From assembly GCA_030295235.1 (NCBI GenBank), contig AP026146.1:496001-560000 (forward strand): a stretch of DNA of 64,000 nt, written 5' to 3'. A program made the position numbers and the translations under genes. The number at the start of each line of letters is the position of its first letter. Position 1 is the stretch's first letter. Shown one piece after another: positions 1 through 64,000 of the stretch. Source of the DNA: Fistulifera solaris. Lineage: Eukaryota. A model generated the notes under the pieces. That model saw only the letters and a list, made by a program, of their open reading frames with translations. It searched no databases and was not told the DNA's origin.

Positions 1-7
1 TATATAA

Positions 8-190
8 CCACCGCAAGGCCGTTCTCGGAACTCATCTGATGGCGGAATTTTGGAAGCATTGACAGGATCCGGCGGTGTGAGCAAATATTCGTTGAAAACT
101 CTGCAGAGAGCGCGCTCTCCAAATTCCAAGAAGCGTGCGCGCTCGAAGGTCACACGTCACCTTTCGACAGATTTAGCCAGTGAAGTGTAG
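8..190 (+). CDS. Possible 3' end of a gene entering from the left edge
   Basis: Open frame PPQGRSRNSSDGGILEALTGSGG...STDLASEV* ending at TAG 188-190. No motif recognised. Confidence 0.25.
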   Translation, partial: PPQGRSRNSSDGGILEALTGSGGVSKYSLKTLQRARSPNSKKRARSKVTRHLSTDLASEV

Positions 191-1180
191 GAGGGAAGGA
201 CGCTGGAATCCCGGAAGGTTTAAGTAAAAATTTGGCTATAATGTATTTTGTGTTTGTTGAATGGTTCCACTATGGACCCCGAGAAGTACGACTTGACACT
301 CCGCTGAATAGTCTCAACTCTCAACGAGCTCTGACGCGAGTTGTACAATCACGGATGCAAGTCACGATCGATGTCACGGTTTTGTTACGTTTTTTCGAAA
401 GAGCAATTTCTGCACACAAGCTGGGTACTCCGATCACTGTTGGCTCTTGCTTCTTGCAAAGCAAGTAATACCATTAAAACCAAGCATGAGTGATCCTTGG
501 ATACTGAATTGTCCTTGTCTTGCTTAGGCTATAAAAGGATAGGTTGTCCCACCGCTTGCAATGATGATCTTTTTTTTACCTTAGGTTCTCGATGTGCCAA
601 GGATCCAGAAACATGAAGGCTGCTGCTGCAGAAGAAAGTAAATACTTTGTGACAATTTGCCTGGAGAAGAATTATTTGTTTGGCGTAGAGAATTTACACA
701 TAGCTACCTCTAGAACTGTTTCGTGAAACTAAACTTGCAATTGCTTGCGTTGCCTACCTTTTACATTGAAAGGAAATTCAACTTGTTTATGACTTGACTG
801 AGAAACTTAAACGATTATTGGATTGGCAATATTCGTCCCCGCTAACTAGAAAAGAGACGACCTGAAAGTCGCGTTCTAACAAATTTCAATGTATTAGTCA
901 TCCCTTAGGTCTCTATGAGATGTGTATTGAGTAACTATTATTGTTTCAATGCATCTTGAACGGACGCCAGCACGGCTCAAAAGAATAGATCTAGGGGTTT
1001 TATGGGTTAGCTCCAAGTTAACCTGGTCCTTAGTTTGTTACCTACCTGGTTTTGCAACAAATAGCAGAAAACGAAAAATGATGCGATGTGATCGACAAGA
1101 ATCCTTTTAAGAGACACCTTGCAACAAGCTAATTGATCACAATACATTTACTTTCCTAATCCGTACTCATCAAGGCGCAC

Positions 1181-1942
1181 ATGTCGAGTGGATATGAGCG
1201 AGACAAATCAAATCCGAGGACCGCAACAGGAAAAAATAACATTGAATACTTACTGGCAGCTGGTCTCGAAACATGGACCCATCAGGTTCTTTATTCACGC
1301 CGTGTGTATCCTAAAGCGACCTTTGGTAACGTGAGATTTGCAGGAATTCAATGTCACGTAAATCGACATCCGGACGTCGTTCAATACATTCAAGAAACCG
1401 TGAGCCTGGCTGCTCCAGCTATCATTCAGGGATCGGTCGATCAGGTATCTCTCATCATTACTTGTTATGAGAATTGGAGTCAAGAAGGCTTGGATGAGAC
1501 AGTGGAAGAATGCAAAAAGCTTGAAGAATGTCAGATTCGGTTTGGGAATATTCAGAAGGACCGTATTGAAAATTCTGCAGATAACGGTGATGCGGAATTG
1601 AAGCAGTGTTTTCGCGAACTAATCCTTCGTCTTGGGAGTCTTGAGAGCGTACCCTCAAAATTCCAGAATTCTCGAGGTCTGAGTTTTCGACTCGAACTAG
1701 GAATGTCGACCCAATTACCTGATTCTGTACCATCATCGCTGCTCACAGCCCTCTCCGAAGGGCGGTGCCTGGAAAGTTCCAACGATTGGGAAACAAGAGG
1801 CACTAGCAAGGCGGTGGTCGTCCGACCTCTTTGTCAAAGCAACATGTCCTTTGGCAAGGTTAACTTATTTCATCGGAGAATCCAACAAGGTCAAGCGACG
1901 CACGACCGACAAGCATTGTTGGGGAAGAACGCTTCAACATAG
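1181..1942 (+). CDS. REV7: HORMA-domain protein, REV7/MAD2L2-like (Pol zeta accessory subunit)
   Basis: HQVLYSRRVYPKATF and CHVNRHPDVVQYI match the REV7 N-terminal HORMA pattern (LY.R.vYP...F, HP.l..YI). The later FRELILRL and SFRLEL segments also fit. Confidence 0.75.
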   Translation: MSSGYERDKSNPRTATGKNNIEYLLAAGLETWTHQVLYSRRVYPKATFGNVRFAGIQCHVNRHPDVVQYIQETVSLAAPAIIQGSVDQVSLIITCYENWSQEGLDETVEECKKLEECQIRFGNIQKDRIENSADNGDAELKQCFRELILRLGSLESVPSKFQNSRGLSFRLELGMSTQLPDSVPSSLLTALSEGRCLESSNDWETRGTSKAVVVRPLCQSNMSFGKVNLFHRRIQQGQATHDRQALLGKNAST

Positions 1943-2148
1943 TAAGAATTTTTCATATCGGAGAAATAGGTTTACGTCCTGGCGATAGCTGTTTTTCGTT
2001 ACCGTTTCTGATTGCTGTGGCACGTATGAAAGAAGAGTACTAGCTCATATATGCTTTCAGCACCTAGCTTACTATTCCAGACAAGTTACTTCAGCAAGAC
2101 CGGCTACAACAGATCAAAGCGTACAATTCTACTACGTTTACCACAACA

Positions 2149-2909
2149 TTAAGATACTTTTCGATCATTCAATAAACGCACTTGTTTCTGCGCCGCACTA
2201 TTCCATTGAAAGCGAGTTTTCGTTATGGGAAGAATTCTTCGCATTTTCTTCAAACTCTCTTCCGCGTCCTCACAAGCGCCTTTCATTTGTTCATAGAAAT
2301 CCTTTTCACGTGCGGCAATCTCTTTCGCTGTCGCCTGGGCAATCTTTTCGTCGTACGACATGTTGCGCGCTTCTAATTTGGCAACAATAGCATTCACCGC
2401 CTCTTTTCGGTTCCCACCGGACGCTCCGGGTATTGTCGCGTGGCACGTAGTTGAATGTTGGATCCGCCTTCGTAATAGTGGAGATGCACATGTGTAGTGC
2501 CTCCCATTTCGACTTGTGTTTCGGTTTTCGGTGTTATATTCCATGTAGTCGACCATCCCCCAGCACGGCAATTTGGTGTTTCCAACTTTTCGACGTACGT
2601 CTTTGCGGTGATCTGCCCTTCCTTTTCGGCGTTGGGTGTAGCTTGCATTGTCAAGCGTGGCGTCAAATCCTTGGCCGCGAAACGACCTTGATATTCTTCT
2701 ACTGTTCCTTGAATAGCTGTCATTAACGGTGTTGTTGCATTCTCGTTCGAATCTATCCTTAACGAACAAGTCTTGTCATTCAATTCATTCATGAAGTCAT
2801 CATTAAACGCACTCAACTTCGTCAATTGACCTTTGAGGGCCGCCATATCTTTCGTCTCCATGGGTGGCAAAGACAGTATCACATCGCGCCCAAAGTCTGT
2901 GTCGGACAT
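2149..2909 (-). CDS. F-actin capping protein alpha subunit (one frameshift near 2405)
   Basis: NCRAGGWSTTW and HLHYYEGGSNIQL in one frame; LKKMRRILPITKTRFQW in the next. The frames join by one base in an A-run. ATG at 2909. Confidence 0.8.
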
Positions 2910-3889
2910 TTTCGCAGCGGTTGAATAGAATGACCGGTTCTTCAATAACAGTCGAAGCGAAAAGGAAGAGACAATATTGACAGAATAATGCGAAAGGTGT
3001 GAAATGACTCGCCGCCATGGTCATGGCGGCAGTGAAATCGCAAGGCAACTATTTATCGTATGATAGGACAGCGTTACTCTTGCAGTTATAGTGGAGGAGT
3101 CTTGAGTGCCAACATTATTCGGGATCGAATTGAATTGAGTCACAACGCAATTATTTAACGTTTGCTAAGATAGTAAACAATACGCAATGAGCGGATGCGA
3201 TCATTTCAGCAAAATTGTTTAAAGTAAGCGTCAACCTGGCCAAAACGTCTGCCCTTTTTCTAAGGCAAGTAGTTTTTTAGGAGTCGGAGTACGGAGCAGC
3301 CCATACAAAAATGATGATACGTCTCCGCTTTCGGGACTGGTTCGGACCGACTCCCGCCAGTGTCAAGTCTATATTTATTTGATACCATAGTCTCTAGTAA
3401 ATACTAGATCGACATCAGATGCGGATACGAAAATTTCAAAAAAATGGACTTGACTGGGCACAGCATTGACTTATGCATTTGAATGGATGTCAAGTGCTCT
3501 CAAAGGCAGCGTCAACACTGTCCTTACTCGTTACTAAAATGGAGTCGTGGCGAAAAACGAACAACACTTAGTGAAGATAGCAAAAACTTTGACCTTAACG
3601 ATGCCTTGACCCTTGACCCGTGACCGACCCTCTGTGTACAGGTAGTGTGTAGTTGAAGACGACAAAGAATAAGCGCCGATGACAATTATGATGAATGGCA
3701 ACACTTCAGCCAAACATTTTACAATCACACCTTCATTTCCAATCATCTATCAATCATATTCACAGAAACAGTGGGCCTCATCAGTAGCACGCATTGTGAC
3801 GACGACTCCTCTCCTCTATTGGTCTAGTGTTGATCGCAAAATTGATATAGACTTAGCAAAATACAGACAAACGTAGAACAGTTGACAAT

Positions 3890-4507
3890 ATGCTGCTGCT
3901 ACGAAATCTATGCATTGCCACTTATCTTTGCGGATTAGTGAACGCATTTGTGACATCAAACACGGCACGAAGATGCACTTGTACGCAGCCTTTCGATACT
4001 ACATTGAATGCTGCATCACGCCGACATGTCCTTGAGCAGTCCTCGGCTTGCTTGCTGGGTGTCACGGGTTTGCTTCCACAAGCAAGTTGGGCGTCATCCT
4101 TATCCGAATCACTGCAAGCGATTCAGCAAGCCCGAAAGCAGATGGAGAATGTCCCCAACTTGATTCAAGAGGAAAAATGGGATTCGGTGCGCGCCATTTT
4201 GATTACACCGCCCCTAGCAGATTGCTGGGCGAAAACCAGTCGGCCATTGTTGAAGAACTATGCCGATCAGGTGGGAGATAATGGAGGAGATGAATTGGCC
4301 GCTATCGAGCTAAGGGAGGATCTCATTTCCCATTTGCGATACCTCGATATGGCCGTGTACAACAATGTATTCAATCCAATCAACACGATGGGTGAGAACG
4401 GGGCTACAAAAGCTCTTATAAAGTCTTACTACGAAGACCCGATCAACGAGTACAAGGCATCTATTGAAGCACTGGACAGTCTCATTACATTGGCGGATCA
4501 ATCATGA
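3890..4507 (+). CDS. Plastid-targeted, probably thylakoid-lumen helical protein (PsbQ-like bundle)
   Basis: Signal peptide ending VNA-F, transit-like stretch, RR plus hydrophobic segment plus ASWA lumenal signal, then an EKWDSVRAIL helix. The PsbQ-like fold is an inference. Confidence 0.6.
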   Translation: MLLLRNLCIATYLCGLVNAFVTSNTARRCTCTQPFDTTLNAASRRHVLEQSSACLLGVTGLLPQASWASSLSESLQAIQQARKQMENVPNLIQEEKWDSVRAILITPPLADCWAKTSRPLLKNYADQVGDNGGDELAAIELREDLISHLRYLDMAVYNNVFNPINTMGENGATKALIKSYYEDPINEYKASIEALDSLITLADQS

Positions 4508-4775
4508 TGACCGTCCCATCTGAGAGACCTACATCATAGCAAGAAATGAACATGAGCAACTCAGGACTAAACAGGAAGTAGATAATTCAAGAATGTAAGA
4601 TTCTAATAGCTTATGATAGGAACTTGGTGGGCTTAAGGAGCAATTCAGCTGCATTCCTCCTGAAGGCCACTATTCGGAACAATGCTATTCCTTCAACCAG
4701 TCTTGGTCAACAAGATATGCTCTTAAATCATATTTCGCTGCGCAAGATTAGTCGCACTCCCGTGGGAAAGTAAGT

Positions 4776-6600
4776 TTACTGTCCACTCGTAAAGTCAAGG
4801 TAGAAGGGCCGTCACTCATTCCGAAACCGAACTGATCGCCGTCCATTTGGGGAGCAATATTGGCAATCTCGCCTTCCTCTTCGATATCAAAGTAAGTTTC
4901 CAAAATCTTAATAGACTTTTCGTAAATGTCATTGTTCGAGTGTTGCTGGAGCTCTTCAATCTTGGTGAGGCCTTCGGCTTCTGAAATGAGCGCGACCATC
5001 ATGTTGGGACTTCCCGTTTGTCGCGATTCTTCTTCGCCAGTTTTTAGGATATTTTCTAGTCCCTCTAGAGCGATAGTGACGATCTTCGGATCGGAGACTG
5101 TCAACAGGTCGCAGAGAGGACGAATGCATCCTGTTGAACCAAAAATTTGATTTGCTGAGGACTACCGCCCGAAGTGGCGTTGGAGATCGCCCAAGCAGCT
5201 TCCTTGCGGATGTCAAACTCAGCGTTACTCAGAAGTTGAACGAGCGGTGGGATGATGTTGTTCTCAATTACCGACTGGATCTGTTCCTTGTTACCGGCGG
5301 TGATGTTCGAAATCGTCCAGCAGGCCTCCTTGCGAATACCTTTCTTGGGACTAGAAAGGAGCGCCAACAGACAAGGAAGTGCATTGTTGTTGATAACGTA
5401 TTGTGTCTGCAAGTCATTACCCGTCACAATGTTTCCAATCGTTCGTAGAGCAGGAGTCTGGACGGCAGGGCTACAAGAAAAAAGGGCAAAGTGAGACAGG
5501 GATATTCAGTGTCAGAGAGAAGAAACACCAATCAAATATTGACGTACCTCGGGTTCAGGAGCAGTTCAACCAAGCGGCGAATGATACCAGACTCAATGAC
5601 AGCCTGGATCTTCTCATTGGGGCCATCCGAGAGGTAGGAGAGGGCCCAACAAGCGTCCGTCAAAACCTCCTCATCCGGACTAAAAATGAGCTGCGCCAAG
5701 GTTGGCAATGCAGGTCGAACCATCTCAAAAATCCGGCTGAGGCTTTCCACGGCAAAAGTTCGATAACGTCCAAGTAGCATTACGAAGCATACTCAACTTG
5801 GAGTTCTGATGCAATTGCATGAGAAGTGGCTGCATGGCGCCTGCTTGCAACACCAAATCACGACAGGGAGGAGAGTCACCAGCAATGTTCCCGAGAGCCC
5901 AAACAGCCTGCTCGCGAACATCATCGTTAGGGCTCATCAAAAGGCGGACGAAAATGGGAACGGCTCCCACCTCCATGACAACTTTCGTATGCTCCGAAGT
6001 ACCACTGGCAATGTTCGTCAAAGCCCACGCAGCCTCAAACTGAAGTGCAGGATTATCGTCACGCTGCAGAAACTCAACAAATCGAGGGACTACCTGTGCA
6101 TCAATGACTTGTTGAATGGGCGGGTTTTTCTCAATCGACAAGAGACGACGGAATTGAGTAGTGCATTCGGTCTGCACCGCCGGATCGTTCCCCATGACAC
6201 CTTGTACCATCGCCGGGAGTTGTTCGAGCTTGGACGCATTCACAGCCGCACGGGCTGTGCTGGTGATCATGCCCTGGTCGAGATCCGCGTACGTGTTATC
6301 TCCCACATTCATCAACATGGAGGCCGCCGCCAAACCAGCCGGGGTTGTTGCGGACATTTCTCCCGACTGCATTTGACGACGCTTGGCCATGCGAGCATCC
6401 TTTTGTTTTTGCGCAATTGAATCGTCGTTTCCTCACGATCTCTGCGGCTTTCTTCCGCGTCAATAGTCTTTTTGAACTGTCGCTGTGAATGACAAGAAAA
6501 GGTAAGAAGTATAAGTGAGCAAAGCTGCATGCAATCCTTTCTGCGACAAAAATGTAAACAAGAGCAAACATACATCGGCTGGTTTCGCTGCGGCGCTCAT
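4776..6600 (-). CDS. Importin alpha (introns 6573-6483 and about 5547-5471; several homopolymer frameshifts)
   Basis: IBB domain ([25 protein letters not shown]...KRR) and ARM repeats [55 protein letters not shown]. The stop at 4776 assumes one missing T. Confidence 0.95.
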
Positions 6601-7132
6601 AGTTCTGGTTTTGAAGAAGTGAATTCAGTGACTGTTTCTCTCGAATGTAAATCGCTTGTGGCGATCAATTAACTCCTCAAAGGATGGTGAATGTTGTTTG
6701 TGTCATAGTTCGCTTGGTGCTTCACCTTCGATGGCTGCGCTTTAGCTGTTTGCTAGAACGAAATGGAGCCGTTTCTGATTTAACGCCTACGATCACTTCC
6801 ACTAAACAGACATTTACTAGTGCGACATATTACTTAGGAATACAAACGAATTGATAAAAATTTAGGAGGTCGCGCCAGCCGGCCAGGTTCTCTGCCGCTC
6901 CACACTGTACGCCACACAACGCACAACAATCTCGGTAGGAATTTGGAATTCATTCCCGTCGCGTTTCGATGAAAGGGTTTAGACTAAAAAGTTGAGCACA
7001 GGACAGACGAAGCATGCAACTGGCATTCGTCCATTTCTCCTCTTGTAATGCTTTTATAGATTGCAACAATGTGTTTATGACGACCAATACCATGAGAAGA
7101 TAAATTTTCGCATTCAAGGAACACGTTTAAAA

Positions 7133-9199
7133 ATGTCAGAAACTCCTTCCTTTGCAAGATCCCCATCGTTTGAGGAGGAAACGCCGCGTAATGACAATCC
7201 AAATACCGACAAATCTGGCACCCCGTTTTTTGCCGATTACATTATGGATCTTAGTGAAGCGCACGATCTTGCGGAGACTCCTGATCCAACAAAACCCCCG
7301 TTAGATGTTTCGAATTTGAATTCGAGTCGAATTCAAAGTATCCAAGTTCCTTCCCTTGGTGTTGCGTTAAAAGAACTGCAGAAGAATCGGACGCTGTTTC
7401 CTCGGAAGCTGATTCTACTTCTGGCAACGAGCCGCGATCGTTTAATCGCATCTCCAATGTGGAAATGAGTCTTCGTCATGCTTCTCCTCCCCCGTCTTTA
7501 CCTAGGTGGCCTCGAGATATTCCATGGGCATTTGCCTTTCTCGTATTTGTGCCATTATCAGCCATTGTGCCGATTCTCGATTGGCGACGGAACAACGTGG
7601 CATCACCGTTGGAAGTCCATCCGCTGTCGACAGCATCTTTGCATGCTCTTTTCTGGGCAGGAATCGCTGCACTGATATTAAGTAGAGCTCTGTATCGCAC
7701 CCCAGGAGGAGGAGATGGTGATGACGCCCGCTACTTGCTGGGCGCTGCCTTAACGACTGCGGCACCCATTTCGGTGGCAATAAATATTGCGCTCGTTTTG
7801 ATGATTCTTTACGCATGTCCTCATGCTCGATTAGGCGCACTGGTCCCTTTGTGGTACACGGTACGAGATCTTTACTTATTTCGTCGATGGCGAAGGAGAA
7901 ATCACCAATCGGGTGCAGGGAGTCGTCAAGCCTTTTTCCAGGCTTTGACATCCATGGTCTTGGATATACTCAGTCGTTCTTTACGGCGCGCCAGCTTCTT
8001 TCGTGTCTTAACTTTGACACTGGCAATACAGTTCGGGGTGTTGATTGTATGGCGTTGGGCTCTACTAGCATCGCTTCATCAGCCCCTCCATGTGATCCTG
8101 ATTGCGCTAATTGGCTTTAAATGGGTGACAGGAACAGTTGCACGTATGCTTAGCTTGCTTGCCTCGGGTGGCATTATGTCTTGGTTTGCGCAACAAGCAA
8201 GGCTAGCTCACGAGCTCCCCCTCCCCGTCCTTAGACCGCGAGAGCTCTGACGGTACCTCGGAAGACATCGAAAATGATGCTATGATAACCGAGGCATACA
8301 GGACGGTTGATGCATCTGTATACCAGTCCGTTGCTGACATGGACGATGTTTTGGATGATGACTATGAAGTGGATGACGAAGAGTTCCTCGAAGCTCCAAG
8401 CCCAAGAGTAGATGGACGGCGAGAATCGGTGCAGAGAGCCGGCGTTATGAACCACTCTACTGTGAAATCGATTTTGCATGGCGGCATGACCGTCTCTTTT
8501 GGGTCAGTTTGTCAGTGTGGTTTATTTGGGGGGATAGCGCAATTTTTGTGGAGCCAGATAAGAAAGATTGAATTTTCCCGGTCGTTGATACTGAGACACC
8601 GCAACAATATCGGACAAAATGGCTTTCGTGGGATGGAGGTAAACGGTTCAGATCAATCTTGCTGCACTCGGATGTACGAAAGCGCTCTTTATTTAGCAAG
8701 AAGCTTTGTGAGGAGGTTCTCGGATTTGGCCATGTGTCACGTTGCACTTTTTTACAAGAGTTATCAAAGGGCAGCCCTAGACGTTGCGACTCTGGTCGAA
8801 GAATCTGGTAAGTCCTCTCGCAGTCGCTAGACCGCTTTTCAAAGCTTTTCCACTCACAACCTTGGTACAGGAGTTGAGCCAATCCTTCACGACGACATCT
8901 CGACTCATATGTGCGCATGCGTTGGCGGGGCTATTTCGGGCATCATTGTGATTATAAGCGGCATACTGTTACTCCATCAGCGGAAGGACTTTAACCCTCC
9001 CATTTCCGATGCTCAAGTTGTCACAAACATGATTGCAGCTTTCATTTTTTCTTACACAATGATATTTACAGTCATGGAGCCCCTGCGAGCTTCTATCAAG
9101 GCTGTCTACGTTTCTTTCGCGCAACATCCAGAAAGCCTCAGTCGAGCCTTCCCTATCATTTACCACAGATTGCACAGGCTATCATCGGAGCACAGGTAA
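7133..9199 (+). CDS. Choline transporter-like (CTL/SLC44/PNS1 family) membrane protein
   Basis: RDIPWAFAF, multiple TM helices, SFGSVC, AMCHVALFYKSYQRAA and VYVSFAQHPESL. Intron 8808-8870; frameshifts near 7400 and 8230. Confidence 0.7.
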
Positions 9200-9301
9200 T
9201 ATTAGGACCTAATGAGTATAACTAAAGCTAGTTACTACGAATGCGGCTATTAGATCAGAATATTCGTTATAAGAATGTTTTATCGTTGCTCGTCGACTCG
9301 C

Positions 9302-11599
9302 TCAAGCGGAGTCCTTTTTCTCTTCTTCGTTATCTTCTGCGTCAGGTCCAGCAATGAGCGCCTCGAAATATTCAGGCTGTACAGAGCAGACGTAGAACTT
9401 CTCGCTGGGTTGGAACCCGTTGAAGTTCGAAGACGCGGCCATGGTGTATGCACCCATGTTCTGGAAGTACATCCAATCTCCAACCTCCAACTTGGGAAGC
9501 AAGACGGAGCGAGCTACAACGTCAATCGAGTCGCAGGTGTTTCCAAAGACGGTGGACGTGTAAAGCTGCTGGTTGACTTGGAATGCATCAGGCATGGTGT
9601 CTGCATCGAATTCGAGGATACCGTCGACAGTTTTGGACGCGAATACCTTTCCGTTACGCTCACGTAACACACGTGGTCGAACAGTGGCATGGTCAAACAT
9701 GATGTTGTTGAAAGCAGAGTACACGCTGTTGTTGATCGTGTAAGCGATATCGTCTTGCAACGGCCCACTATCCGCAACGGCTTGCATCACGATACCATTG
9801 ATGGCCGCCTCTCCGGCCGCTGCAAGAGTGATCAAGGCGTCGGTCTCTTCACCATCTTTGTCCATCGCAACAAGAGGATAAGTCATTCCTTCCACAGTGT
9901 GCTTCATGTTCTTGGTCTGAGCTTCCGTAGGTGCTCCCAAAATATCAGCAGCCGTTTCGAAATCTTCATCATAAATATCGATGACATCATTGTAGGCGTC
10001 TGCTTCCTGCTGAGATAGATTCTGTCGGGCGTAGAGTCGAGAGTAACTCTGCAATTCTTCCACCATGGTTTCAAGAACAGTTTCGGTTTCGGTACCACCC
10101 AATGACAAGTTGCGAATGGTTCGATCCATGCGATTCTTCGGTCCGTTGACAAGCTCCAATTCCTCTTCTCGAGTCATCTCGCTGAGTCGTTGTGCATGCT
10201 CTTGATCATCGTGCGGCTCGAGCTCGAAGGTGCCGTCGCATTCGTTGGTACGCATCGCAATGACATTGCAGCAGAGAGTCGAGCATGCGGCGACAAAGAA
10301 ACGTCCCGGCTCTCCGATCACTCGTACGCCTGAATCTTCGGGGAAAAGGTCGTCGATGATGGGCGCAACATACTCCGCAATTTCTTTGAAAAACATGAAT
10401 CTGTCGGATTCTTCCGACACGCCATCATCCGAACCTTGTTCGGTTCCTTCTTTCTTCAACGATTCCGGCTCTTCGTCAATTTCTTCCTGAGGATTCCAGA
10501 GACTGTGGGTTTCACCAGGGAAACCACCACCAATGTCGAGAACCGACATGTTGAATCCGTACTCCTTCTTGGCCAAGTCAAAAATCTCGCGAGCATCCTT
10601 GAGCGCCAGTTCGTAGCGCGTTCCATCACGACATCCCGATCCCACGTGAAAACTGACACCAATGACCTCCAAGCCGCATTTCTTAGCCGTAGCCAAGAGC
10701 GGTCGCCACTTGGCTCGAGGAGCACCGAACTTGCTCGAGAGGCGGCATTGCGACCCGCGGTCATCGGTCACGATACGGAGGATCAGCTGAATCTTCTTGG
10801 AGATTCCCGCGCATTTTTGATCTCTTCCGCATTGTCGAAGGTGACCATGCGAATGCCTTTGCAAACGGCTTCCAATAGATGAGCACGAGCCTTTGAAGGA
10901 TTAGCGTAGATGATATCGGGCTGACGGGGTAGATCTTTCGCAATGTCTTGCACAAGACGAATTTCCTCACGGGAAGCGCAATCAAAGTTGCATCCGAGGA
11001 CGGCCAAAGTGCGCACAATGACTGGATCGGGGTTGCACTTGACAGCTGATGATAGGAAGGAGCATAATCAGTGACGTTAAGTGCAAACCCGTCATCAATG
11101 CTGTAGAGGGAAGAAGGAGTCTTACCATAAAAGGGTTCGATGCGGGGGAAGTACTTTCGCCATTGATAGACTTGCGAAACAACAATGCCGAGATCAATTA
11201 CGTAGAAAGAGTCTTCAACAGGCGTCAAGTCAACACCGTTGTTAATCACCCCCTCTTCAATGTTTTGAAAATGCTCAGGAATAGAAGCTTTCGAAACCCG
11301 TTCAGAGAGGTAATAGCGGGTGGCGCGATTGAGACCGGTGCCTATCGCGCTGCCTCCGAGATAGACTCCATTGTCAATCAAGACCTTCGAAAGAATACCT
11401 TTGGATTCCACTTCATCGATTCCGGAGAACGAAATGCTGCGACCGTGGCGTACCATCAAGCTTACTCTTTGGAAATAGCTCCCGCTCGTAAAATCGGTAA
11501 CAACAACAACCGATTTTTTTTGTGGCGATGATGATGGAGGTGCGAACCGATCAAATTTTACCGCCGACGAGGAACTTGGGGCTGTGGGCTGTCAGCCAT
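9302..11599 (-). CDS. ODC: Ornithine decarboxylase (group IV PLP decarboxylase); start codon uncertain (11599 or 11456)
   Basis: PFYAVKCN (PLP lysine, across intron 11125-11046), FDCAS, SFHVGSG, DIGGGFPG, EPGRFF, TCDSID, MGAYT. Frameshift near 10815. Confidence 0.9.
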
Positions 11600-12801
11600 A
11601 GCTGGTCTTTTCGTGGTCGGAGTGTGTCGATGTTCGAAGAGCCGGCATTCCCCAGCAAGAATCGGGAACGCATACTGCTTTTTACGTGCCGTCTACGGCA
11701 AGAATCGATTTCTTGTCGAAAAATGTACTGGGTGTTTGGCCAAGATTTACTGCAACTATCGATAGTCAACTCGACTCTACTTTTTGACACAGAGTCTGGG
11801 ATCCGACACAGAACAGACACTTTCGTTTTTGCACAAAGCCAACGTCTTGTTCTCTCAACGTTCCTCTCTCCTCCGCAAGGCGTTGAGTTCAGCATGCGTG
11901 CAAGATTTACTAGATAAGACCGCCTTTGCCATCTGTGATCCGTGTCGTGTACCGTGTGACTAAAAACGTGTTCCAAGGAGATTTTTTCCTTGTTTTCTGC
12001 TTTCCAGCTCTTGGATTCTGAATTCTAGATGACACGAAGCCTATTTCCAATTGGAATACATTGTTCCACACTCTCTTCTACAGTACATTTTAGGCCTCCT
12101 GTCGTTGCTCGCGTTTTGGAATCCTAGCTTCCGATCCCGAACAATGTTCTGAAACCTTAGCCTTGAACGACGAATTTATGTCGACACATTCGTGCGGTCA
12201 TAGTTTTTGTCAGGGAAGGACGTTTAAACTTCTGCCTCCCAGTACAAAATTCTACCTAGCGACCACGACGAGGCAGAATTTTAACGCCGTTTCTCCCGGC
12301 CGGCCTTTCGGTTGCGGCCTACAAGAGTGAACGGAGGATGGACGCATTGTACATAATAGAGTATACACAGCCAGGCGGTGTTTTGTTATCTACGAGGAAA
12401 AGCGAAACGTCTAACAACCAACAAAAATGTTACTCCGTATTTAGAATTTAGAGCCAAGTACTGTCTACTTTAACACATATATATTTTATTCCTAATTTTT
12501 TAATCGTCAGAATCTAATCTTGACATTCGACTGAATTTTCCACTTTTCATTCACATATATTTCAGTCATTATGCAACGCTAAAATGATTTTCCCCATTTA
12601 ACGCAACCAGTCACCCCAACGGACCTCAGTTTCCATGCTGTTTGCGTTTGCGGAGGAGGTTTGGGTTTGGGGGCAGACAACCAGCCAAATGCACGATACA
12701 TTTCGACTTTTCCATCGCAAACTCTATCTTTCCGCTAATCAAGCTATTAATATTCGAATATGTCGTCTACCGAACAAGGGAAACGATGGTACGATGGTGC
12801 A

Positions 12802-15800
12802 ATGCAGACGGTCACGAGAAGTCTTTCGCAGCGTTCCTTGACGGGCATGGACAGCCCTTCCGAAGGAACGCAGCGACCGCCCATACCGATGTCTGCGTCC
12901 TTTGGGTCCATTGATATTCCCTTTTAAATAGATCTTCTCACGGTAAAAAGGAGTCGTTAGCCGATACTGTCAAAACCTTGTCGGAAGAAAATCAGAGACT
13001 GACGGAAACAGCTGCGAAACTGGAAGATGAGTATCTGTCCCAAATCGACAATTCCACACAAAGTTTTCGCGAGCAAAAAAATTTACTGAATGAACAGCTC
13101 GATATCAAAGAGAAACAAATCGTAGAACTTCAAGAAAGATGCAATAGTATGGAAGCGTTATTGCGGGAGAGAGATGCTGGATTTCAGGAATTAAAAACAG
13201 AAGCTGAGTCGTACCGACGCACATTAATGGAACTTGAGCAGAAAAGTAGGCATCTTGACACTGGTCTCAGAGAAGAAAAGAAGGAAAGCGGCGGGAGTAA
13301 CGATCAGATTCAAGAAGAAAAGGAAGAGCTTCTTGCCTTGCGCGAGCAGTGCCATCATTATTCTGCGCAACTGACAGAACTGAACAGTCAACTGGCCGTA
13401 CTCCAGGCGGACGCTGAAAGCAAGGATCAGTCAAAAACGTTGAGGTTAGAGATTTGCGCGTCATGAACGAATCTCAACAAGAAGAGATCGATTCGCTTCG
13501 ACAGCATCTGGAGCAGCTGCAGAACAATCTTTCGTCGCAAAAGGAAAAATATGAAAATTCACTTAAATCACTGAAAGAAGATCTTGAAACTACTAAGGTC
13601 GAATCGTCCAAGCAAGTGACTGAGCTTTCGAAAGACGTTGAACGACTGGAGAAGGAAAATCAGGCGCTGAAAAAGCCGAAGTCGGCATTTGAAGAAGACG
13701 ACAATGAGGACTTGATGGCCAGAGTAGAAAGCTTAGAAAGAGAGAGACGTATGGTGGATGACGACTACCAGCGAAGAATTTCCAAACTGCAACACAGTCA
13801 CAAGCTAGCATTACAGGAGTTACAAGAAGAGCTCGATGCGAGAGAAAATGAATTGCGAAAGTTAAGGAGAGAACGTAGCACTGCCGAAGTGACGGAGGAC
13901 TCCCGCATCAGTGAGATGAAAGCGGAGATACAGAAATTAAAAATCGATTTGCTACAGGCATCACGTGTACGTGATGAAGAAGAAGAATTCTTATCGGACC
14001 GCAAATCCATGGAAAAGAGATTTCGGCGTTAAGAGTAAAACTGGAGGAGCGTGACGCGACAATCGCCTCTTTCACCAGCACTTCAAACACTCTGAATGAA
14101 CAAGTCGTGTCTCAGAAAAACGAGCTTTGCTCGCTTCGTTCAGTAAATTCTGCAGTAGAAGTAGCTAGACTAAAAAGAGAGCTTGAGGCTAAAGCAAAAG
14201 TCGAAGAAACACTGATGGGTCAGTTTCAACAATTGCGAAAACAAGCTCATTCAACGCATGAAGAGCTTGCCCATCTTCATACCATGCTTGAGCAAATCAC
14301 CGCCGAAAAGAATAGACTCGAACGGAGTTTGGACGAAGCTTGCGTCAGCCCCGATAAAGTTGCCGCGGAGCACACGCGTAGACAGTTGCAGGAGAGAGAT
14401 GATGCTATTGCAAACCTTGTTAAACAGTCAATCGCACTCGAAAAGACAATCCGTGAGTTGCAAGACGAACTGTCTTTTACGAAGAAACAACAGGCCTTGA
14501 TGCAGGAAAATGGACCGAGTTCGGTATCATCACAAGAAGTCAGTCAATTGAGGCGTGAGGCGGAAGTTTTTGCTGGCCAGGTCATCGAACTTGACGAAGA
14601 AATTGACTCCTTGAGGAAGTCTCTTGAAAGCAAAGATGGAGAAATTGCAGACCTAAAGAGAGTTATTCATAAGCTTGAGTCCAGTTCGGGTAGGCGAAGT
14701 GCTGCTTTGTCTTCGAGGGACGCCATGGACCTAAAGGCTGAATTGGACGAGTTAAAAGAAGCCAACGAAGTTCAACTAGAGGAGATTCGTCTTCTCCGTC
14801 GGAGAGCACGAGAATTGGAGGCTCAAGCTGACCAAGTTTCAAGAGCACAGCATGAAGCTTCGACAATTCGGTTCGAGGCCGAGCAACTCAAGGACTCTGT
14901 TGCGACTTTATCAAAAGAGAAAGACGATGTCTTAAACGAGCTGAACACCTTGAAGAAAAGGTATGAGCAGGATATTGCTACCATGAAAAGAGAACTCCAT
15001 GCAGCAAAGACTCAGCAGAGTAGGTCGATCGTAGAGCTTGAGGATGAATTAATGATAAGAGACAACGCTCTTGCTCAGCAAAAGACCGGAAATATTGACG
15101 AGATGGAGCTGCAAGGGCTGCACGATGAACTAAGTACACTTCGTCAAAATTTTGCAAGCCAGTCGGCTTCTCTGGAATCCGCAAACTCAACAATCAAGGA
15201 ACTCGAAAGTATGATTGCCAACAAAAGTTCTGTGGACACTGTGCGTTACGAAGAAGAGAAGGAGGAACTGCTTGCCGAGATAGAATCTCTCCATGAGCAG
15301 CTTGAAAGCGCTCAGCTCGAGCTCAAGAGAGTGGAAGAGCAAAGGTTCATCATTGATGACTTCAAAGCTAAGCTTGAGAGCGCAGACGAGGCCCGAGAAG
15401 CATCCGAAAAATCTATTGTTGACACCTATGAAAGGAAACTGTCTCTTTTGAAGCTCGACAAAGATCTTATTATTGACAAGTTGCGCAGCGAGCTAATGGT
15501 TGAAAAGGAAGGAAACACAGAGGAGTTGAATGAATTCGAGGATAGAATAAAGGAGTATGAGAATGAAATTAGCGAATTAAAAGAGGAACTCAAGACACAA
15601 GTTGAAGAGAGAGAATCAAGAATATTTTCATTAGAAAGTACTTTAGAGGCCCAGGAACAACTTTTGAAGAACATGCGCATCGAGATGGATCATCTCCAGT
15701 CCAGTATGGATATTACCGCAGAAACTCGAAGGAAACAAGCCGACGACATGCAGCAAGATCTGCTGGAAGTGACATCAAAAAATGCCAAACTGGAACGTGA

Positions 15801-16320
15801 GATAGATTCGTTGAAGGCGCAAAGTGAAGCCGATAGATTGAAGTATGAGAGTGAAGTCACGTCATTGCAAGACAAAATTGCTTCCTTGGAATCGGCATCT
15901 TTTGAAAGTCATCAAGATGATACGGATGCGAAAATGGAAGCTCGCCTTCAAGCTGTTAAGGAACGTCTCGAGAAACTGTCGTGGCGCAATACTTCTCTGA
16001 AAGAAGAAAACATGGAGCTTCGCGAAAAACTCCTAAAAGCAGAAGAGGTTGCGAACCAGTGCGCAGTACAGGATCAAGAAGAAATTTCAGCGCTGAAAGC
16101 CAGGATCGAAGAACAGACTTTGAGAATTCAAGAGCTCGAGACAATCAGCACCAAATCAAGGACACCTTCAAGACCAAGAGCAATCTTTTCACCTCCTCCA
16201 GCGCCTCCTCAATCAACTAACCGATCAGTAGAAAGACGACCGTCAAATCGATTAGGGGGGATTTTAAGTCTTGGTAAACGCTCTTCCTCTGTCCCACGAG
16301 GAACGACCGGCGAGATTTAG
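12802..16320 (+). CDS. Long coiled-coil protein of about 1150 aa, split by frameshifts
   Basis: Consecutive E/K/Q/L-rich heptad ORFs (12978-13466, 13454-14032, 14107-16320) with a Pro/Ser-rich tail. Probable ATG at 12802. Confidence 0.75.
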
Positions 16321-16391
16321 CATCAATACAGGTTTATGCGAACGCTTTATAAATCTTTGTAATGGTTTTGAATTTTTGAGGTCGTCAGGAG

Positions 16392-17679
16392 TTAGGGCGA
16401 ATCTTGCAACATCGTAACCATGCGTTTTTTCCCCTGGAAGTTAAATCTTAGAACCGCACATCTTGCTAGAGCATCAATACCAAGGATTCCTCCCACTCCC
16501 TGATTCTCCAGATTCTTTAGCAAGGGAATATCGCCAACATCCATGGACAAACGCTTGCTACCAGCTCCCAACAAAATTCCTGGATAGGAGCCGGGTTTGC
16601 CGATGTCAATCTTGCTGCTGATATTAATTCTATGGGAAAGTTGAATTGCTGTATTGTCAGATCCCATGGCGCCCATTCGTGTCGATAGTGCGTGGACAAA
16701 GTTCGAGTTTTTCGACAGCCCCAGATCAGCGATGCCCTTCCAAGACAAGAGCGAGGCCGATGCCCCGGTATCGAATATCATTTCTACAGGGCCTTTGCCT
16801 CCAAGGTAAACATGAACTGAGTAAATACCTAATCGGGGAATGAGTTTGATTTCACCCTCTGCCACAATTTGTAAATTGTCTAGAGTCGGCGTCGGCTTTT
16901 CGTGAAAGAACGTCACTTTTCCCTTCGAAAAGTCCATTTCCACACACCTCAAATCGACTCAAAAACGAAAGGCCTAGAATTCCATCGAGTTCTTTTGGTA
17001 ATGCTCCGATGTTTTGCACTGCCGCAGGAAGGGGACCGAACGACTGGTCTCCAACTTTGAATTTGTCCAATTGGGTGAGACCGGTCGATCCCGCTTGTCC
17101 ACCGGCTCCGGTCATGGTGACGGGTGTCGTGAAGGAAGGTAGATTGAATTTGGAGACAATCTCCGGTCGCAAGACCAATCCTGTGCATGCCGTATCGAGC
17201 AACAGGTTTAACTGGAAATCGCCCTGCTTCCCTTCCACCGTCAGTTGGATGGTGGCAAAGGGTTGGTTGCCGGCTTCCGCTATTATTCCTCCATCTACGA
17301 AGTTTTGTGCCGCAATTTTGATATTGTCATCCATGTAAGTAAAAAGGAGTGGAATTTGAATGGGATTACTACCGGATGACGACTCAGACGGGCGGGTGGT
17401 CGGTGTTGTGTCATCCGTTGTGGTTATTTGTGAAGCCCTCGCTTGGAAGAGACGTTGTACTAGTTGTTCCTTCTCAAAGACATCATCGGTAGATTGCTTC
17501 AGCTGAGAAAGTTCTGCTTTCAACTCGCGGACTGACATGGAACGAAGTTTTGTAATATCGTTTTCCTGTTCTATTGGAGACGAGAAAAGGAGAGTTTTCT
17601 CTCGGAACCTTCGCCGGCCAGAGCTGATTAATCCGAGCGTAAACGCTGGAAGAAAGAGAATCAAAAGCCATTTTCGCAT
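16392..17679 (-). CDS. Signal-peptide protein with two retropepsin-like aspartyl protease lobes
   Basis: LLLDTACTG...DGILGLSFL, then MIFDTGAS...GGILGIDAL. N-terminal SAP/LEM-like helix pair MSVRELKAEL...EKEQLVQRL. Frameshift near 16950. Confidence 0.8.
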
Positions 17680-17789
17680 GGTCTTTCTTTCACTTCATAA
17701 ACACAGATAAAACTTATGGAGAAACAATCCAAAACAATTCGTACTTGAAACGTACAAAAGGAAAAATGCAAAGCTTCGGATGTCTGGAC

Positions 17790-18055
17790 GGTGCGGAAAA
17801 TTGTGTACTTTCGCTACGTAGATGGGCACCCGTAGGTTGTGCAAGTACACAGAAAATCTGGGAGTGTGGTGTATTTACGTCCCCCAAAAAGCTTGGGCTT
17901 GTGTGGTGTTTTTCATGTACCCAGAAAATCTGGTTCACGTGCGTGATATTACTAACGATAAACGGGTGTGACGTGTGATATACTTTGTAGAAAATCTGGG
18001 CGTGTGGCGGTGCCTTCACGTGCACGGAAATTCAGGCAGTGTGGGTGTGGTGTCT
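17790..18055. repeat. Degenerate tandem repeat related to the 37.8-kb minisatellite
   Basis: Recurring AGAAAATCTGG / GTGTGG / TTCACGT-like blocks at about 17851, 17922, 17989 and 18016. Confidence 0.55.
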
Positions 18056-18867
18056 TATTCATTCGCGAAAATGACGAAAACACTTTGAAACAAAGCGGCA
18101 ACAACCAATTAGCGTATAGAAGGTAGATGGGTCTAGAGTACGACGAATTGCCGTCGAGGTGATGTAGTACGCGGTGACGACATTCGATAGCCGTGGCCGA
18201 ACGTTATCAATGATTTTATTCGGCAATGACAGCTCGAAATAATAGTTGTGTCGGGTTCGCGTGGATGGAAAAGGCATTTCAATTAGAGCGTCTGCAGAAC
18301 TACAAGCCCCTAAATTGATATATTTAAGTAGATCAGGTGGATGCAAAATTGAAACTTGGGAACAATCTGAAAGGGAGTTTAATCTCCTCAAAGGAAAGCC
18401 GAACCACCGAAAGGCTTGTTCCGCGGTTCCGGCTTTACAGTAGGCGGACGATTCCTCAACTGCGACGAACAAATCTGTATTTTCTTTTATCTGGTAACAA
18501 CCAGAAGAGCAAAATGCACGAATATTGTTTCGGCAAAACGACTACGGGTTTTTGTGCGCTTGCAGGGCAAGGAGAAAATTGAGAGAATACTTGTCCATCG
18601 GTACAGGGAAAGAGCAAGATTCAAGCGTGACCATCAACATCAAGCGGTAACAGGAGCTGGTACACTATATCAGCGGCCAATCAGAGTTCGCTTAGCGAAA
18701 GGTAAAGGTTCAAATTTACAGCGACCAATGAAAGTGATTGAGTTGAGAACACCACGGAGAAGATATCAATTTTCGACTGAAAAGTTGTCACAAAATTCAC
18801 AGTTGACCAGGAATGATCAGAGCACGAAGTAGGATCCATACCAGGTAGTATATTTCCAATTTTCACC

Positions 18868-19926
18868 ATGAGCTCCACCGATGCGATCGACGAATTGACT
18901 GCGTCATTGAAGAAACAAACTTTGGAAGATACCGTAGAGAAGTCGTCTCACCTACCGCCTCCCGGAAAACGATTCACAGAAGAACTTGACAAGACGGGCT
19001 TCACGATTTTCAGGCCTATATCTGACCTGGGCTTTTTCGAATGGAAGCCTGATCTCAAAGTTCATAGTCCGTTCAACAAGGTTTCGGTCGATGAACTTAA
19101 GCGGCAGCTCGACGTTAAGGGTGCACCCGCGCTTCTTGTGGAAACTCGATCCATCCGATTTCCGGTTGCACTCTCTTACCTTTCACCGCAAATCTATAAG
19201 AAGCAGTATCCTTTGTCGAACTACGAGATTGTGGGTGTCTACGTTGCCACGAAGATTCGAGGTCTCCAGTTAGATGAAATTGATTTTGTGTTTGGTGGCT
19301 CGACCTTATCGATGTTGGCAAATGAAAATGAAAATGGGAAAAAGTATCTTGTTACAAAGATCCCAGGTACTTCAGTAGGTCTTATTGCCAAGGATGATGA
19401 ATATGATTTAAATCTGGCCGACTCTGGCTTTCAGTTCGAGCGCGTTGTTACCGGAAAGCGGATTGATGCACGCGAAGAACCAACATTTACTGAACACCTG
19501 CAGTTGATGCAAGTTGGACCGTTTAAAGTTCTCTTTATTGCGGAGGCAGATGCCTTGAAAGATGGTGAGCCAGTCGAAGTAGCCTGCTCAAGTCCCTACT
19601 ATTGGGGCATCAAGAAGTGTTTGCAGTGCGTCAGCAGTGGTAGCCCAGTTTTGTGTCATGGAACCAAATATCGTGGATCTACAATTACTTCCATTACGAT
19701 GAAAGCTCTTTCTGCGATGTATGAAAGCAACTCGGTGCAGTTGCGGAAAGCACAGAAACACATTATCAATGCTCTTGTGGATTTGAAGGAGCAACTTGAA
19801 AACTCAACTCACTCGGGAGATTCTGAAATTTCGTTCTCGTATACGGGCAAAATCAATTTACGTGACCAACGGGGACCATCCAAGCTCTTGCCTTCCTTTG
19901 ATCTTGTCAAAGAACTGCTTGCGTAG
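18868..19926 (+). CDS. Divergent DXO/Rai1-like (PD-(D/E)XK fold) protein, copy 1
   Basis: Ordered motifs GFQFE, LFIAEAD, PVEV and KKCLQC..SG....HG parallel the DXO motifs GYKFE, EVD, ELK and K..Q. Clear paralog at 53919. The CDS is secure; the family call is an inference. Confidence 0.65.
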   Translation: MSSTDAIDELTASLKKQTLEDTVEKSSHLPPPGKRFTEELDKTGFTIFRPISDLGFFEWKPDLKVHSPFNKVSVDELKRQLDVKGAPALLVETRSIRFPVALSYLSPQIYKKQYPLSNYEIVGVYVATKIRGLQLDEIDFVFGGSTLSMLANENENGKKYLVTKIPGTSVGLIAKDDEYDLNLADSGFQFERVVTGKRIDAREEPTFTEHLQLMQVGPFKVLFIAEADALKDGEPVEVACSSPYYWGIKKCLQCVSSGSPVLCHGTKYRGSTITSITMKALSAMYESNSVQLRKAQKHIINALVDLKEQLENSTHSGDSEISFSYTGKINLRDQRGPSKLLPSFDLVKELLA

Positions 19927-20539
19927 ACGTGTGCTGAGCTGCTTTCTTCACCAGCAGAAGAGATCCTTACTCTCTAGGAAGACATCCGAGATAATCGAGT
20001 GAAAGAGATTCTCCATAAAAATATATACATTACTTCTTAAAGTACGTAATTTTGAACACTAATATATTCTTATTTTGAATTGAGTGAGTTTTATCGTTGC
20101 TAGGAAATTGAAGTTTTTTTCGGATCGTTGCACGTGAAAAATCTGTTTGAATTTAGATTCACGCGTTTCCTTCAAATTTACTATAGTCCAGAGTGTTGTC
20201 TGTTTTCGCCAAGACTGGATTTTCAGTCATGAACACTTTTGCAAATGAATATGTAATTCCAAAACTACGCGATAGCAAGTCTTTCTCAAGTGATTTTTCG
20301 CATATCAAGCAGCTGCCAAGAATTATTGTAATCCTGAATATACGATTCATTGCTTTATAACTAAATTTTCAAACAAACGTTTGAGCACTATAATACTAAA
20401 GTGTAGAAGAACTGTTGGTGTGACTGGACAGTCATGAGTCAACGAAAATCATTCGTCCATATTTGGCTCTGCCACAAGGATAAACATAATTTTAGACCTG
20501 GTAAGGTTTCGTTGCGCCTTTGTCTATAAACGATCTCCC

Positions 20540-21672
20540 ATGACTTCTTCAGAAAGAGCGGGAAACACGGGCGGCATACGACACCGCAAGGACGGAGCTT
20601 CGACGAAGCAAGCGCAAATGCTCCGTCAAATGAACGAGCATCGTCGCGTGGAAGCACAGCAACGTAAAATTGTCAATGACTGCCAAAATAGTGCACTCGT
20701 GGGTTTGGCCATCCGATATACTCAATTTCTACTGCTTCTGATGCTGGTGGGTATCGGCTTGATTCTTTACATTTCGCCTTCCTACTTTCTTCGCTTCTAC
20801 GACGCCCGAACGAAATTGCCTTTGCGAAACTTGATTCTCTTATTCCCCCGCGATATGAAAGTGAAAGCCAATACGCCCCGATTATTTCGTAATTATGCGT
20901 TAAAGACAGAAAGCAATACGGCGGTGGTGGATGCGTTGCAGCATGTTTCCAAAATCCGTGAGATAGCCACCGATAGCGGCATCTACCGTCAACCAGTGAA
21001 TCTGCATGCGTGGGAATTTGACGATTTCTTTTCGCAGCTACCCACATCCGAAAGTCAAGACAATGTCTGCGGCGCCGGTTTCGCTTCGGCTTATCGCAAT
21101 TTTGCGCACTTGGAACGAGCACAAACCGATATGATCTTGTTTTGTTTGTTAGCTTTGGGGACACATGACGGGATCTTACACTGGAATACAACCGTCGAAT
21201 ATAGTCTCACACGGGGTCTCAAAGGGTTAGCGGCACATTCAGAGGGTCGCGTTCATTCTTCCTTCCTTTTGTTGCCCATTCTGTCACAAGATCAGCTGGA
21301 CCGCCAACAGAAACGTCGACCGAATGATCCATCGGTGCCTCCGAGCACGCGACTTCCTGTTTTGACAATTTACTGGCTTAGTGAATTAGGAAATTCACTC
21401 GAGCGTATTCCTCAAGATGAGAATGCCTATCAAAATGCGCTAGGAACATTCCTATATCACATTATCCAAGCGGAGCAAAGGAATCGGGATCTTGGGTCCT
21501 CTTGGATGCGGCCTGTACAGCGCCTCTGCGAGAAGTCCAAGATGCACAGTTTCGCCGTGTGGCGACCGATTGTCCGGGAATCCAAAACTGCTGTTCTTAC
21601 TATGACACGTCGCTGCAGCCTTTCTCGATTCCTCGACATCGATCGGACGAAGAATCAATCTCGTCGTCGTAA
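20540..21672 (+). CDS. Uncharacterised single-pass (type II) membrane protein
   Basis: Long ORF with one TM helix (FLLLLMLVGIGLILYI). Restoring one A near 21478 gives a Cys-rich end ...RRVATDCPGIQNCCSYYD...SSS* at 21672. Confidence 0.6.
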
Positions 21673-22138
21673 AAAACTACGGACTCCAATTGTTTACAAG
21701 TCTTTCTTAAGTGTTTCTTGGTTTAACACATGGAAACCTGGTCGACGATTTGCTAGTATATTTCGGAGAAATTCAATAATAATTCCGTGTACTTTTTTGG
21801 TTTCCAGTTAGCGGTTCGTCGCTAGAGACTATAGCTACTCCAGTTTTGCATGCAATCTGGCTTTAAAAGGAATTCTTCAAGCAGCTTAAGAAAGAATTGG
21901 TGTGTGTTAAAGCGGCGACATTATAGAAAAATATCCGTTTCACGACTTATCAGTCACGAAATTACCACAATATTTGCGGCCGATTGATGAGACCGCGATG
22001 ATCGATGATGACAGCTGTTTTCTGGCTCGGAAAAGCGAATTGATGTGTCATAAACATTTCATTCTAATTCATATGTTTCTCACACAAGAAATCTACATGC
22101 AACTGAATAGATAACGTAATATTAATTATCTTGTTACA

Positions 22139-23104
22139 ATGGTCTGCTGCAACAATTCACATTTTGTGATGGCGGCTGTTGTGATGTTATACGTATCTAC
22201 TGCCGATGCCTTCCTCGCTCTTTCGCCTTGGATCCAGACTCACAATCCAGCGAACGTGCTTATCAATAATGGACTTCACCTTTCGACTCCGTCCGATGAT
22301 GAAGCACTGGATACGAAACTGATGCAGATTGCGCAAAGTCTCAAATTAGAGATTTTTGATCTGGACGAAGGGCTCTTCGGATTCGATTCCCGGGACAATC
22401 GTTACGGATTGGAAGTCGTCAAGACGAAAGTATCCACTAATGGCGGCTTGGGACTTGTACTTACTGAAATGGCGGGGAATGTTGACGGCCGTGGGCTGGT
22501 CTTGATCAGTGAGGTCACTGGTAACGCTTCTAAAGCGTCGCCACCAATCCAAGTTGGTGATGTGTTGATTGGTGTCATCGCCCCTAGCACAAACTTTCGC
22601 GAGAGAACAACAGGTCTAAACTATGATCGCACGATCAAAGCAATAGGGCGAGCCAAGGAAGCTGCGAAGGATGAGATTTTGATGTTGGAGTTAAACCGAT
22701 TAGTGAAACGAGCTGAAATCGTGGTGGAGGTTGAAGACAGTGAAGGCAACATTCGAGAAATTTCAACGCTTGCTGGAGAGAATCTGAGGAGGCTCCTTTT
22801 ACGGAAAGGGATAAAACTATACGACACCAATACGAGACGTTTTGACATGCCTTTTGCGAAGGGTGACTGTGCCGGTGAGGGCTTGTGCGGAACTTGTTTA
22901 GTTGAGGTTCAGGAAGGAGAAGATCTACTTAGCCCCAAGGACACCCTTGAAGAATTGATTACAAAAGGGCGCCCCCTTAAATGGCGAGCTACGTGCCGAA
23001 CTATTGTTGGACCAGACAACAAACCGGGCCGTATACGATTGAGATCGAAACCTCAGACGCGATTCGCCGACGAGATCAACCCTGGGGTAAAGAGTGTCAA
23101 TTAG
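22139..23104 (+). CDS. Plastid-targeted PDZ + 2Fe-2S ferredoxin domain protein
   Basis: ADA-F signal cleavage site; PDZ (GLGLVL...GNA...IQVGDVLIGV); ferredoxin CAGEGLCGTC...WRATC. Confidence 0.85.
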   Translation: MVCCNNSHFVMAAVVMLYVSTADAFLALSPWIQTHNPANVLINNGLHLSTPSDDEALDTKLMQIAQSLKLEIFDLDEGLFGFDSRDNRYGLEVVKTKVSTNGGLGLVLTEMAGNVDGRGLVLISEVTGNASKASPPIQVGDVLIGVIAPSTNFRERTTGLNYDRTIKAIGRAKEAAKDEILMLELNRLVKRAEIVVEVEDSEGNIREISTLAGENLRRLLLRKGIKLYDTNTRRFDMPFAKGDCAGEGLCGTCLVEVQEGEDLLSPKDTLEELITKGRPLKWRATCRTIVGPDNKPGRIRLRSKPQTRFADEINPGVKSVN

Positions 23105-23141
23105 ATGAACTAACTTTCATTTAACTTTAAGAAGACTGCGT

Positions 23142-26100
23142 TTACTTTGTAGCTGTACTCTGTTCTTCGTCTGCGTCACTGGACTCGTAGTAAATAACCT
23201 TCTTGGAAGAAGGCTCTAGAGCTGGGGAATCCTCGTCATCAGGACTCGCGTCTGCCATCATCTGGTTGTATTCATCCTCAATTTCGTCGGCGTTCCCACC
23301 CTGTCGATGATGCTCCAATACACTACGAATAAAGTGCATATTTCCGAGACCCTTCGCTGAGTCAGGTGACCCTAATGATTCCCTCCCTTTCGCATCACGC
23401 ATTCTTCTGTTTAAGATGGGGGTCATGAATTGTTGAGCTCGAGTTCGCATATTATCTAACTCTTGATGAACACGTGTCACATAAGCGTCGACGCCTAACC
23501 TATCTAGCTCGTCTTGGGTGTAGCCGAGTTGAGAGGTATCGTTAATAAAACCACTAATATCAGCCTCTTCGTCCTCGATAGCTTCAATTTGCTCCTCTTC
23601 GCTCAAATCTCCATCCATATCTTCATCTGAGTCGATGCCGGCTTCTTCGTCAAAAAACTTTCTAACAGCTCGTCTTCGGTCCATGTTGCTTCGACGATGC
23701 GCGTCATCATGATCCTCCTGTTTTTCTTTGCGACGCACGCCATTCGTAGGTGCGGTTGGCTCAGGTGCACAACGCAAATGATGAAATATGTTTCCGTCCA
23801 CGCGCTTGAGGGCCCCATCGCCCTTCCCACATGTGAGACAGAAGATAGCTTGATTGCGACGTCCTTTATGTCGGAAGTCACAGGGATCACATCTCCACTC
23901 GTCTTCGTCTCGAAAAGATGCTGGGATCGAATAGCAAGTTGTATGAACAGAAACATTACAAGCTTTGTTATGGCAGTAGCCGTCGCACAAAACGATTGGA
24001 TCCTCGTCAGGGGAATCACCAGACAAGCAAATTACGCAGACGATTTCATCTGTTGGCAACTTCGTACCAGAGACTTGGGGTTCCTGGGTGTTGGTGAGAT
24101 CGCGCAATGGTGGAGTATCTATCAGAGGATCTTGCGGGGATTGCATCTTGATTGAAGCATCATCAGCGCATTGAGTAGCATCAAAGATAGCTCGTCTTTT
24201 CCGATATTTATTTGCTTTCGCAAAAACTATTTCCTCGTCAGGTGTACCTAAATATTGTGCAATATCTTCGACGACTGATTTATCTTGTGCCTTCGATTCT
24301 TCACTAGGGGGGATCTTCGGGAGAGTGTTTCTCGACTGACTCATCTCCTTCACTTTGTGTAGCATCGAAAGTAGCCCGTCGTTTCCTGTATTTATTTTCT
24401 CTTGTAAAAATCAATAGCTCTTCAGGCGTAAGCGATCCATGCGCAGCATTCTCTACAACGGGTTGTTCTCTTACGTTCGGAGTTGGAACGGAGTGTTGCA
24501 ATGTCTTACTGGTTGGATTTCCCGATCGCTTACTTGTTCCAACAATTTGATCTGTAGAGGAAGCCGAGCAAGATGAAGCAGGTGATGGTAGACTAAATTC
24601 GGACTTTCTTGTAAAACGCTCAGGTGTAGAAGTTATAGTTTTCTTCGCCAAGTCACTGTTCATATCCCGATGTTCAGTGTCTTCGTTGCTACTCGATGAG
24701 CAATCAGACTGGCTGGGCAGAACAAACTCGTCCTCAGGCAGATTGAAGCCATCGTTGAGCTCCGCGATGTCGCTGGCCGAAGTTTGGTATTTGATCTGAA
24801 CAGTTGCTTGTTCGATCGGACTTCTTGGATCCCGATTTGAGGTATATTCTACGAATGTCCGTAAAGACGAACGCGCTGTCTCTTGATTTTCTCTTTGATT
24901 GTTCTCCTTTGCTGCCAAGTTCAGACCCCTTGTCACGATGTCATCACTCCCTTTTTGCAAAGGGCTGCGTTTTTTTGTCGCTGTCTCCAATGGCCTACAA
25001 AAATCCACATTTTGAGAGTGACCTTCTTCGAATTTTCCGCTTGTTGTAGTTGCCGGCACCATGATGTACTTGGTTGCTGTTGGGACAGACACATCCAAGG
25101 AGCCAACTCGTTTTACCGGATTGTTAGCAAAGCAAGGGTTCGACTCGAAAGTTTTCTGGGTTACGTGACCAGTAGGATCAGTAGCATGCACCGTATAGTT
25201 GGAGTTTTGCAGGGCGGTTCTCATAACACTTGCGTATGGGTTTCGTTTGATGTGATGTTGTGTTTTTGGGACGGTTGATATCGGAGGGTCAGGGCTGTTC
25301 TTCGGGTCTTGGAGTATTTTATTTTGACAACCAGATCCAGATATTTCAATATTTTCGAAAGCCCCTTGGTAAAGATTGTGTGAACTGAGCTTAGATCTTT
25401 CGGGACAACGCGATGGTGGCTTAAAATCATCTCGTTCGTGGTCTGAAGCCCAAGTATGCATTTTCGATTCATAAACATTGTCAAAATCCACGTGCGCATC
25501 CTCTTCAAGTATCTTCAGAGGAAAGGTCTTGTATTTAAAGTCAGATGTCAGCTTACTCGGCAGGGATCTACTCTTCTGTCCGCCGAAGTCGTCGGTACCG
25601 TGTATGCTCTCAAATCGATTCAGCATGAAAGTAGTTCTCCCCCTCGTATTATTTCGTTTGTCGTTGCGTGAAAATGACAATCTCCTTCCTGTAACAAACC
25701 TTCTTGACAGATCTCGGGGTATCCTTTCACATGTGGGACAATCTGGTACACTGGTTGCCAGCGTAAGCCCCGACACATATTCTTGTTGTGATGCTGAAAG
25801 CTTCCATTCTGAAGACATAACATTCTCCGTTTTGTCATCCAAGCTGGCGTCACGCCCTCTTTTCTTGGCTCCCTCGTGCCCTTCCACCTGCGAACTACGA
25901 AAAGAATTAGCCACGGCCATCTTCTTTTCGCAAACGACCGGCCTCATTGGAAAGAGGAGCTCGCCGACGTTGACCTTAAACTTGTTGCTTTTTTAGCGCG
26001 CGGGCCAGCGTCCCTACCGAGTGCTTCGAACTATCGTAAGATTTCTTTTCCTGACCTTCCGATACTAATACTACGACGCGTCCATCACGTTTTCTACCTG

Positions 26101-28118
26101 TTCTTCCTATACGCTGAATTGAACGTATAGCTGATCGAACGACATCGTAGTTAACTATCAAGTCAACTTCACCAATATCCAAACCTTGACGAAACAGTGA
26201 AAACAAGTTTTAGAACCGAAAGATAGATAAATGAATGAAAGAAAGGCTTCACCACATACCTTCTTCACCAATTGAGGTGCATACCAGTACGTTGAACACA
26301 TCGCTGCGAAACTGGCGAATGACTTCTTGCTGTTCCGCTTGGTTCATGCCCTGGAGCTGCCCTTCTGTTCCTTTCGTACGGTTACCTTGTCCAATAAAGT
26401 GCCTCGGTCGTATCAATGGCGAACATGTTTGCAGGGTAGAAACGATTTCCGATACCGAGTCACGAAATTGCGAAAAGACAATCGACCGAGATGACCTGCC
26501 AATCGCTCGGTCCCTTTCAAAGTGCTCTGTCAGGATTTCTCGCAATTTCATAAGCTTGGGATTGTTGGCAACTGCATCCTTTCCATTTTCGACAACATTC
26601 CATACTTTGAGAAACTCTTCGGACCGCAAAAGGGTGACATGGGACCCGTGTGCCGAGTACTGAGAAGCCGTTTCATAACGGAATGCACACACGCCAGTCC
26701 GTTGACATGAACCTTGGTGCGCAAGTCGCATAAGGTCGTCGCGATATGAAAGATACCGGAAAGGCTGGTATCCGGAAGACATTCCTGAATCTTTCTCAGC
26801 TGATGCGACGTGATGTACTGATAATCTAAATTTCCACTCAAGGCACCCCTAGCCCGCAGCCTATCTAACTGTAGCAACAACAGATCATTCAGCATCTTTT
26901 CGACATCTTTCGCGACGCTCACGTTTGGCACCAGGACTTCTTCAACAGCACGGTCATGAATGTATTTCGCAATGCTCGCATCATCTTCGGTCCGCGCCTC
27001 AATTTTACTGATTCGCAATACATCAATGACCGCTTGTATGTCTTTGATGGTTTTGCCAGGTGTGGCACTCAATCCGAGCAGCCGAAATTTGGCATTTGAT
27101 TCAAATAGACGATTGACAATGGTGACATAGGAGTGATTGCCCGTCGCTCGGTGTGCTTCGTCCAGCACAACGCACACAAAGTAGTCGGGGTTGCACCGCG
27201 ATGCTTCCAAATCAAATTGAATGGTTTGAGGAGTACAATAGAAAACTCGTTTTTCGTTCCACAATTCGGCCCTGCGACTAGCATTGATCTTCCCAGTGAG
27301 TACAGCGGTATCTGTTTCGGGGATTCCCATAATACTGAAACAGGCTTGGACTTGTTGGTTGACCAACGGCAAGGTGGGAGCCAGAAACAATATTTTTCCT
27401 CGGGGGAAGAAGCGATAATAGTTGTACATGACAACCGCCGCGATCAACGTTTTACCCAACCCCGTGGGAAGTGATACCAGTGTATTTTCATGAATGGCAG
27501 CGTCCGAGATCTCCAACTGATAATCTCGTTTCGGGAAGTCGTCGTCGACCGGGAAAATCCATTCTTTCGAAGATGACAGGTCCAAGGGAACGGGGCCCGG
27601 TGTAAAAGGAATGGGTTGCCGTTGCTGATTCGTTGGACGAGACAAATTGGTACGGGGCAGAAAAATTTGACAAATAGTGTTGTTATTCGGCGGCAGCTGC
27701 CTTGGCTCTCCCTCCGACAGAGTTTGCGTATCTGATACTTGCACTGAACGAGTACGATGACCGCTTGTTGCTGTTGCTTGAAGTACATTCTGTGTTCGAG
27801 AGTGCTGTTCAGGCTTTGACTGCTGTTTTGAATTCATGACTTGATTTGGTGCCTTTATTTTGGTAAAATAGGGATTGGAGATCACTTTATTGTTTTTCTG
27901 TGAAGCTGTCGGCGGGCGATTTTCAACATCATTCAAAACCGGAGCTCGAGCAAAAGAGGATTTGTTTGACATTCCTTGGGAATGGGAATCCCGTTTACGA
28001 AATCATGCATGTGCTTGGATGTAACCCTCAGCTGATGGCACATGGAACATCGTTCCCCGGGAGCATGATGCTGAAACGTGCAGTGAGCGCAAGTCCATCC
28101 AAGTGATCTCGACGACAT
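23142..28118 (-). CDS. FANCM: FANCM/Mph1-family DEAH helicase with N-terminal NZF and C-terminal PHD finger (intron 26259-26185, several frameshifts)
   Basis: RDYQ, LPTGLGKT, APTLPLV.QQ, DEAHRA, LSATPG, FSQFRDS, TSIGEEGLDIGEVD, QRIGRTGRKRDG. Acidic FFDEEAG...GFINDTSQ motif near the C-terminus. Confidence 0.85.
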
Positions 28119-29087
28119 TCTTTCACCCTTCAAAGTCGAGTCGAAGGAGCAGGCGAGTTATGTAGCATCAATGAAATGCGATTTATGAGGACTACGCTTG
28201 TTAGATTATGAATGAATAAGACCTCCTCTTGTCGTCTCTGCAAAGCCTCTCGCATTTCACATTATCATGCTGCACAACAACTGTTTTGCCTCCACATCAT
28301 TTTTCTGGGTCCGTACAAAATATCGTTGCATCGCGCTCTAATCCATAAACGTGAAAACGTAGACCTCGGATCGTACCGGTACTACTTTTGTTTTGGAACG
28401 AAATTTAACTCGTAACTCTAAAAGAATCGTTGGTGGTGTGAAAGTTGGGCCAAACTCCTTTGGTTGGGCGTTGGTCGTTGAGCTCGCTACTTGGTACTTG
28501 GTACTGTGTACAAAGTACTGTGCACGGAGAATAATTCCTAATTATAATGCTCAATAAAATGAACCACTCTCTTCGAAGTTTTATTGTGATTTCCTACTAC
28601 GTAGTTTGGTATTTGATATTTGAAGATCTTGCATCTTGCATATAACTTTATTGCATCAATGCGGTTAGATATCTTATAAGGCAATTTGTAGTCTTGGCCA
28701 GTAATGTTTAATAATGTTTCGATCGACTATCGGAAAGCGAAGGAGCTTCTCTACATTGATCTTATAGTAAATTTCTTGTATCTTGTATAGAGAAAGAAGA
28801 ACTTAGAACTCTTGCGCCACAGTCCACAGTTAGAGTTGCACGCGGTGGATGACGCCGCACGTCGCTCAGCACAGCGGGCAACAAGCAAACCGCCTTGCAA
28901 AAATTGCACCTTCTTGCCTTCTTGCGGTTTCTTGGGGGCAAGATGCAAGATTATCGACGACCTCCATTTCTTGTGCTTGTACTTCCAGTGTGTTCACCCT
29001 AATCTTCTTCTTCTCTCTGTTCTCCAATCAATTTCACTATTTGTAATTTTTGTTTGCTTTAGCTTATATCAATCGCAAATTCTCAAT

Positions 29088-32000
29088 ATGGAGAATCAGG
29101 GAGCTGGAATGATACGCCCCATCGCATCTGATGCTGTTCATAGAATAGTAGCTGGCCAAGCTGTTACGGATCTTGCTAGCTGTGTGAAGGAACTGGTCGA
29201 CAATGCATTAGATGCGGGAAGCAAAACCATCAACGGTGAGTGTTGCGAAAGAATTCGGAGCATTTATGTCTCAGAGTGGGTAATGAATTTTTCTCACTTG
29301 AAACATTGACTCAATCTCCATTATCCTTCTTATTCTTCGCTTTAGTGCGATTATTCAATCAAGGCATAGATATCGTTGAAGTCAGCGACGATGGTTGTGG
29401 AGTTCCTAGGTGTTCGAGGCCTCTTTTAGCGCTACCGCACGCGACCCATAAAATTCAGTCCATCGACGACTTGTACCATCGCGCCACACCGCTCACTCTG
29501 GGCTTTCGAGGAGAAGCCTTGTTTTGTCTCGCCAACTTGAGTGCTCGTTTGGTCATCGCCACACGAACAGCCGACGAAGAACTGGCACAAAAGATGGAGT
29601 TTGGTCGTGACGGAAGCTTGATTGTGGATTCGGTCGTGGAGATGCCCCGCAAAGTGGGGACCACGGTTGCCGTAGTCAAACTCTTTGAGACGGTACCCGT
29701 ACGGCAAGCCGATATGAAACGTCAAATACAGAACCAGAGAAGTCGGATGATGAGAATGATGGAAGCGTATGCTATTTTTTCGGTTGGAGTCTGTTTCAAC
29801 GTCATGGATATTGCTACAGACGGAAATGGGAGAGAAAGCCGTTTGTTGGCGACCACAATCAACAGCACTAGAATGGAAGAAACCATCACGGCAGTTCTGG
29901 GAATTCGTTTCATGACGAAACTGAGTCCCATTGATATTGATATGAATTCAGCTTTCGTGTCAGAGGAACCAACATTACATTCGGAAGCGCCACAGCCCAA
30001 ATGGGGTGTTAAAGGATTTGTTTCAACGGCATCTCCAGCTGGAAGCAGTGATAGTAACCGCAGCGACCGCTGTGTCCAGTATTATTGTATCAATGGACGG
30101 CCGGTCGAGTTACCGCAGATTTCGCGACTGATCAACGACATCTGGCGAAACACCTTTGGTCAGAACAAACGACCGTCTTGTATTTTGACGTTTACGCTAC
30201 CTTGCCACTCCTTTGATGTGAATGTTTCACCCGACAAACGTGAAGTTATATTTCCGGCGGAACAAAAACTTTGTGAACTAGTTCAAAAAAAAGTATCCAA
30301 GCTATGGGCGTCACAGACACACGGAAAATTTACACAGCAAATTATCGATTCGTCATGTTCTATTCATGACGCGAAGGAACAGATAGAGAAAAGACCCGAT
30401 GAGATACTAGGATCACCAGGAAGATTCAAAAGACGGCACGCATTTTCGCACGATTTCACAAAGGCCAAATTGCAACATGAATCGGAAGACCGTCGCCTGA
30501 GCCAAGAACTACATGCAAAGAGCCACGAGGTGGCCAGCCCGAATGACAATGTGGTCGATGATCAGGCGAACGCTGTTTCAGAATCTGCAGGCGAATCTGA
30601 ATCGGAACAAAGTCATTACAGGCATCATAAACGTCAACGAGCTGCCGGTAATTTGTTGGACGATACCACGCCATTACAAAATACCAAGTTGACCACTTCA
30701 CTTACGAACTCTGCCGTGACTCCATCACCGGCGAGTCAAAGTTTACCTAGTGATAACGACGAGGACCACTCGGATCCAGTAAATGATGGGAGTAAGCGGA
30801 CCTCGGCGGAACAGGCTGGCTGGAGGCGAATACAAAAATCGTTCAATTCTCAATCAGGTGGTGATATGGAAGTCGATATAGCGACTGCGACGAAGCGTCC
30901 TCGCCAATCTGTAGTAGTCGACCCCGATGAGAAACAAGGCAGATTGACAGAATTTGGTTTTGAGAATCTTGGATACAAAGCAGTCAAACGGGTTAGCTTT
31001 GACCAGTTGCGGAGGTCCCATGATGATGATGCAGCTACCGTTCAACAAGCAAGCACTTCTGTGGAAGCTACTTCACTTTACGGTACTCGCCGCGTGAGTG
31101 GCGAATCGACAGGATCGGTACCTCAATCGACTCGAGATAATGAGCACCACGATAATTTTACTTTGTCAGGTTCAAAATGGACTTCGCGTGTTATTAAATC
31201 GGAATCATCCAGCGCTGTCACTGGGTCTCAAAGCACTCTGGAACAGTCCTTTGACTGTGATTCGCAGGATGAGTCTAAATCAAACTCACCCGAAGTGATA
31301 TGGAAATCGTTTCCAAGTACGGAATCTGTCATTGCTTCCTTCCAGCAATATAACACGGTGGTAGAGGAACGAAGTAAGAGACTGCGAGATACGATTCGCG
31401 GCGTTGCACCAACAAGCACCGACAACGACAACCCCAAGCGTCCCTCTGATGCGACAACCATTGGTCTTTCCAAGGAAGATCTTGGGAAGAATATGACGAT
31501 TATTGGGCAATACAATATGGGCTTCATCCTCGCGCACACGCCCGATTATCATTTGTGGATCCTCGATCAGCATGCTTGTGACGAGAAATACAATTTCGAG
31601 AGACTTTGCGTCGAAACCAAAATACACGAACAGCGTCTCATGGCACCATTACCGATTGAACTGTCACCGACAGAAGAGACATGTGTGATGGACAACATGG
31701 AAATATTTGAGAAGAACGGATTCCGTTTTCAAATAGATGAGACAAAACCTCCCCGCCATCGCCTGGCTTTAACAGCCTTACCGCACAGTGGCGCCGCTGA
31801 TGGCAGAAAGGCGGTCCAATTTGGAAAAGAAGATGTTGTTGCCTTGTGCGAGGTATTGGGAGTAGACGATTCCTTGTCGTCGTATGATGCTCCGTCTGGC
31901 TGCGGAACCGGTGCCGACGGTTCGGGTATGTACGGTAACAACGCTGTCCGACGTTACACTCGTTTTGAGAGGAACGACTCGACATCCCGAATAATTGCAC

Positions 32001-32251
32001 GTCTTCCCAAAGCCATAGCCATGTTCGCTAGCCGAGCTTGCCGTGGAAGCATAATGATTGGGCAAGCTCTCAATGAAACCGAAATGAAGCGCATCACGAC
32101 ACGACTCGGTGACTTGGAGCACCCCTGGCAGTGCCCCCACGGGCGATCTACAATTCATCATATTGGGAATCTGGCACAAACTTTGCTCGACGATGAGCAA
32201 AGGATCCACGAGTATAGATCAGCAACTGGTCTTGGTTCCGGCCGAACTTGA
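29088..32251 (+). CDS. PMS2: MutL-alpha endonuclease subunit PMS2 (yeast PMS1); intron 29236-29345
   Basis: KELVDNALDAG, DDGCG and LGFRGEAL (GHKL ATPase); DQHACDEKYNFE, FASRACR and CPHGR (endonuclease motifs). Confidence 0.93.
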
Positions 32252-32336
32252 AGCACTCCCAAGGAATGAATCACTGGGAAGTACACGCCTCGAAGAAAAC
32301 CTAGAAATTCACTTTATGCTATAAAAAGTATATTAG

Positions 32337-32698
32337 ACTCGCCTTTTTGGTATCTTAGCTCTCTCTCGAAAACAATTTGCAGGAAGGTTTCTTGAGTTCA
32401 GTTGAGTGCTATGTGCTCCTATGCTTATTCTCTCGATTTCGTTTTTCTTGAAGAAGCGACTCGCCTTTTTGGTATCTTAGCTCTCTCGAAAACAATTTGC
32501 AGGAAGATTTCTTGAGTTCAGTTGAGTGCTATGTGCTCCTATGCTTATTCTCTCGATTTCGTTTTTCTTGAAGAAGCGACTCGCCTTTTTGGTATCTTAG
32601 CTCTCTCGAAAACAATTTGCAGGAAGATTTCTTGAGTTCAGTTGAGTGCTATGTGCTCCTATGCTTATTCTCTCGATTTCGTTTTTGTTGAAGAAGCG
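32337..32698. repeat. Three near-identical tandem copies of a ~120-bp unit
   Basis: Units start ACTCGCCTTTTTGGTATCTTAG at 32337, 32459 and 32579 and differ at only a few positions. Confidence 0.95.
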
Positions 32699-33478
32699 CA
32701 TTCCTCATCCGAATCACACTTTGCGCACCCGTCTTTCCAATCGTTTTGACGTACAACCACATGGGAATAAATCCACCGGTCCCATCTTCCGCAGAATCAT
32801 TCAAATCAATCCGACACATGATAGTCAACTCCGTATGGGTGTTCTCTTGTAAAGGCTTGTAAAACGCAATGGAATCTTGGAAAGCACGTGTATATCCCGG
32901 TTGTCGTGGCACCAGATCCGTCTCGACCGAAACTGTCCCCGATACCCATGTTCCATCCGACAACGGTTCATCTTGCACGGACAAGAAGACCAGATCACGT
33001 TTTCCAAACGCCAAAAGTCGTTTGGTTCGTTTCCGACACAGAATCATCCGGACTTGGTCGTGTTGGTAGGCACCGTGCAGACTCACACCTTCATAAAACG
33101 GATCCATTTGGGGCATGGATGTATCCCAATTCGATATTGACAGAAAATTCCAGCATTCTTCGACCGGAACCGGAAAGATCCCTTTCATGCGAACGTAGGG
33201 ACAGGTGGGATCTTCGGGATGTTGCAGTAAACAAACTTCGACTCCTTCTTTTCGTGTAACAGTTTCCAGTCTCCTCTGAGAGCTTTCTTCTGATATTCGG
33301 ATTGAAGGTCGCGATACGCTTGATAGAGATCATGTGCGAGAATGGGAGACAACAATTCTTTGCCGCGTTGCGGTTTCACCGCAGCAGGATGATGATGATG
33401 ATGATTCGTTCGACACGATACGGCTCGGAAATGAACGAACGATATGCCGATAAGGAATAAGAAACGAAAGACTTTCAT
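32649..33478 (-). CDS. Signal-peptide START/SRPBCC lipid-binding domain protein (frameshift near 33245)
   Basis: Signal peptide, His run, WKLLHEK..GVEV, KRDLVFL, VPRQPGYTRA, GGFIPMWL. Confidence 0.8.
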
Positions 33479-34439
33479 GACAGTAATGAATTTATTGCTT
33501 ACTCGTCTGTACCTGCTATTTATTACGGAGTATTTGACAATTGACAGCTACGGTACCTGGTATGCTTTTTGTGGAAACAAATGCGATGAGCCCGCGCCCT
33601 CACTTCAAAAAAGCACTACAAGTATAATCTCGAAGTGTGGGACGAATGCCACCACGTCTGAACTTCAGTCACGTTCAAATTACGGAAAACGGAAAACGAT
33701 TGAGATGGCAGAGCACATAGGTCCGCAAGTGAAAGTAAGAATTGATAAATGAAGTATGAAGATGTTCAAGGTACCAGTAGTCGTTGCTAATAATATATAA
33801 AAACAATTTTTGCAAAGTACAACCATCTCGATTGTTTGGCTTCGAAAAGCTCGCGATCGTTGATTGCTCACTCACTATATTCGCTAAGTGTTGGCGACTT
33901 TTTCACCACGACTGGATTTGCAGTCACGGGTACTTGTATAAACAAAAAAGACGCAATAAATCACGTGCTCCTCCAACTTGGGAAGACGGACGTGGCTTGG
34001 TTCTTTACTAGGCTTCACCCAACAACAGGAAGTCGACAAACTACTCCAAAGGAGAATACTTTCACTCAACAACTATCATCATCATTCATTATATGTTCTG
34101 AAAAAAAAGCTCCCGATGACACAACAACATGAAATTCCTACACGGAGTTTAAATTGACTCATGACCATCCTAGCTCGTCTCTCACTCATGCGCATCGGTA
34201 CCCAGTCTTTAAGTAAAATTAATCGTTACATAGTCACACCCGTTCTCGACCGCGCACCTACCAGGTACAGAGTACTAGAGTACCGGTACCCGGTACTCTC
34301 TCGCCTCATCTTCTTCCAAGCGAATGAAACACAAACAAGCTTCAAATGACTACTTCGATCTCTTCTTATTAAAAGTAGAATAACTAAATATCTTTCAAGC
34401 AGCCGCAAGTTTAGAGACGAAAGGCGCTCGCTACACACG

Positions 34440-35810
34440 ATGACTTCTTGTTCTTCCGAGATTCCGATCGACTCGCTCCCAGAATTAGAGCGTCTCGTCA
34501 TCCTCGCCAAACTTGTTGTGCCTTTATCGATTACTTTTCCCTGGAACAATGTGCACACACTCAATTTAACCAACTGTGGTCTCAATACACTTCCGATTGG
34601 CTTTGAAAAGGCATTTCCTAAATTGTCCACCTTGTTTCTTTCCAATAATCAATTTCAACAAGTACCCGAAGTCATCGGAAAGTGCCCTCATTTGCAAATG
34701 GTCGCTTTCAAATCCAACCAACTCACATCCATTCATCCCGAAGCACTTCAAGCACAATTACGGTGGCTCATATTGACCGACAATCAAATCACCACCATCC
34801 CCCATACCATCGGACGTTGTACTCGATTGCAAAAATGCATGTTGAGTGGCAATCAAATACGCACTCTGCCGGACGCCATGGCACAATGTATCAATTTGGA
34901 ATTGATTCGTTTGGCGTCCAATCAATTGAAGGAACCGCCCATAATACTCTTTCGTCTTCCCAAACTCGCGTGGATCGCGCTCTCCGACAATCCGTTTTTG
35001 CATTCCGTATTCGCAGCTCGTTCGACGGTATTGAAAGTACTGGAAGATTTGGAGGAATCCAAGGACGCCGAGATTTTAGGTCAAGGTGCCAGTGGTATTA
35101 CTCGCCAATATGAGTATCAAGGACAAAAAGTCGCTGTCAAAACATACAATACCGAAATCAACATTACATCGGATGGGTTACCGGAAGAAGAACGCCGCAT
35201 CCATTGTGCCGCCGCTGCTTTACATTGTTCCGCATTGATTCAAGTGTTGGGACAAACGGTCCGTGGTTCCTTGGTCATGGAATTGTTGCAAGATTTTCGG
35301 GCCATCGGGGATCCTCCTAGTTTTGATTCCTGTTCACGTGATGTTTATTCCAACGATTCACTGGTGCACGCATTGACGATTCAACAAGCCATTACGATCG
35401 TTTCAGCCTTACTGCAAGCACTCGTGAAATTGCACGAACAAGGCATTTGTCATGGTGACTTCTATGGTCACAATATACTTGTCTGTGCCACCGACCTTCA
35501 TCAGGTTCGATTGAGTGACTTTGGTGCGGCATTCTTTTACGAAAAAGGGTCGTTGTACGGAACTCTCTTGGAACGCATCGAATTGCGTGCCTTTGCTATA
35601 TTTGTCGAAGAAGTCAATACTGGTTTGAAAGACGGTGCATCGCAGCTACTCCGCGAACTCGTGGCGCGGTGTCGTAAGGAAGAACCCAGTTCCGAGAACA
35701 CTTTCGATTGTGTGTATATTTGGTGGAAGCAAACGCAGTTGACGGATATTGCTAAAGAATTTGGGTTGGGAATTGATGAAACTGTTGTAGAAGAAAAAGA
35801 ACCTAATTAA
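34440..35810 (+). CDS. Leucine-rich repeat + protein-kinase-like protein
   Basis: LRRs (LFLSNN, LRWLILTDN, LQKCMLSGN, WIALSDNP), then LGQGASG, VAVK, HGDFYGHN, DFG. Intronless. Confidence 0.9.
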   Translation: MTSCSSEIPIDSLPELERLVILAKLVVPLSITFPWNNVHTLNLTNCGLNTLPIGFEKAFPKLSTLFLSNNQFQQVPEVIGKCPHLQMVAFKSNQLTSIHPEALQAQLRWLILTDNQITTIPHTIGRCTRLQKCMLSGNQIRTLPDAMAQCINLELIRLASNQLKEPPIILFRLPKLAWIALSDNPFLHSVFAARSTVLKVLEDLEESKDAEILGQGASGITRQYEYQGQKVAVKTYNTEINITSDGLPEEERRIHCAAAALHCSALIQVLGQTVRGSLVMELLQDFRAIGDPPSFDSCSRDVYSNDSLVHALTIQQAITIVSALLQALVKLHEQGICHGDFYGHNILVCATDLHQVRLSDFGAAFFYEKGSLYGTLLERIELRAFAIFVEEVNTGLKDGASQLLRELVARCRKEEPSSENTFDCVYIWWKQTQLTDIAKEFGLGIDETVVEEKEPN

Positions 35811-36286
35811 ATCTTCTCTGCGTTAAACTACGCATGAATAAAATTAGAAAGTTTTGATATATCTATTGACAAATATAACTCATCACTCAAAGCAAAATGA
35901 TCCAAGTCTCTAGAGTAGCCGATCCTTCACAACAAACACTAGAGAGAATTGATGGTGTTGGGCCGGACGACACCAAAAAAACAAACGACCTTCAGCATTT
36001 TGCTGACGCGTCAAGGCGCAAACCTTCCACACCAACCAGAAACCCCGGACTCGGGCAAAGGACCGATGTCCGCGGCGTACATTTCAGATTATAGTCGAAG
36101 CATTTCCCAATAAATGACGTCATAGTTGACTATGGTCTATTATGTCAACTCCTTCCCAACGGAAACGAAACACTTCACTGCTTCCTATCCTCCGCCAACG
36201 AAAAGCAAGAGGAACACCTCTCGCAAACATGCCAAAAACATTCCTCTTATTGGGTCGGAAAGCAATACCAGTAATACAATCTTACG

Positions 36287-37234
36287 ATGCTCACCGACAA
36301 TGAAAACAGCGAAATAGACGCCTTCGATGTCTACATGCGCAAGGGCGAGTTTTTGCGCCGCTTGAGGGAACTGGAGTTGCAAGACGAAGCGGAACGAGCG
36401 GCGCAAGAAGATTCTTCTTCTCCAGAAAATAGTGATGCCGTGGTGAAAACATCGGCAGGTCAACAAATATTCATCTACGAAACATTTTTAGCCGATCAAC
36501 GCTATTATGATGACTCCAAACACGTTAATTACAAATACATTGACTACGGAACGCTCGGCACATCCAGCCCTTTGGTGATGGAACAGGATCATCGTCTCGG
36601 CAAGGGCGGACTATGCTGGGATGCCGCCTTTATTTTAGGAGAATACGTCGAGAGTGTTTGGAAGGATCACCCTTTGCTTCCCAATAAAAGTTTTATTGAA
36701 CTCGGATCAGGGACTGGTTTGGCTGGATTAATGGTGGCAAAAGCATTAAATGTACACGTGACAATGACCGATCTGCCGGAATTGATGCCACTGCTGCAGC
36801 GAAATATAGCTCGTAATCTACCTCAGATGGAGTTGGATACAAAGAACCTTGATGAAGTGTACTGGGAATATATGGGCGGAGAAGCATCGTCATCATCTGG
36901 CTGTCACGATAGCCGGGGGAGCGCCACGGCATCAGTTCTTTGCTGGGGAAACAAAGAGCAAGAGAAAAGTCACGGGACATTCGATGTCATAATAGGAGCA
37001 GATCTGGTCGCTTCTTTGTACGACCCGTATGCGCTCGCCGATACAGTGTTCCATCTTTGTCATAATCAAAGCAAAGTATATATTAGCTTCAAGGAACGCC
37101 AGACAGAATACCATGTCATGTTTGAAACAGCCATGCGACAGCAATTTTCCAAACTAGAAATTCTTCTTCCGAACAGCAGGAATGCCAATCCCGAGGTAAA
37201 GATTCTGGTTGCCGAAAGCAAAAATTTGTCGTGA
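36287..37234 (+). CDS. METTL21/Methyltransf_16-family protein lysine methyltransferase
   Basis: GLCWDAAFIL, IELGSGTGLAGL, TDL, LCWG, DVIIGADLV. Confidence 0.88.
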   Translation: MLTDNENSEIDAFDVYMRKGEFLRRLRELELQDEAERAAQEDSSSPENSDAVVKTSAGQQIFIYETFLADQRYYDDSKHVNYKYIDYGTLGTSSPLVMEQDHRLGKGGLCWDAAFILGEYVESVWKDHPLLPNKSFIELGSGTGLAGLMVAKALNVHVTMTDLPELMPLLQRNIARNLPQMELDTKNLDEVYWEYMGGEASSSSGCHDSRGSATASVLCWGNKEQEKSHGTFDVIIGADLVASLYDPYALADTVFHLCHNQSKVYISFKERQTEYHVMFETAMRQQFSKLEILLPNSRNANPEVKILVAESKNLS

Positions 37235-37787
37235 CGATAGTTTTTTTAAACCGAAGCGAGACGCCAAAGCATAAAGCATCTCCCCCTCATGAGAGGACAC
37301 AATAATTTTTGTAAAGAGCATCTCAATCGCCGACTGAAGGTTTAATCCTGCTAGCTTGCTGTGGCTTTTTGTGAAAAGGTTCATGATTGTTATTTCATAG
37401 GGTTCTATTGTTCGAACTGGGTGCTTGTCGGAAGTCTCTCATTGTCTCCGTGACAGAATAAAACCACAACGTTAACCTCCTACAGAACTGTATCAACAGA
37501 AATCCGGTATTTATTCACGTTTTAACCCCTATCCCCTATGTAATTATCCTTGTTGCCGTAAAGAGAAAATTCTCAATAGCTAGAGACTCGAGCGCATTTT
37601 CTCCCTATAAAGAGAAAAATCTCTCTAGCTCTATTGAGTAAATGACGAAACTCAACCACGAATAACAGGCTTTTTAGTTAAGGTTTTGCGGTTGCAACGG
37701 AATCCGACGCAAATTCCTCATCGCATACACAATTCACGACACTTGCAACTCACTCGTTCATTATTATTTTAGAATTGTTCTCCTTGA

Positions 37788-38400
37788 CAAGTCCATCTAA
37801 AAAGAGAAAAAATGGGGGCATGTGCAAGTCCATCTACAAAGAGAAAAAATGAAGGCATGTGCTTTTTTCACGTGACCAGAAAAAAGCGGGCATGTGCTTT
37901 TTTCACGTGACCAGAAAAAAGCGGGCGAGTGCTTTTTTCTCGTGTCCAGAAAAAAGCGGGCATGTGGTTTTCTCACGTATCCAGAAAAAGCGGGCATGTG
38001 GTTTTTCACGTATCCAGAAAAAAGCGGGCATGTGCTTTTTTTTCTCGTGTCCAGAAAAAGCGGGCATGTGGTTTTTCACGTATCCAGAAAATGCGGGCAT
38101 GTGCTTTTTTTTCTCGTGTCCAGAAAAAGCGGGCATGTGGTTTTTTCACGTATCCAGAAAAAGCGGGCATGTGGTTTTTTCACGTATCCAGAAAATGCGG
38201 GCATGTGCTTTTTCACGTATCCAGAAAAAGCGGGCATGTGGTTTTTTCACGTATCCAGAAAATGCGGGCATGTGCTTTTTTCACATGACCAGAAAAAAGC
38301 GGGCATGTGCTTTTTTCTCGTGTCCAGAAAAAGCGCATGTGCTTTTTTTCATTTGTCCAAAAACTGTGGGCATGTGCTTTTTTTACGTGTCCAGAAAATT
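37788..38400. repeat. Minisatellite, about 17-18 units of 33-37 bp with internal dyad symmetry
   Basis: Consensus CCAGAAAAA(A)GCGGGCATGTG(C/G)TTTTT(T)CACGTAT. Two variant 37-bp units (CAAGTCCATCTA...) sit at the left edge. Confidence 0.95.
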
Positions 38401-38506
38401 TCAAACACACTGGGAAAACGAACACCCTTCATTGCTTGCTCAATGCGAAATTCTATACCCAACAATCGAAAGGTATATCTCATAAATCATATTTACAGGG
38501 AAGTAA

Positions 38507-39496
38507 ATGTCAAAACGAACTACTCTGGATCGACGAATCGTTCCGGTGTTGCCAAAGCCAGAGGATACAGCGTCTCGTCGAGACGGAATATCGGCCGCCA
38601 CGGAACGTTATCATCGCCTCCACGGAACCTCGCTCCTCTTGGATGCTGCGGTTGCATTACATGTTTCCTCCGCATCTTGCTATGCGACATCTTGTGTTTT
38701 GTTTCATCGCTTCTATTATCAGGTTTCTCTCCAAGAAGTAGATGTTTGGAGTGCGGCCATGGGTTCGTTTCTGCTCGCCGTCAAAATAGAAGAATTGACC
38801 ATTTCACTGAAACAAGTCATTGCGACGTTTATACATATCTATCGTCAACGCAAAACAATACTATGGGATGACGACAAAGTTGTTCAGTGGATCATGAAGC
38901 AGCCTTCGATTGCGTACGACTCATCCGCTGCATTGCCCTACGCGCAAAAGGATACAATGATCAGAGAGAACGATAGCCACTCAACATCCATCAATCCCTT
39001 TGGTCCTTTATGGAAAGAATGGCATGAAGTGGTGATTGAGACCGAGAACAAAATTTTGCGAGCACTCGGTTTTACCATTTACTGGATACCCGACCGTCAT
39101 CCTCATAAATTCATTCTTTATGTGCTACGAGTTCTCGAAGTGGACTCCAACAAAGGACTGGCACAATCCGCCTGGAATTTTTGCAACGACTCGTGTCGTC
39201 TGGATCTGTGCGTGCGATTTGAGGCACATCTCGTTGCCTGTGCTGCTATTCGTCTCGCCGCGTCCGAACAAGGCGTAATGTTGCCGGACAGTTCATTGCC
39301 CACCGCAATGAAGTGGTGGGAAGTGTTATGTGGACCCGGTCATGAGACGGAATTAGATGTAATCCAGAAGGAACTTCTTGCACTAAAGGACAAGGAATCG
39401 GATGTCGTCATGGCGTCGGTAGCCTTTGTGAAATCGTTGGTCAAGAACGAAAGCTTCAACGGTCCTCAAAGTTTTTCGTGGGAATCTATCAAATGA
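38507..39496 (+). CDS. Cyclin L-like transcriptional cyclin
   Basis: ATSCVLFHRFY, LLAVKIEE, E.KILRALGF, HPHKFI, LAQSAWNFCNDS.RLDLCVRF. Confidence 0.85.
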   Translation: MSKRTTLDRRIVPVLPKPEDTASRRDGISAATERYHRLHGTSLLLDAAVALHVSSASCYATSCVLFHRFYYQVSLQEVDVWSAAMGSFLLAVKIEELTISLKQVIATFIHIYRQRKTILWDDDKVVQWIMKQPSIAYDSSAALPYAQKDTMIRENDSHSTSINPFGPLWKEWHEVVIETENKILRALGFTIYWIPDRHPHKFILYVLRVLEVDSNKGLAQSAWNFCNDSCRLDLCVRFEAHLVACAAIRLAASEQGVMLPDSSLPTAMKWWEVLCGPGHETELDVIQKELLALKDKESDVVMASVAFVKSLVKNESFNGPQSFSWESIK

Positions 39497-39627
39497 AATG
39501 AAATGAAATTAACGACAAAAGGCGCGTTTGTTTGTGCAAAGCTATGTACCAATTATTCAAGCGCTACTGTTCAAATATGTGTCACTGCATACAAGATAAG
39601 CATTCCCATCCGGCAATGGGAATGAAT

Positions 39628-42600
39628 TTAGCGCAACATGATATCCATGCAGTTGGCATAGAATGTGGTCACCGCCGGCCAGTCGTCAAACATACCCTTG
39701 ATGCCAACCTCTTTGTAAAGGACGTCGAGCAAGTCAAAGCGACTACCGGCCGTCAAATTGAGGCCCTGTCCTTGGAGCGTTTGCCAGTAGTAATCGGCTG
39801 ACTCGGCGGGTTTCTCCAAGGGACCAGCGGTGCGACCAAGGGTCCATGTAATGACGTGGAACTCTTGCTCCTTGAGAAGATCGGCGAATTCGGATGCCAC
39901 AATCATACCATCTTCTCCCGGAGCCACAAGCTTCCACATGGGAGGGGCAACGTATTTCGCGCCGGTGCGTTCGACTTCTCGGAGGAAGGCTACATCATCC
40001 GCGCGAACACCGAAGCGGTCGTCGTCAAAGTCCAAAACAACCGCCTGCGCTCCGTATTCGGTTTCGGAAACCACATACTCAATGTCTTCCAAAGTGGCAC
40101 TCTGCAGCCAGACATGTTGAGGGCTGATGCTGTATTCCTCGTATTCGGAAATCACCTTGGCCGCGTAGTCACGCTGAGTAAAGTTACCGAACGGCATTTC
40201 GACTTCTGGCGCCTTGATTTCGGGCGTGAAGCGAGCGCCCAACGAACGAATTAACTCTGTAAGCGGTGGACAAGAGGTTTAGGAAACAACGAAAAGCTAG
40301 TTGAACGCAGCCGACCAGGCAACGTACCAATACTTTCTTTGTGAGTCAAGACAGGTTCGCACTCTTCTTGGTACAAGTCCGTGCGGAAGGCAGCAGTGCC
40401 TCCATACGCGTATCCTGTCGATATTATGGGTTAGAACAGTCTCTTAAAGCTACTTGACGAAAAGGTTCTTACCTTCAGCTGTTTCGGCGTCAACGTCATT
40501 GCTCGAGTCCATTTTGGCACAGAGAGTTTTGATTTCTTCGAGCGTGAAATCGGATGTGCAACACATGGGGGCGACACCAGGCGACCATGGAGTTGTGCAC
40601 TTGGCATTTAAGTCGGGGCGAGTGACAACGTCGGTTGTGGTGTGGAGATCACATTGCGCGTGACGGCACACCAATTCCAGATCTTTCGTAAAGGTTACAT
40701 CACACTCCAAGATACCGGCACCCATACTCGCTGCCGCCCGGTACGAAATGGCGGTATGCTCGGGGAACTGGAGACATGCACCGCGGTGTCCAATCGAGAA
40801 GTCAGACGTACGGAAACCGCCTTCGGGTGCACATGCCACTGCGAAAGAAGGCGCAAACCACAATTAGTTGCATTGAAAGCTCACCGTGATGATTTGATAA
40901 TTGCACTTACTGAGTTCTTCCTTCAAAGGAGAGTCTTTCATTTTCTCAACCAGGTAGTGCGGGCGAGGACCCAACTGAATTTGAGGAGGGAAGACTTGTG
41001 CTTTGCCCAAACCGAACAAAGATCGAAGCAGACATGCGTGGACATGCATCTGATCAACTTTGCCTTCCGCTCCTTGCACTTCTCGTCCCAATACTCTGAA
41101 ACCTTTTCCTGTGAGTTTTTCGAGACAGCCGTCATCGCCTCCGTAGAAGATCGGTACAGGGCGAGTGGAATGAGAACCCCACGCATTTCCTCCTGCTCCA
41201 CGAGGACCCCAGAAATGAGCTACCTCAGTGATGTCGTCCTCGGTCCAAGTGGTAAAGTCCTTGATGTGCTCTGCCTGGGTCTTGCTGTCATCTTCGTGGC
41301 GACCTCGGGAAATCGCTTCATCCCAAGGGTTTCTGTTGCTGTTGTTCTCTGGCGTGATCTTGTGCGATTCCCCAGCAATGATAAAGTTAGCCAACGCTTC
41401 GGGAAAGTCGTTATTCAAAGTCAAGTAATGGTCGTGATCTGCGGTAACATACAACGCATTCTTCTCCCAACCGCCGTTCTCCATAATCCAATCGTAAATT
41501 ACTCTGACACTGTCATCAATGTCGAGCATAGCACCCAACATGTCATCCATGTGATTCGCGTGTGCAGCCCAGTCAATCTGATTGGAGGATATAGATTTGT
41601 CAGCACACATTTCTCTTTCGTGTGTAATGATCACTTTGTGATACTTACATCACCCTGCTCATACATGAGGAAGAAACCGTCGTCATCCTTACTCAAAAAG
41701 TCCAGTGCAGCCTTGACGTTGTCCTTCATTTTTGGGATCTGGGCAACATCGTCTTCCTCGTAGTGGTTGCAAAGCACTGACGAAACGTTGATGTACTGAA
41801 AGTTTCCATCTTCATCATCGACGACGTTGTTACTTTGGCACCAACGCTGGGTGTAGCTGCTGTCAATTCCACGGAAAGGAAGATTTTCTTCACCAGCTTC
41901 TGAAAAGTCACCCCCAAAGCAAACAAGCAAGTGGTCGCCGTTGTCGGGATCGAGTTCACCAATAGTGCTGTAGAAGTCCTGTTGAAGTGAAGTTTGAGTG
42001 ACTTGTTAGTCTCACCGACGTTTTTGAATCTCCAAGAAAGACTTACCTCGGCCATCACATCAGGGCTTTGCGTGAGAACGGTCCACTCCGACGACATTGC
42101 ACCTGAAAGCATGCTTTCGTAAGAACTCTTTGGCCAATCTTCTCCGGCACAAGCACCGCTTGCAAAGGTTGGGTTCACCTCTTGGAACGATTTCTGGAGG
42201 GTTTCAGTATCGCGACGACTTGCAGCATGAGAAATAAAGGCACCTGGAGTGGCGTGAAGAATCGTGACAGAAGACATAGATCCTCCCGCCTTTCCACAGA
42301 ACTGCGCATCTTCGACAGAGTGCTGACCTTTTCTTCGTAAAGGTCTAGACTCATCATACCGACGGCAGCCTTGTGACCGGTAGCCAAGCATCCGGCCGTT
42401 GAGGCGGAATCAGTTGCATGCTGCATGATGTAGGTCGGGTCAAAACCATCGGAAGTATCCGGATTTTCTTCGTAATAGCGCGAGTCCCAGGGGTAATACC
42501 CACCCTTGACGTTGTCCCAGAGAACCATGTTTCCACCGTCCGCAGCGTAATCCAAAGGGCTAAAGTCAATCGGATTTCCGCACTCGTTAAGAAGGAGTGG

Positions 42601-43395
42601 CGCCATGCCCGGCTTGTGGCTATCGACGTTTCCCAATAGACTCGTTTCAGGAGCGTAATGATTACCATCCTCGGGGTCGGCGATAACGGTCGTAGTAGTT
42701 GTGACAAGACCGAAACCAGGAAGTTCTTGAAACGAAAGACCCGATCCTTTGCCTGATTCACGCAAAGAGAACAACGAATGAGTTGGTTTTCGACGTGCAA
42801 TAATAAGTAATAGCAATGACAACGCTCACCTTCCGTGTAATAATCCCGGAGAGTGCGTCCGGAAAAGGCTCGCACAGCGTCTCTCATGTCAGGGCAACCT
42901 TTCTTCGTGTCACAGCCCATCTCTTCTAGCTCGTCCACCACACGCCTGCCAATAGCCCCCGCACGAACCATTTCTGCGACGAATTCGAAAAAAAAGACAT
43001 TTAGTATGTGATATGGCAGTGCGATACGATTTCACTCATGCACTTACCCCAACCCATTCCATCTCCAATCACCAAGATTACGTTTTTTCCCTGGTTGTTG
43101 CCACAAAGAGTCGGAGGGATTTCGTCGATGACACCTTCACGCAACAAAAGGCGTTCCGAGTTGTCATTTCCATAAACAGGGAACTTGGGAATCGCACTGC
43201 ATTCTCCATTCTCTTCTGCTCCTGCAGCAGTCTCGTTCTCCTTTCATTAGGAAAAGCCACAACGTTAGGATTATCGGAAAGCCCATCAAAGCAAACGAAT
43301 CATTAGCTTGGTGAACTTACATTGTGACCATTCAGCCGACGGCCATAGGCCATTGCCACCAAGGCAGCAACAGTGAGGGATGTAAACTTGACCAT
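39628..43395 (-). CDS. Secreted alkaline phosphatase (PhoA-type) fused to glycerophosphodiester phosphodiesterase; multi-exon
   Basis: Signal peptide [20 protein letters not shown] motifs [50 protein letters not shown] motifs QLGPRP.YLV, IGHRGA, FPEHT, LECDV, FTPEIK, VITWTL. Confidence 0.88.
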
Positions 43396-44484
43396 TGTTT
43401 GTCAATGGAAGATAACGCTTGTAAATTTCTTGCTACCAATTTGTTAAGAGAGCGACCAAATCTCCCCCCTCGCATGAAAAATGAGGGTCGGATTTTTGGC
43501 GCAAACGAAAACTGCTCCAAAGATCTCACGAAGATTCATTCCAAGATCTTACTTTTGAATTTCTTCGAAACGGTGATCGGCATCCCCTCTCAACACGTTG
43601 AATGAGGTACCGGTACCGTACTCCCTCTCATCCTTCGTCATTCGTCATTCTTGATAATTATCCATAGATAAAAACTCTTTCTTGATCGAATCTCTTATGA
43701 ATCTGGTTCCATTTGTATTACCAAAATGGTTTGACGACTGTTGCAGTGTCTCAGGTTCGCCGAAAGTTCGGCGGCGATGTGCGCTGCCTCAGAAAGTGTC
43801 TATAGGAAAAGTGTCAAACGTCAAGATGCAGTGGATCCATTTTCTTATTCACTTTTAATGCAGTTTTGCACACTTTCGCGAATCACCATGTACGCCTTGT
43901 GTCTGGATGACGTCCAAGTGGAGTAGCGAAGGTGATTCAGCGAACATGAAGAAGTAGGCATGAGACATGAGTGATGAAGGAAGAAACAAAAAAAACGAAT
44001 CTTTCTTCACTCTCACAGCGAACGATTTGAATCTTCGCAAGTTGGCGTGTCGATTGTGGCCAGGAAATTCGTCGATCTATTATTTATTACTACGTATTAT
44101 TTTGTGTCGGCATTCGGCATGTCGGCATCGACATTATTTTTTTGACATCTGAAGGCGCAGGTATAAGTACAACATTATCGATGGGGTTATACATTTTTGG
44201 CGTGACTGTCAACACCCGTACTATGTTATGCTCATTCTTTACTATGAACCTCCACTCAATACACCATTCAAATGACTACCAGGTATAGGTAGGACAAGCA
44301 CATCGATAGTCTCTTAACTTTAAACAGAATTTGCTTTCACGAGGTCCTTGTCAAACTGCAGTTCGAACATGCGAGTTTCATGATGACAGTCGAAATCCGG
44401 TGACTTTTCGTGAAACGAACATGTAGTCGCAAACATCCGAACCCTCCGTGTAATCATTTGCAACCCAGAGTACGCGTCGCGAAT

Positions 44485-45642
44485 CTATTCCTCATTGATT
44501 TCCTTCCAAAATTGCCAAGTCTCTTCTTTGTTCTCGTCGTCCCAAGGTGCTTCGTACAGGACTCCCTGAGCGGCCAGCTGACGAGCCTTATCAATGTTCC
44601 CTGCTGCCTTGTGTGTCAGAGCCAACGCCTTGTGTACACCGGGAAACGCGCGATTCGTTTGTAACGCGGCTTCTCCTAGGTCGATCGCTATCTCGTAATT
44701 TTTAAGATGGTACGCGCACACAGATGAACCAAAGAACACTTTGCGTTGTTGCGGTGGGGTAAAATCGTCCACATCGTTAAATTCCATCATTATCTTCTGA
44801 TAGGTTTTCTTCGCGGCAACCCAGTCCTCGAGTCTCTCTTGATACTCCGCAATTTGTAAGTAAGCCTCAATCAAATCCGTGTTGCGAAGAGTTATTCGAC
44901 CTTCGGGAAGGCTTTCCATCTGCGTCAAACCAAATAAATTCTCTCTCAATGAGTTTCCTTCCTCCACCATCTTAATCCATTCGGGAAGAGCTTCTTGCAT
45001 TACATCGATTGCCGCACGGTGGTCACCACGCAAACTGAGTAGTCTCGCTCGCATAGGTATGAGAAAGAACATCAGATCGGTATCTCCAGCGTTGTATAGT
45101 TTCTCAATTTCTTCCATGGCCATTGCCACGCAGGCTTCACGCTCTTCTTCGGGTAGATCGCGTCGACCCGCCCGGGCGGCCATGACCGATATACGCGACG
45201 TGGACGACTTCACCAAGTCGGGTATCTCCGATCGGCAGTAGGGGCACTTGGTCCCATTCACAGTGCTGTGTGGACCTCGGCCGAGACTTTGTAAGCGAAC
45301 CAAGCACGCGAAACAGAATGCGTGCTGGCATTTGGTAAAAATCATGGGATTGACCATCTTTTCTTCCAAACAAATTCCACACGTCTCGGCCGTGTTCGAT
45401 TCACCCGGCATGATTCCGGTAATTTCTTGAATTTCGCTCAAATCTCCAATTCCCGTACACCGTTTTCTCATATCGTCTACACCATGACAATCGGGCTTGT
45501 GTCGCTTCCAATCCTTTCGTTGACACGTTCGATTGCAGTAATACACCATTTTGCAATTCGAGCATCGACTCGCTGGATGTGTCTCGCCGCAGCCTTCCGC
45601 GTCACACGTAATGTACTGTCGTAGTGCGTCCGTGTCTTCCAT
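44485..45642 (-). CDS. MYND zinc finger + C3HC4 RING + TPR-like protein (putative E3 ligase)
   Basis: CSNCKMVYYCNRTCQRKDWKRHKPDC; CGICL...CQHAFCFAC...CPYC; helical repeats at the C-terminus. Confidence 0.85.
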   Translation of the reverse strand: MEDTDALRQYITCDAEGCGETHPASRCSNCKMVYYCNRTCQRKDWKRHKPDCHGVDDMRKRCTGIGDLSEIQEITGIMPGESNTAETCGICLEEKMVNPMIFTKCQHAFCFACLVRLQSLGRGPHSTVNGTKCPYCRSEIPDLVKSSTSRISVMAARAGRRDLPEEEREACVAMAMEEIEKLYNAGDTDLMFFLIPMRARLLSLRGDHRAAIDVMQEALPEWIKMVEEGNSLRENLFGLTQMESLPEGRITLRNTDLIEAYLQIAEYQERLEDWVAAKKTYQKIMMEFNDVDDFTPPQQRKVFFGSSVCAYHLKNYEIAIDLGEAALQTNRAFPGVHKALALTHKAAGNIDKARQLAAQGVLYEAPWDDENKEETWQFWKEINEE

Positions 45643-46141
45643 GGCTTACTCGGTGCTGTGGTTATAAGAATGAGAAAGAATAACAGACGAGCGATTGGTA
45701 ATCTTATGCTATCGTCGTCGTCGTTGCACCGTTTACTGCAGAAGTTTTACAAATGCAACTCACGACTGAAATGCAGTCGTGATGAAAAGCCGCTCACACT
45801 TTGGGTCTATAGCAATCAAAAACTACGTTCCGGGTGAATACCAGGTACCACGTACTCGACAAAAATAATGAGAATGGCATTGCAAATGCTTCTGAAGGTA
45901 AGTTCGGGTTTACTAGGCTAGTAAAACTAGCAGCGGTTAACCAACAGTCAGGCTTCGAATACCGAAAACTCTGGTTCATGACTGAAATGCAGTCGTGGTA
46001 ACGTTCTTCTCACAGGTTGAGTTCATAGTGCACAAAGTAGTAAAGTGAGACGGACTCTCGCGGAGCAGATTGATTGATGAAACCATCACAATCTCTTCAT
46101 CACTCATAAGGATCATTGAGCATTGTACAAGTACTTGCACC

Positions 46142-49100
46142 ATGGCAGCATCTGTTCCTTCGATGAAAGCTTATTTAGAAGAGATCAAAAGGAATTTTTG
46201 GATCATGAGGGCAAGCAGTTTACGGATTACATTTTGTGTCTCATCTGTCTCGAGGTATTGCAACGGGGCGTGATCGTTCCTATTACTAGCCATGATCCTT
46301 CCAAAATCGTGGCCGCGGCTCGTGATGCGGCAGGGAAAACCTTACTCGACCAACACTCATCTATTCCCAAGCCGGTATTAGCGGGGTCGGCGGTGATTGC
46401 GGGGAGACTTGCGGAAGCTGCCTGCCAATTCTATCAAGCAAATTTTCTCAAGGACATGGGTGCCTTCAAAAGGATGTGCAATCCGCCATTACGCGCTGCG
46501 GGGAGGTCAACGAGAAGCGACTGGCAGCCATTCTCCAGATTGTGCTTTATCAACCCGTCTCCGAGAATGACGCGAAAGTTATGCAATTTCTGTCGGTCCT
46601 TGCCGAGGGATATTACTATCGCGCCGCCAGTTTTCAGCCGGACGCGCCTCCCATGTGGAAAAGAGCGTGGGACGTGGCTGTGGAACGGCACAAAACGGAG
46701 CGACGTAGCGATATTTGGCAAAATCCGGAAACACCTTGGGAAATTGTGGTCCCTTTGGAACAGTTGTGTCGCATTGCCAGCAGCAAGGGAAACGAAGCTC
46801 GTGTTACCGAACTCAGCCTCACCTTGGCCGAAAGTGCCTTGGATGTCTCACATGCTCCCGAAAGCAATGATTCTCTTGGTAAATTGTTACGAGAACAATT
46901 CATTGCACCCTATCGCTCCATAGTGCCTGGCGATAGGTCAGAGGCACTCCAACTCGCGAGCGATGCGTTGCAGAAGGCTGCGAATGCATCGGCCGTAGAA
47001 CAATTTGCGTGGTCTGTTCTGGATGTACGGCTGCAATTGGAGCGGGAAGAAAACGAAATAGCGGAAACGGCCAAAATTATGCATACGAAAGCTGTTCATC
47101 GAGGAGAAAAACCCCTTACGCTGGAAAAATACCACATGATAGCTCAACAACAAGTCCTCGGATCCACTGCTTCCGATGACTCGATACTCAAGAAAGCAGC
47201 CCATATCAGAGACAAGATCTTTGTGGCGCTACTACAGACAGATAAAGATGAAGCTAGTATTTTGCGCTTTCGACAAGCGTGTTCATTCATTGGAGAAAAC
47301 TTCTGCGATCGCCTGACGATGCGCGCAAAATCGATATCTATATCGAAGAAAATGAGCAACGAGGTGATGTTGCAAGCGTGGCAGGATGTACTGGGCTTCA
47401 TTTTTCCTATTTTCGACTTTATACGATCTCAGTCCACTTGGAGTCACACTTCCAAAGAGATCGACCGTATTGCGGCTGTGAAGCTCTTCCTCGACTCAAC
47501 AATAGTGGAATTCAAAACGATGATTGAAAATATTGCGTATCTTTGTCCTTTGGCCGAATGGATGTCACAAGGGATGATTTCAGAAAATGAAGTCGAGTCG
47601 GATTACCATTTCGATCGAGTAATGCTCGTGTTGGTGCGAGACACCTTGGTGTTCTTGCATGCTGAAGCTACAGCCGATCACATTGAGAAGGGGGAGTCAG
47701 TTGTAGCGTCATCTGTGGGTATCAAACAAAGACGCTTGAAGAAGCTGGAAGTCAACATCGCTTGTTCTACTAACATGTTGGCTTTAAGTGGTATTTTTCT
47801 TGGCGAAACGCCTCGTTCGCTGGTAGATTCGGCAATCAATCGTATCAGTAGTCTGCCTGACGACGATACATGCATGGAGTTGGAAGGCTCTGGGATTTTG
47901 TGTCTTGATTTCTTCATCTGTTGGTGGGGACTCCAGCGCAGGCCATGGATGTTCTGTACATTACCCGAGTCTCGGACTATCACAAAGCGGGCACGACGGG
48001 CATTCAATGTTCTCCAAGAAAGTTGGGGCAGGCCATCTACTTTGCTTGAGCGCTGCTTGTTAGAACTAGGGGAAGCTGACGCAGAAGGAATACACTTCTC
48101 TGGTGGGCTTGCAGTGACCGCGGAAGCTGGCTATCAACGTGTTCAAAATGAGGCCAGGGGACTTTGTAACGACACTTTGAAGGAGCTACTCGTCGCAGTA
48201 AGTACAGCTGGACTAGCGGCTGTTCGGATCACGCAACTATCCATGGCAGTACTAGTCGCCGAAAGAGTTGCATCCTTTGTCCAGAATTTTCGAGAATCAT
48301 TACAACTTTGCATGAAATTGCTCAAGGATGGAGCCTCATGCAAAGTGCACATGTGGACCAATGAAAATGAGGTCCATAAATCTCTCGACTATCAAGTTGC
48401 TGCGTTACGACAGTTCTTGGCTAACGTTTTAATTGAAAGTGGAGATGAAGCTGCTGCTACAGAACTACTAGAAGCAGCAGTGCAAGATGCTCCAAACGAC
48501 GCAAGCGCTGCAACGGCTCTGGGAACGTTTAGGCTACGTATTATGCTTGTTTCCAAAGACTCTTCTGCCACAGAGACAAAAATCGCTCATGTCCAGCTGA
48601 TGAAGGCAGCAAGACTCGATAGTAGCAAATCAGATCCCTTTGCTTTGCTCGGATATTGGTATGAGACTCACGGGGATAAGCAACGAGCACTTCGGTGCTA
48701 CACCAAAGCGGCACTACTAGATCCATCACAGCCTGTAGCTGGGAGAGGTCTCCTACGTTTAGCCCAAGCTGACTCGTTGTTATCATCTATCGAAGAAGCC
48801 GTAAACACAGGATCCCCTTTGTCCGGATGGGCATGGCGTGTGATTGCGACCCGAAAGGCACAAGATGAAGGAAAGGACGACCTCGCCATCTTGTCATACC
48901 TCAACTGTCTGCGTTGCAGGGATGTCGACTGCCCCCAAAATGAGCCTCATGGGATGTTCTATTCCGATCCAACCAAGCCATGTTGCGCCCCTTCAATTGA
49001 AAAGTCTGTGATCTTAGGTGAGCTCGCGAATTGCTATAGACGACTCGGACGCTTCACAGCATCTATAAGAACGTTTCGTGTCGCTATCGAGGAAGGAGGC

Positions 49101-50845
49101 GAGCATGTCCTTCCGTCTATCTATTGCGGTTGTGGTCAAGGTAAGAAAAACGAGCATGCTGAAATTCAAAAAGCGGACCGCTCACGCCTTAATTTTAGTG
49201 GAATTGGAGCTGGGGTTATATGCAGACGCAAACAGCAATTTTCAGAAGGCAGCACAGGGGGCCGACTCAACGGAATTAGCATGGGCTATGTACGGTCAAG
49301 GAGTATCATTTCTTGCACTGGCTCAACGTGACTTTCATCAGGAAAAGTTCGGATCAGCTTTTACTATGCTGAAGCAGGGAATTGAATCGTGTGGTACGCC
49401 CTTCCAGCACCTCTCTATGTCATTCAGCAAACTCCTTGGCGATCTCTACACATTTGGAGCGTCGCTCCCGAGCGATGTTTTTGTTGGCTTTGAAGAGGAA
49501 AAGCACGACGAAACGGAATGTAAACTCGCTTTTGTAGCAAAAGGAGAAGCAGCGTTTTTACAAGCCATCGAAACGCACACTAACTGGGAAGGCGAAGATA
49601 AGGCACTTCTTGAGGCATCACTTTTGTCTGACCTTGCAACGAATAAATTACTCCGGGCTCAGATTTTGATAAGCACCAGCTACGACATAGAAAAAGGAAA
49701 ACAACTGTTCGAAGAGGCAGCTGAAGTGTTTCGCCAAGCAATCGGTATCTACCCTCAGAATCCAGCCGCCTGGTGTGGACTAGGGTCATCAGTCTTTAAC
49801 TCTGATCCTCTTTTAGCGCAGCATGCGTTTTGCCAAAGCATTGATCTTGAAAATCAATTTCAAGATGCGTATGCTAATCTGAGTTTCCTGTACACAGAGA
49901 ATGGCGCATTGTCGCAAAGTGCTAATGTATCGAATGCTCTGACTCAAGTAGCGGACACACCTATGATGTGGATTAACCGGGCATTGATTTTGGAACGCGA
50001 AGTGGCGACTGAATCAAGCGGCTCGGAACTCGAACGAAAGCTGAGTCAAGCGGCAGATGCGTACATGGCATCCTTGCAAGTGGAAAGAAATGCAAGGGCA
50101 ATTTGTGGCGCAGCAGTTACAAAGAGGGCAAGTTCGAACGGCAGTAGAGACAACAATAAAGTTGAAATACGCTACGATTCTTTCTGCTTGTCAGCAGAAT
50201 ATCACAAAGGCATTCGATCAGATGATACACGCGCCGCGCTTCTCCACCAGCTTCTGTCTTGGGAGATGGATGAGCAAAAACGCTGTGTGCAAGGAGAAAA
50301 TCCTTCTACAAGTCATTCAAACCAAATCGAAGCAAGTATTGACAAACTTGGAAATGAGGCCTTTTCTAGAGATTATATCAAATCAATTGAGTCATTCATT
50401 AAAGAGCGACCGACGGTAGAAGGCAACGTTGTAGCATGTCACCATCCTAATCACACCGAACTTTCATCGTCTCGAAAAATTATTCACAACCCTACAAAAG
50501 GGGGAGATGTGGTTGGCTCTCGCGGAAAAGCTAATTTCAGATAGTCATGGTGATAACAGACGAGACCATCTTGACGCTGCGCTGACCGCAACCGATCGTG
50601 CAGTTTATATGATGCGAAGTCAACTAGCGAGGTCCGTAGACAGCCCACTTTCCTCAACAAGAGTCAACGCCAAAGATCTTTCTGGCGCTCTTGCACTGAA
50701 ATATTGGCTTGAAAACATTTTCGACGGTTTCTCCGCTAGCAAATCCCCTCGATCAAATAACGAAGCGCTACAAATGTCATTGATGATGTATCCGAATAAC
50801 ATCACAGGGCGAGAAGCTTTTAAACTACAAAGTATTGAAACTTGA
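46142..50845 (+). CDS. SKI3: Large TPR protein, SKI3/TTC37-like (intron 49141-49198, several frameshifts)
   Basis: AARLD....PFALLGYWY...RALRCYTKAALLDP, GWAWR, AWCGLG, LAQHAFCQSI, AYANLSFLY. Confidence 0.7.
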
Positions 50846-51680
50846 TCCATTAGTCGAAAGTGAAAAGCACCGAGTAGCGTGTTACCACCCTAGAAAACAT
50901 CTCTTTTATAAAGAAACGACAAGGTTAGCTTTCATGCAAAATTCGTTTAAAAACATGTCGGTCAAGTACTGACAAGAAACTTGTGGGCAGAAACGAACAG
51001 CTACCCAGACGAATCCGGGCTGTTTCACAAAAACTGCGAAGCAAGCGCTGTTCGTAGCTTCACGTTGCATAATGCACCGCGCAGTTTTCTTGCTAATATC
51101 CTCTACCAATCATTCTAGCACCCGCATGAAGGACTCCACGTATGACGATAGTCAAAACGACCGACCGTGGATCCGAAAAAGGATGCATTTTTCTCCATAG
51201 GGCCAAAATCGGTTGTTTACTCACCTTCATCGCTTTTCAAACCTAATTCATAAAAAAGGCATCGAAAAGTGAGAGACAGAAAGACATCGCAATTCGACAG
51301 TGCTGCATTGTGTTGGAAAGATATTAGCGAACGAAAGGATTGCGAACCAGTCGACGCTAGCGATCTCGTCCTATATTGATTTTGCATCATTCATTGTCAA
51401 ACAAGTCGGCTCCATGGGAATTGACTTTCCCGGGAGTGTTGTAGAACAAATGCATTCACGCAGCTGGTCGACTCTGAAATTTAAGCATATAAAGATTGGG
51501 CTTTCATGGATGAAACTACGTGATCAAGAAAAAGTCTTTCGTCCTCGTCGCTTTGCTACTGCAGTCTTTGTTACTCTGGCAAAGAATAAAGAGCAGAAAC
51601 TCACCTTCGTCACTTTTGATTTCGAAGTGCCCGCACTTATGAAGTAACTGATTGCTTTAGTGGTCGCTCAAGAATACCTG

Positions 51681-52168
51681 TTATCTGGGCTGACGCTCGA
51701 TGAGGGGAGCATATCCTAAAACGGCAGCTTCTCTCGGAAAGTAGAGCCTCAACCAAATACCCAGCATACCGCCGTATTCGCGATCAAGAATGATACCGGC
51801 TACTACACAGAGAGTAACATAGACCGCAAAGTTCATCTTTTGATAGGGTGTGAAGGCGTACTCTCCCTGGTCGCCATTATCATCGGGCAAAGAAGAAGAT
51901 GAGGGCATGGACTGAATCGTTTGAATTTTCTTACAATCACCCTTTGCATTATTGCTGCTGTTTTCGTTTTCAAACTTCACAAAACCGTCTTGATTGATGC
52001 CTTGTTTAACACAACAGAGATAAAATGAATGAGTCGGTGGTAAAATAAGTATTGCCTCCCTGCTTCCCAAGAACAATCCCTACCTGGAAACAGCAAGAGC
52101 GTCGTCAAAATGACAAAACCGATTCCTATACCACTGTTAAACCAAAGAATCAAGTCCGTATTGATCAT
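51681..52168 (-). CDS. Small two-TM protein of unknown function (one probable intron, about 52083-52002)
   Basis: Exon 1 is hydrophobic (MINTDLILWF...LLLFP), followed by a GT-AG intron. Exon 2 carries NFAVYVTLCVVAGIIL...YFPREA. Confidence 0.55.
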
Positions 52169-52730
52169 AGTAACAATGTTGTTGTGCAAATGAACCACCG
52201 CAACAAAAACTATTGGTAATTTTGGGGCCACCCGAACGCTCGAAGACCAGACGACCAGACGCTACGCGAAACTAAGGCCAAGCGTCCTCAAGTTTATTAC
52301 TCCGTATAAAACCGCAGATAGTCGTCCTCGGCTAGCCTAAACTCAAGTTTTAGAGAGATATTAAATATCGTATGCTCTATAGTGTGGATTAGCAACACCC
52401 TCGCAACTTGCATTATCATTCCGAACCCTTCCACGGTGCGCAACGTGAAATTAATTTGCCGTGAAATTTACTTGAGATCAATGACAGACAAGAATGAAAG
52501 GTGTCTTTTGGGGTTCTTGTTTGAGAATAGTGGGAATTTGTCGATTGTGAATTGTTGGAAATCAGCGGATTTACGGGGGTCGATCAACAAATTCTTTTTC
52601 TTGGGATGATCCTCGTGCGGCACTCACAGCGCCCTATTCCAAAGACAAAAGCAAACCTAATCAAATCGGTACGGAAAGGGTGAAACCCAGCCTTTTCGAA
52701 AACGCCTTCCAGCGTATTCGGTGACAGAAA

Positions 52731-53055
52731 TCATTGTTTTTCGTTCCGTGTGCGCAGTGCCTCAATATAGCCTTCATTCTCTTTGTTGATGGCACTGATT
52801 GACGTCTCTAGAACCATCCGCTTTTCAGCAAGTGCGTGAAATTTCTCTTGTATACTTTTACTGGCAGTTTCGAGAGATTGTATTCGTTCGAGTAGTTCTC
52901 TTGTGTCGACAACTACGTCACTGTGAGGCAAGCAAAAGGTGAGAAACGGTTTTCTAATTCAAGAAACGTCTCCATTTTTAAAGACATCATAAATCTCACC
53001 TCAAGTCAGTATTTGTTTCGTCGGCGCGAATTTCCTTCGCCTTTATTGCTGACAT
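52731..53055 (-). CDS. Small coiled-coil protein of about 81 aa (intron 52999-52921)
   Basis: MSAIKAKEIRADETNTDLS splices in frame (GTGAG...CACAG) to DVVVDTRELLERIQSLE...EGYIEAL. Confidence 0.6.
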
Positions 53056-53918
53056 TTGAGCCGACAATTGTTCGAGTGACTGACACCATATTCTGGTAAT
53101 CTCTTCGATGCTAGTTTCCCTTGTCATAACTTCAATTAGCAGTCAGCGAAAACAGATACCACAATTTCGAAAAGAAAAGGAAAGGTTCAATTTACTATGT
53201 TAGGATCGAAGAAATGCTTGCAATGCGTAGTTAGTGTTCTATCATCATTATTTATCATCATTGCCGCCAGAAAATAAACGGCGAAAAAATGATCTAAAAC
53301 CTGTCGTAGTCGCACAGTATGGTTACAGGTTATTGAAAGGACATTCAATCCATTCAAGCTCAAGCCTACTGTATTCGAGTATATTGCCTTATTCTTTTAT
53401 TGCGATGCGACAACGAAGCAGAAACCCAGCACCCAGCACCTCCTTTGGCGCACCTCCACGAGTACGCGGGACAGGATTTCAGTCGAGTCATTCATCCCCC
53501 CGATTGATTGATGATTATTGCATGTTTGATGTTTACCAGTATTTTCTCATTACCTGGTAACGTGTGAGTGAGATTGCTGTACCGTCGATTGTTACTTGGA
53601 ACATTTTATCAATGTTAATAGGGGAAAAATGAGGCGTTGAAGATTTTTTATGTTTTTGACTTAAAAAGTCAAGGAAGAGTGACCTCGGAATTTTCAGGAG
53701 CGAATCAGATTCTCTTTCGAGGTGGGTATCTTCGCACTTTCATGGACCAATGAAAAGGCAGCATCCTCATCAAAATGCTTCGCTGTCGAATACAGGAAAA
53801 TCGAAGCTTCATAAGTAAAGAAAAAAGTGCTGATGACATTCATCACAATCTACCCCAGGATCGAAACAGCGGGAGAGGAAGACCTATAGACCGAGCTGCG
53901 ACATACGTCATTGCTAGT

Positions 53919-55001
53919 ATGAGATCGGTCGATCTAGTTGATGAGCTAAGTGCTTCATTGCATAGACAATGCTTGGGAGACGACCAAGGAAAGTTCTGCA
54001 AGCTCCCTCCTCCCACGAAACGATTCAAGGAGGAACTCGATAAGACTGGTTTTACCATATTCAAACCGATATCTGACTTGGGTTTCTACGAATGGGAACC
54101 TGATCTTGAAGATCACAGCCAGCTTGGCGATATTTCAGCGAACGAAATTAAACGGCAGCTTCATGTGAGAGGTAAACCGGCCCGTCTGATCAATCTGCGA
54201 ACCATTAGACTCCCCATTTCGTTTCCCGACCTTTCGCCGCAAATTTATGAGAACAAATACCCCTTGGCACGTTGTGAAGTTGCGGGAATCCATGTCGCGA
54301 CCAAGGTCAGAGGTCTCAAGCTGACAGACATTGACTTTGTGTTCTTCGGCGGGTCAACACTGTCAATGCTAGCGACTCAGAATGAAAGTCAGAAAACGTA
54401 TCTTGTCACCAAGATTCCTGGTACTTCCGTCGGTATCGTTGCCAAGGATGAAAATTACAGTTTTAATCTTGCTGACCCTGGTTTTCAGTTTGAGCGTCTT
54501 GTAACGGGTAGGCCGGTGGATGAAATGGAAGAACCGACCTTTGTGGAACACATGCAGGTAATGGAAGTCGGCGTGTACACGATTCTCTTCATCGCCAAGG
54601 TCGATGCATTGAAGGACGGTGAGCCAGTTGAGGTCACTTTCTCTAATCCATTTTACTGGGACATTAAGCAATGCTTGCAATGCGTCAGCACCGGGAGTGC
54701 AATTTTAATTCACGGTAGGAAGAATAGAGAAAATGATGGCGAGCACCGAGGCCGATTGGATTCTATTTCGATAAAGACTCTCAGACGACTTTACGAAGCT
54801 AAGTCAGACAAGTTGAAGGAAGCAGAAGGCGATATCGTCCGATCTCTTGATGATTTGAAGCAGCAACTTGACGTTTGTAAAGATTGCAAAGACTATGAAA
54901 TCATCTTCTCGATGGAGGGACATCTGGAGCTGCAAGCTAAATCTGGATCATCGAAATTGCTACCTTCGTCTAACGTTGTAGATGCACTAATTGTCGTATG
55001 A
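53919..55001 (+). CDS. Divergent DXO/Rai1-like protein, copy 2
   Basis: Colinear with 18868-19926: RF.EELDKTGFTIF.PISDLGF.EW.PDL, GGSTLSMLA, YLVTKIPGTSVG, GFQFER, DALKDGEPVEV. ATG 53919 aligns with the start of copy 1. Confidence 0.65.
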   Translation: MRSVDLVDELSASLHRQCLGDDQGKFCKLPPPTKRFKEELDKTGFTIFKPISDLGFYEWEPDLEDHSQLGDISANEIKRQLHVRGKPARLINLRTIRLPISFPDLSPQIYENKYPLARCEVAGIHVATKVRGLKLTDIDFVFFGGSTLSMLATQNESQKTYLVTKIPGTSVGIVAKDENYSFNLADPGFQFERLVTGRPVDEMEEPTFVEHMQVMEVGVYTILFIAKVDALKDGEPVEVTFSNPFYWDIKQCLQCVSTGSAILIHGRKNRENDGEHRGRLDSISIKTLRRLYEAKSDKLKEAEGDIVRSLDDLKQQLDVCKDCKDYEIIFSMEGHLELQAKSGSSKLLPSSNVVDALIVV

Positions 55002-56532
55002 TTCTGTCGATTTTCACCTCTACGTTCAATAAAAACATCCTACAACGGCTTATTTTTTATAGACATTAAATACGCCGGTTGTTGCCAAAGCAAAAGAAAC
55101 GGATCATAGTAGGTTACAGAACGAAGCCGATAGTTACCATGTTCCAGCAAGAGAAGTTCTAATTTATGCTTACCTGGGTACTAAAGGGTTCAAGTTGGTA
55201 TGGCGCGATAGCAGCATAAGAGGAAAAAGACGTGTATCGAAGTGCTCGCGAAACGGGTTGGGTTCGCACCGCAAATAAGGGGCACTGAGGTTTTCAAGAA
55301 CTAATCGTAAGCTGACGTTGCTGTCATTCATAAAGGGTAGTCAGGATCGCAACCGCCGGTGATAGGATGGTACAAGTTCCCCAGCGATCCGAGACGAAAC
55401 AAAGCATTATCTACTTTGTCAGAATCAGTCATCATGAGCAACGTCGAAGCGATTGAAGAATGAAACGCATCCTTTCAGAAGCAATGCTTGAAAGAGATCT
55501 CTGAGAAACCATTGATACTCCCACCGCCTTCAACAAAATATCAGCGGATGAAATGAAGCGACAGCACTACGCTCTCAAGGAAAACCTGCTCGTCTGAAGG
55601 ATACGCGAAAGATTCTATAGTTCCGTTTGTTTTTTTGTCGGGTTCGTCGCTCGTGAGAGTTTAAGGTCAGGGAATATATTCATCGGCGCTGGGGGTCCAG
55701 ATTCCCGATCATCGATCATCCATTTATCGCGTCGCTTTACCACCATTATTTTCATTGTAACACTCATGAGGACTGACGTACATACCGAATAACATTATTC
55801 GACATCGATTTGAATTCAAAACGTCAAGAAGAGGAACGATTCAACGCTTCCAAAGTCTACGTAAAATTTACCGGCTTCGTAGGAATTTCAAAATAATCCA
55901 TCTATCGGGTCTGTTTGTCATCATTTTCAGTTGTTTAAAAATTATTATCGGCACAGACAAGACTCACTAAATTCAAGTCGTCAAAGAAATGAAATAATCA
56001 AAGAAAGGAAAGATGCAATTGTTGCGAATGTCGAATGTCTACAAGAATTTCTTGTGGGTCGATTAGGGTTAGGGAAATTTATCTAAAAAATGGGAAACCC
56101 GGATATTATGAAGTCGGAAAGTGCATCAGGGTTAAATAATGTTTGTTACATGGGTTGGTTATTAGCAACTTCATGCACCGTATCGGACACGTCACCAGAG
56201 TTGCTGACGTAGCAGTATCTTTCATTTATTTTATTCATTGCTATAGATTGTATTGAATGCGTTCTGGCATTATGGTACAGTTTAAGCGTTTCACAGGGCA
56301 TGGCGTTCACTGAAGTATATTGTGGTACTGGGTAGATGAGCGACGTCATCCGGTCCACTCGAAGCTCCTTCCTGATGAAATTGGCGCGCTCACCTGTTCA
56401 TCACGGTCGTCCTCAATGCCGACCTTTTTCGACGCAACAACCGGTGGTCCTTGTTGTTGCAGCAATAAAGGAAGAACTCTCCACAATCTACTACCAGTAC
56501 TCTCCTCTTGTACGAATCTTTTTGACACAATA

Positions 56533-57314
56533 ATGAAGACCTTTGCTGTAGCCGCTGTGGCCCTTGCTGCTTCTCTCGGAGCCGAGGCCTTCTCGACTGG
56601 ATCCCTTTCAAGTCAGCGTCCGTCTTTGACGGTTGTCAACGGTGTGAGTGTTTCTTGTTGCATAGATCCGCAAATGCGTATATAGTAGTCTCACAAAAGT
56701 CAACTTATTACATGCAGTACGTTCCGGACGGTTTCACACCCGAGTCGTACAAAAAGTTCAAGGAGGAGGAGAGAAAAAAGAATGAAAAGAAAAATTTGGG
56801 TCGAGTGGGCCCCAAAGGATTCAAGTCGCGCAGGTAGGTTGGCGAGGCTTTCATTCTTGTTAGTTCTACTTCAATAAAATCTAAGTTCCCTGGCAGCTTT
56901 CAATCCTTCCAAGAAGCACTTGAGCGCGGAGAAGCCACTCACTTACTGCCCGTCATGAATGCGAAAGAGCGTGTCAAGAAGGGAGAATTGAAATGGGAAG
57001 ATATTCCGTACATGCAACGAGGAGGATCATGGGACAACAGTGACGTGAAAGGAGCCAAGAAAGTGCGCTGGTTGCAATCCGACAAGGAGTACGCGAACGG
57101 AGGATATTTGAAAGAGCAATCGGTGTCGATTTTCGGTTATGGGCAAGGTTTGGACTGGACCGGAACACGCTCTCGTTCGGGCCCCGCAGAATCCGTTCCC
57201 GGCGCGGCTCCCAAGTTTGCGAAAAACTACAAGGCCCCGAATGTCAACAGTATGAAAGGCGTCCAAGCGTCCAAGGAAGAAACGCCCAAAAAGAAGTTTT
57301 TTGGACTCTTTTAA
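56533..57314 (+). CDS. Plastid-targeted basic protein of unknown function (two introns)
   Basis: Signal peptide ending AEA-F. Exons YVPDGFTPESYKK...GFKSR and SFQSFQEALERG...IPYMQRGGSWDNSD...KKFFGLF are joined by GT-AG introns at about 56644-56717 and 56834-56895. Confidence 0.8.
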
Positions 57315-57700
57315 AAACGAAAGGGTTTTGGTTTTTTTATGGTGATTTTTGATCGACAATCTAACATTACTGGTTGTTAGTCAGGCATTTCTTTTCATTT
57401 AATATGAATGATTGGAGTTCTTTGGAGCTGCTTTTGTTTTGTTTACTATAGTACAAACTCATTCATGTTCATCATCGCCTTTTTTCATTCTTCTATTCGA
57501 TCCTCCTTGAACTATCTTACCGGTACCGTATCTTCAAGAGCAACCTCCGGGTACTTTTCTACAGAATACATCGACAGTCGACAGTGCATTCTCCAGGCAA
57601 CGAGCAGAGAAATCGCATTCGAAAACTTTTTCTGTTGCCTTGCACTAAAAGGATTCGAATAACTATTATTCAACCGAGCAACCTCTAATTGAGCAGGATC

Positions 57701-60269
57701 ATGATTACAAAAGCTTCTTTACTTTGGTGCATCTTGTATTCTACGATGCGAATGCTTTCACAACAATTCGCACTCCGAAAACGAGCATCATCTTGTTCGA
57801 AGGACGAAATTCGTTCCTTCCCGATCTTTCCGATCTCGCTAAACCGTTAAATGGATTCTTTGGTCCCAGTCGCACCGATGATTCCACGGCTTCGTCACCA
57901 GTGACATTTACATCCACACCGGAAGGACTGGTACTGCAAGCCAAACGCGTTTTGAACTCGGATCTTGGTTTACTCGATCCATCGTTATTGGATGACGAAA
58001 AATTTCAATGGTGAGTCCTACCGTCGACAAGCCTCTCGATAAAACCGATTATCTGGCCGCCGGTCGTTTCTTTGATTTGCGTGCAGCATTTCCGGATCTC
58101 AATTACCGCGCGCATGATTTTCGCATTGATATTGATGATGATGCGACCGTTCGATGCACGTGCCGGATTACGGGGACAATGCGCGGTGCATTGCGGCTGC
58201 GGGACGTATCTTGTCTCCCACCGGAAAGACCATGATCTGTCCGCCGGAAGGATTCAGCATGACATTCGATTTGGAGTCCGGAAAGCTTGTTAAACTTTGC
58301 ACCGGCTTTGCGATGGATCGTTTGGTCGGTAATACGCAAGGGACGACGGGGTTGTTGCTGCCGCCATTACGGGAGGCCAACCAATCTCCGATTGGGATAT
58401 ATACCCACCTGCTACGGTATTGAAACGCTTTTTCGGTAGACCGGTCAAGCCACTTCCGGAAGTATCCAACTTTTTGGCTCCGTTCCCTGAAACTGTCATG
58501 ATACAGCTGGCGAAAGGTATTATCGGTTCGAATATGGCCTCCGTCGACCCTTCCTTGTTAGCACAAAGCTTCACTTACATGACACCTTCACTTGGGCCCA
58601 TTGGAAAGGAAGAATTTCTTGAAAACTTTGCAAAAGAAGAATTTCAAGATGTTGATCCTCGTATCAGTAACTATCGTGTCGATCCGTATGACCCAGAACG
58701 TGTCTGGGTAGATCTGAAACCCGTCGGCACCGGTTATCAGGGTACACCACAGGCCATGTCCTTCACGTTTGATGGGGATGGATTTTGTACGAGAATCACC
58801 GCCGGAGCCGTCTTGGATCCGACCATTGGAAATGGTGGTGGGCTGGGGGGACCGGAAGGTTTGAAATATGCTCGCGGCCAGGCCTCCAATCCGTTAACAA
58901 CTCGACCTCTTCCTCGACTTTTGGCCCGTATCAAAAGGATGCGCTCGCTCCCTTGTCGGGCGTTGCACAGAAAGCATCGACAGTCCAAACAGTAATCTCG
59001 ATACCGAATAGTGCCGAGCCGCCTCGAGCGAAACGTACACCCGCTGCCCCACAGGAGAAACAATTAACACCCTTGGAAAAGCTTTCGGCGTCGGTGGGTG
59101 GGTCGATTAATTTATCCAATCTGGTCAAAGAGGAAAAGGCACCTTCTCCAGCGGTAAAGAGTTCTTCTCCCCCAGTAAGCAAGTCGGTGAAGCAACAATC
59201 GCCTCCATCGAGCATCAAACCACCACCTCCAAAATCGCCGCCGCAAGCCGTACGTCCTACGCCACCTCCTCCACCCAAGAATACCACGCCATTTCCCACG
59301 AAATCTCTGACGTTGCCTCTGGGAAGTATCAACATTCGCACACCTCCAACTCCTTCCTCTCCTAGCAAAGGTGCTAGCTCAATCGCAAAAAACGCGGCCG
59401 ACAAAGCAGCTCAGGCAAAACAGGAACAAAAACGAAAAGAGGCCGCCGAAGCTGCCAAAAAACAGTCTTTGGCCAAGGCTGCGGAACAAGCAGCCCGAAA
59501 GAAAGAAGAGGCGCGAAAAGCAGAGGCAACCAGAATAGAAATGGAACAAAAGAAAGAAGCAACCAGAAGGGCGAGCGAAGCCAAAGCAAAGCAAGAACAA
59601 GCTAAACGAGATCAGGAAGCTGCTCGAGAGCGACTTGTGGCGGACGGCAAGGCCAAGGCAGAAGCGACCAAACGAGCTATGGAACAACAGAAGCAAGCAG
59701 AAGCGCTGCAGAAGAAAAAAGCGGCAGCAATAAAAGAAATGGAAGAAAAGCGTCGCAAAGTGGAGTCTCTGACATCTTTGAACAAAGCGACATCCAGAGC
59801 CACGATCAGCCTCTTCGGGCGTCAGGAAACTACTGCATTGACCTCACCGAAACGTGATTCACAACCAAGTAGGAGTGTCGAAGTCGATCAACAACGTCGT
59901 GATTCGGAAAAGGACCAGAAGGAACGGGAGGAAGCGGCTTTGGCAATGCTTGCGAAAGCCGCTTCGAGAGCCACAATCAACTTGCTTGGATTAAAGAATC
60001 TGGACAACGAACCGTCAAAGTCACCGCAGAAAAAAAGGAATTACCGGCTACACTACCAAAGAGACCGGCTTCCACGAGCAAGGCACCGCAGGGTGCCAAC
60101 GCTTTCGCGATGGCGTGAAAATGCTGATGGCTCCGTTACAGGTAATGTATCGGGGTCGAGAAACTTTACAGATGGAGAAAAGATTACAACCAGCAAAATT
60201 GTGAGAGGGACTTTCGCCTCGGGTGAGATTGTCGTGACTGGTAGTGGCTCCAAGTATTATTTAAATTAG
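57701..60269 (+). CDS. Plastid-targeted multidomain protein: tandem SnoaL/NTF2-like domains, Pro-rich linker, coiled coil, small C-terminal beta domain (several frameshifts)
   Basis: ANA-F presequence. Two related units (AFPDLNYRAHDFRID...GNTQG and ISNYRVDPYDPERVW...IGNGGG), an A/K/E/Q-rich helix, and terminal WRENADGSVTG...ITTS...TGSGSKYYL. Confidence 0.65.
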
Positions 60270-60285
60270 ATTAGTTGATAGCGCA

Positions 60286-63137
60286 CTACGAGATTCGCTT
60301 AGGATTATCACGAATGGATTCGAGCTGTGCTCGAGGTAGAATTTCGTGTTTAGAGTTGACGGGCTGACTAACCCCGTCAAAAATGTCATCCCAATCCTGA
60401 GCGTCTTTGCCATAGCCCCAAGTCATCACTTCATCCCAGTTGTCTATTTGTTGACTTAGTGGCACTTGAGCCTGCTTCTTCAAAATAGTTTTCTCAATGA
60501 TTTGCTCAGCGAGATCATTTCCAACTACTCCAAGCCGCTCTTGAAGGCGTCCGACTGTCTTTATCTGCGCACCACGATTGCTAAGATCGCGTCCATACTC
60601 AAAAACATCGATATCAATACCATTTGCAGCCAAACCGTCTCGAATACTTTCGTAGTACCGCCTTTTCTCGCCTATAAAAAGCTCCAGCTCGAGTCTGTCT
60701 ACGCGAATAATATCTTTCTCGGTCGAATTTCCCAATAACCAAACATTCTTTTTAACAGCAATTTCGTAGGAAACAAAGGTTTCGATGATGCTACGTCTCC
60801 AGAGGACAATGGGGACGCACTTTACTTGTCCAAGACTCTGAAGAAACTGGATTGGGCTCATAGAGAGTTCGTTAAGATGTTCACGGAAAATTTTGAACGC
60901 CAGAATTGAATGTTCTGATGCTGATGGTATGCTACTTATGTAGTTGATCCAGTCAGCTTGTCTCTTGTAGCGACTGTTGAAAACGTCCATAAGCTTTTGG
61001 TATGTCAGTGACCAGGCTCTTCCACTTTCTTCTTTCAGGCGAGCGAAAAACCTCTTATTGGTGCTGTAAGCCCATGTCTCGTCTCCATCGTCGATGTGCA
61101 TTGGTAGGTTACATCCTTCATGCATTGCGTTTACACAGCGCCGAAGCAATCGTACCTGCTCGGCTTCATCATGAGTGTAAGGTTCGAGCATATTGCGAAT
61201 ATCTAGGACGTCTCCTGCACCATCGTGTAGCCCGTCGAGGATATTGAAAAACAGGTTCGATCCAGTACGTGGCTCTCCAAATACCACCAATGATTCACGT
61301 GGTTTAACGGTTGCGTATGTGTGAGCGGGGCATGCCCTAAGAGTCGAAGAATCCTGAAGGTCAACGAGGCTCAGATGACTCGAGTTTTGGAGCCCATCGC
61401 TCGTTTGCTGTGGGGAGAACAATTTACTTGAGCACACACTTAATTTTGGACAAGTCAAATCAAACTTACCGAATAGGTCAACACCATGAAGCAGTTCACG
61501 ACAACGATAAAAACAACACCAAAGCCACGTTGCTTTTGCTGGCTAAAAGACATGCAAAAGGTTTCGACATGGTTGCAGTATTTGGTGATCAAGAAAGAGA
61601 AGTTTACCCAGTATAATCCGATGCAAATTATCATGTTCATCGCTCTGATGAAAATGTCAAAGAGCCCGTAGCCATGCAGTCTTCCATCCAAAGCGAATAC
61701 GTAAATGGTTTGATGAAAAGCCAAGCACAAACCAGCAGAAGCAGTTAAGTCGTCGGTAGGACAAACTTTTATCTTTCGTGCGTTTGTTTTCTCGCAAACG
61801 TTGTTCTTTAGCCCCGCTTTCGGTGTCGTCAAGAATGTCGCATCATCAGAAAAGAAACCTTCCAAAACAGCCTTGACTTCGAATGCTGACATACCAAAAC
61901 GAAGTGCAAAGTACGGCAGAATGACGTTGAGGCGCAACAGACGTGACCACCAAAGGTTGTAATAGCCATTCTCGCTGGGGACCTTTTTCGTAAGAGCGTG
62001 GAGCGCCGAGGCAACAGGTTCAACGATAGCCGAAACGGAGACGGCCTTGACCATTAAAGAATCAATCTGATGGTAAACAAGATATGGATAGACCATGAAA
62101 ACCAATGCCGTCATAATCAATTGCAAAGGCCCACACAAATGCAAAAAGGCTTCCAATTTGACCTGAAAAGGAGTGTGCGGCGAGACCAAAACTTCCCCAT
62201 AAAATATGCGAAGTACTTGAATAAATCCTTTTGTCCACCGCTGTTTTTGTTGAACGTGTGCTAGAAAATTCCCAGGTACTTCGAGCTGCTGGGGCGCAGT
62301 GCGAACATAATGAAACTCATATCCAGCGAGGTATGCCTTGTAGGAAAGAAGTAAATCTTCGGTGACCGTGTCCGAGCTGAAAAGGCCAGCTGCTTGGATG
62401 GCATCTCTTCTCCAAACACCTCCAGTACCGTTGAAGCCAAATACGCCATGGACACGATGACGACCGACTTGCTCTACAACGTGATGAATATCCAACCCAA
62501 GAGCATCACACTCGGTCAAAAGGTTCTCGTGCGTATTGTAATAGCTCCAAGGGGTTTGAACGAGCCCAATATGATCTTTGCACTCGCCGTTTGCGTCATA
62601 GAAATGCGGAATTGTTTTTCGAAGAAAGTCGGTAGTAATTTGATGATCGGCATCAAGATAAGCCACGAATTCGCCTTCAATGAAAGGAAAGTTGTGATTG
62701 AGATTGCCAGCCTTGTAACCAACGCGATTCGGTCGAGCATGCCGCGAAACGTTAAAGCCCTTTTCTCTCCACTCGACGACGGAATTCTCAATAATGGCAA
62801 TACTTTCCTTTTCGGTCGAGTCATCACAGATTTGAATGCTGAGTTTATGTAGCGGCCAATCCAACTTACAGCAGCGTGTAATCGTTTCCTCCACCACATG
62901 TGCCTCGTTGTAGGTGCATATTTGAATAGTGACATGCGGTTCCTTACCCTGTAATAGATCAGGAGGACACGCGTCTTCTGCAGATGACTCGAAGTAGAAG
63001 CAGTAGATCGATACGAGCAAGTTCTTCCAACGGGAAAAGCTATAAAGCCATATTCCGGTTGATGCAGTGAAGAAGACGATCAGGAGAGGCAAATGCCAGG
63101 GGTCGTTCTCGTGAAAAGGATGCAGCGAGATGAGCAT
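60286..63137 (-). CDS. GT2 (cellulose-synthase-like/CslA-type) glycosyltransferase fused to a sulfotransferase domain (predicted intron 61469-61408)
   Basis: GT2 motifs QICTYNE, DDS, YKAGNL, DAD, VQTPW, FNGTGGVWR, TED, QKQRW plus TM helices. Sulfotransferase motifs EPRTGSN and LWRR....FVSY. A phase-0 GTAAGT...CCACAG intron joins them in frame. Confidence 0.8.
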
Positions 63138-64000
63138 CGTTCCGCCCTCTTTGATATTGTAATTTGATTAGAGCGATTGATTTCATTTGTCGCCAATGAA
63201 TCATTTGCATTTGTTGAATTTAGAAGTGATGTTGGCTAAACGGGTCGAAAAGTGACCATCCGATCATTCCGATTGTTTCAATGTTGTATGCATAAGATGG
63301 AAGTGATGCGTGACCTGTTAAGTGTGAACCATATTTCTATTGTGCAAGGGACCTTCTCTTAGTCGTAGTTCCTCTTTGCTACGGTGAAAGCAGGTCTGTC
63401 TTGACTAACTCTCGTCGATCTTAGCAGGATCAAAATACAGCAATTCAGCTTTTGGCATGTCTTACTTTTTATTTATGAAAAGCAAGAGCAGAAGATGACG
63501 ACAGCTCACTTCTCCCTCCTCGTGTGTGCACACAGGCTCCTCCTACTCCTCGTTTAAAACTGTGGAAAACAATCAAACGAGTACCAGTTTTGATCTAGCA
63601 TAAATACTTCGCAACAAAGTGGCTTCTGTTTTATCAGAGCATCATCGACATTCCTTAATGTTCTCAAAACTCCTTGTCACGAATGAAAGCTACGTACTTT
63701 CTGCTAATTTGGTAACTTGTTATTGGATTTAACGCACCCTGAAAATCTCTTGCAACATAGTTGGTAACCCATTGTTGATTTTATCACAATGCATTTTCTC
63801 TGCACCGTTTGCATAGCAATGGTCAAAATTTCGAAATCCTCGTCGACTATCGATCCAAAGTGTATAATCAACTTTACCACGACTGCTTTTCAGTCATGAT
63901 TCATGATCCTTCTGATCAGCCTGTTGTGAAACTTCGTTCGTTCTCCCAGTGGGCGAGACATTCTTCTAATTGCCTATTTGACAATACCTTTTACCTGCTT

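What the first reader, a model, noticed from the sequence alone, without database searches (positions are those of the whole stretch)
60286..63137. GT2 glycan synthase-sulfotransferase fusion: candidate one-gene sulfated polysaccharide synthase
Seen: the two adjacent ORFs are joined by a canonical phase-0 intron (TCG|GTAAGT at 61469 ... CCCCACAG|CAA at 61408, 62 nt; other introns here are 58-63 nt) that removes the GT2 stop. The product is a processive-type GT2 (D,D,D,QxxRW with TM helices), a final TM helix, then a domain with PAPS-binding motifs (PRTGSN; R...S) of Stf0-like type. The downstream ORF has no ATG or signal of its own before its first motif. Established: CslA-type GT2s make beta-mannans or glucans, and diatoms produce sulfated wall and extracellular polysaccharides whose synthases are poorly known. 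Inference: polymerisation, translocation and lumenal sulfation coupled in one polypeptide. Product identity cannot be read from sequence.
Basis: partly seen in the sequence, partly recalled or inferred. Interest (0 to 1): 0.8.

Follow-up and report, generated by a model that had tools for sequence, protein, structure and literature searches.

The report
Diatom glycan synthase carrying a sulfotransferase
A diatom-type gene joins a membrane enzyme that builds sugar chains to a sulfate-adding enzyme on the far side of the membrane, so one protein may both make and sulfate a secreted polysaccharide whose synthesis genes are unknown.

Summary
Confirmed. A 62-nt phase-0 intron (61469-61408, minus strand) joins a 556-aa BcsA-like GT2 exon to a 373-aa exon, giving 929 aa. 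The homeolog keeps the intron, and both exons are under purifying selection (dN/dS 0.12 and 0.31). Paralogues splice at the same place. Five database clusters hold the same GT2+sulfotransferase as one protein; one includes a complete MMETSP transcript ORF. The second domain has no Pfam hit but folds as a PAPS sulfotransferase of Stf0/NodH type, with its PAPS-binding residues kept. Alignment to BcsA and charge bias place it in the lumen, opposite the catalytic GT2 domain. Relatives carry other sulfotransferase types, a kinase, a GH7-like domain or a second GT, so this GT2 lineage is a modular synthase platform. Not shown: the spliced RNA in this organism (no RNA covers the junction), processivity, donor sugar, or acceptor. 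'CslA-type' is a resemblance, not tested orthology. I found no paper describing such a fusion. This scan noted it before on the homeolog and a four-domain paralogue (e1-7505482, e1-7505643).

The parts
61470..63137 (-). Exon 1: membrane GT2 glycosyltransferase, 556 aa, with one TM helix before the catalytic domain, four after it and one extra C-terminal helix
   Evidence: Pfam PF13632 E 6e-24; AlphaFold pLDDT 91.5; residues 12-519 align to BcsA 4p00_A 94-577, Z 29.2, rmsd 3.8, 444 aligned
62991..63095 (-). First TM helix plus interface helix (aa 15-49), equivalent to BcsA TM4
   Evidence: helix H15-49 in the model; BcsA alignment range
62355..62363 (-). TED motif (catalytic base Asp261)
   Evidence: E260 and D261 invariant in 108 of 108 rows of A5
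62235..62249 (-). QKQRW (QxxRW) motif, aa 297-301
   Evidence: Q297, R300 and W301 invariant in A5
61473..61535 (-). Extra last TM helix (aa 535-555), preceded by a basic loop; resembles a type II anchor and is inferred to carry the chain into the lumen
   Evidence: H535-555; hydropathy 2.06; more K+R before than after the helix in 11 of 11 fusions examined
61408..61469 (-). 62-nt phase-0 intron GTAAGT...CCCACAG that removes the GT2 stop
   Evidence: same length, phase and ends in homeolog G000:C34; same position in four paralogues on C36/C37
60286..61407 (-). Exon 2: 45-aa stem (sequon NSS) and sulfotransferase domain, 373 aa + stop
   Evidence: dN/dS 0.31 against the homeolog over 343 codons
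60376..61332 (-). PAPS sulfotransferase-fold domain of Stf0/NodH type (fused aa 582-900)
   Evidence: AlphaFold pLDDT 93.1; the first 21 VIA rows are sulfotransferases, Stf0 1tex Z 12.0, rmsd 4.7, 204 aligned; family profile hits 9vki NodH at E 8e-9
61255..61272 (-). 5'-PAPS-binding loop PRTGSN (R603)
   Evidence: Arg in 29 of 34 close rows (4 gaps) and 12 of 13 remote rows of A2
60769..60798 (-). 3'-phosphate-binding strand-turn-helix RRSIIETFVS (R760/R761, S769)
   Evidence: R760, R761 and S769 each in 33 of 34 close rows of A2

Best explanation
One spliced gene encodes a six-helix membrane protein of the secretory pathway. SHOWN: gene structure by conservation, a BcsA-like GT2 core with all catalytic motifs, and a sulfotransferase-fold domain with its PAPS-binding residues. 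INFERRED (about 0.8): the GT2 active site faces the cytosol, and the extra sixth helix puts the sulfotransferase in the lumen, the side where a translocated chain would emerge. In effect a whole type II Golgi sulfotransferase (anchor, stem, catalytic domain) is welded to the synthase's C-terminus. INFERRED (about 0.6 overall): the GT2 polymerises a glycan from a cytosolic NDP-sugar and pushes it through its own TM channel, and the tethered domain sulfates it from lumenal PAPS, giving a sulfated wall or extracellular polysaccharide. The sugar cannot be read from sequence. An inverting GT2 would give a beta-mannan or beta-glucan from GDP-Man or UDP-Glc, or an alpha-L-fucan from GDP-L-fucose (established GT2 stereochemistry, recalled).
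For: Splicing: the homeolog has the same 62-nt intron, with 31 of 62 intron bases identical ungapped, while the exons are under purifying selection (dN/dS 0.117 and 0.308). Paralogues have phase-0 introns at the same place (71, 72, 75, 77 nt). Of 14 truncated database relatives that reach the last helix, 12 read V-S right after it (the read-through of GTAAGT/GTGAGT), 1 reads V-N and 1 neither; background is 0.8%. Contiguous fusions with the same domain: P0002, P0029, P0033, P0095 (Bacillariaceae MAG) and P0205/P0215, profile E <= 2e-71; P0215 is a complete MMETSP transcript ORF. Fold. Topology: model residue 519 aligns to BcsA 577, next to the cytosolic R580/PilZ linker (PMC8892547, passages); charge bias in 11 of 11 fusions; 12 of 13 stand-alone family members have an N-terminal hydrophobic anchor; two Cys are kept (C582 in 23 of 34 rows with 11 gaps, C655 in 32 of 34); a sister-clade tail at the equivalent cytosolic position carries an IQ motif. 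Recurrence: other sulfotransferase types were attached to this GT2 lineage in Odontella aurita transcripts (P0211/P0214) and N-terminally in Chrysophaeum taylorii (P0118; hhalign 97.4%).
Against: No RNA from this organism spans the junction, so splicing here is inferred. The sulfotransferase domain itself hits no Pfam, NCBIfam or PDB sequence. Its Foldseek TM-scores are only 0.35-0.39, and P-loop kinases follow closely (best Z 9.4). BcsA's channel uses TM3-8 and the proposed minimal core has two helices before the GT domain (PMC8892547), whereas this protein has one, so a complete channel is unproven. The small mannosyltransferase PcManGT aligns nearly as well as BcsA (Z 27.8). Tail-less paralogues and a whole sister clade lack any sulfotransferase, so the GT2 does not need one. 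Only 7 of 137 GT2 relatives examined carry this domain in the database entry, though many entries are cut at introns. The same domain occurs in many stand-alone genes (28 matches in this genome), so it need not act on this GT2's product.
Confidence: 0.6

Rival explanations
1. The fusion is real, but the GT2 makes a short or lipid-linked glycan (oligosaccharide, glycolipid, polyprenyl-linked sugar) that the second domain sulfates. This would resemble rhizobial NodC/NodH or mycobacterial sulfolipid synthesis rather than a polysaccharide synthase.
For: The closest solved sulfotransferases are Stf0 and NodH, both described as glycolipid-pathway enzymes (PMC11625862, passages). PcManGT aligns at Z 27.8. 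Weak Pfam GT21 hit, E 7e-6. Only one helix precedes the GT domain.
Against: The two helices after the gating loop and the FxxTPK loop are kept in the window protein and in the 11 relatives checked (FxxT[PLV]K), and they align to BcsA TM7-8; the PcManGT match stops at residue 431. The two active sites lie on opposite sides of the membrane, which calls for translocation. Relatives carry GH7-like and second-GT domains, which fit a polymer.
Confidence: 0.15
2. The GT2 is a synthase, but the fused sulfotransferase uses it only as a membrane anchor and sulfates other lumenal acceptors (glycoprotein glycans, side chains, other polysaccharides).
For: The same domain family occurs as stand-alone anchored proteins with 1-5 copies and fused to a GT25 protein (P0037). 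Tail-less GT2 paralogues are intact. The stem is a flexible 45-74 residues.
Against: At least three different sulfotransferase types were attached to this one GT2 lineage, at both ends that are inferred to be lumenal. That is easier to explain by selection for acting on the GT2's product.
Confidence: 0.15
3. Inverted topology: GT2 active site in the lumen and sulfotransferase in the cytosol. Plant CSLA and CSLC are reported to differ in topology.
For: PMC3359485 (passage) states that CSLA and CSLC differ in membrane topology, and this GT2 resembles that lineage.
Against: Charge bias in 11 of 11 fusions, sequons in the stem of 7 of the 8 same-family fusions scored correctly, the conserved Cys pair, signal-peptide-like N-termini on N-terminally extended relatives (P0205, P0212, P0119, P0206; judged by eye), and the IQ motif in a sister-clade tail.
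Confidence: 0.05
4. Two separate genes, or the intron is mostly retained so the main product is a 560-aa GT2 without the domain.
For: Many in-frame GT..AG pairs exist by chance (36). Database entries for the homeolog stop at the intron (P0088).
Against: Exon 2 has no Met before its PAPS loop, and its 35-codon stem is under purifying selection (dN/dS 0.26). The intron position is conserved in paralogues, and contiguous fusions exist, including a transcript.
Confidence: 0.05

Closest known systems
Bacterial cellulose synthase BcsA (4p00, 9fnn) and other membrane-integrated processive GT2 synthases (plant CesA, hyaluronan synthase)
   Same: D,D,D,QxxRW motifs, TED finger helix, FxxTxK gating loop, and the helix order TM-GT-2TM-interface-gating loop-2TM (Z 29.2, 444 aligned)
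   Different: Only one helix before the GT domain, no PilZ, an extra C-terminal helix, and a fused lumenal sulfotransferase; 18-21% identity; well below NCBIfam CelA cut-off (121.6 vs 699 bits)
BcsA-BcsG complex (synthase plus phosphoethanolamine transferase that decorates nascent cellulose) and ascidian CesA fused to a glycosyl hydrolase domain (PMC8892547, passages)
   Same: Works like: an extracytosolic modifying enzyme held next to the exit of a GT2 synthase
   Different: BcsG is a separate polypeptide with an alkaline-phosphatase fold; here the modifier is a PAPS sulfotransferase in the same chain
Plant CSLA/CSLC (beta-1,4-mannan and glucan backbone synthases) and uncharacterised bacterial 'cellulose synthase family' GT2s of about 490-510 aa
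   Same: Compact size and helix count; ESM feature score 0.98 to a glucomannan 4-beta-mannosyltransferase cluster and to the bacterial clusters; 32-41% identity to the bacterial ones
   Different: The algal proteins form their own clade, apart from the bacterial rows (SH-aLRT 100, quick tree); orthology to CSLA not tested; no fused modifier is known to me in CSLA/CSLC (recalled)
Stf0 / NodH-type sulfotransferases (1tex, 9vki; PF09037)
   Same: Fold (Z 12.0), Arg in place of Lys in the PAPS loop with an RxG motif (PMC11625862), conserved Glu after strand 2, FKxF strand and R...S 3'-phosphate motif
   Different: No direct Pfam or NCBIfam hit; helical insertion and Cys pair typical of the algal family; membrane-tethered and lumenal; occurs in tandem arrays of up to five domains; acceptor unknown

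Membership tests
GT2 membrane-integrated (processive-type) synthases | GT-A catalytic domain with D,D,D,QxxRW | tested here: met
   DDS105, DAD162, TED259, QKQRW297; Pfam PF13632, PF13641 and PF00535 above cut-off
GT2 membrane-integrated (processive-type) synthases | Gating loop FxxTxK and TM helices packed as in BcsA TM4-8 | tested here: met
   FLTTPK 435-440; model 12-519 aligns to 4p00 94-577, Z 29.2, rmsd 3.8
GT2 membrane-integrated (processive-type) synthases | Closed TM channel (BcsA TM3-8) | tested here: inconclusive
   No equivalent of TM3 in sequence order; whether helix 535-555 fills that place could not be read, as no coordinates are returned
GT2 membrane-integrated (processive-type) synthases | Processive polymerisation and translocation | not testable with these tools
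   needs biochemistry or cryo-EM
Plant CSLA mannan synthases | Groups with CSLA in a tree | not tested
   no plant CSLA sequence was returned among the 120 listed of 215 hits, so none was in the tree; only an ESM feature match
Plant CSLA mannan synthases | GDP-mannose-dependent beta-1,4-mannan synthase activity | not testable with these tools
   needs assay
PAPS-dependent sulfotransferase superfamily | Central beta-sheet with PSB loop and 3'-phosphate strand-turn-helix fold | tested here: met
   pLDDT 93.1; first 21 VIA rows are sulfotransferases, Z 9.4-12.0; 8 of 8 Foldseek hits at E <= 0.001 are sulfotransferases
PAPS-dependent sulfotransferase superfamily | PSB Lys/Arg and PB-helix Ser (definition in PMC11625862) | tested here: met
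   R603 and S769 present and conserved in the family
PAPS-dependent sulfotransferase superfamily | Catalytic base (His or Glu) | tested here: inconclusive
   E631 conserved in 31 of 34 close and 11 of 13 remote rows, H733 in 21 of 34; the match of E631 to the Stf0/TPST base is recalled, and the source paper was not held
Stf0 family (Pfam PF09037; NCBIfam NF047724) | Score above the curated cut-off | tested here: not met
   no hit at E <= 1 in Pfam or E <= 0.01 in NCBIfam; only remote relatives hit PF09037. Works like Stf0/NodH; not filed as a member
PAPS-dependent sulfotransferase superfamily | Sulfuryl transfer from PAPS | not testable with these tools
   needs assay

The most novel reading that the evidence does not exclude
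This algal GT2 lineage is a modular 'synthase plus tailoring enzyme' platform. Sulfotransferases of three types, a kinase, a glycoside hydrolase or a second GT were repeatedly welded to its lumenal ends. The sulfotransferase-bearing members are single-chain backbone synthases of diatom sulfated exopolysaccharide, possibly the fucose-containing sulfated polysaccharide tied to carbon export (an inverting GT2 with GDP-L-fucose would give alpha-L-fucan; the fucosyltransferase WrtF shares the catalytic fold), with sulfation density set by the number of tandem domains (0, 1, 2 or 4 in this genome).
Probability: 0.12. Interest if true: 0.92.

Novelty: new variant of a known kind. Interest (0 to 1): 0.64.

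Why it matters
Diatom wall and extracellular glycans are sulfated, and their fine structures are largely unresolved (PMC4584364, passages). A secreted sulfated fucan resists degradation and may drive carbon export (PMC7896085, abstract). Even in brown algae the fucan synthases are unknown (PMC11468063, section 7 part 1). A single ORF carrying both a synthase and a sulfotransferase, with natural 0-, 1-, 2- and 4-domain versions in one genome, gives a direct one-gene test. It would also be a one-gene route to sulfated polysaccharides in a heterologous host. Because the domain escapes Pfam and the intron cuts automatic gene calls, the family is hidden in annotations.

Tried and rejected
RNA evidence: no RNA holder was listed. 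Of three runs laid, X1 behaves as DNA (even cover of intergenic DNA; the homeolog junction unspliced). X2 and X3 do not cover the junction; X2 has one 160-nt contig at 60345-60504. This says nothing for or against splicing. Complex prediction of the two exon products as separate chains gave no answer (score 0.00, alignments not used) and is not used as evidence. Direct Pfam, NCBIfam and PDB sequence searches of exon 2 found nothing real; the Med12 hit at E 0.026 is rejected as chance. Alignment A4 (GT2 and sulfotransferase-only rows together) was misaligned and dropped. The metagenome scan returned 80 loci; the 34 best (L021-L054) were screened and none held the sulfotransferase domain, and the six algal-type loci were sister-clade GT2s or a truncated kinase-GT2. 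The careful tree did not finish; the quick tree (SH-aLRT only, midpoint root, first 20 bacterial rows kept, 9 redundant cluster members left out) is used for grouping only, and independence of the fusions was not tested with test_one_clade. In one search the automatic helix pick was wrong for P0205 and P0012; both were redone. One search used a wrong Pfam accession and is irrelevant. Literature: seven searches (listings and abstract starts only) showed no paper on a GT2-sulfotransferase fusion, and six exact-phrase terms gave 0 papers. Subscription journals are not covered, and the supplements of PMC11468063 (CAZyme tables) were not read and may list such proteins. The P. tricornutum glucuronomannan was considered as the product and not favoured: its backbone is 3-linked mannose (PMC4584364), reported later as alpha (recalled), which an inverting GT2 would not make from GDP-mannose, and PMC3091534 found no Csl gene in P. 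tricornutum or T. pseudonana under a strict filter.
Full report
Observation. The minus strand carries two long frames, 61455-63167 and 60286-61542. Removing 61469-61408 (62 nt, GTAAGT...TTCTCCCCACAG, phase 0) joins a 556-aa exon starting at ATG 63137 to a 373-aa exon, giving 929 aa with no stop. Frame alone is weak evidence: 36 GT..AG pairs near the junction would also be in frame. Three of them use the GTAAGT donor, which occurs 19 times on both strands of the window. Exon 2 has no Met before its PRTGSN motif.

Is the intron real? The genome holds paired contigs. The partner locus on G000:C34 has an intron of the same length, phase and ends, with 31 of 62 bases identical ungapped. The exons show purifying selection: dN/dS 0.117 over 556 GT2 codons, 0.308 over 343 codons of exon 2, and 0.257 in the 35-codon stem. 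Two further loci (C36, C37) each hold two GT2 paralogues with a phase-0 intron after the last helix. One of each pair leads into four (C36) or two (C37) tandem 335-aa copies of the domain; the other leads into a 16-17 aa tail. Among 14 database relatives that end shortly after the last helix, 12 read V-S at that point, 1 V-N and 1 neither. V-S is what an unspliced GTAAGT or GTGAGT encodes, and its background is 0.8%. Four of the 12 are near-identical to this genome's own genes; the other eight are not. I did not see their DNA. Five clusters hold the GT2 and the same domain in one protein: P0002, P0029, P0033, P0095 (an NCBI Bacillariaceae MAG gene model) and P0205. The P0205 cluster includes P0215, a complete MMETSP transcript ORF whose C-terminal domain matches exon 2 at 32% identity, E 2e-54. 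These and P0118 are 7 of 137 GT2 relatives screened. No RNA of this organism covers the junction, so splicing here rests on conservation (about 0.93).

The GT2 half. Pfam places it in GT2, and the best PDB sequence hits are BcsA (E 1e-21). The AlphaFold model (pLDDT 91.5, pTM 0.90) has a helix before the GT domain, the QKQRW interface helix, two TM helices, an interface helix and the FLTTPK gating loop, two more TM helices, and an extra helix at 535-555. Residues 12-519 align to BcsA 94-577 (Z 29.2, rmsd 3.8, 444 aligned). PcManGT follows at Z 27.8 over residues 15-431, CesA8 at 25.1 and hyaluronan synthase at 25.0. In BcsA the GT domain lies between TM4 and TM5, the gating loop between TM6 and TM7, R580 precedes the cytosolic PilZ domain, and TM3-8 form the channel (PMC8892547, passages). 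The protein thus matches TM4-8 plus one new helix; whether that helix completes a channel is open. By features it resembles bacterial 'cellulose synthase family' clusters and a plant glucomannan synthase cluster (0.98). By sequence the nearest non-algal hits are bacterial, at 32-41%. In a quick tree, 36 algal-type rows group apart from 20 bacterial rows, and the window sits in a 15-row clade (SH-aLRT 99) that holds all the same-family C-terminal fusions. Named members come from diatoms (Bacillariaceae, Epithemia, Nitzschia, Extubocellulus, Odontella) and the pelagophyte Chrysophaeum.

The second domain. It has no Pfam, NCBIfam or PDB sequence hit. It has 80 relatives at E <= 0.001 among the 50%-identity representatives, and the remote ones hit Sulfotransfer_1, Sulfotransfer_3 and Stf0. 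A 47-row profile finds the PDB entry named NodH (9vki, E 8.4e-9). The model (pLDDT 93.1) returns sulfotransferases in the first 21 VIA rows. Stf0 is first (Z 12.0, rmsd 4.7, 204 aligned), tied within 1 Z with eight others; the best kinase is at Z 9.4. All 8 Foldseek hits at E <= 0.001 are sulfotransferases, though TM-scores are only 0.35-0.39. The residues that define the superfamily, a PAPS-loop Lys/Arg and a 3'-phosphate helix Ser (PMC11625862, passages), are present and conserved: R603 in 29 of 34 close rows (4 gaps); R760, R761 and S769 in 33 of 34; K728 in 33 of 34; E631 in 31 of 34. That E631 is the catalytic base is recalled by analogy with Stf0 and TPST. It works like Stf0/NodH but fails the curated family cut-offs.

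Topology (inferred). Residue 519 maps to the cytosolic end of BcsA TM8, so helix 535-555 should return to the lumen. K+R are more frequent before than after that helix in 11 of 11 fusions. The stem has an N-glycosylation sequon in 7 of the 8 same-family fusions scored correctly. Twelve of 13 stand-alone family members start with a hydrophobic anchor, so the fusion looks like a whole type II Golgi enzyme attached to the synthase. Relatives extended at the N-terminus begin with signal-peptide-like segments (by eye), which puts the N-terminal side in the lumen too. A sister-clade protein lacking the extra helix has an IQ motif in its tail. Against this, CSLA and CSLC are reported to differ in topology (PMC3359485, passage).

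A modular lineage. The same GT2 group carries Sulfotransfer_2 plus Sulfotransfer_1 domains in two complete Odontella aurita transcript ORFs, unrelated to this family at profile level. It carries an N-terminal Stf0-like domain in a Chrysophaeum gene model (hhalign 97.4%), an N-terminal kinase plus the C-terminal sulfotransferase (P0205), a GH7-like domain (P0212), DUF6492 (P0119, P0120), or a second GT-like domain in place of the sulfotransferase (P0094; Pfam E 0.04, weak). All 11 checked keep the GT2 motifs. Gene models and assemblies can be chimeric, and I did not test statistically that the fusions are independent. Still, three sulfotransferase types at both lumenal ends point to selection for sulfating what this GT2 makes.

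Mechanism. Best reading (0.6): cytosolic polymerisation, passage through the TM region, and sulfation in the lumen by the tethered domain. Rivals: a short or lipid-linked product (0.15), an anchor-only fusion (0.15), inverted topology (0.05), and no fusion (0.05). The sugar is unknown.

Known systems and novelty. It works like BcsA with BcsG, or ascidian CesA with its fused hydrolase (PMC8892547), but with a sulfotransferase in the same chain. Seven literature searches (listings only) showed no description of such a fusion. Passages of PMC11468063 mention a GT74-GT2 bimodular protein and a clustered sulfotransferase but no GT2-sulfotransferase, and say fucan synthases are unknown; its supplements were not read. 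PMC3091534 (passages) found no Csl gene in the two model diatoms. PMC4584364 (passages) and PMC7896085 (abstract) give the biological setting. This scan had already noted the homeolog, the four-domain paralogue, the tail-less twin and the stand-alone arrays; I re-derived these from the DNA before reading the notes. Verdict: a real, uncharacterised architecture, a new variant of a known kind, interest 0.64.

Noticed in passing
L011:4000-9901 (G000:C36:652000-657900) and L013:4470-8420 (G000:C37): Paralogous GT2 followed by four (C36) or two (C37) tandem 335-aa sulfotransferase domains. Two of the C36 copies are identical over 930 nt and a third is 98.7% alike: a very recent expansion or an assembly effect.
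   Followed up: partly
L011:700-2600 and L013:1050-2960: Adjacent tail-less GT2 paralogue with the same intron position but only a 16-17 aa last exon; a natural control without sulfotransferase.
   Followed up: partly
L015-L019 (G000:C23:70000-87700, C24:67500-81600): Arrays of anchored sulfotransferase-only genes with up to five tandem domains (P0008). Several copies are split across frames in this assembly (introns, frameshifts or sequencing errors).
   Followed up: partly
window 60286-60375 vs L009: The last 26-29 aa of the window protein are absent from the homeolog, which stops three residues after the conserved DIF; the tail is probably dispensable.
   Followed up: yes
P0205/P0215 and L033:62-2162: Signal-peptide-like start, protein-kinase-like domain (HNDLHPGN, ADFN), GT2 and sulfotransferase in one chain: a candidate enzyme that phosphorylates and sulfates. 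L033 is a second kinase-GT2 instance, with a stop in the kinase frame and cut by the contig end.
   Followed up: partly
P0211/P0214 (Odontella aurita) and P0118 (Chrysophaeum taylorii): Same GT2 lineage fused to other sulfotransferase types, or with the sulfotransferase-like domain at the N-terminus.
   Followed up: partly
P0212, P0094, P0119, P0120, P0209: GT2 relatives with an N-terminal GH7-like domain, a C-terminal second GT-like domain, N-terminal DUF6492, or an IQ motif in the tail.
   Followed up: partly
P0037: 1969-aa protein with GT25, this sulfotransferase family and a Sulfotransfer_1 domain: another GT-sulfotransferase multidomain protein.
   Followed up: no
L010:8554-9147 (G000:C35, about 8 kb beyond the GT2 start, outside the window): ORF with a YAFSTENW motif, recalled as typical of cis-prenyltransferases; not searched, may be unrelated.
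   Followed up: no
window 58773-60269 (+): 498-aa low-complexity Pro/Ser- then Lys/Glu/Ala-rich frame that ends 16 nt from the fusion's stop, convergent; X2 contigs cover parts of it.
   Followed up: no
window 56533-57314 (+): Small gene with a signal-like N-terminus and two likely introns, read by eye as 56644-56717 (74 nt) and 56834-56896 (63 nt).
   Followed up: no
G000:C15:38756-42295: Two weak GT2 matches (E 6e-6 and 3e-4), more distant family members.
   Followed up: no
ESM Atlas hits for window 60370-61335: Two of the nearest clusters for the sulfotransferase domain are mostly phage proteins (Uroviricota), one named Stf0-domain.
   Followed up: no
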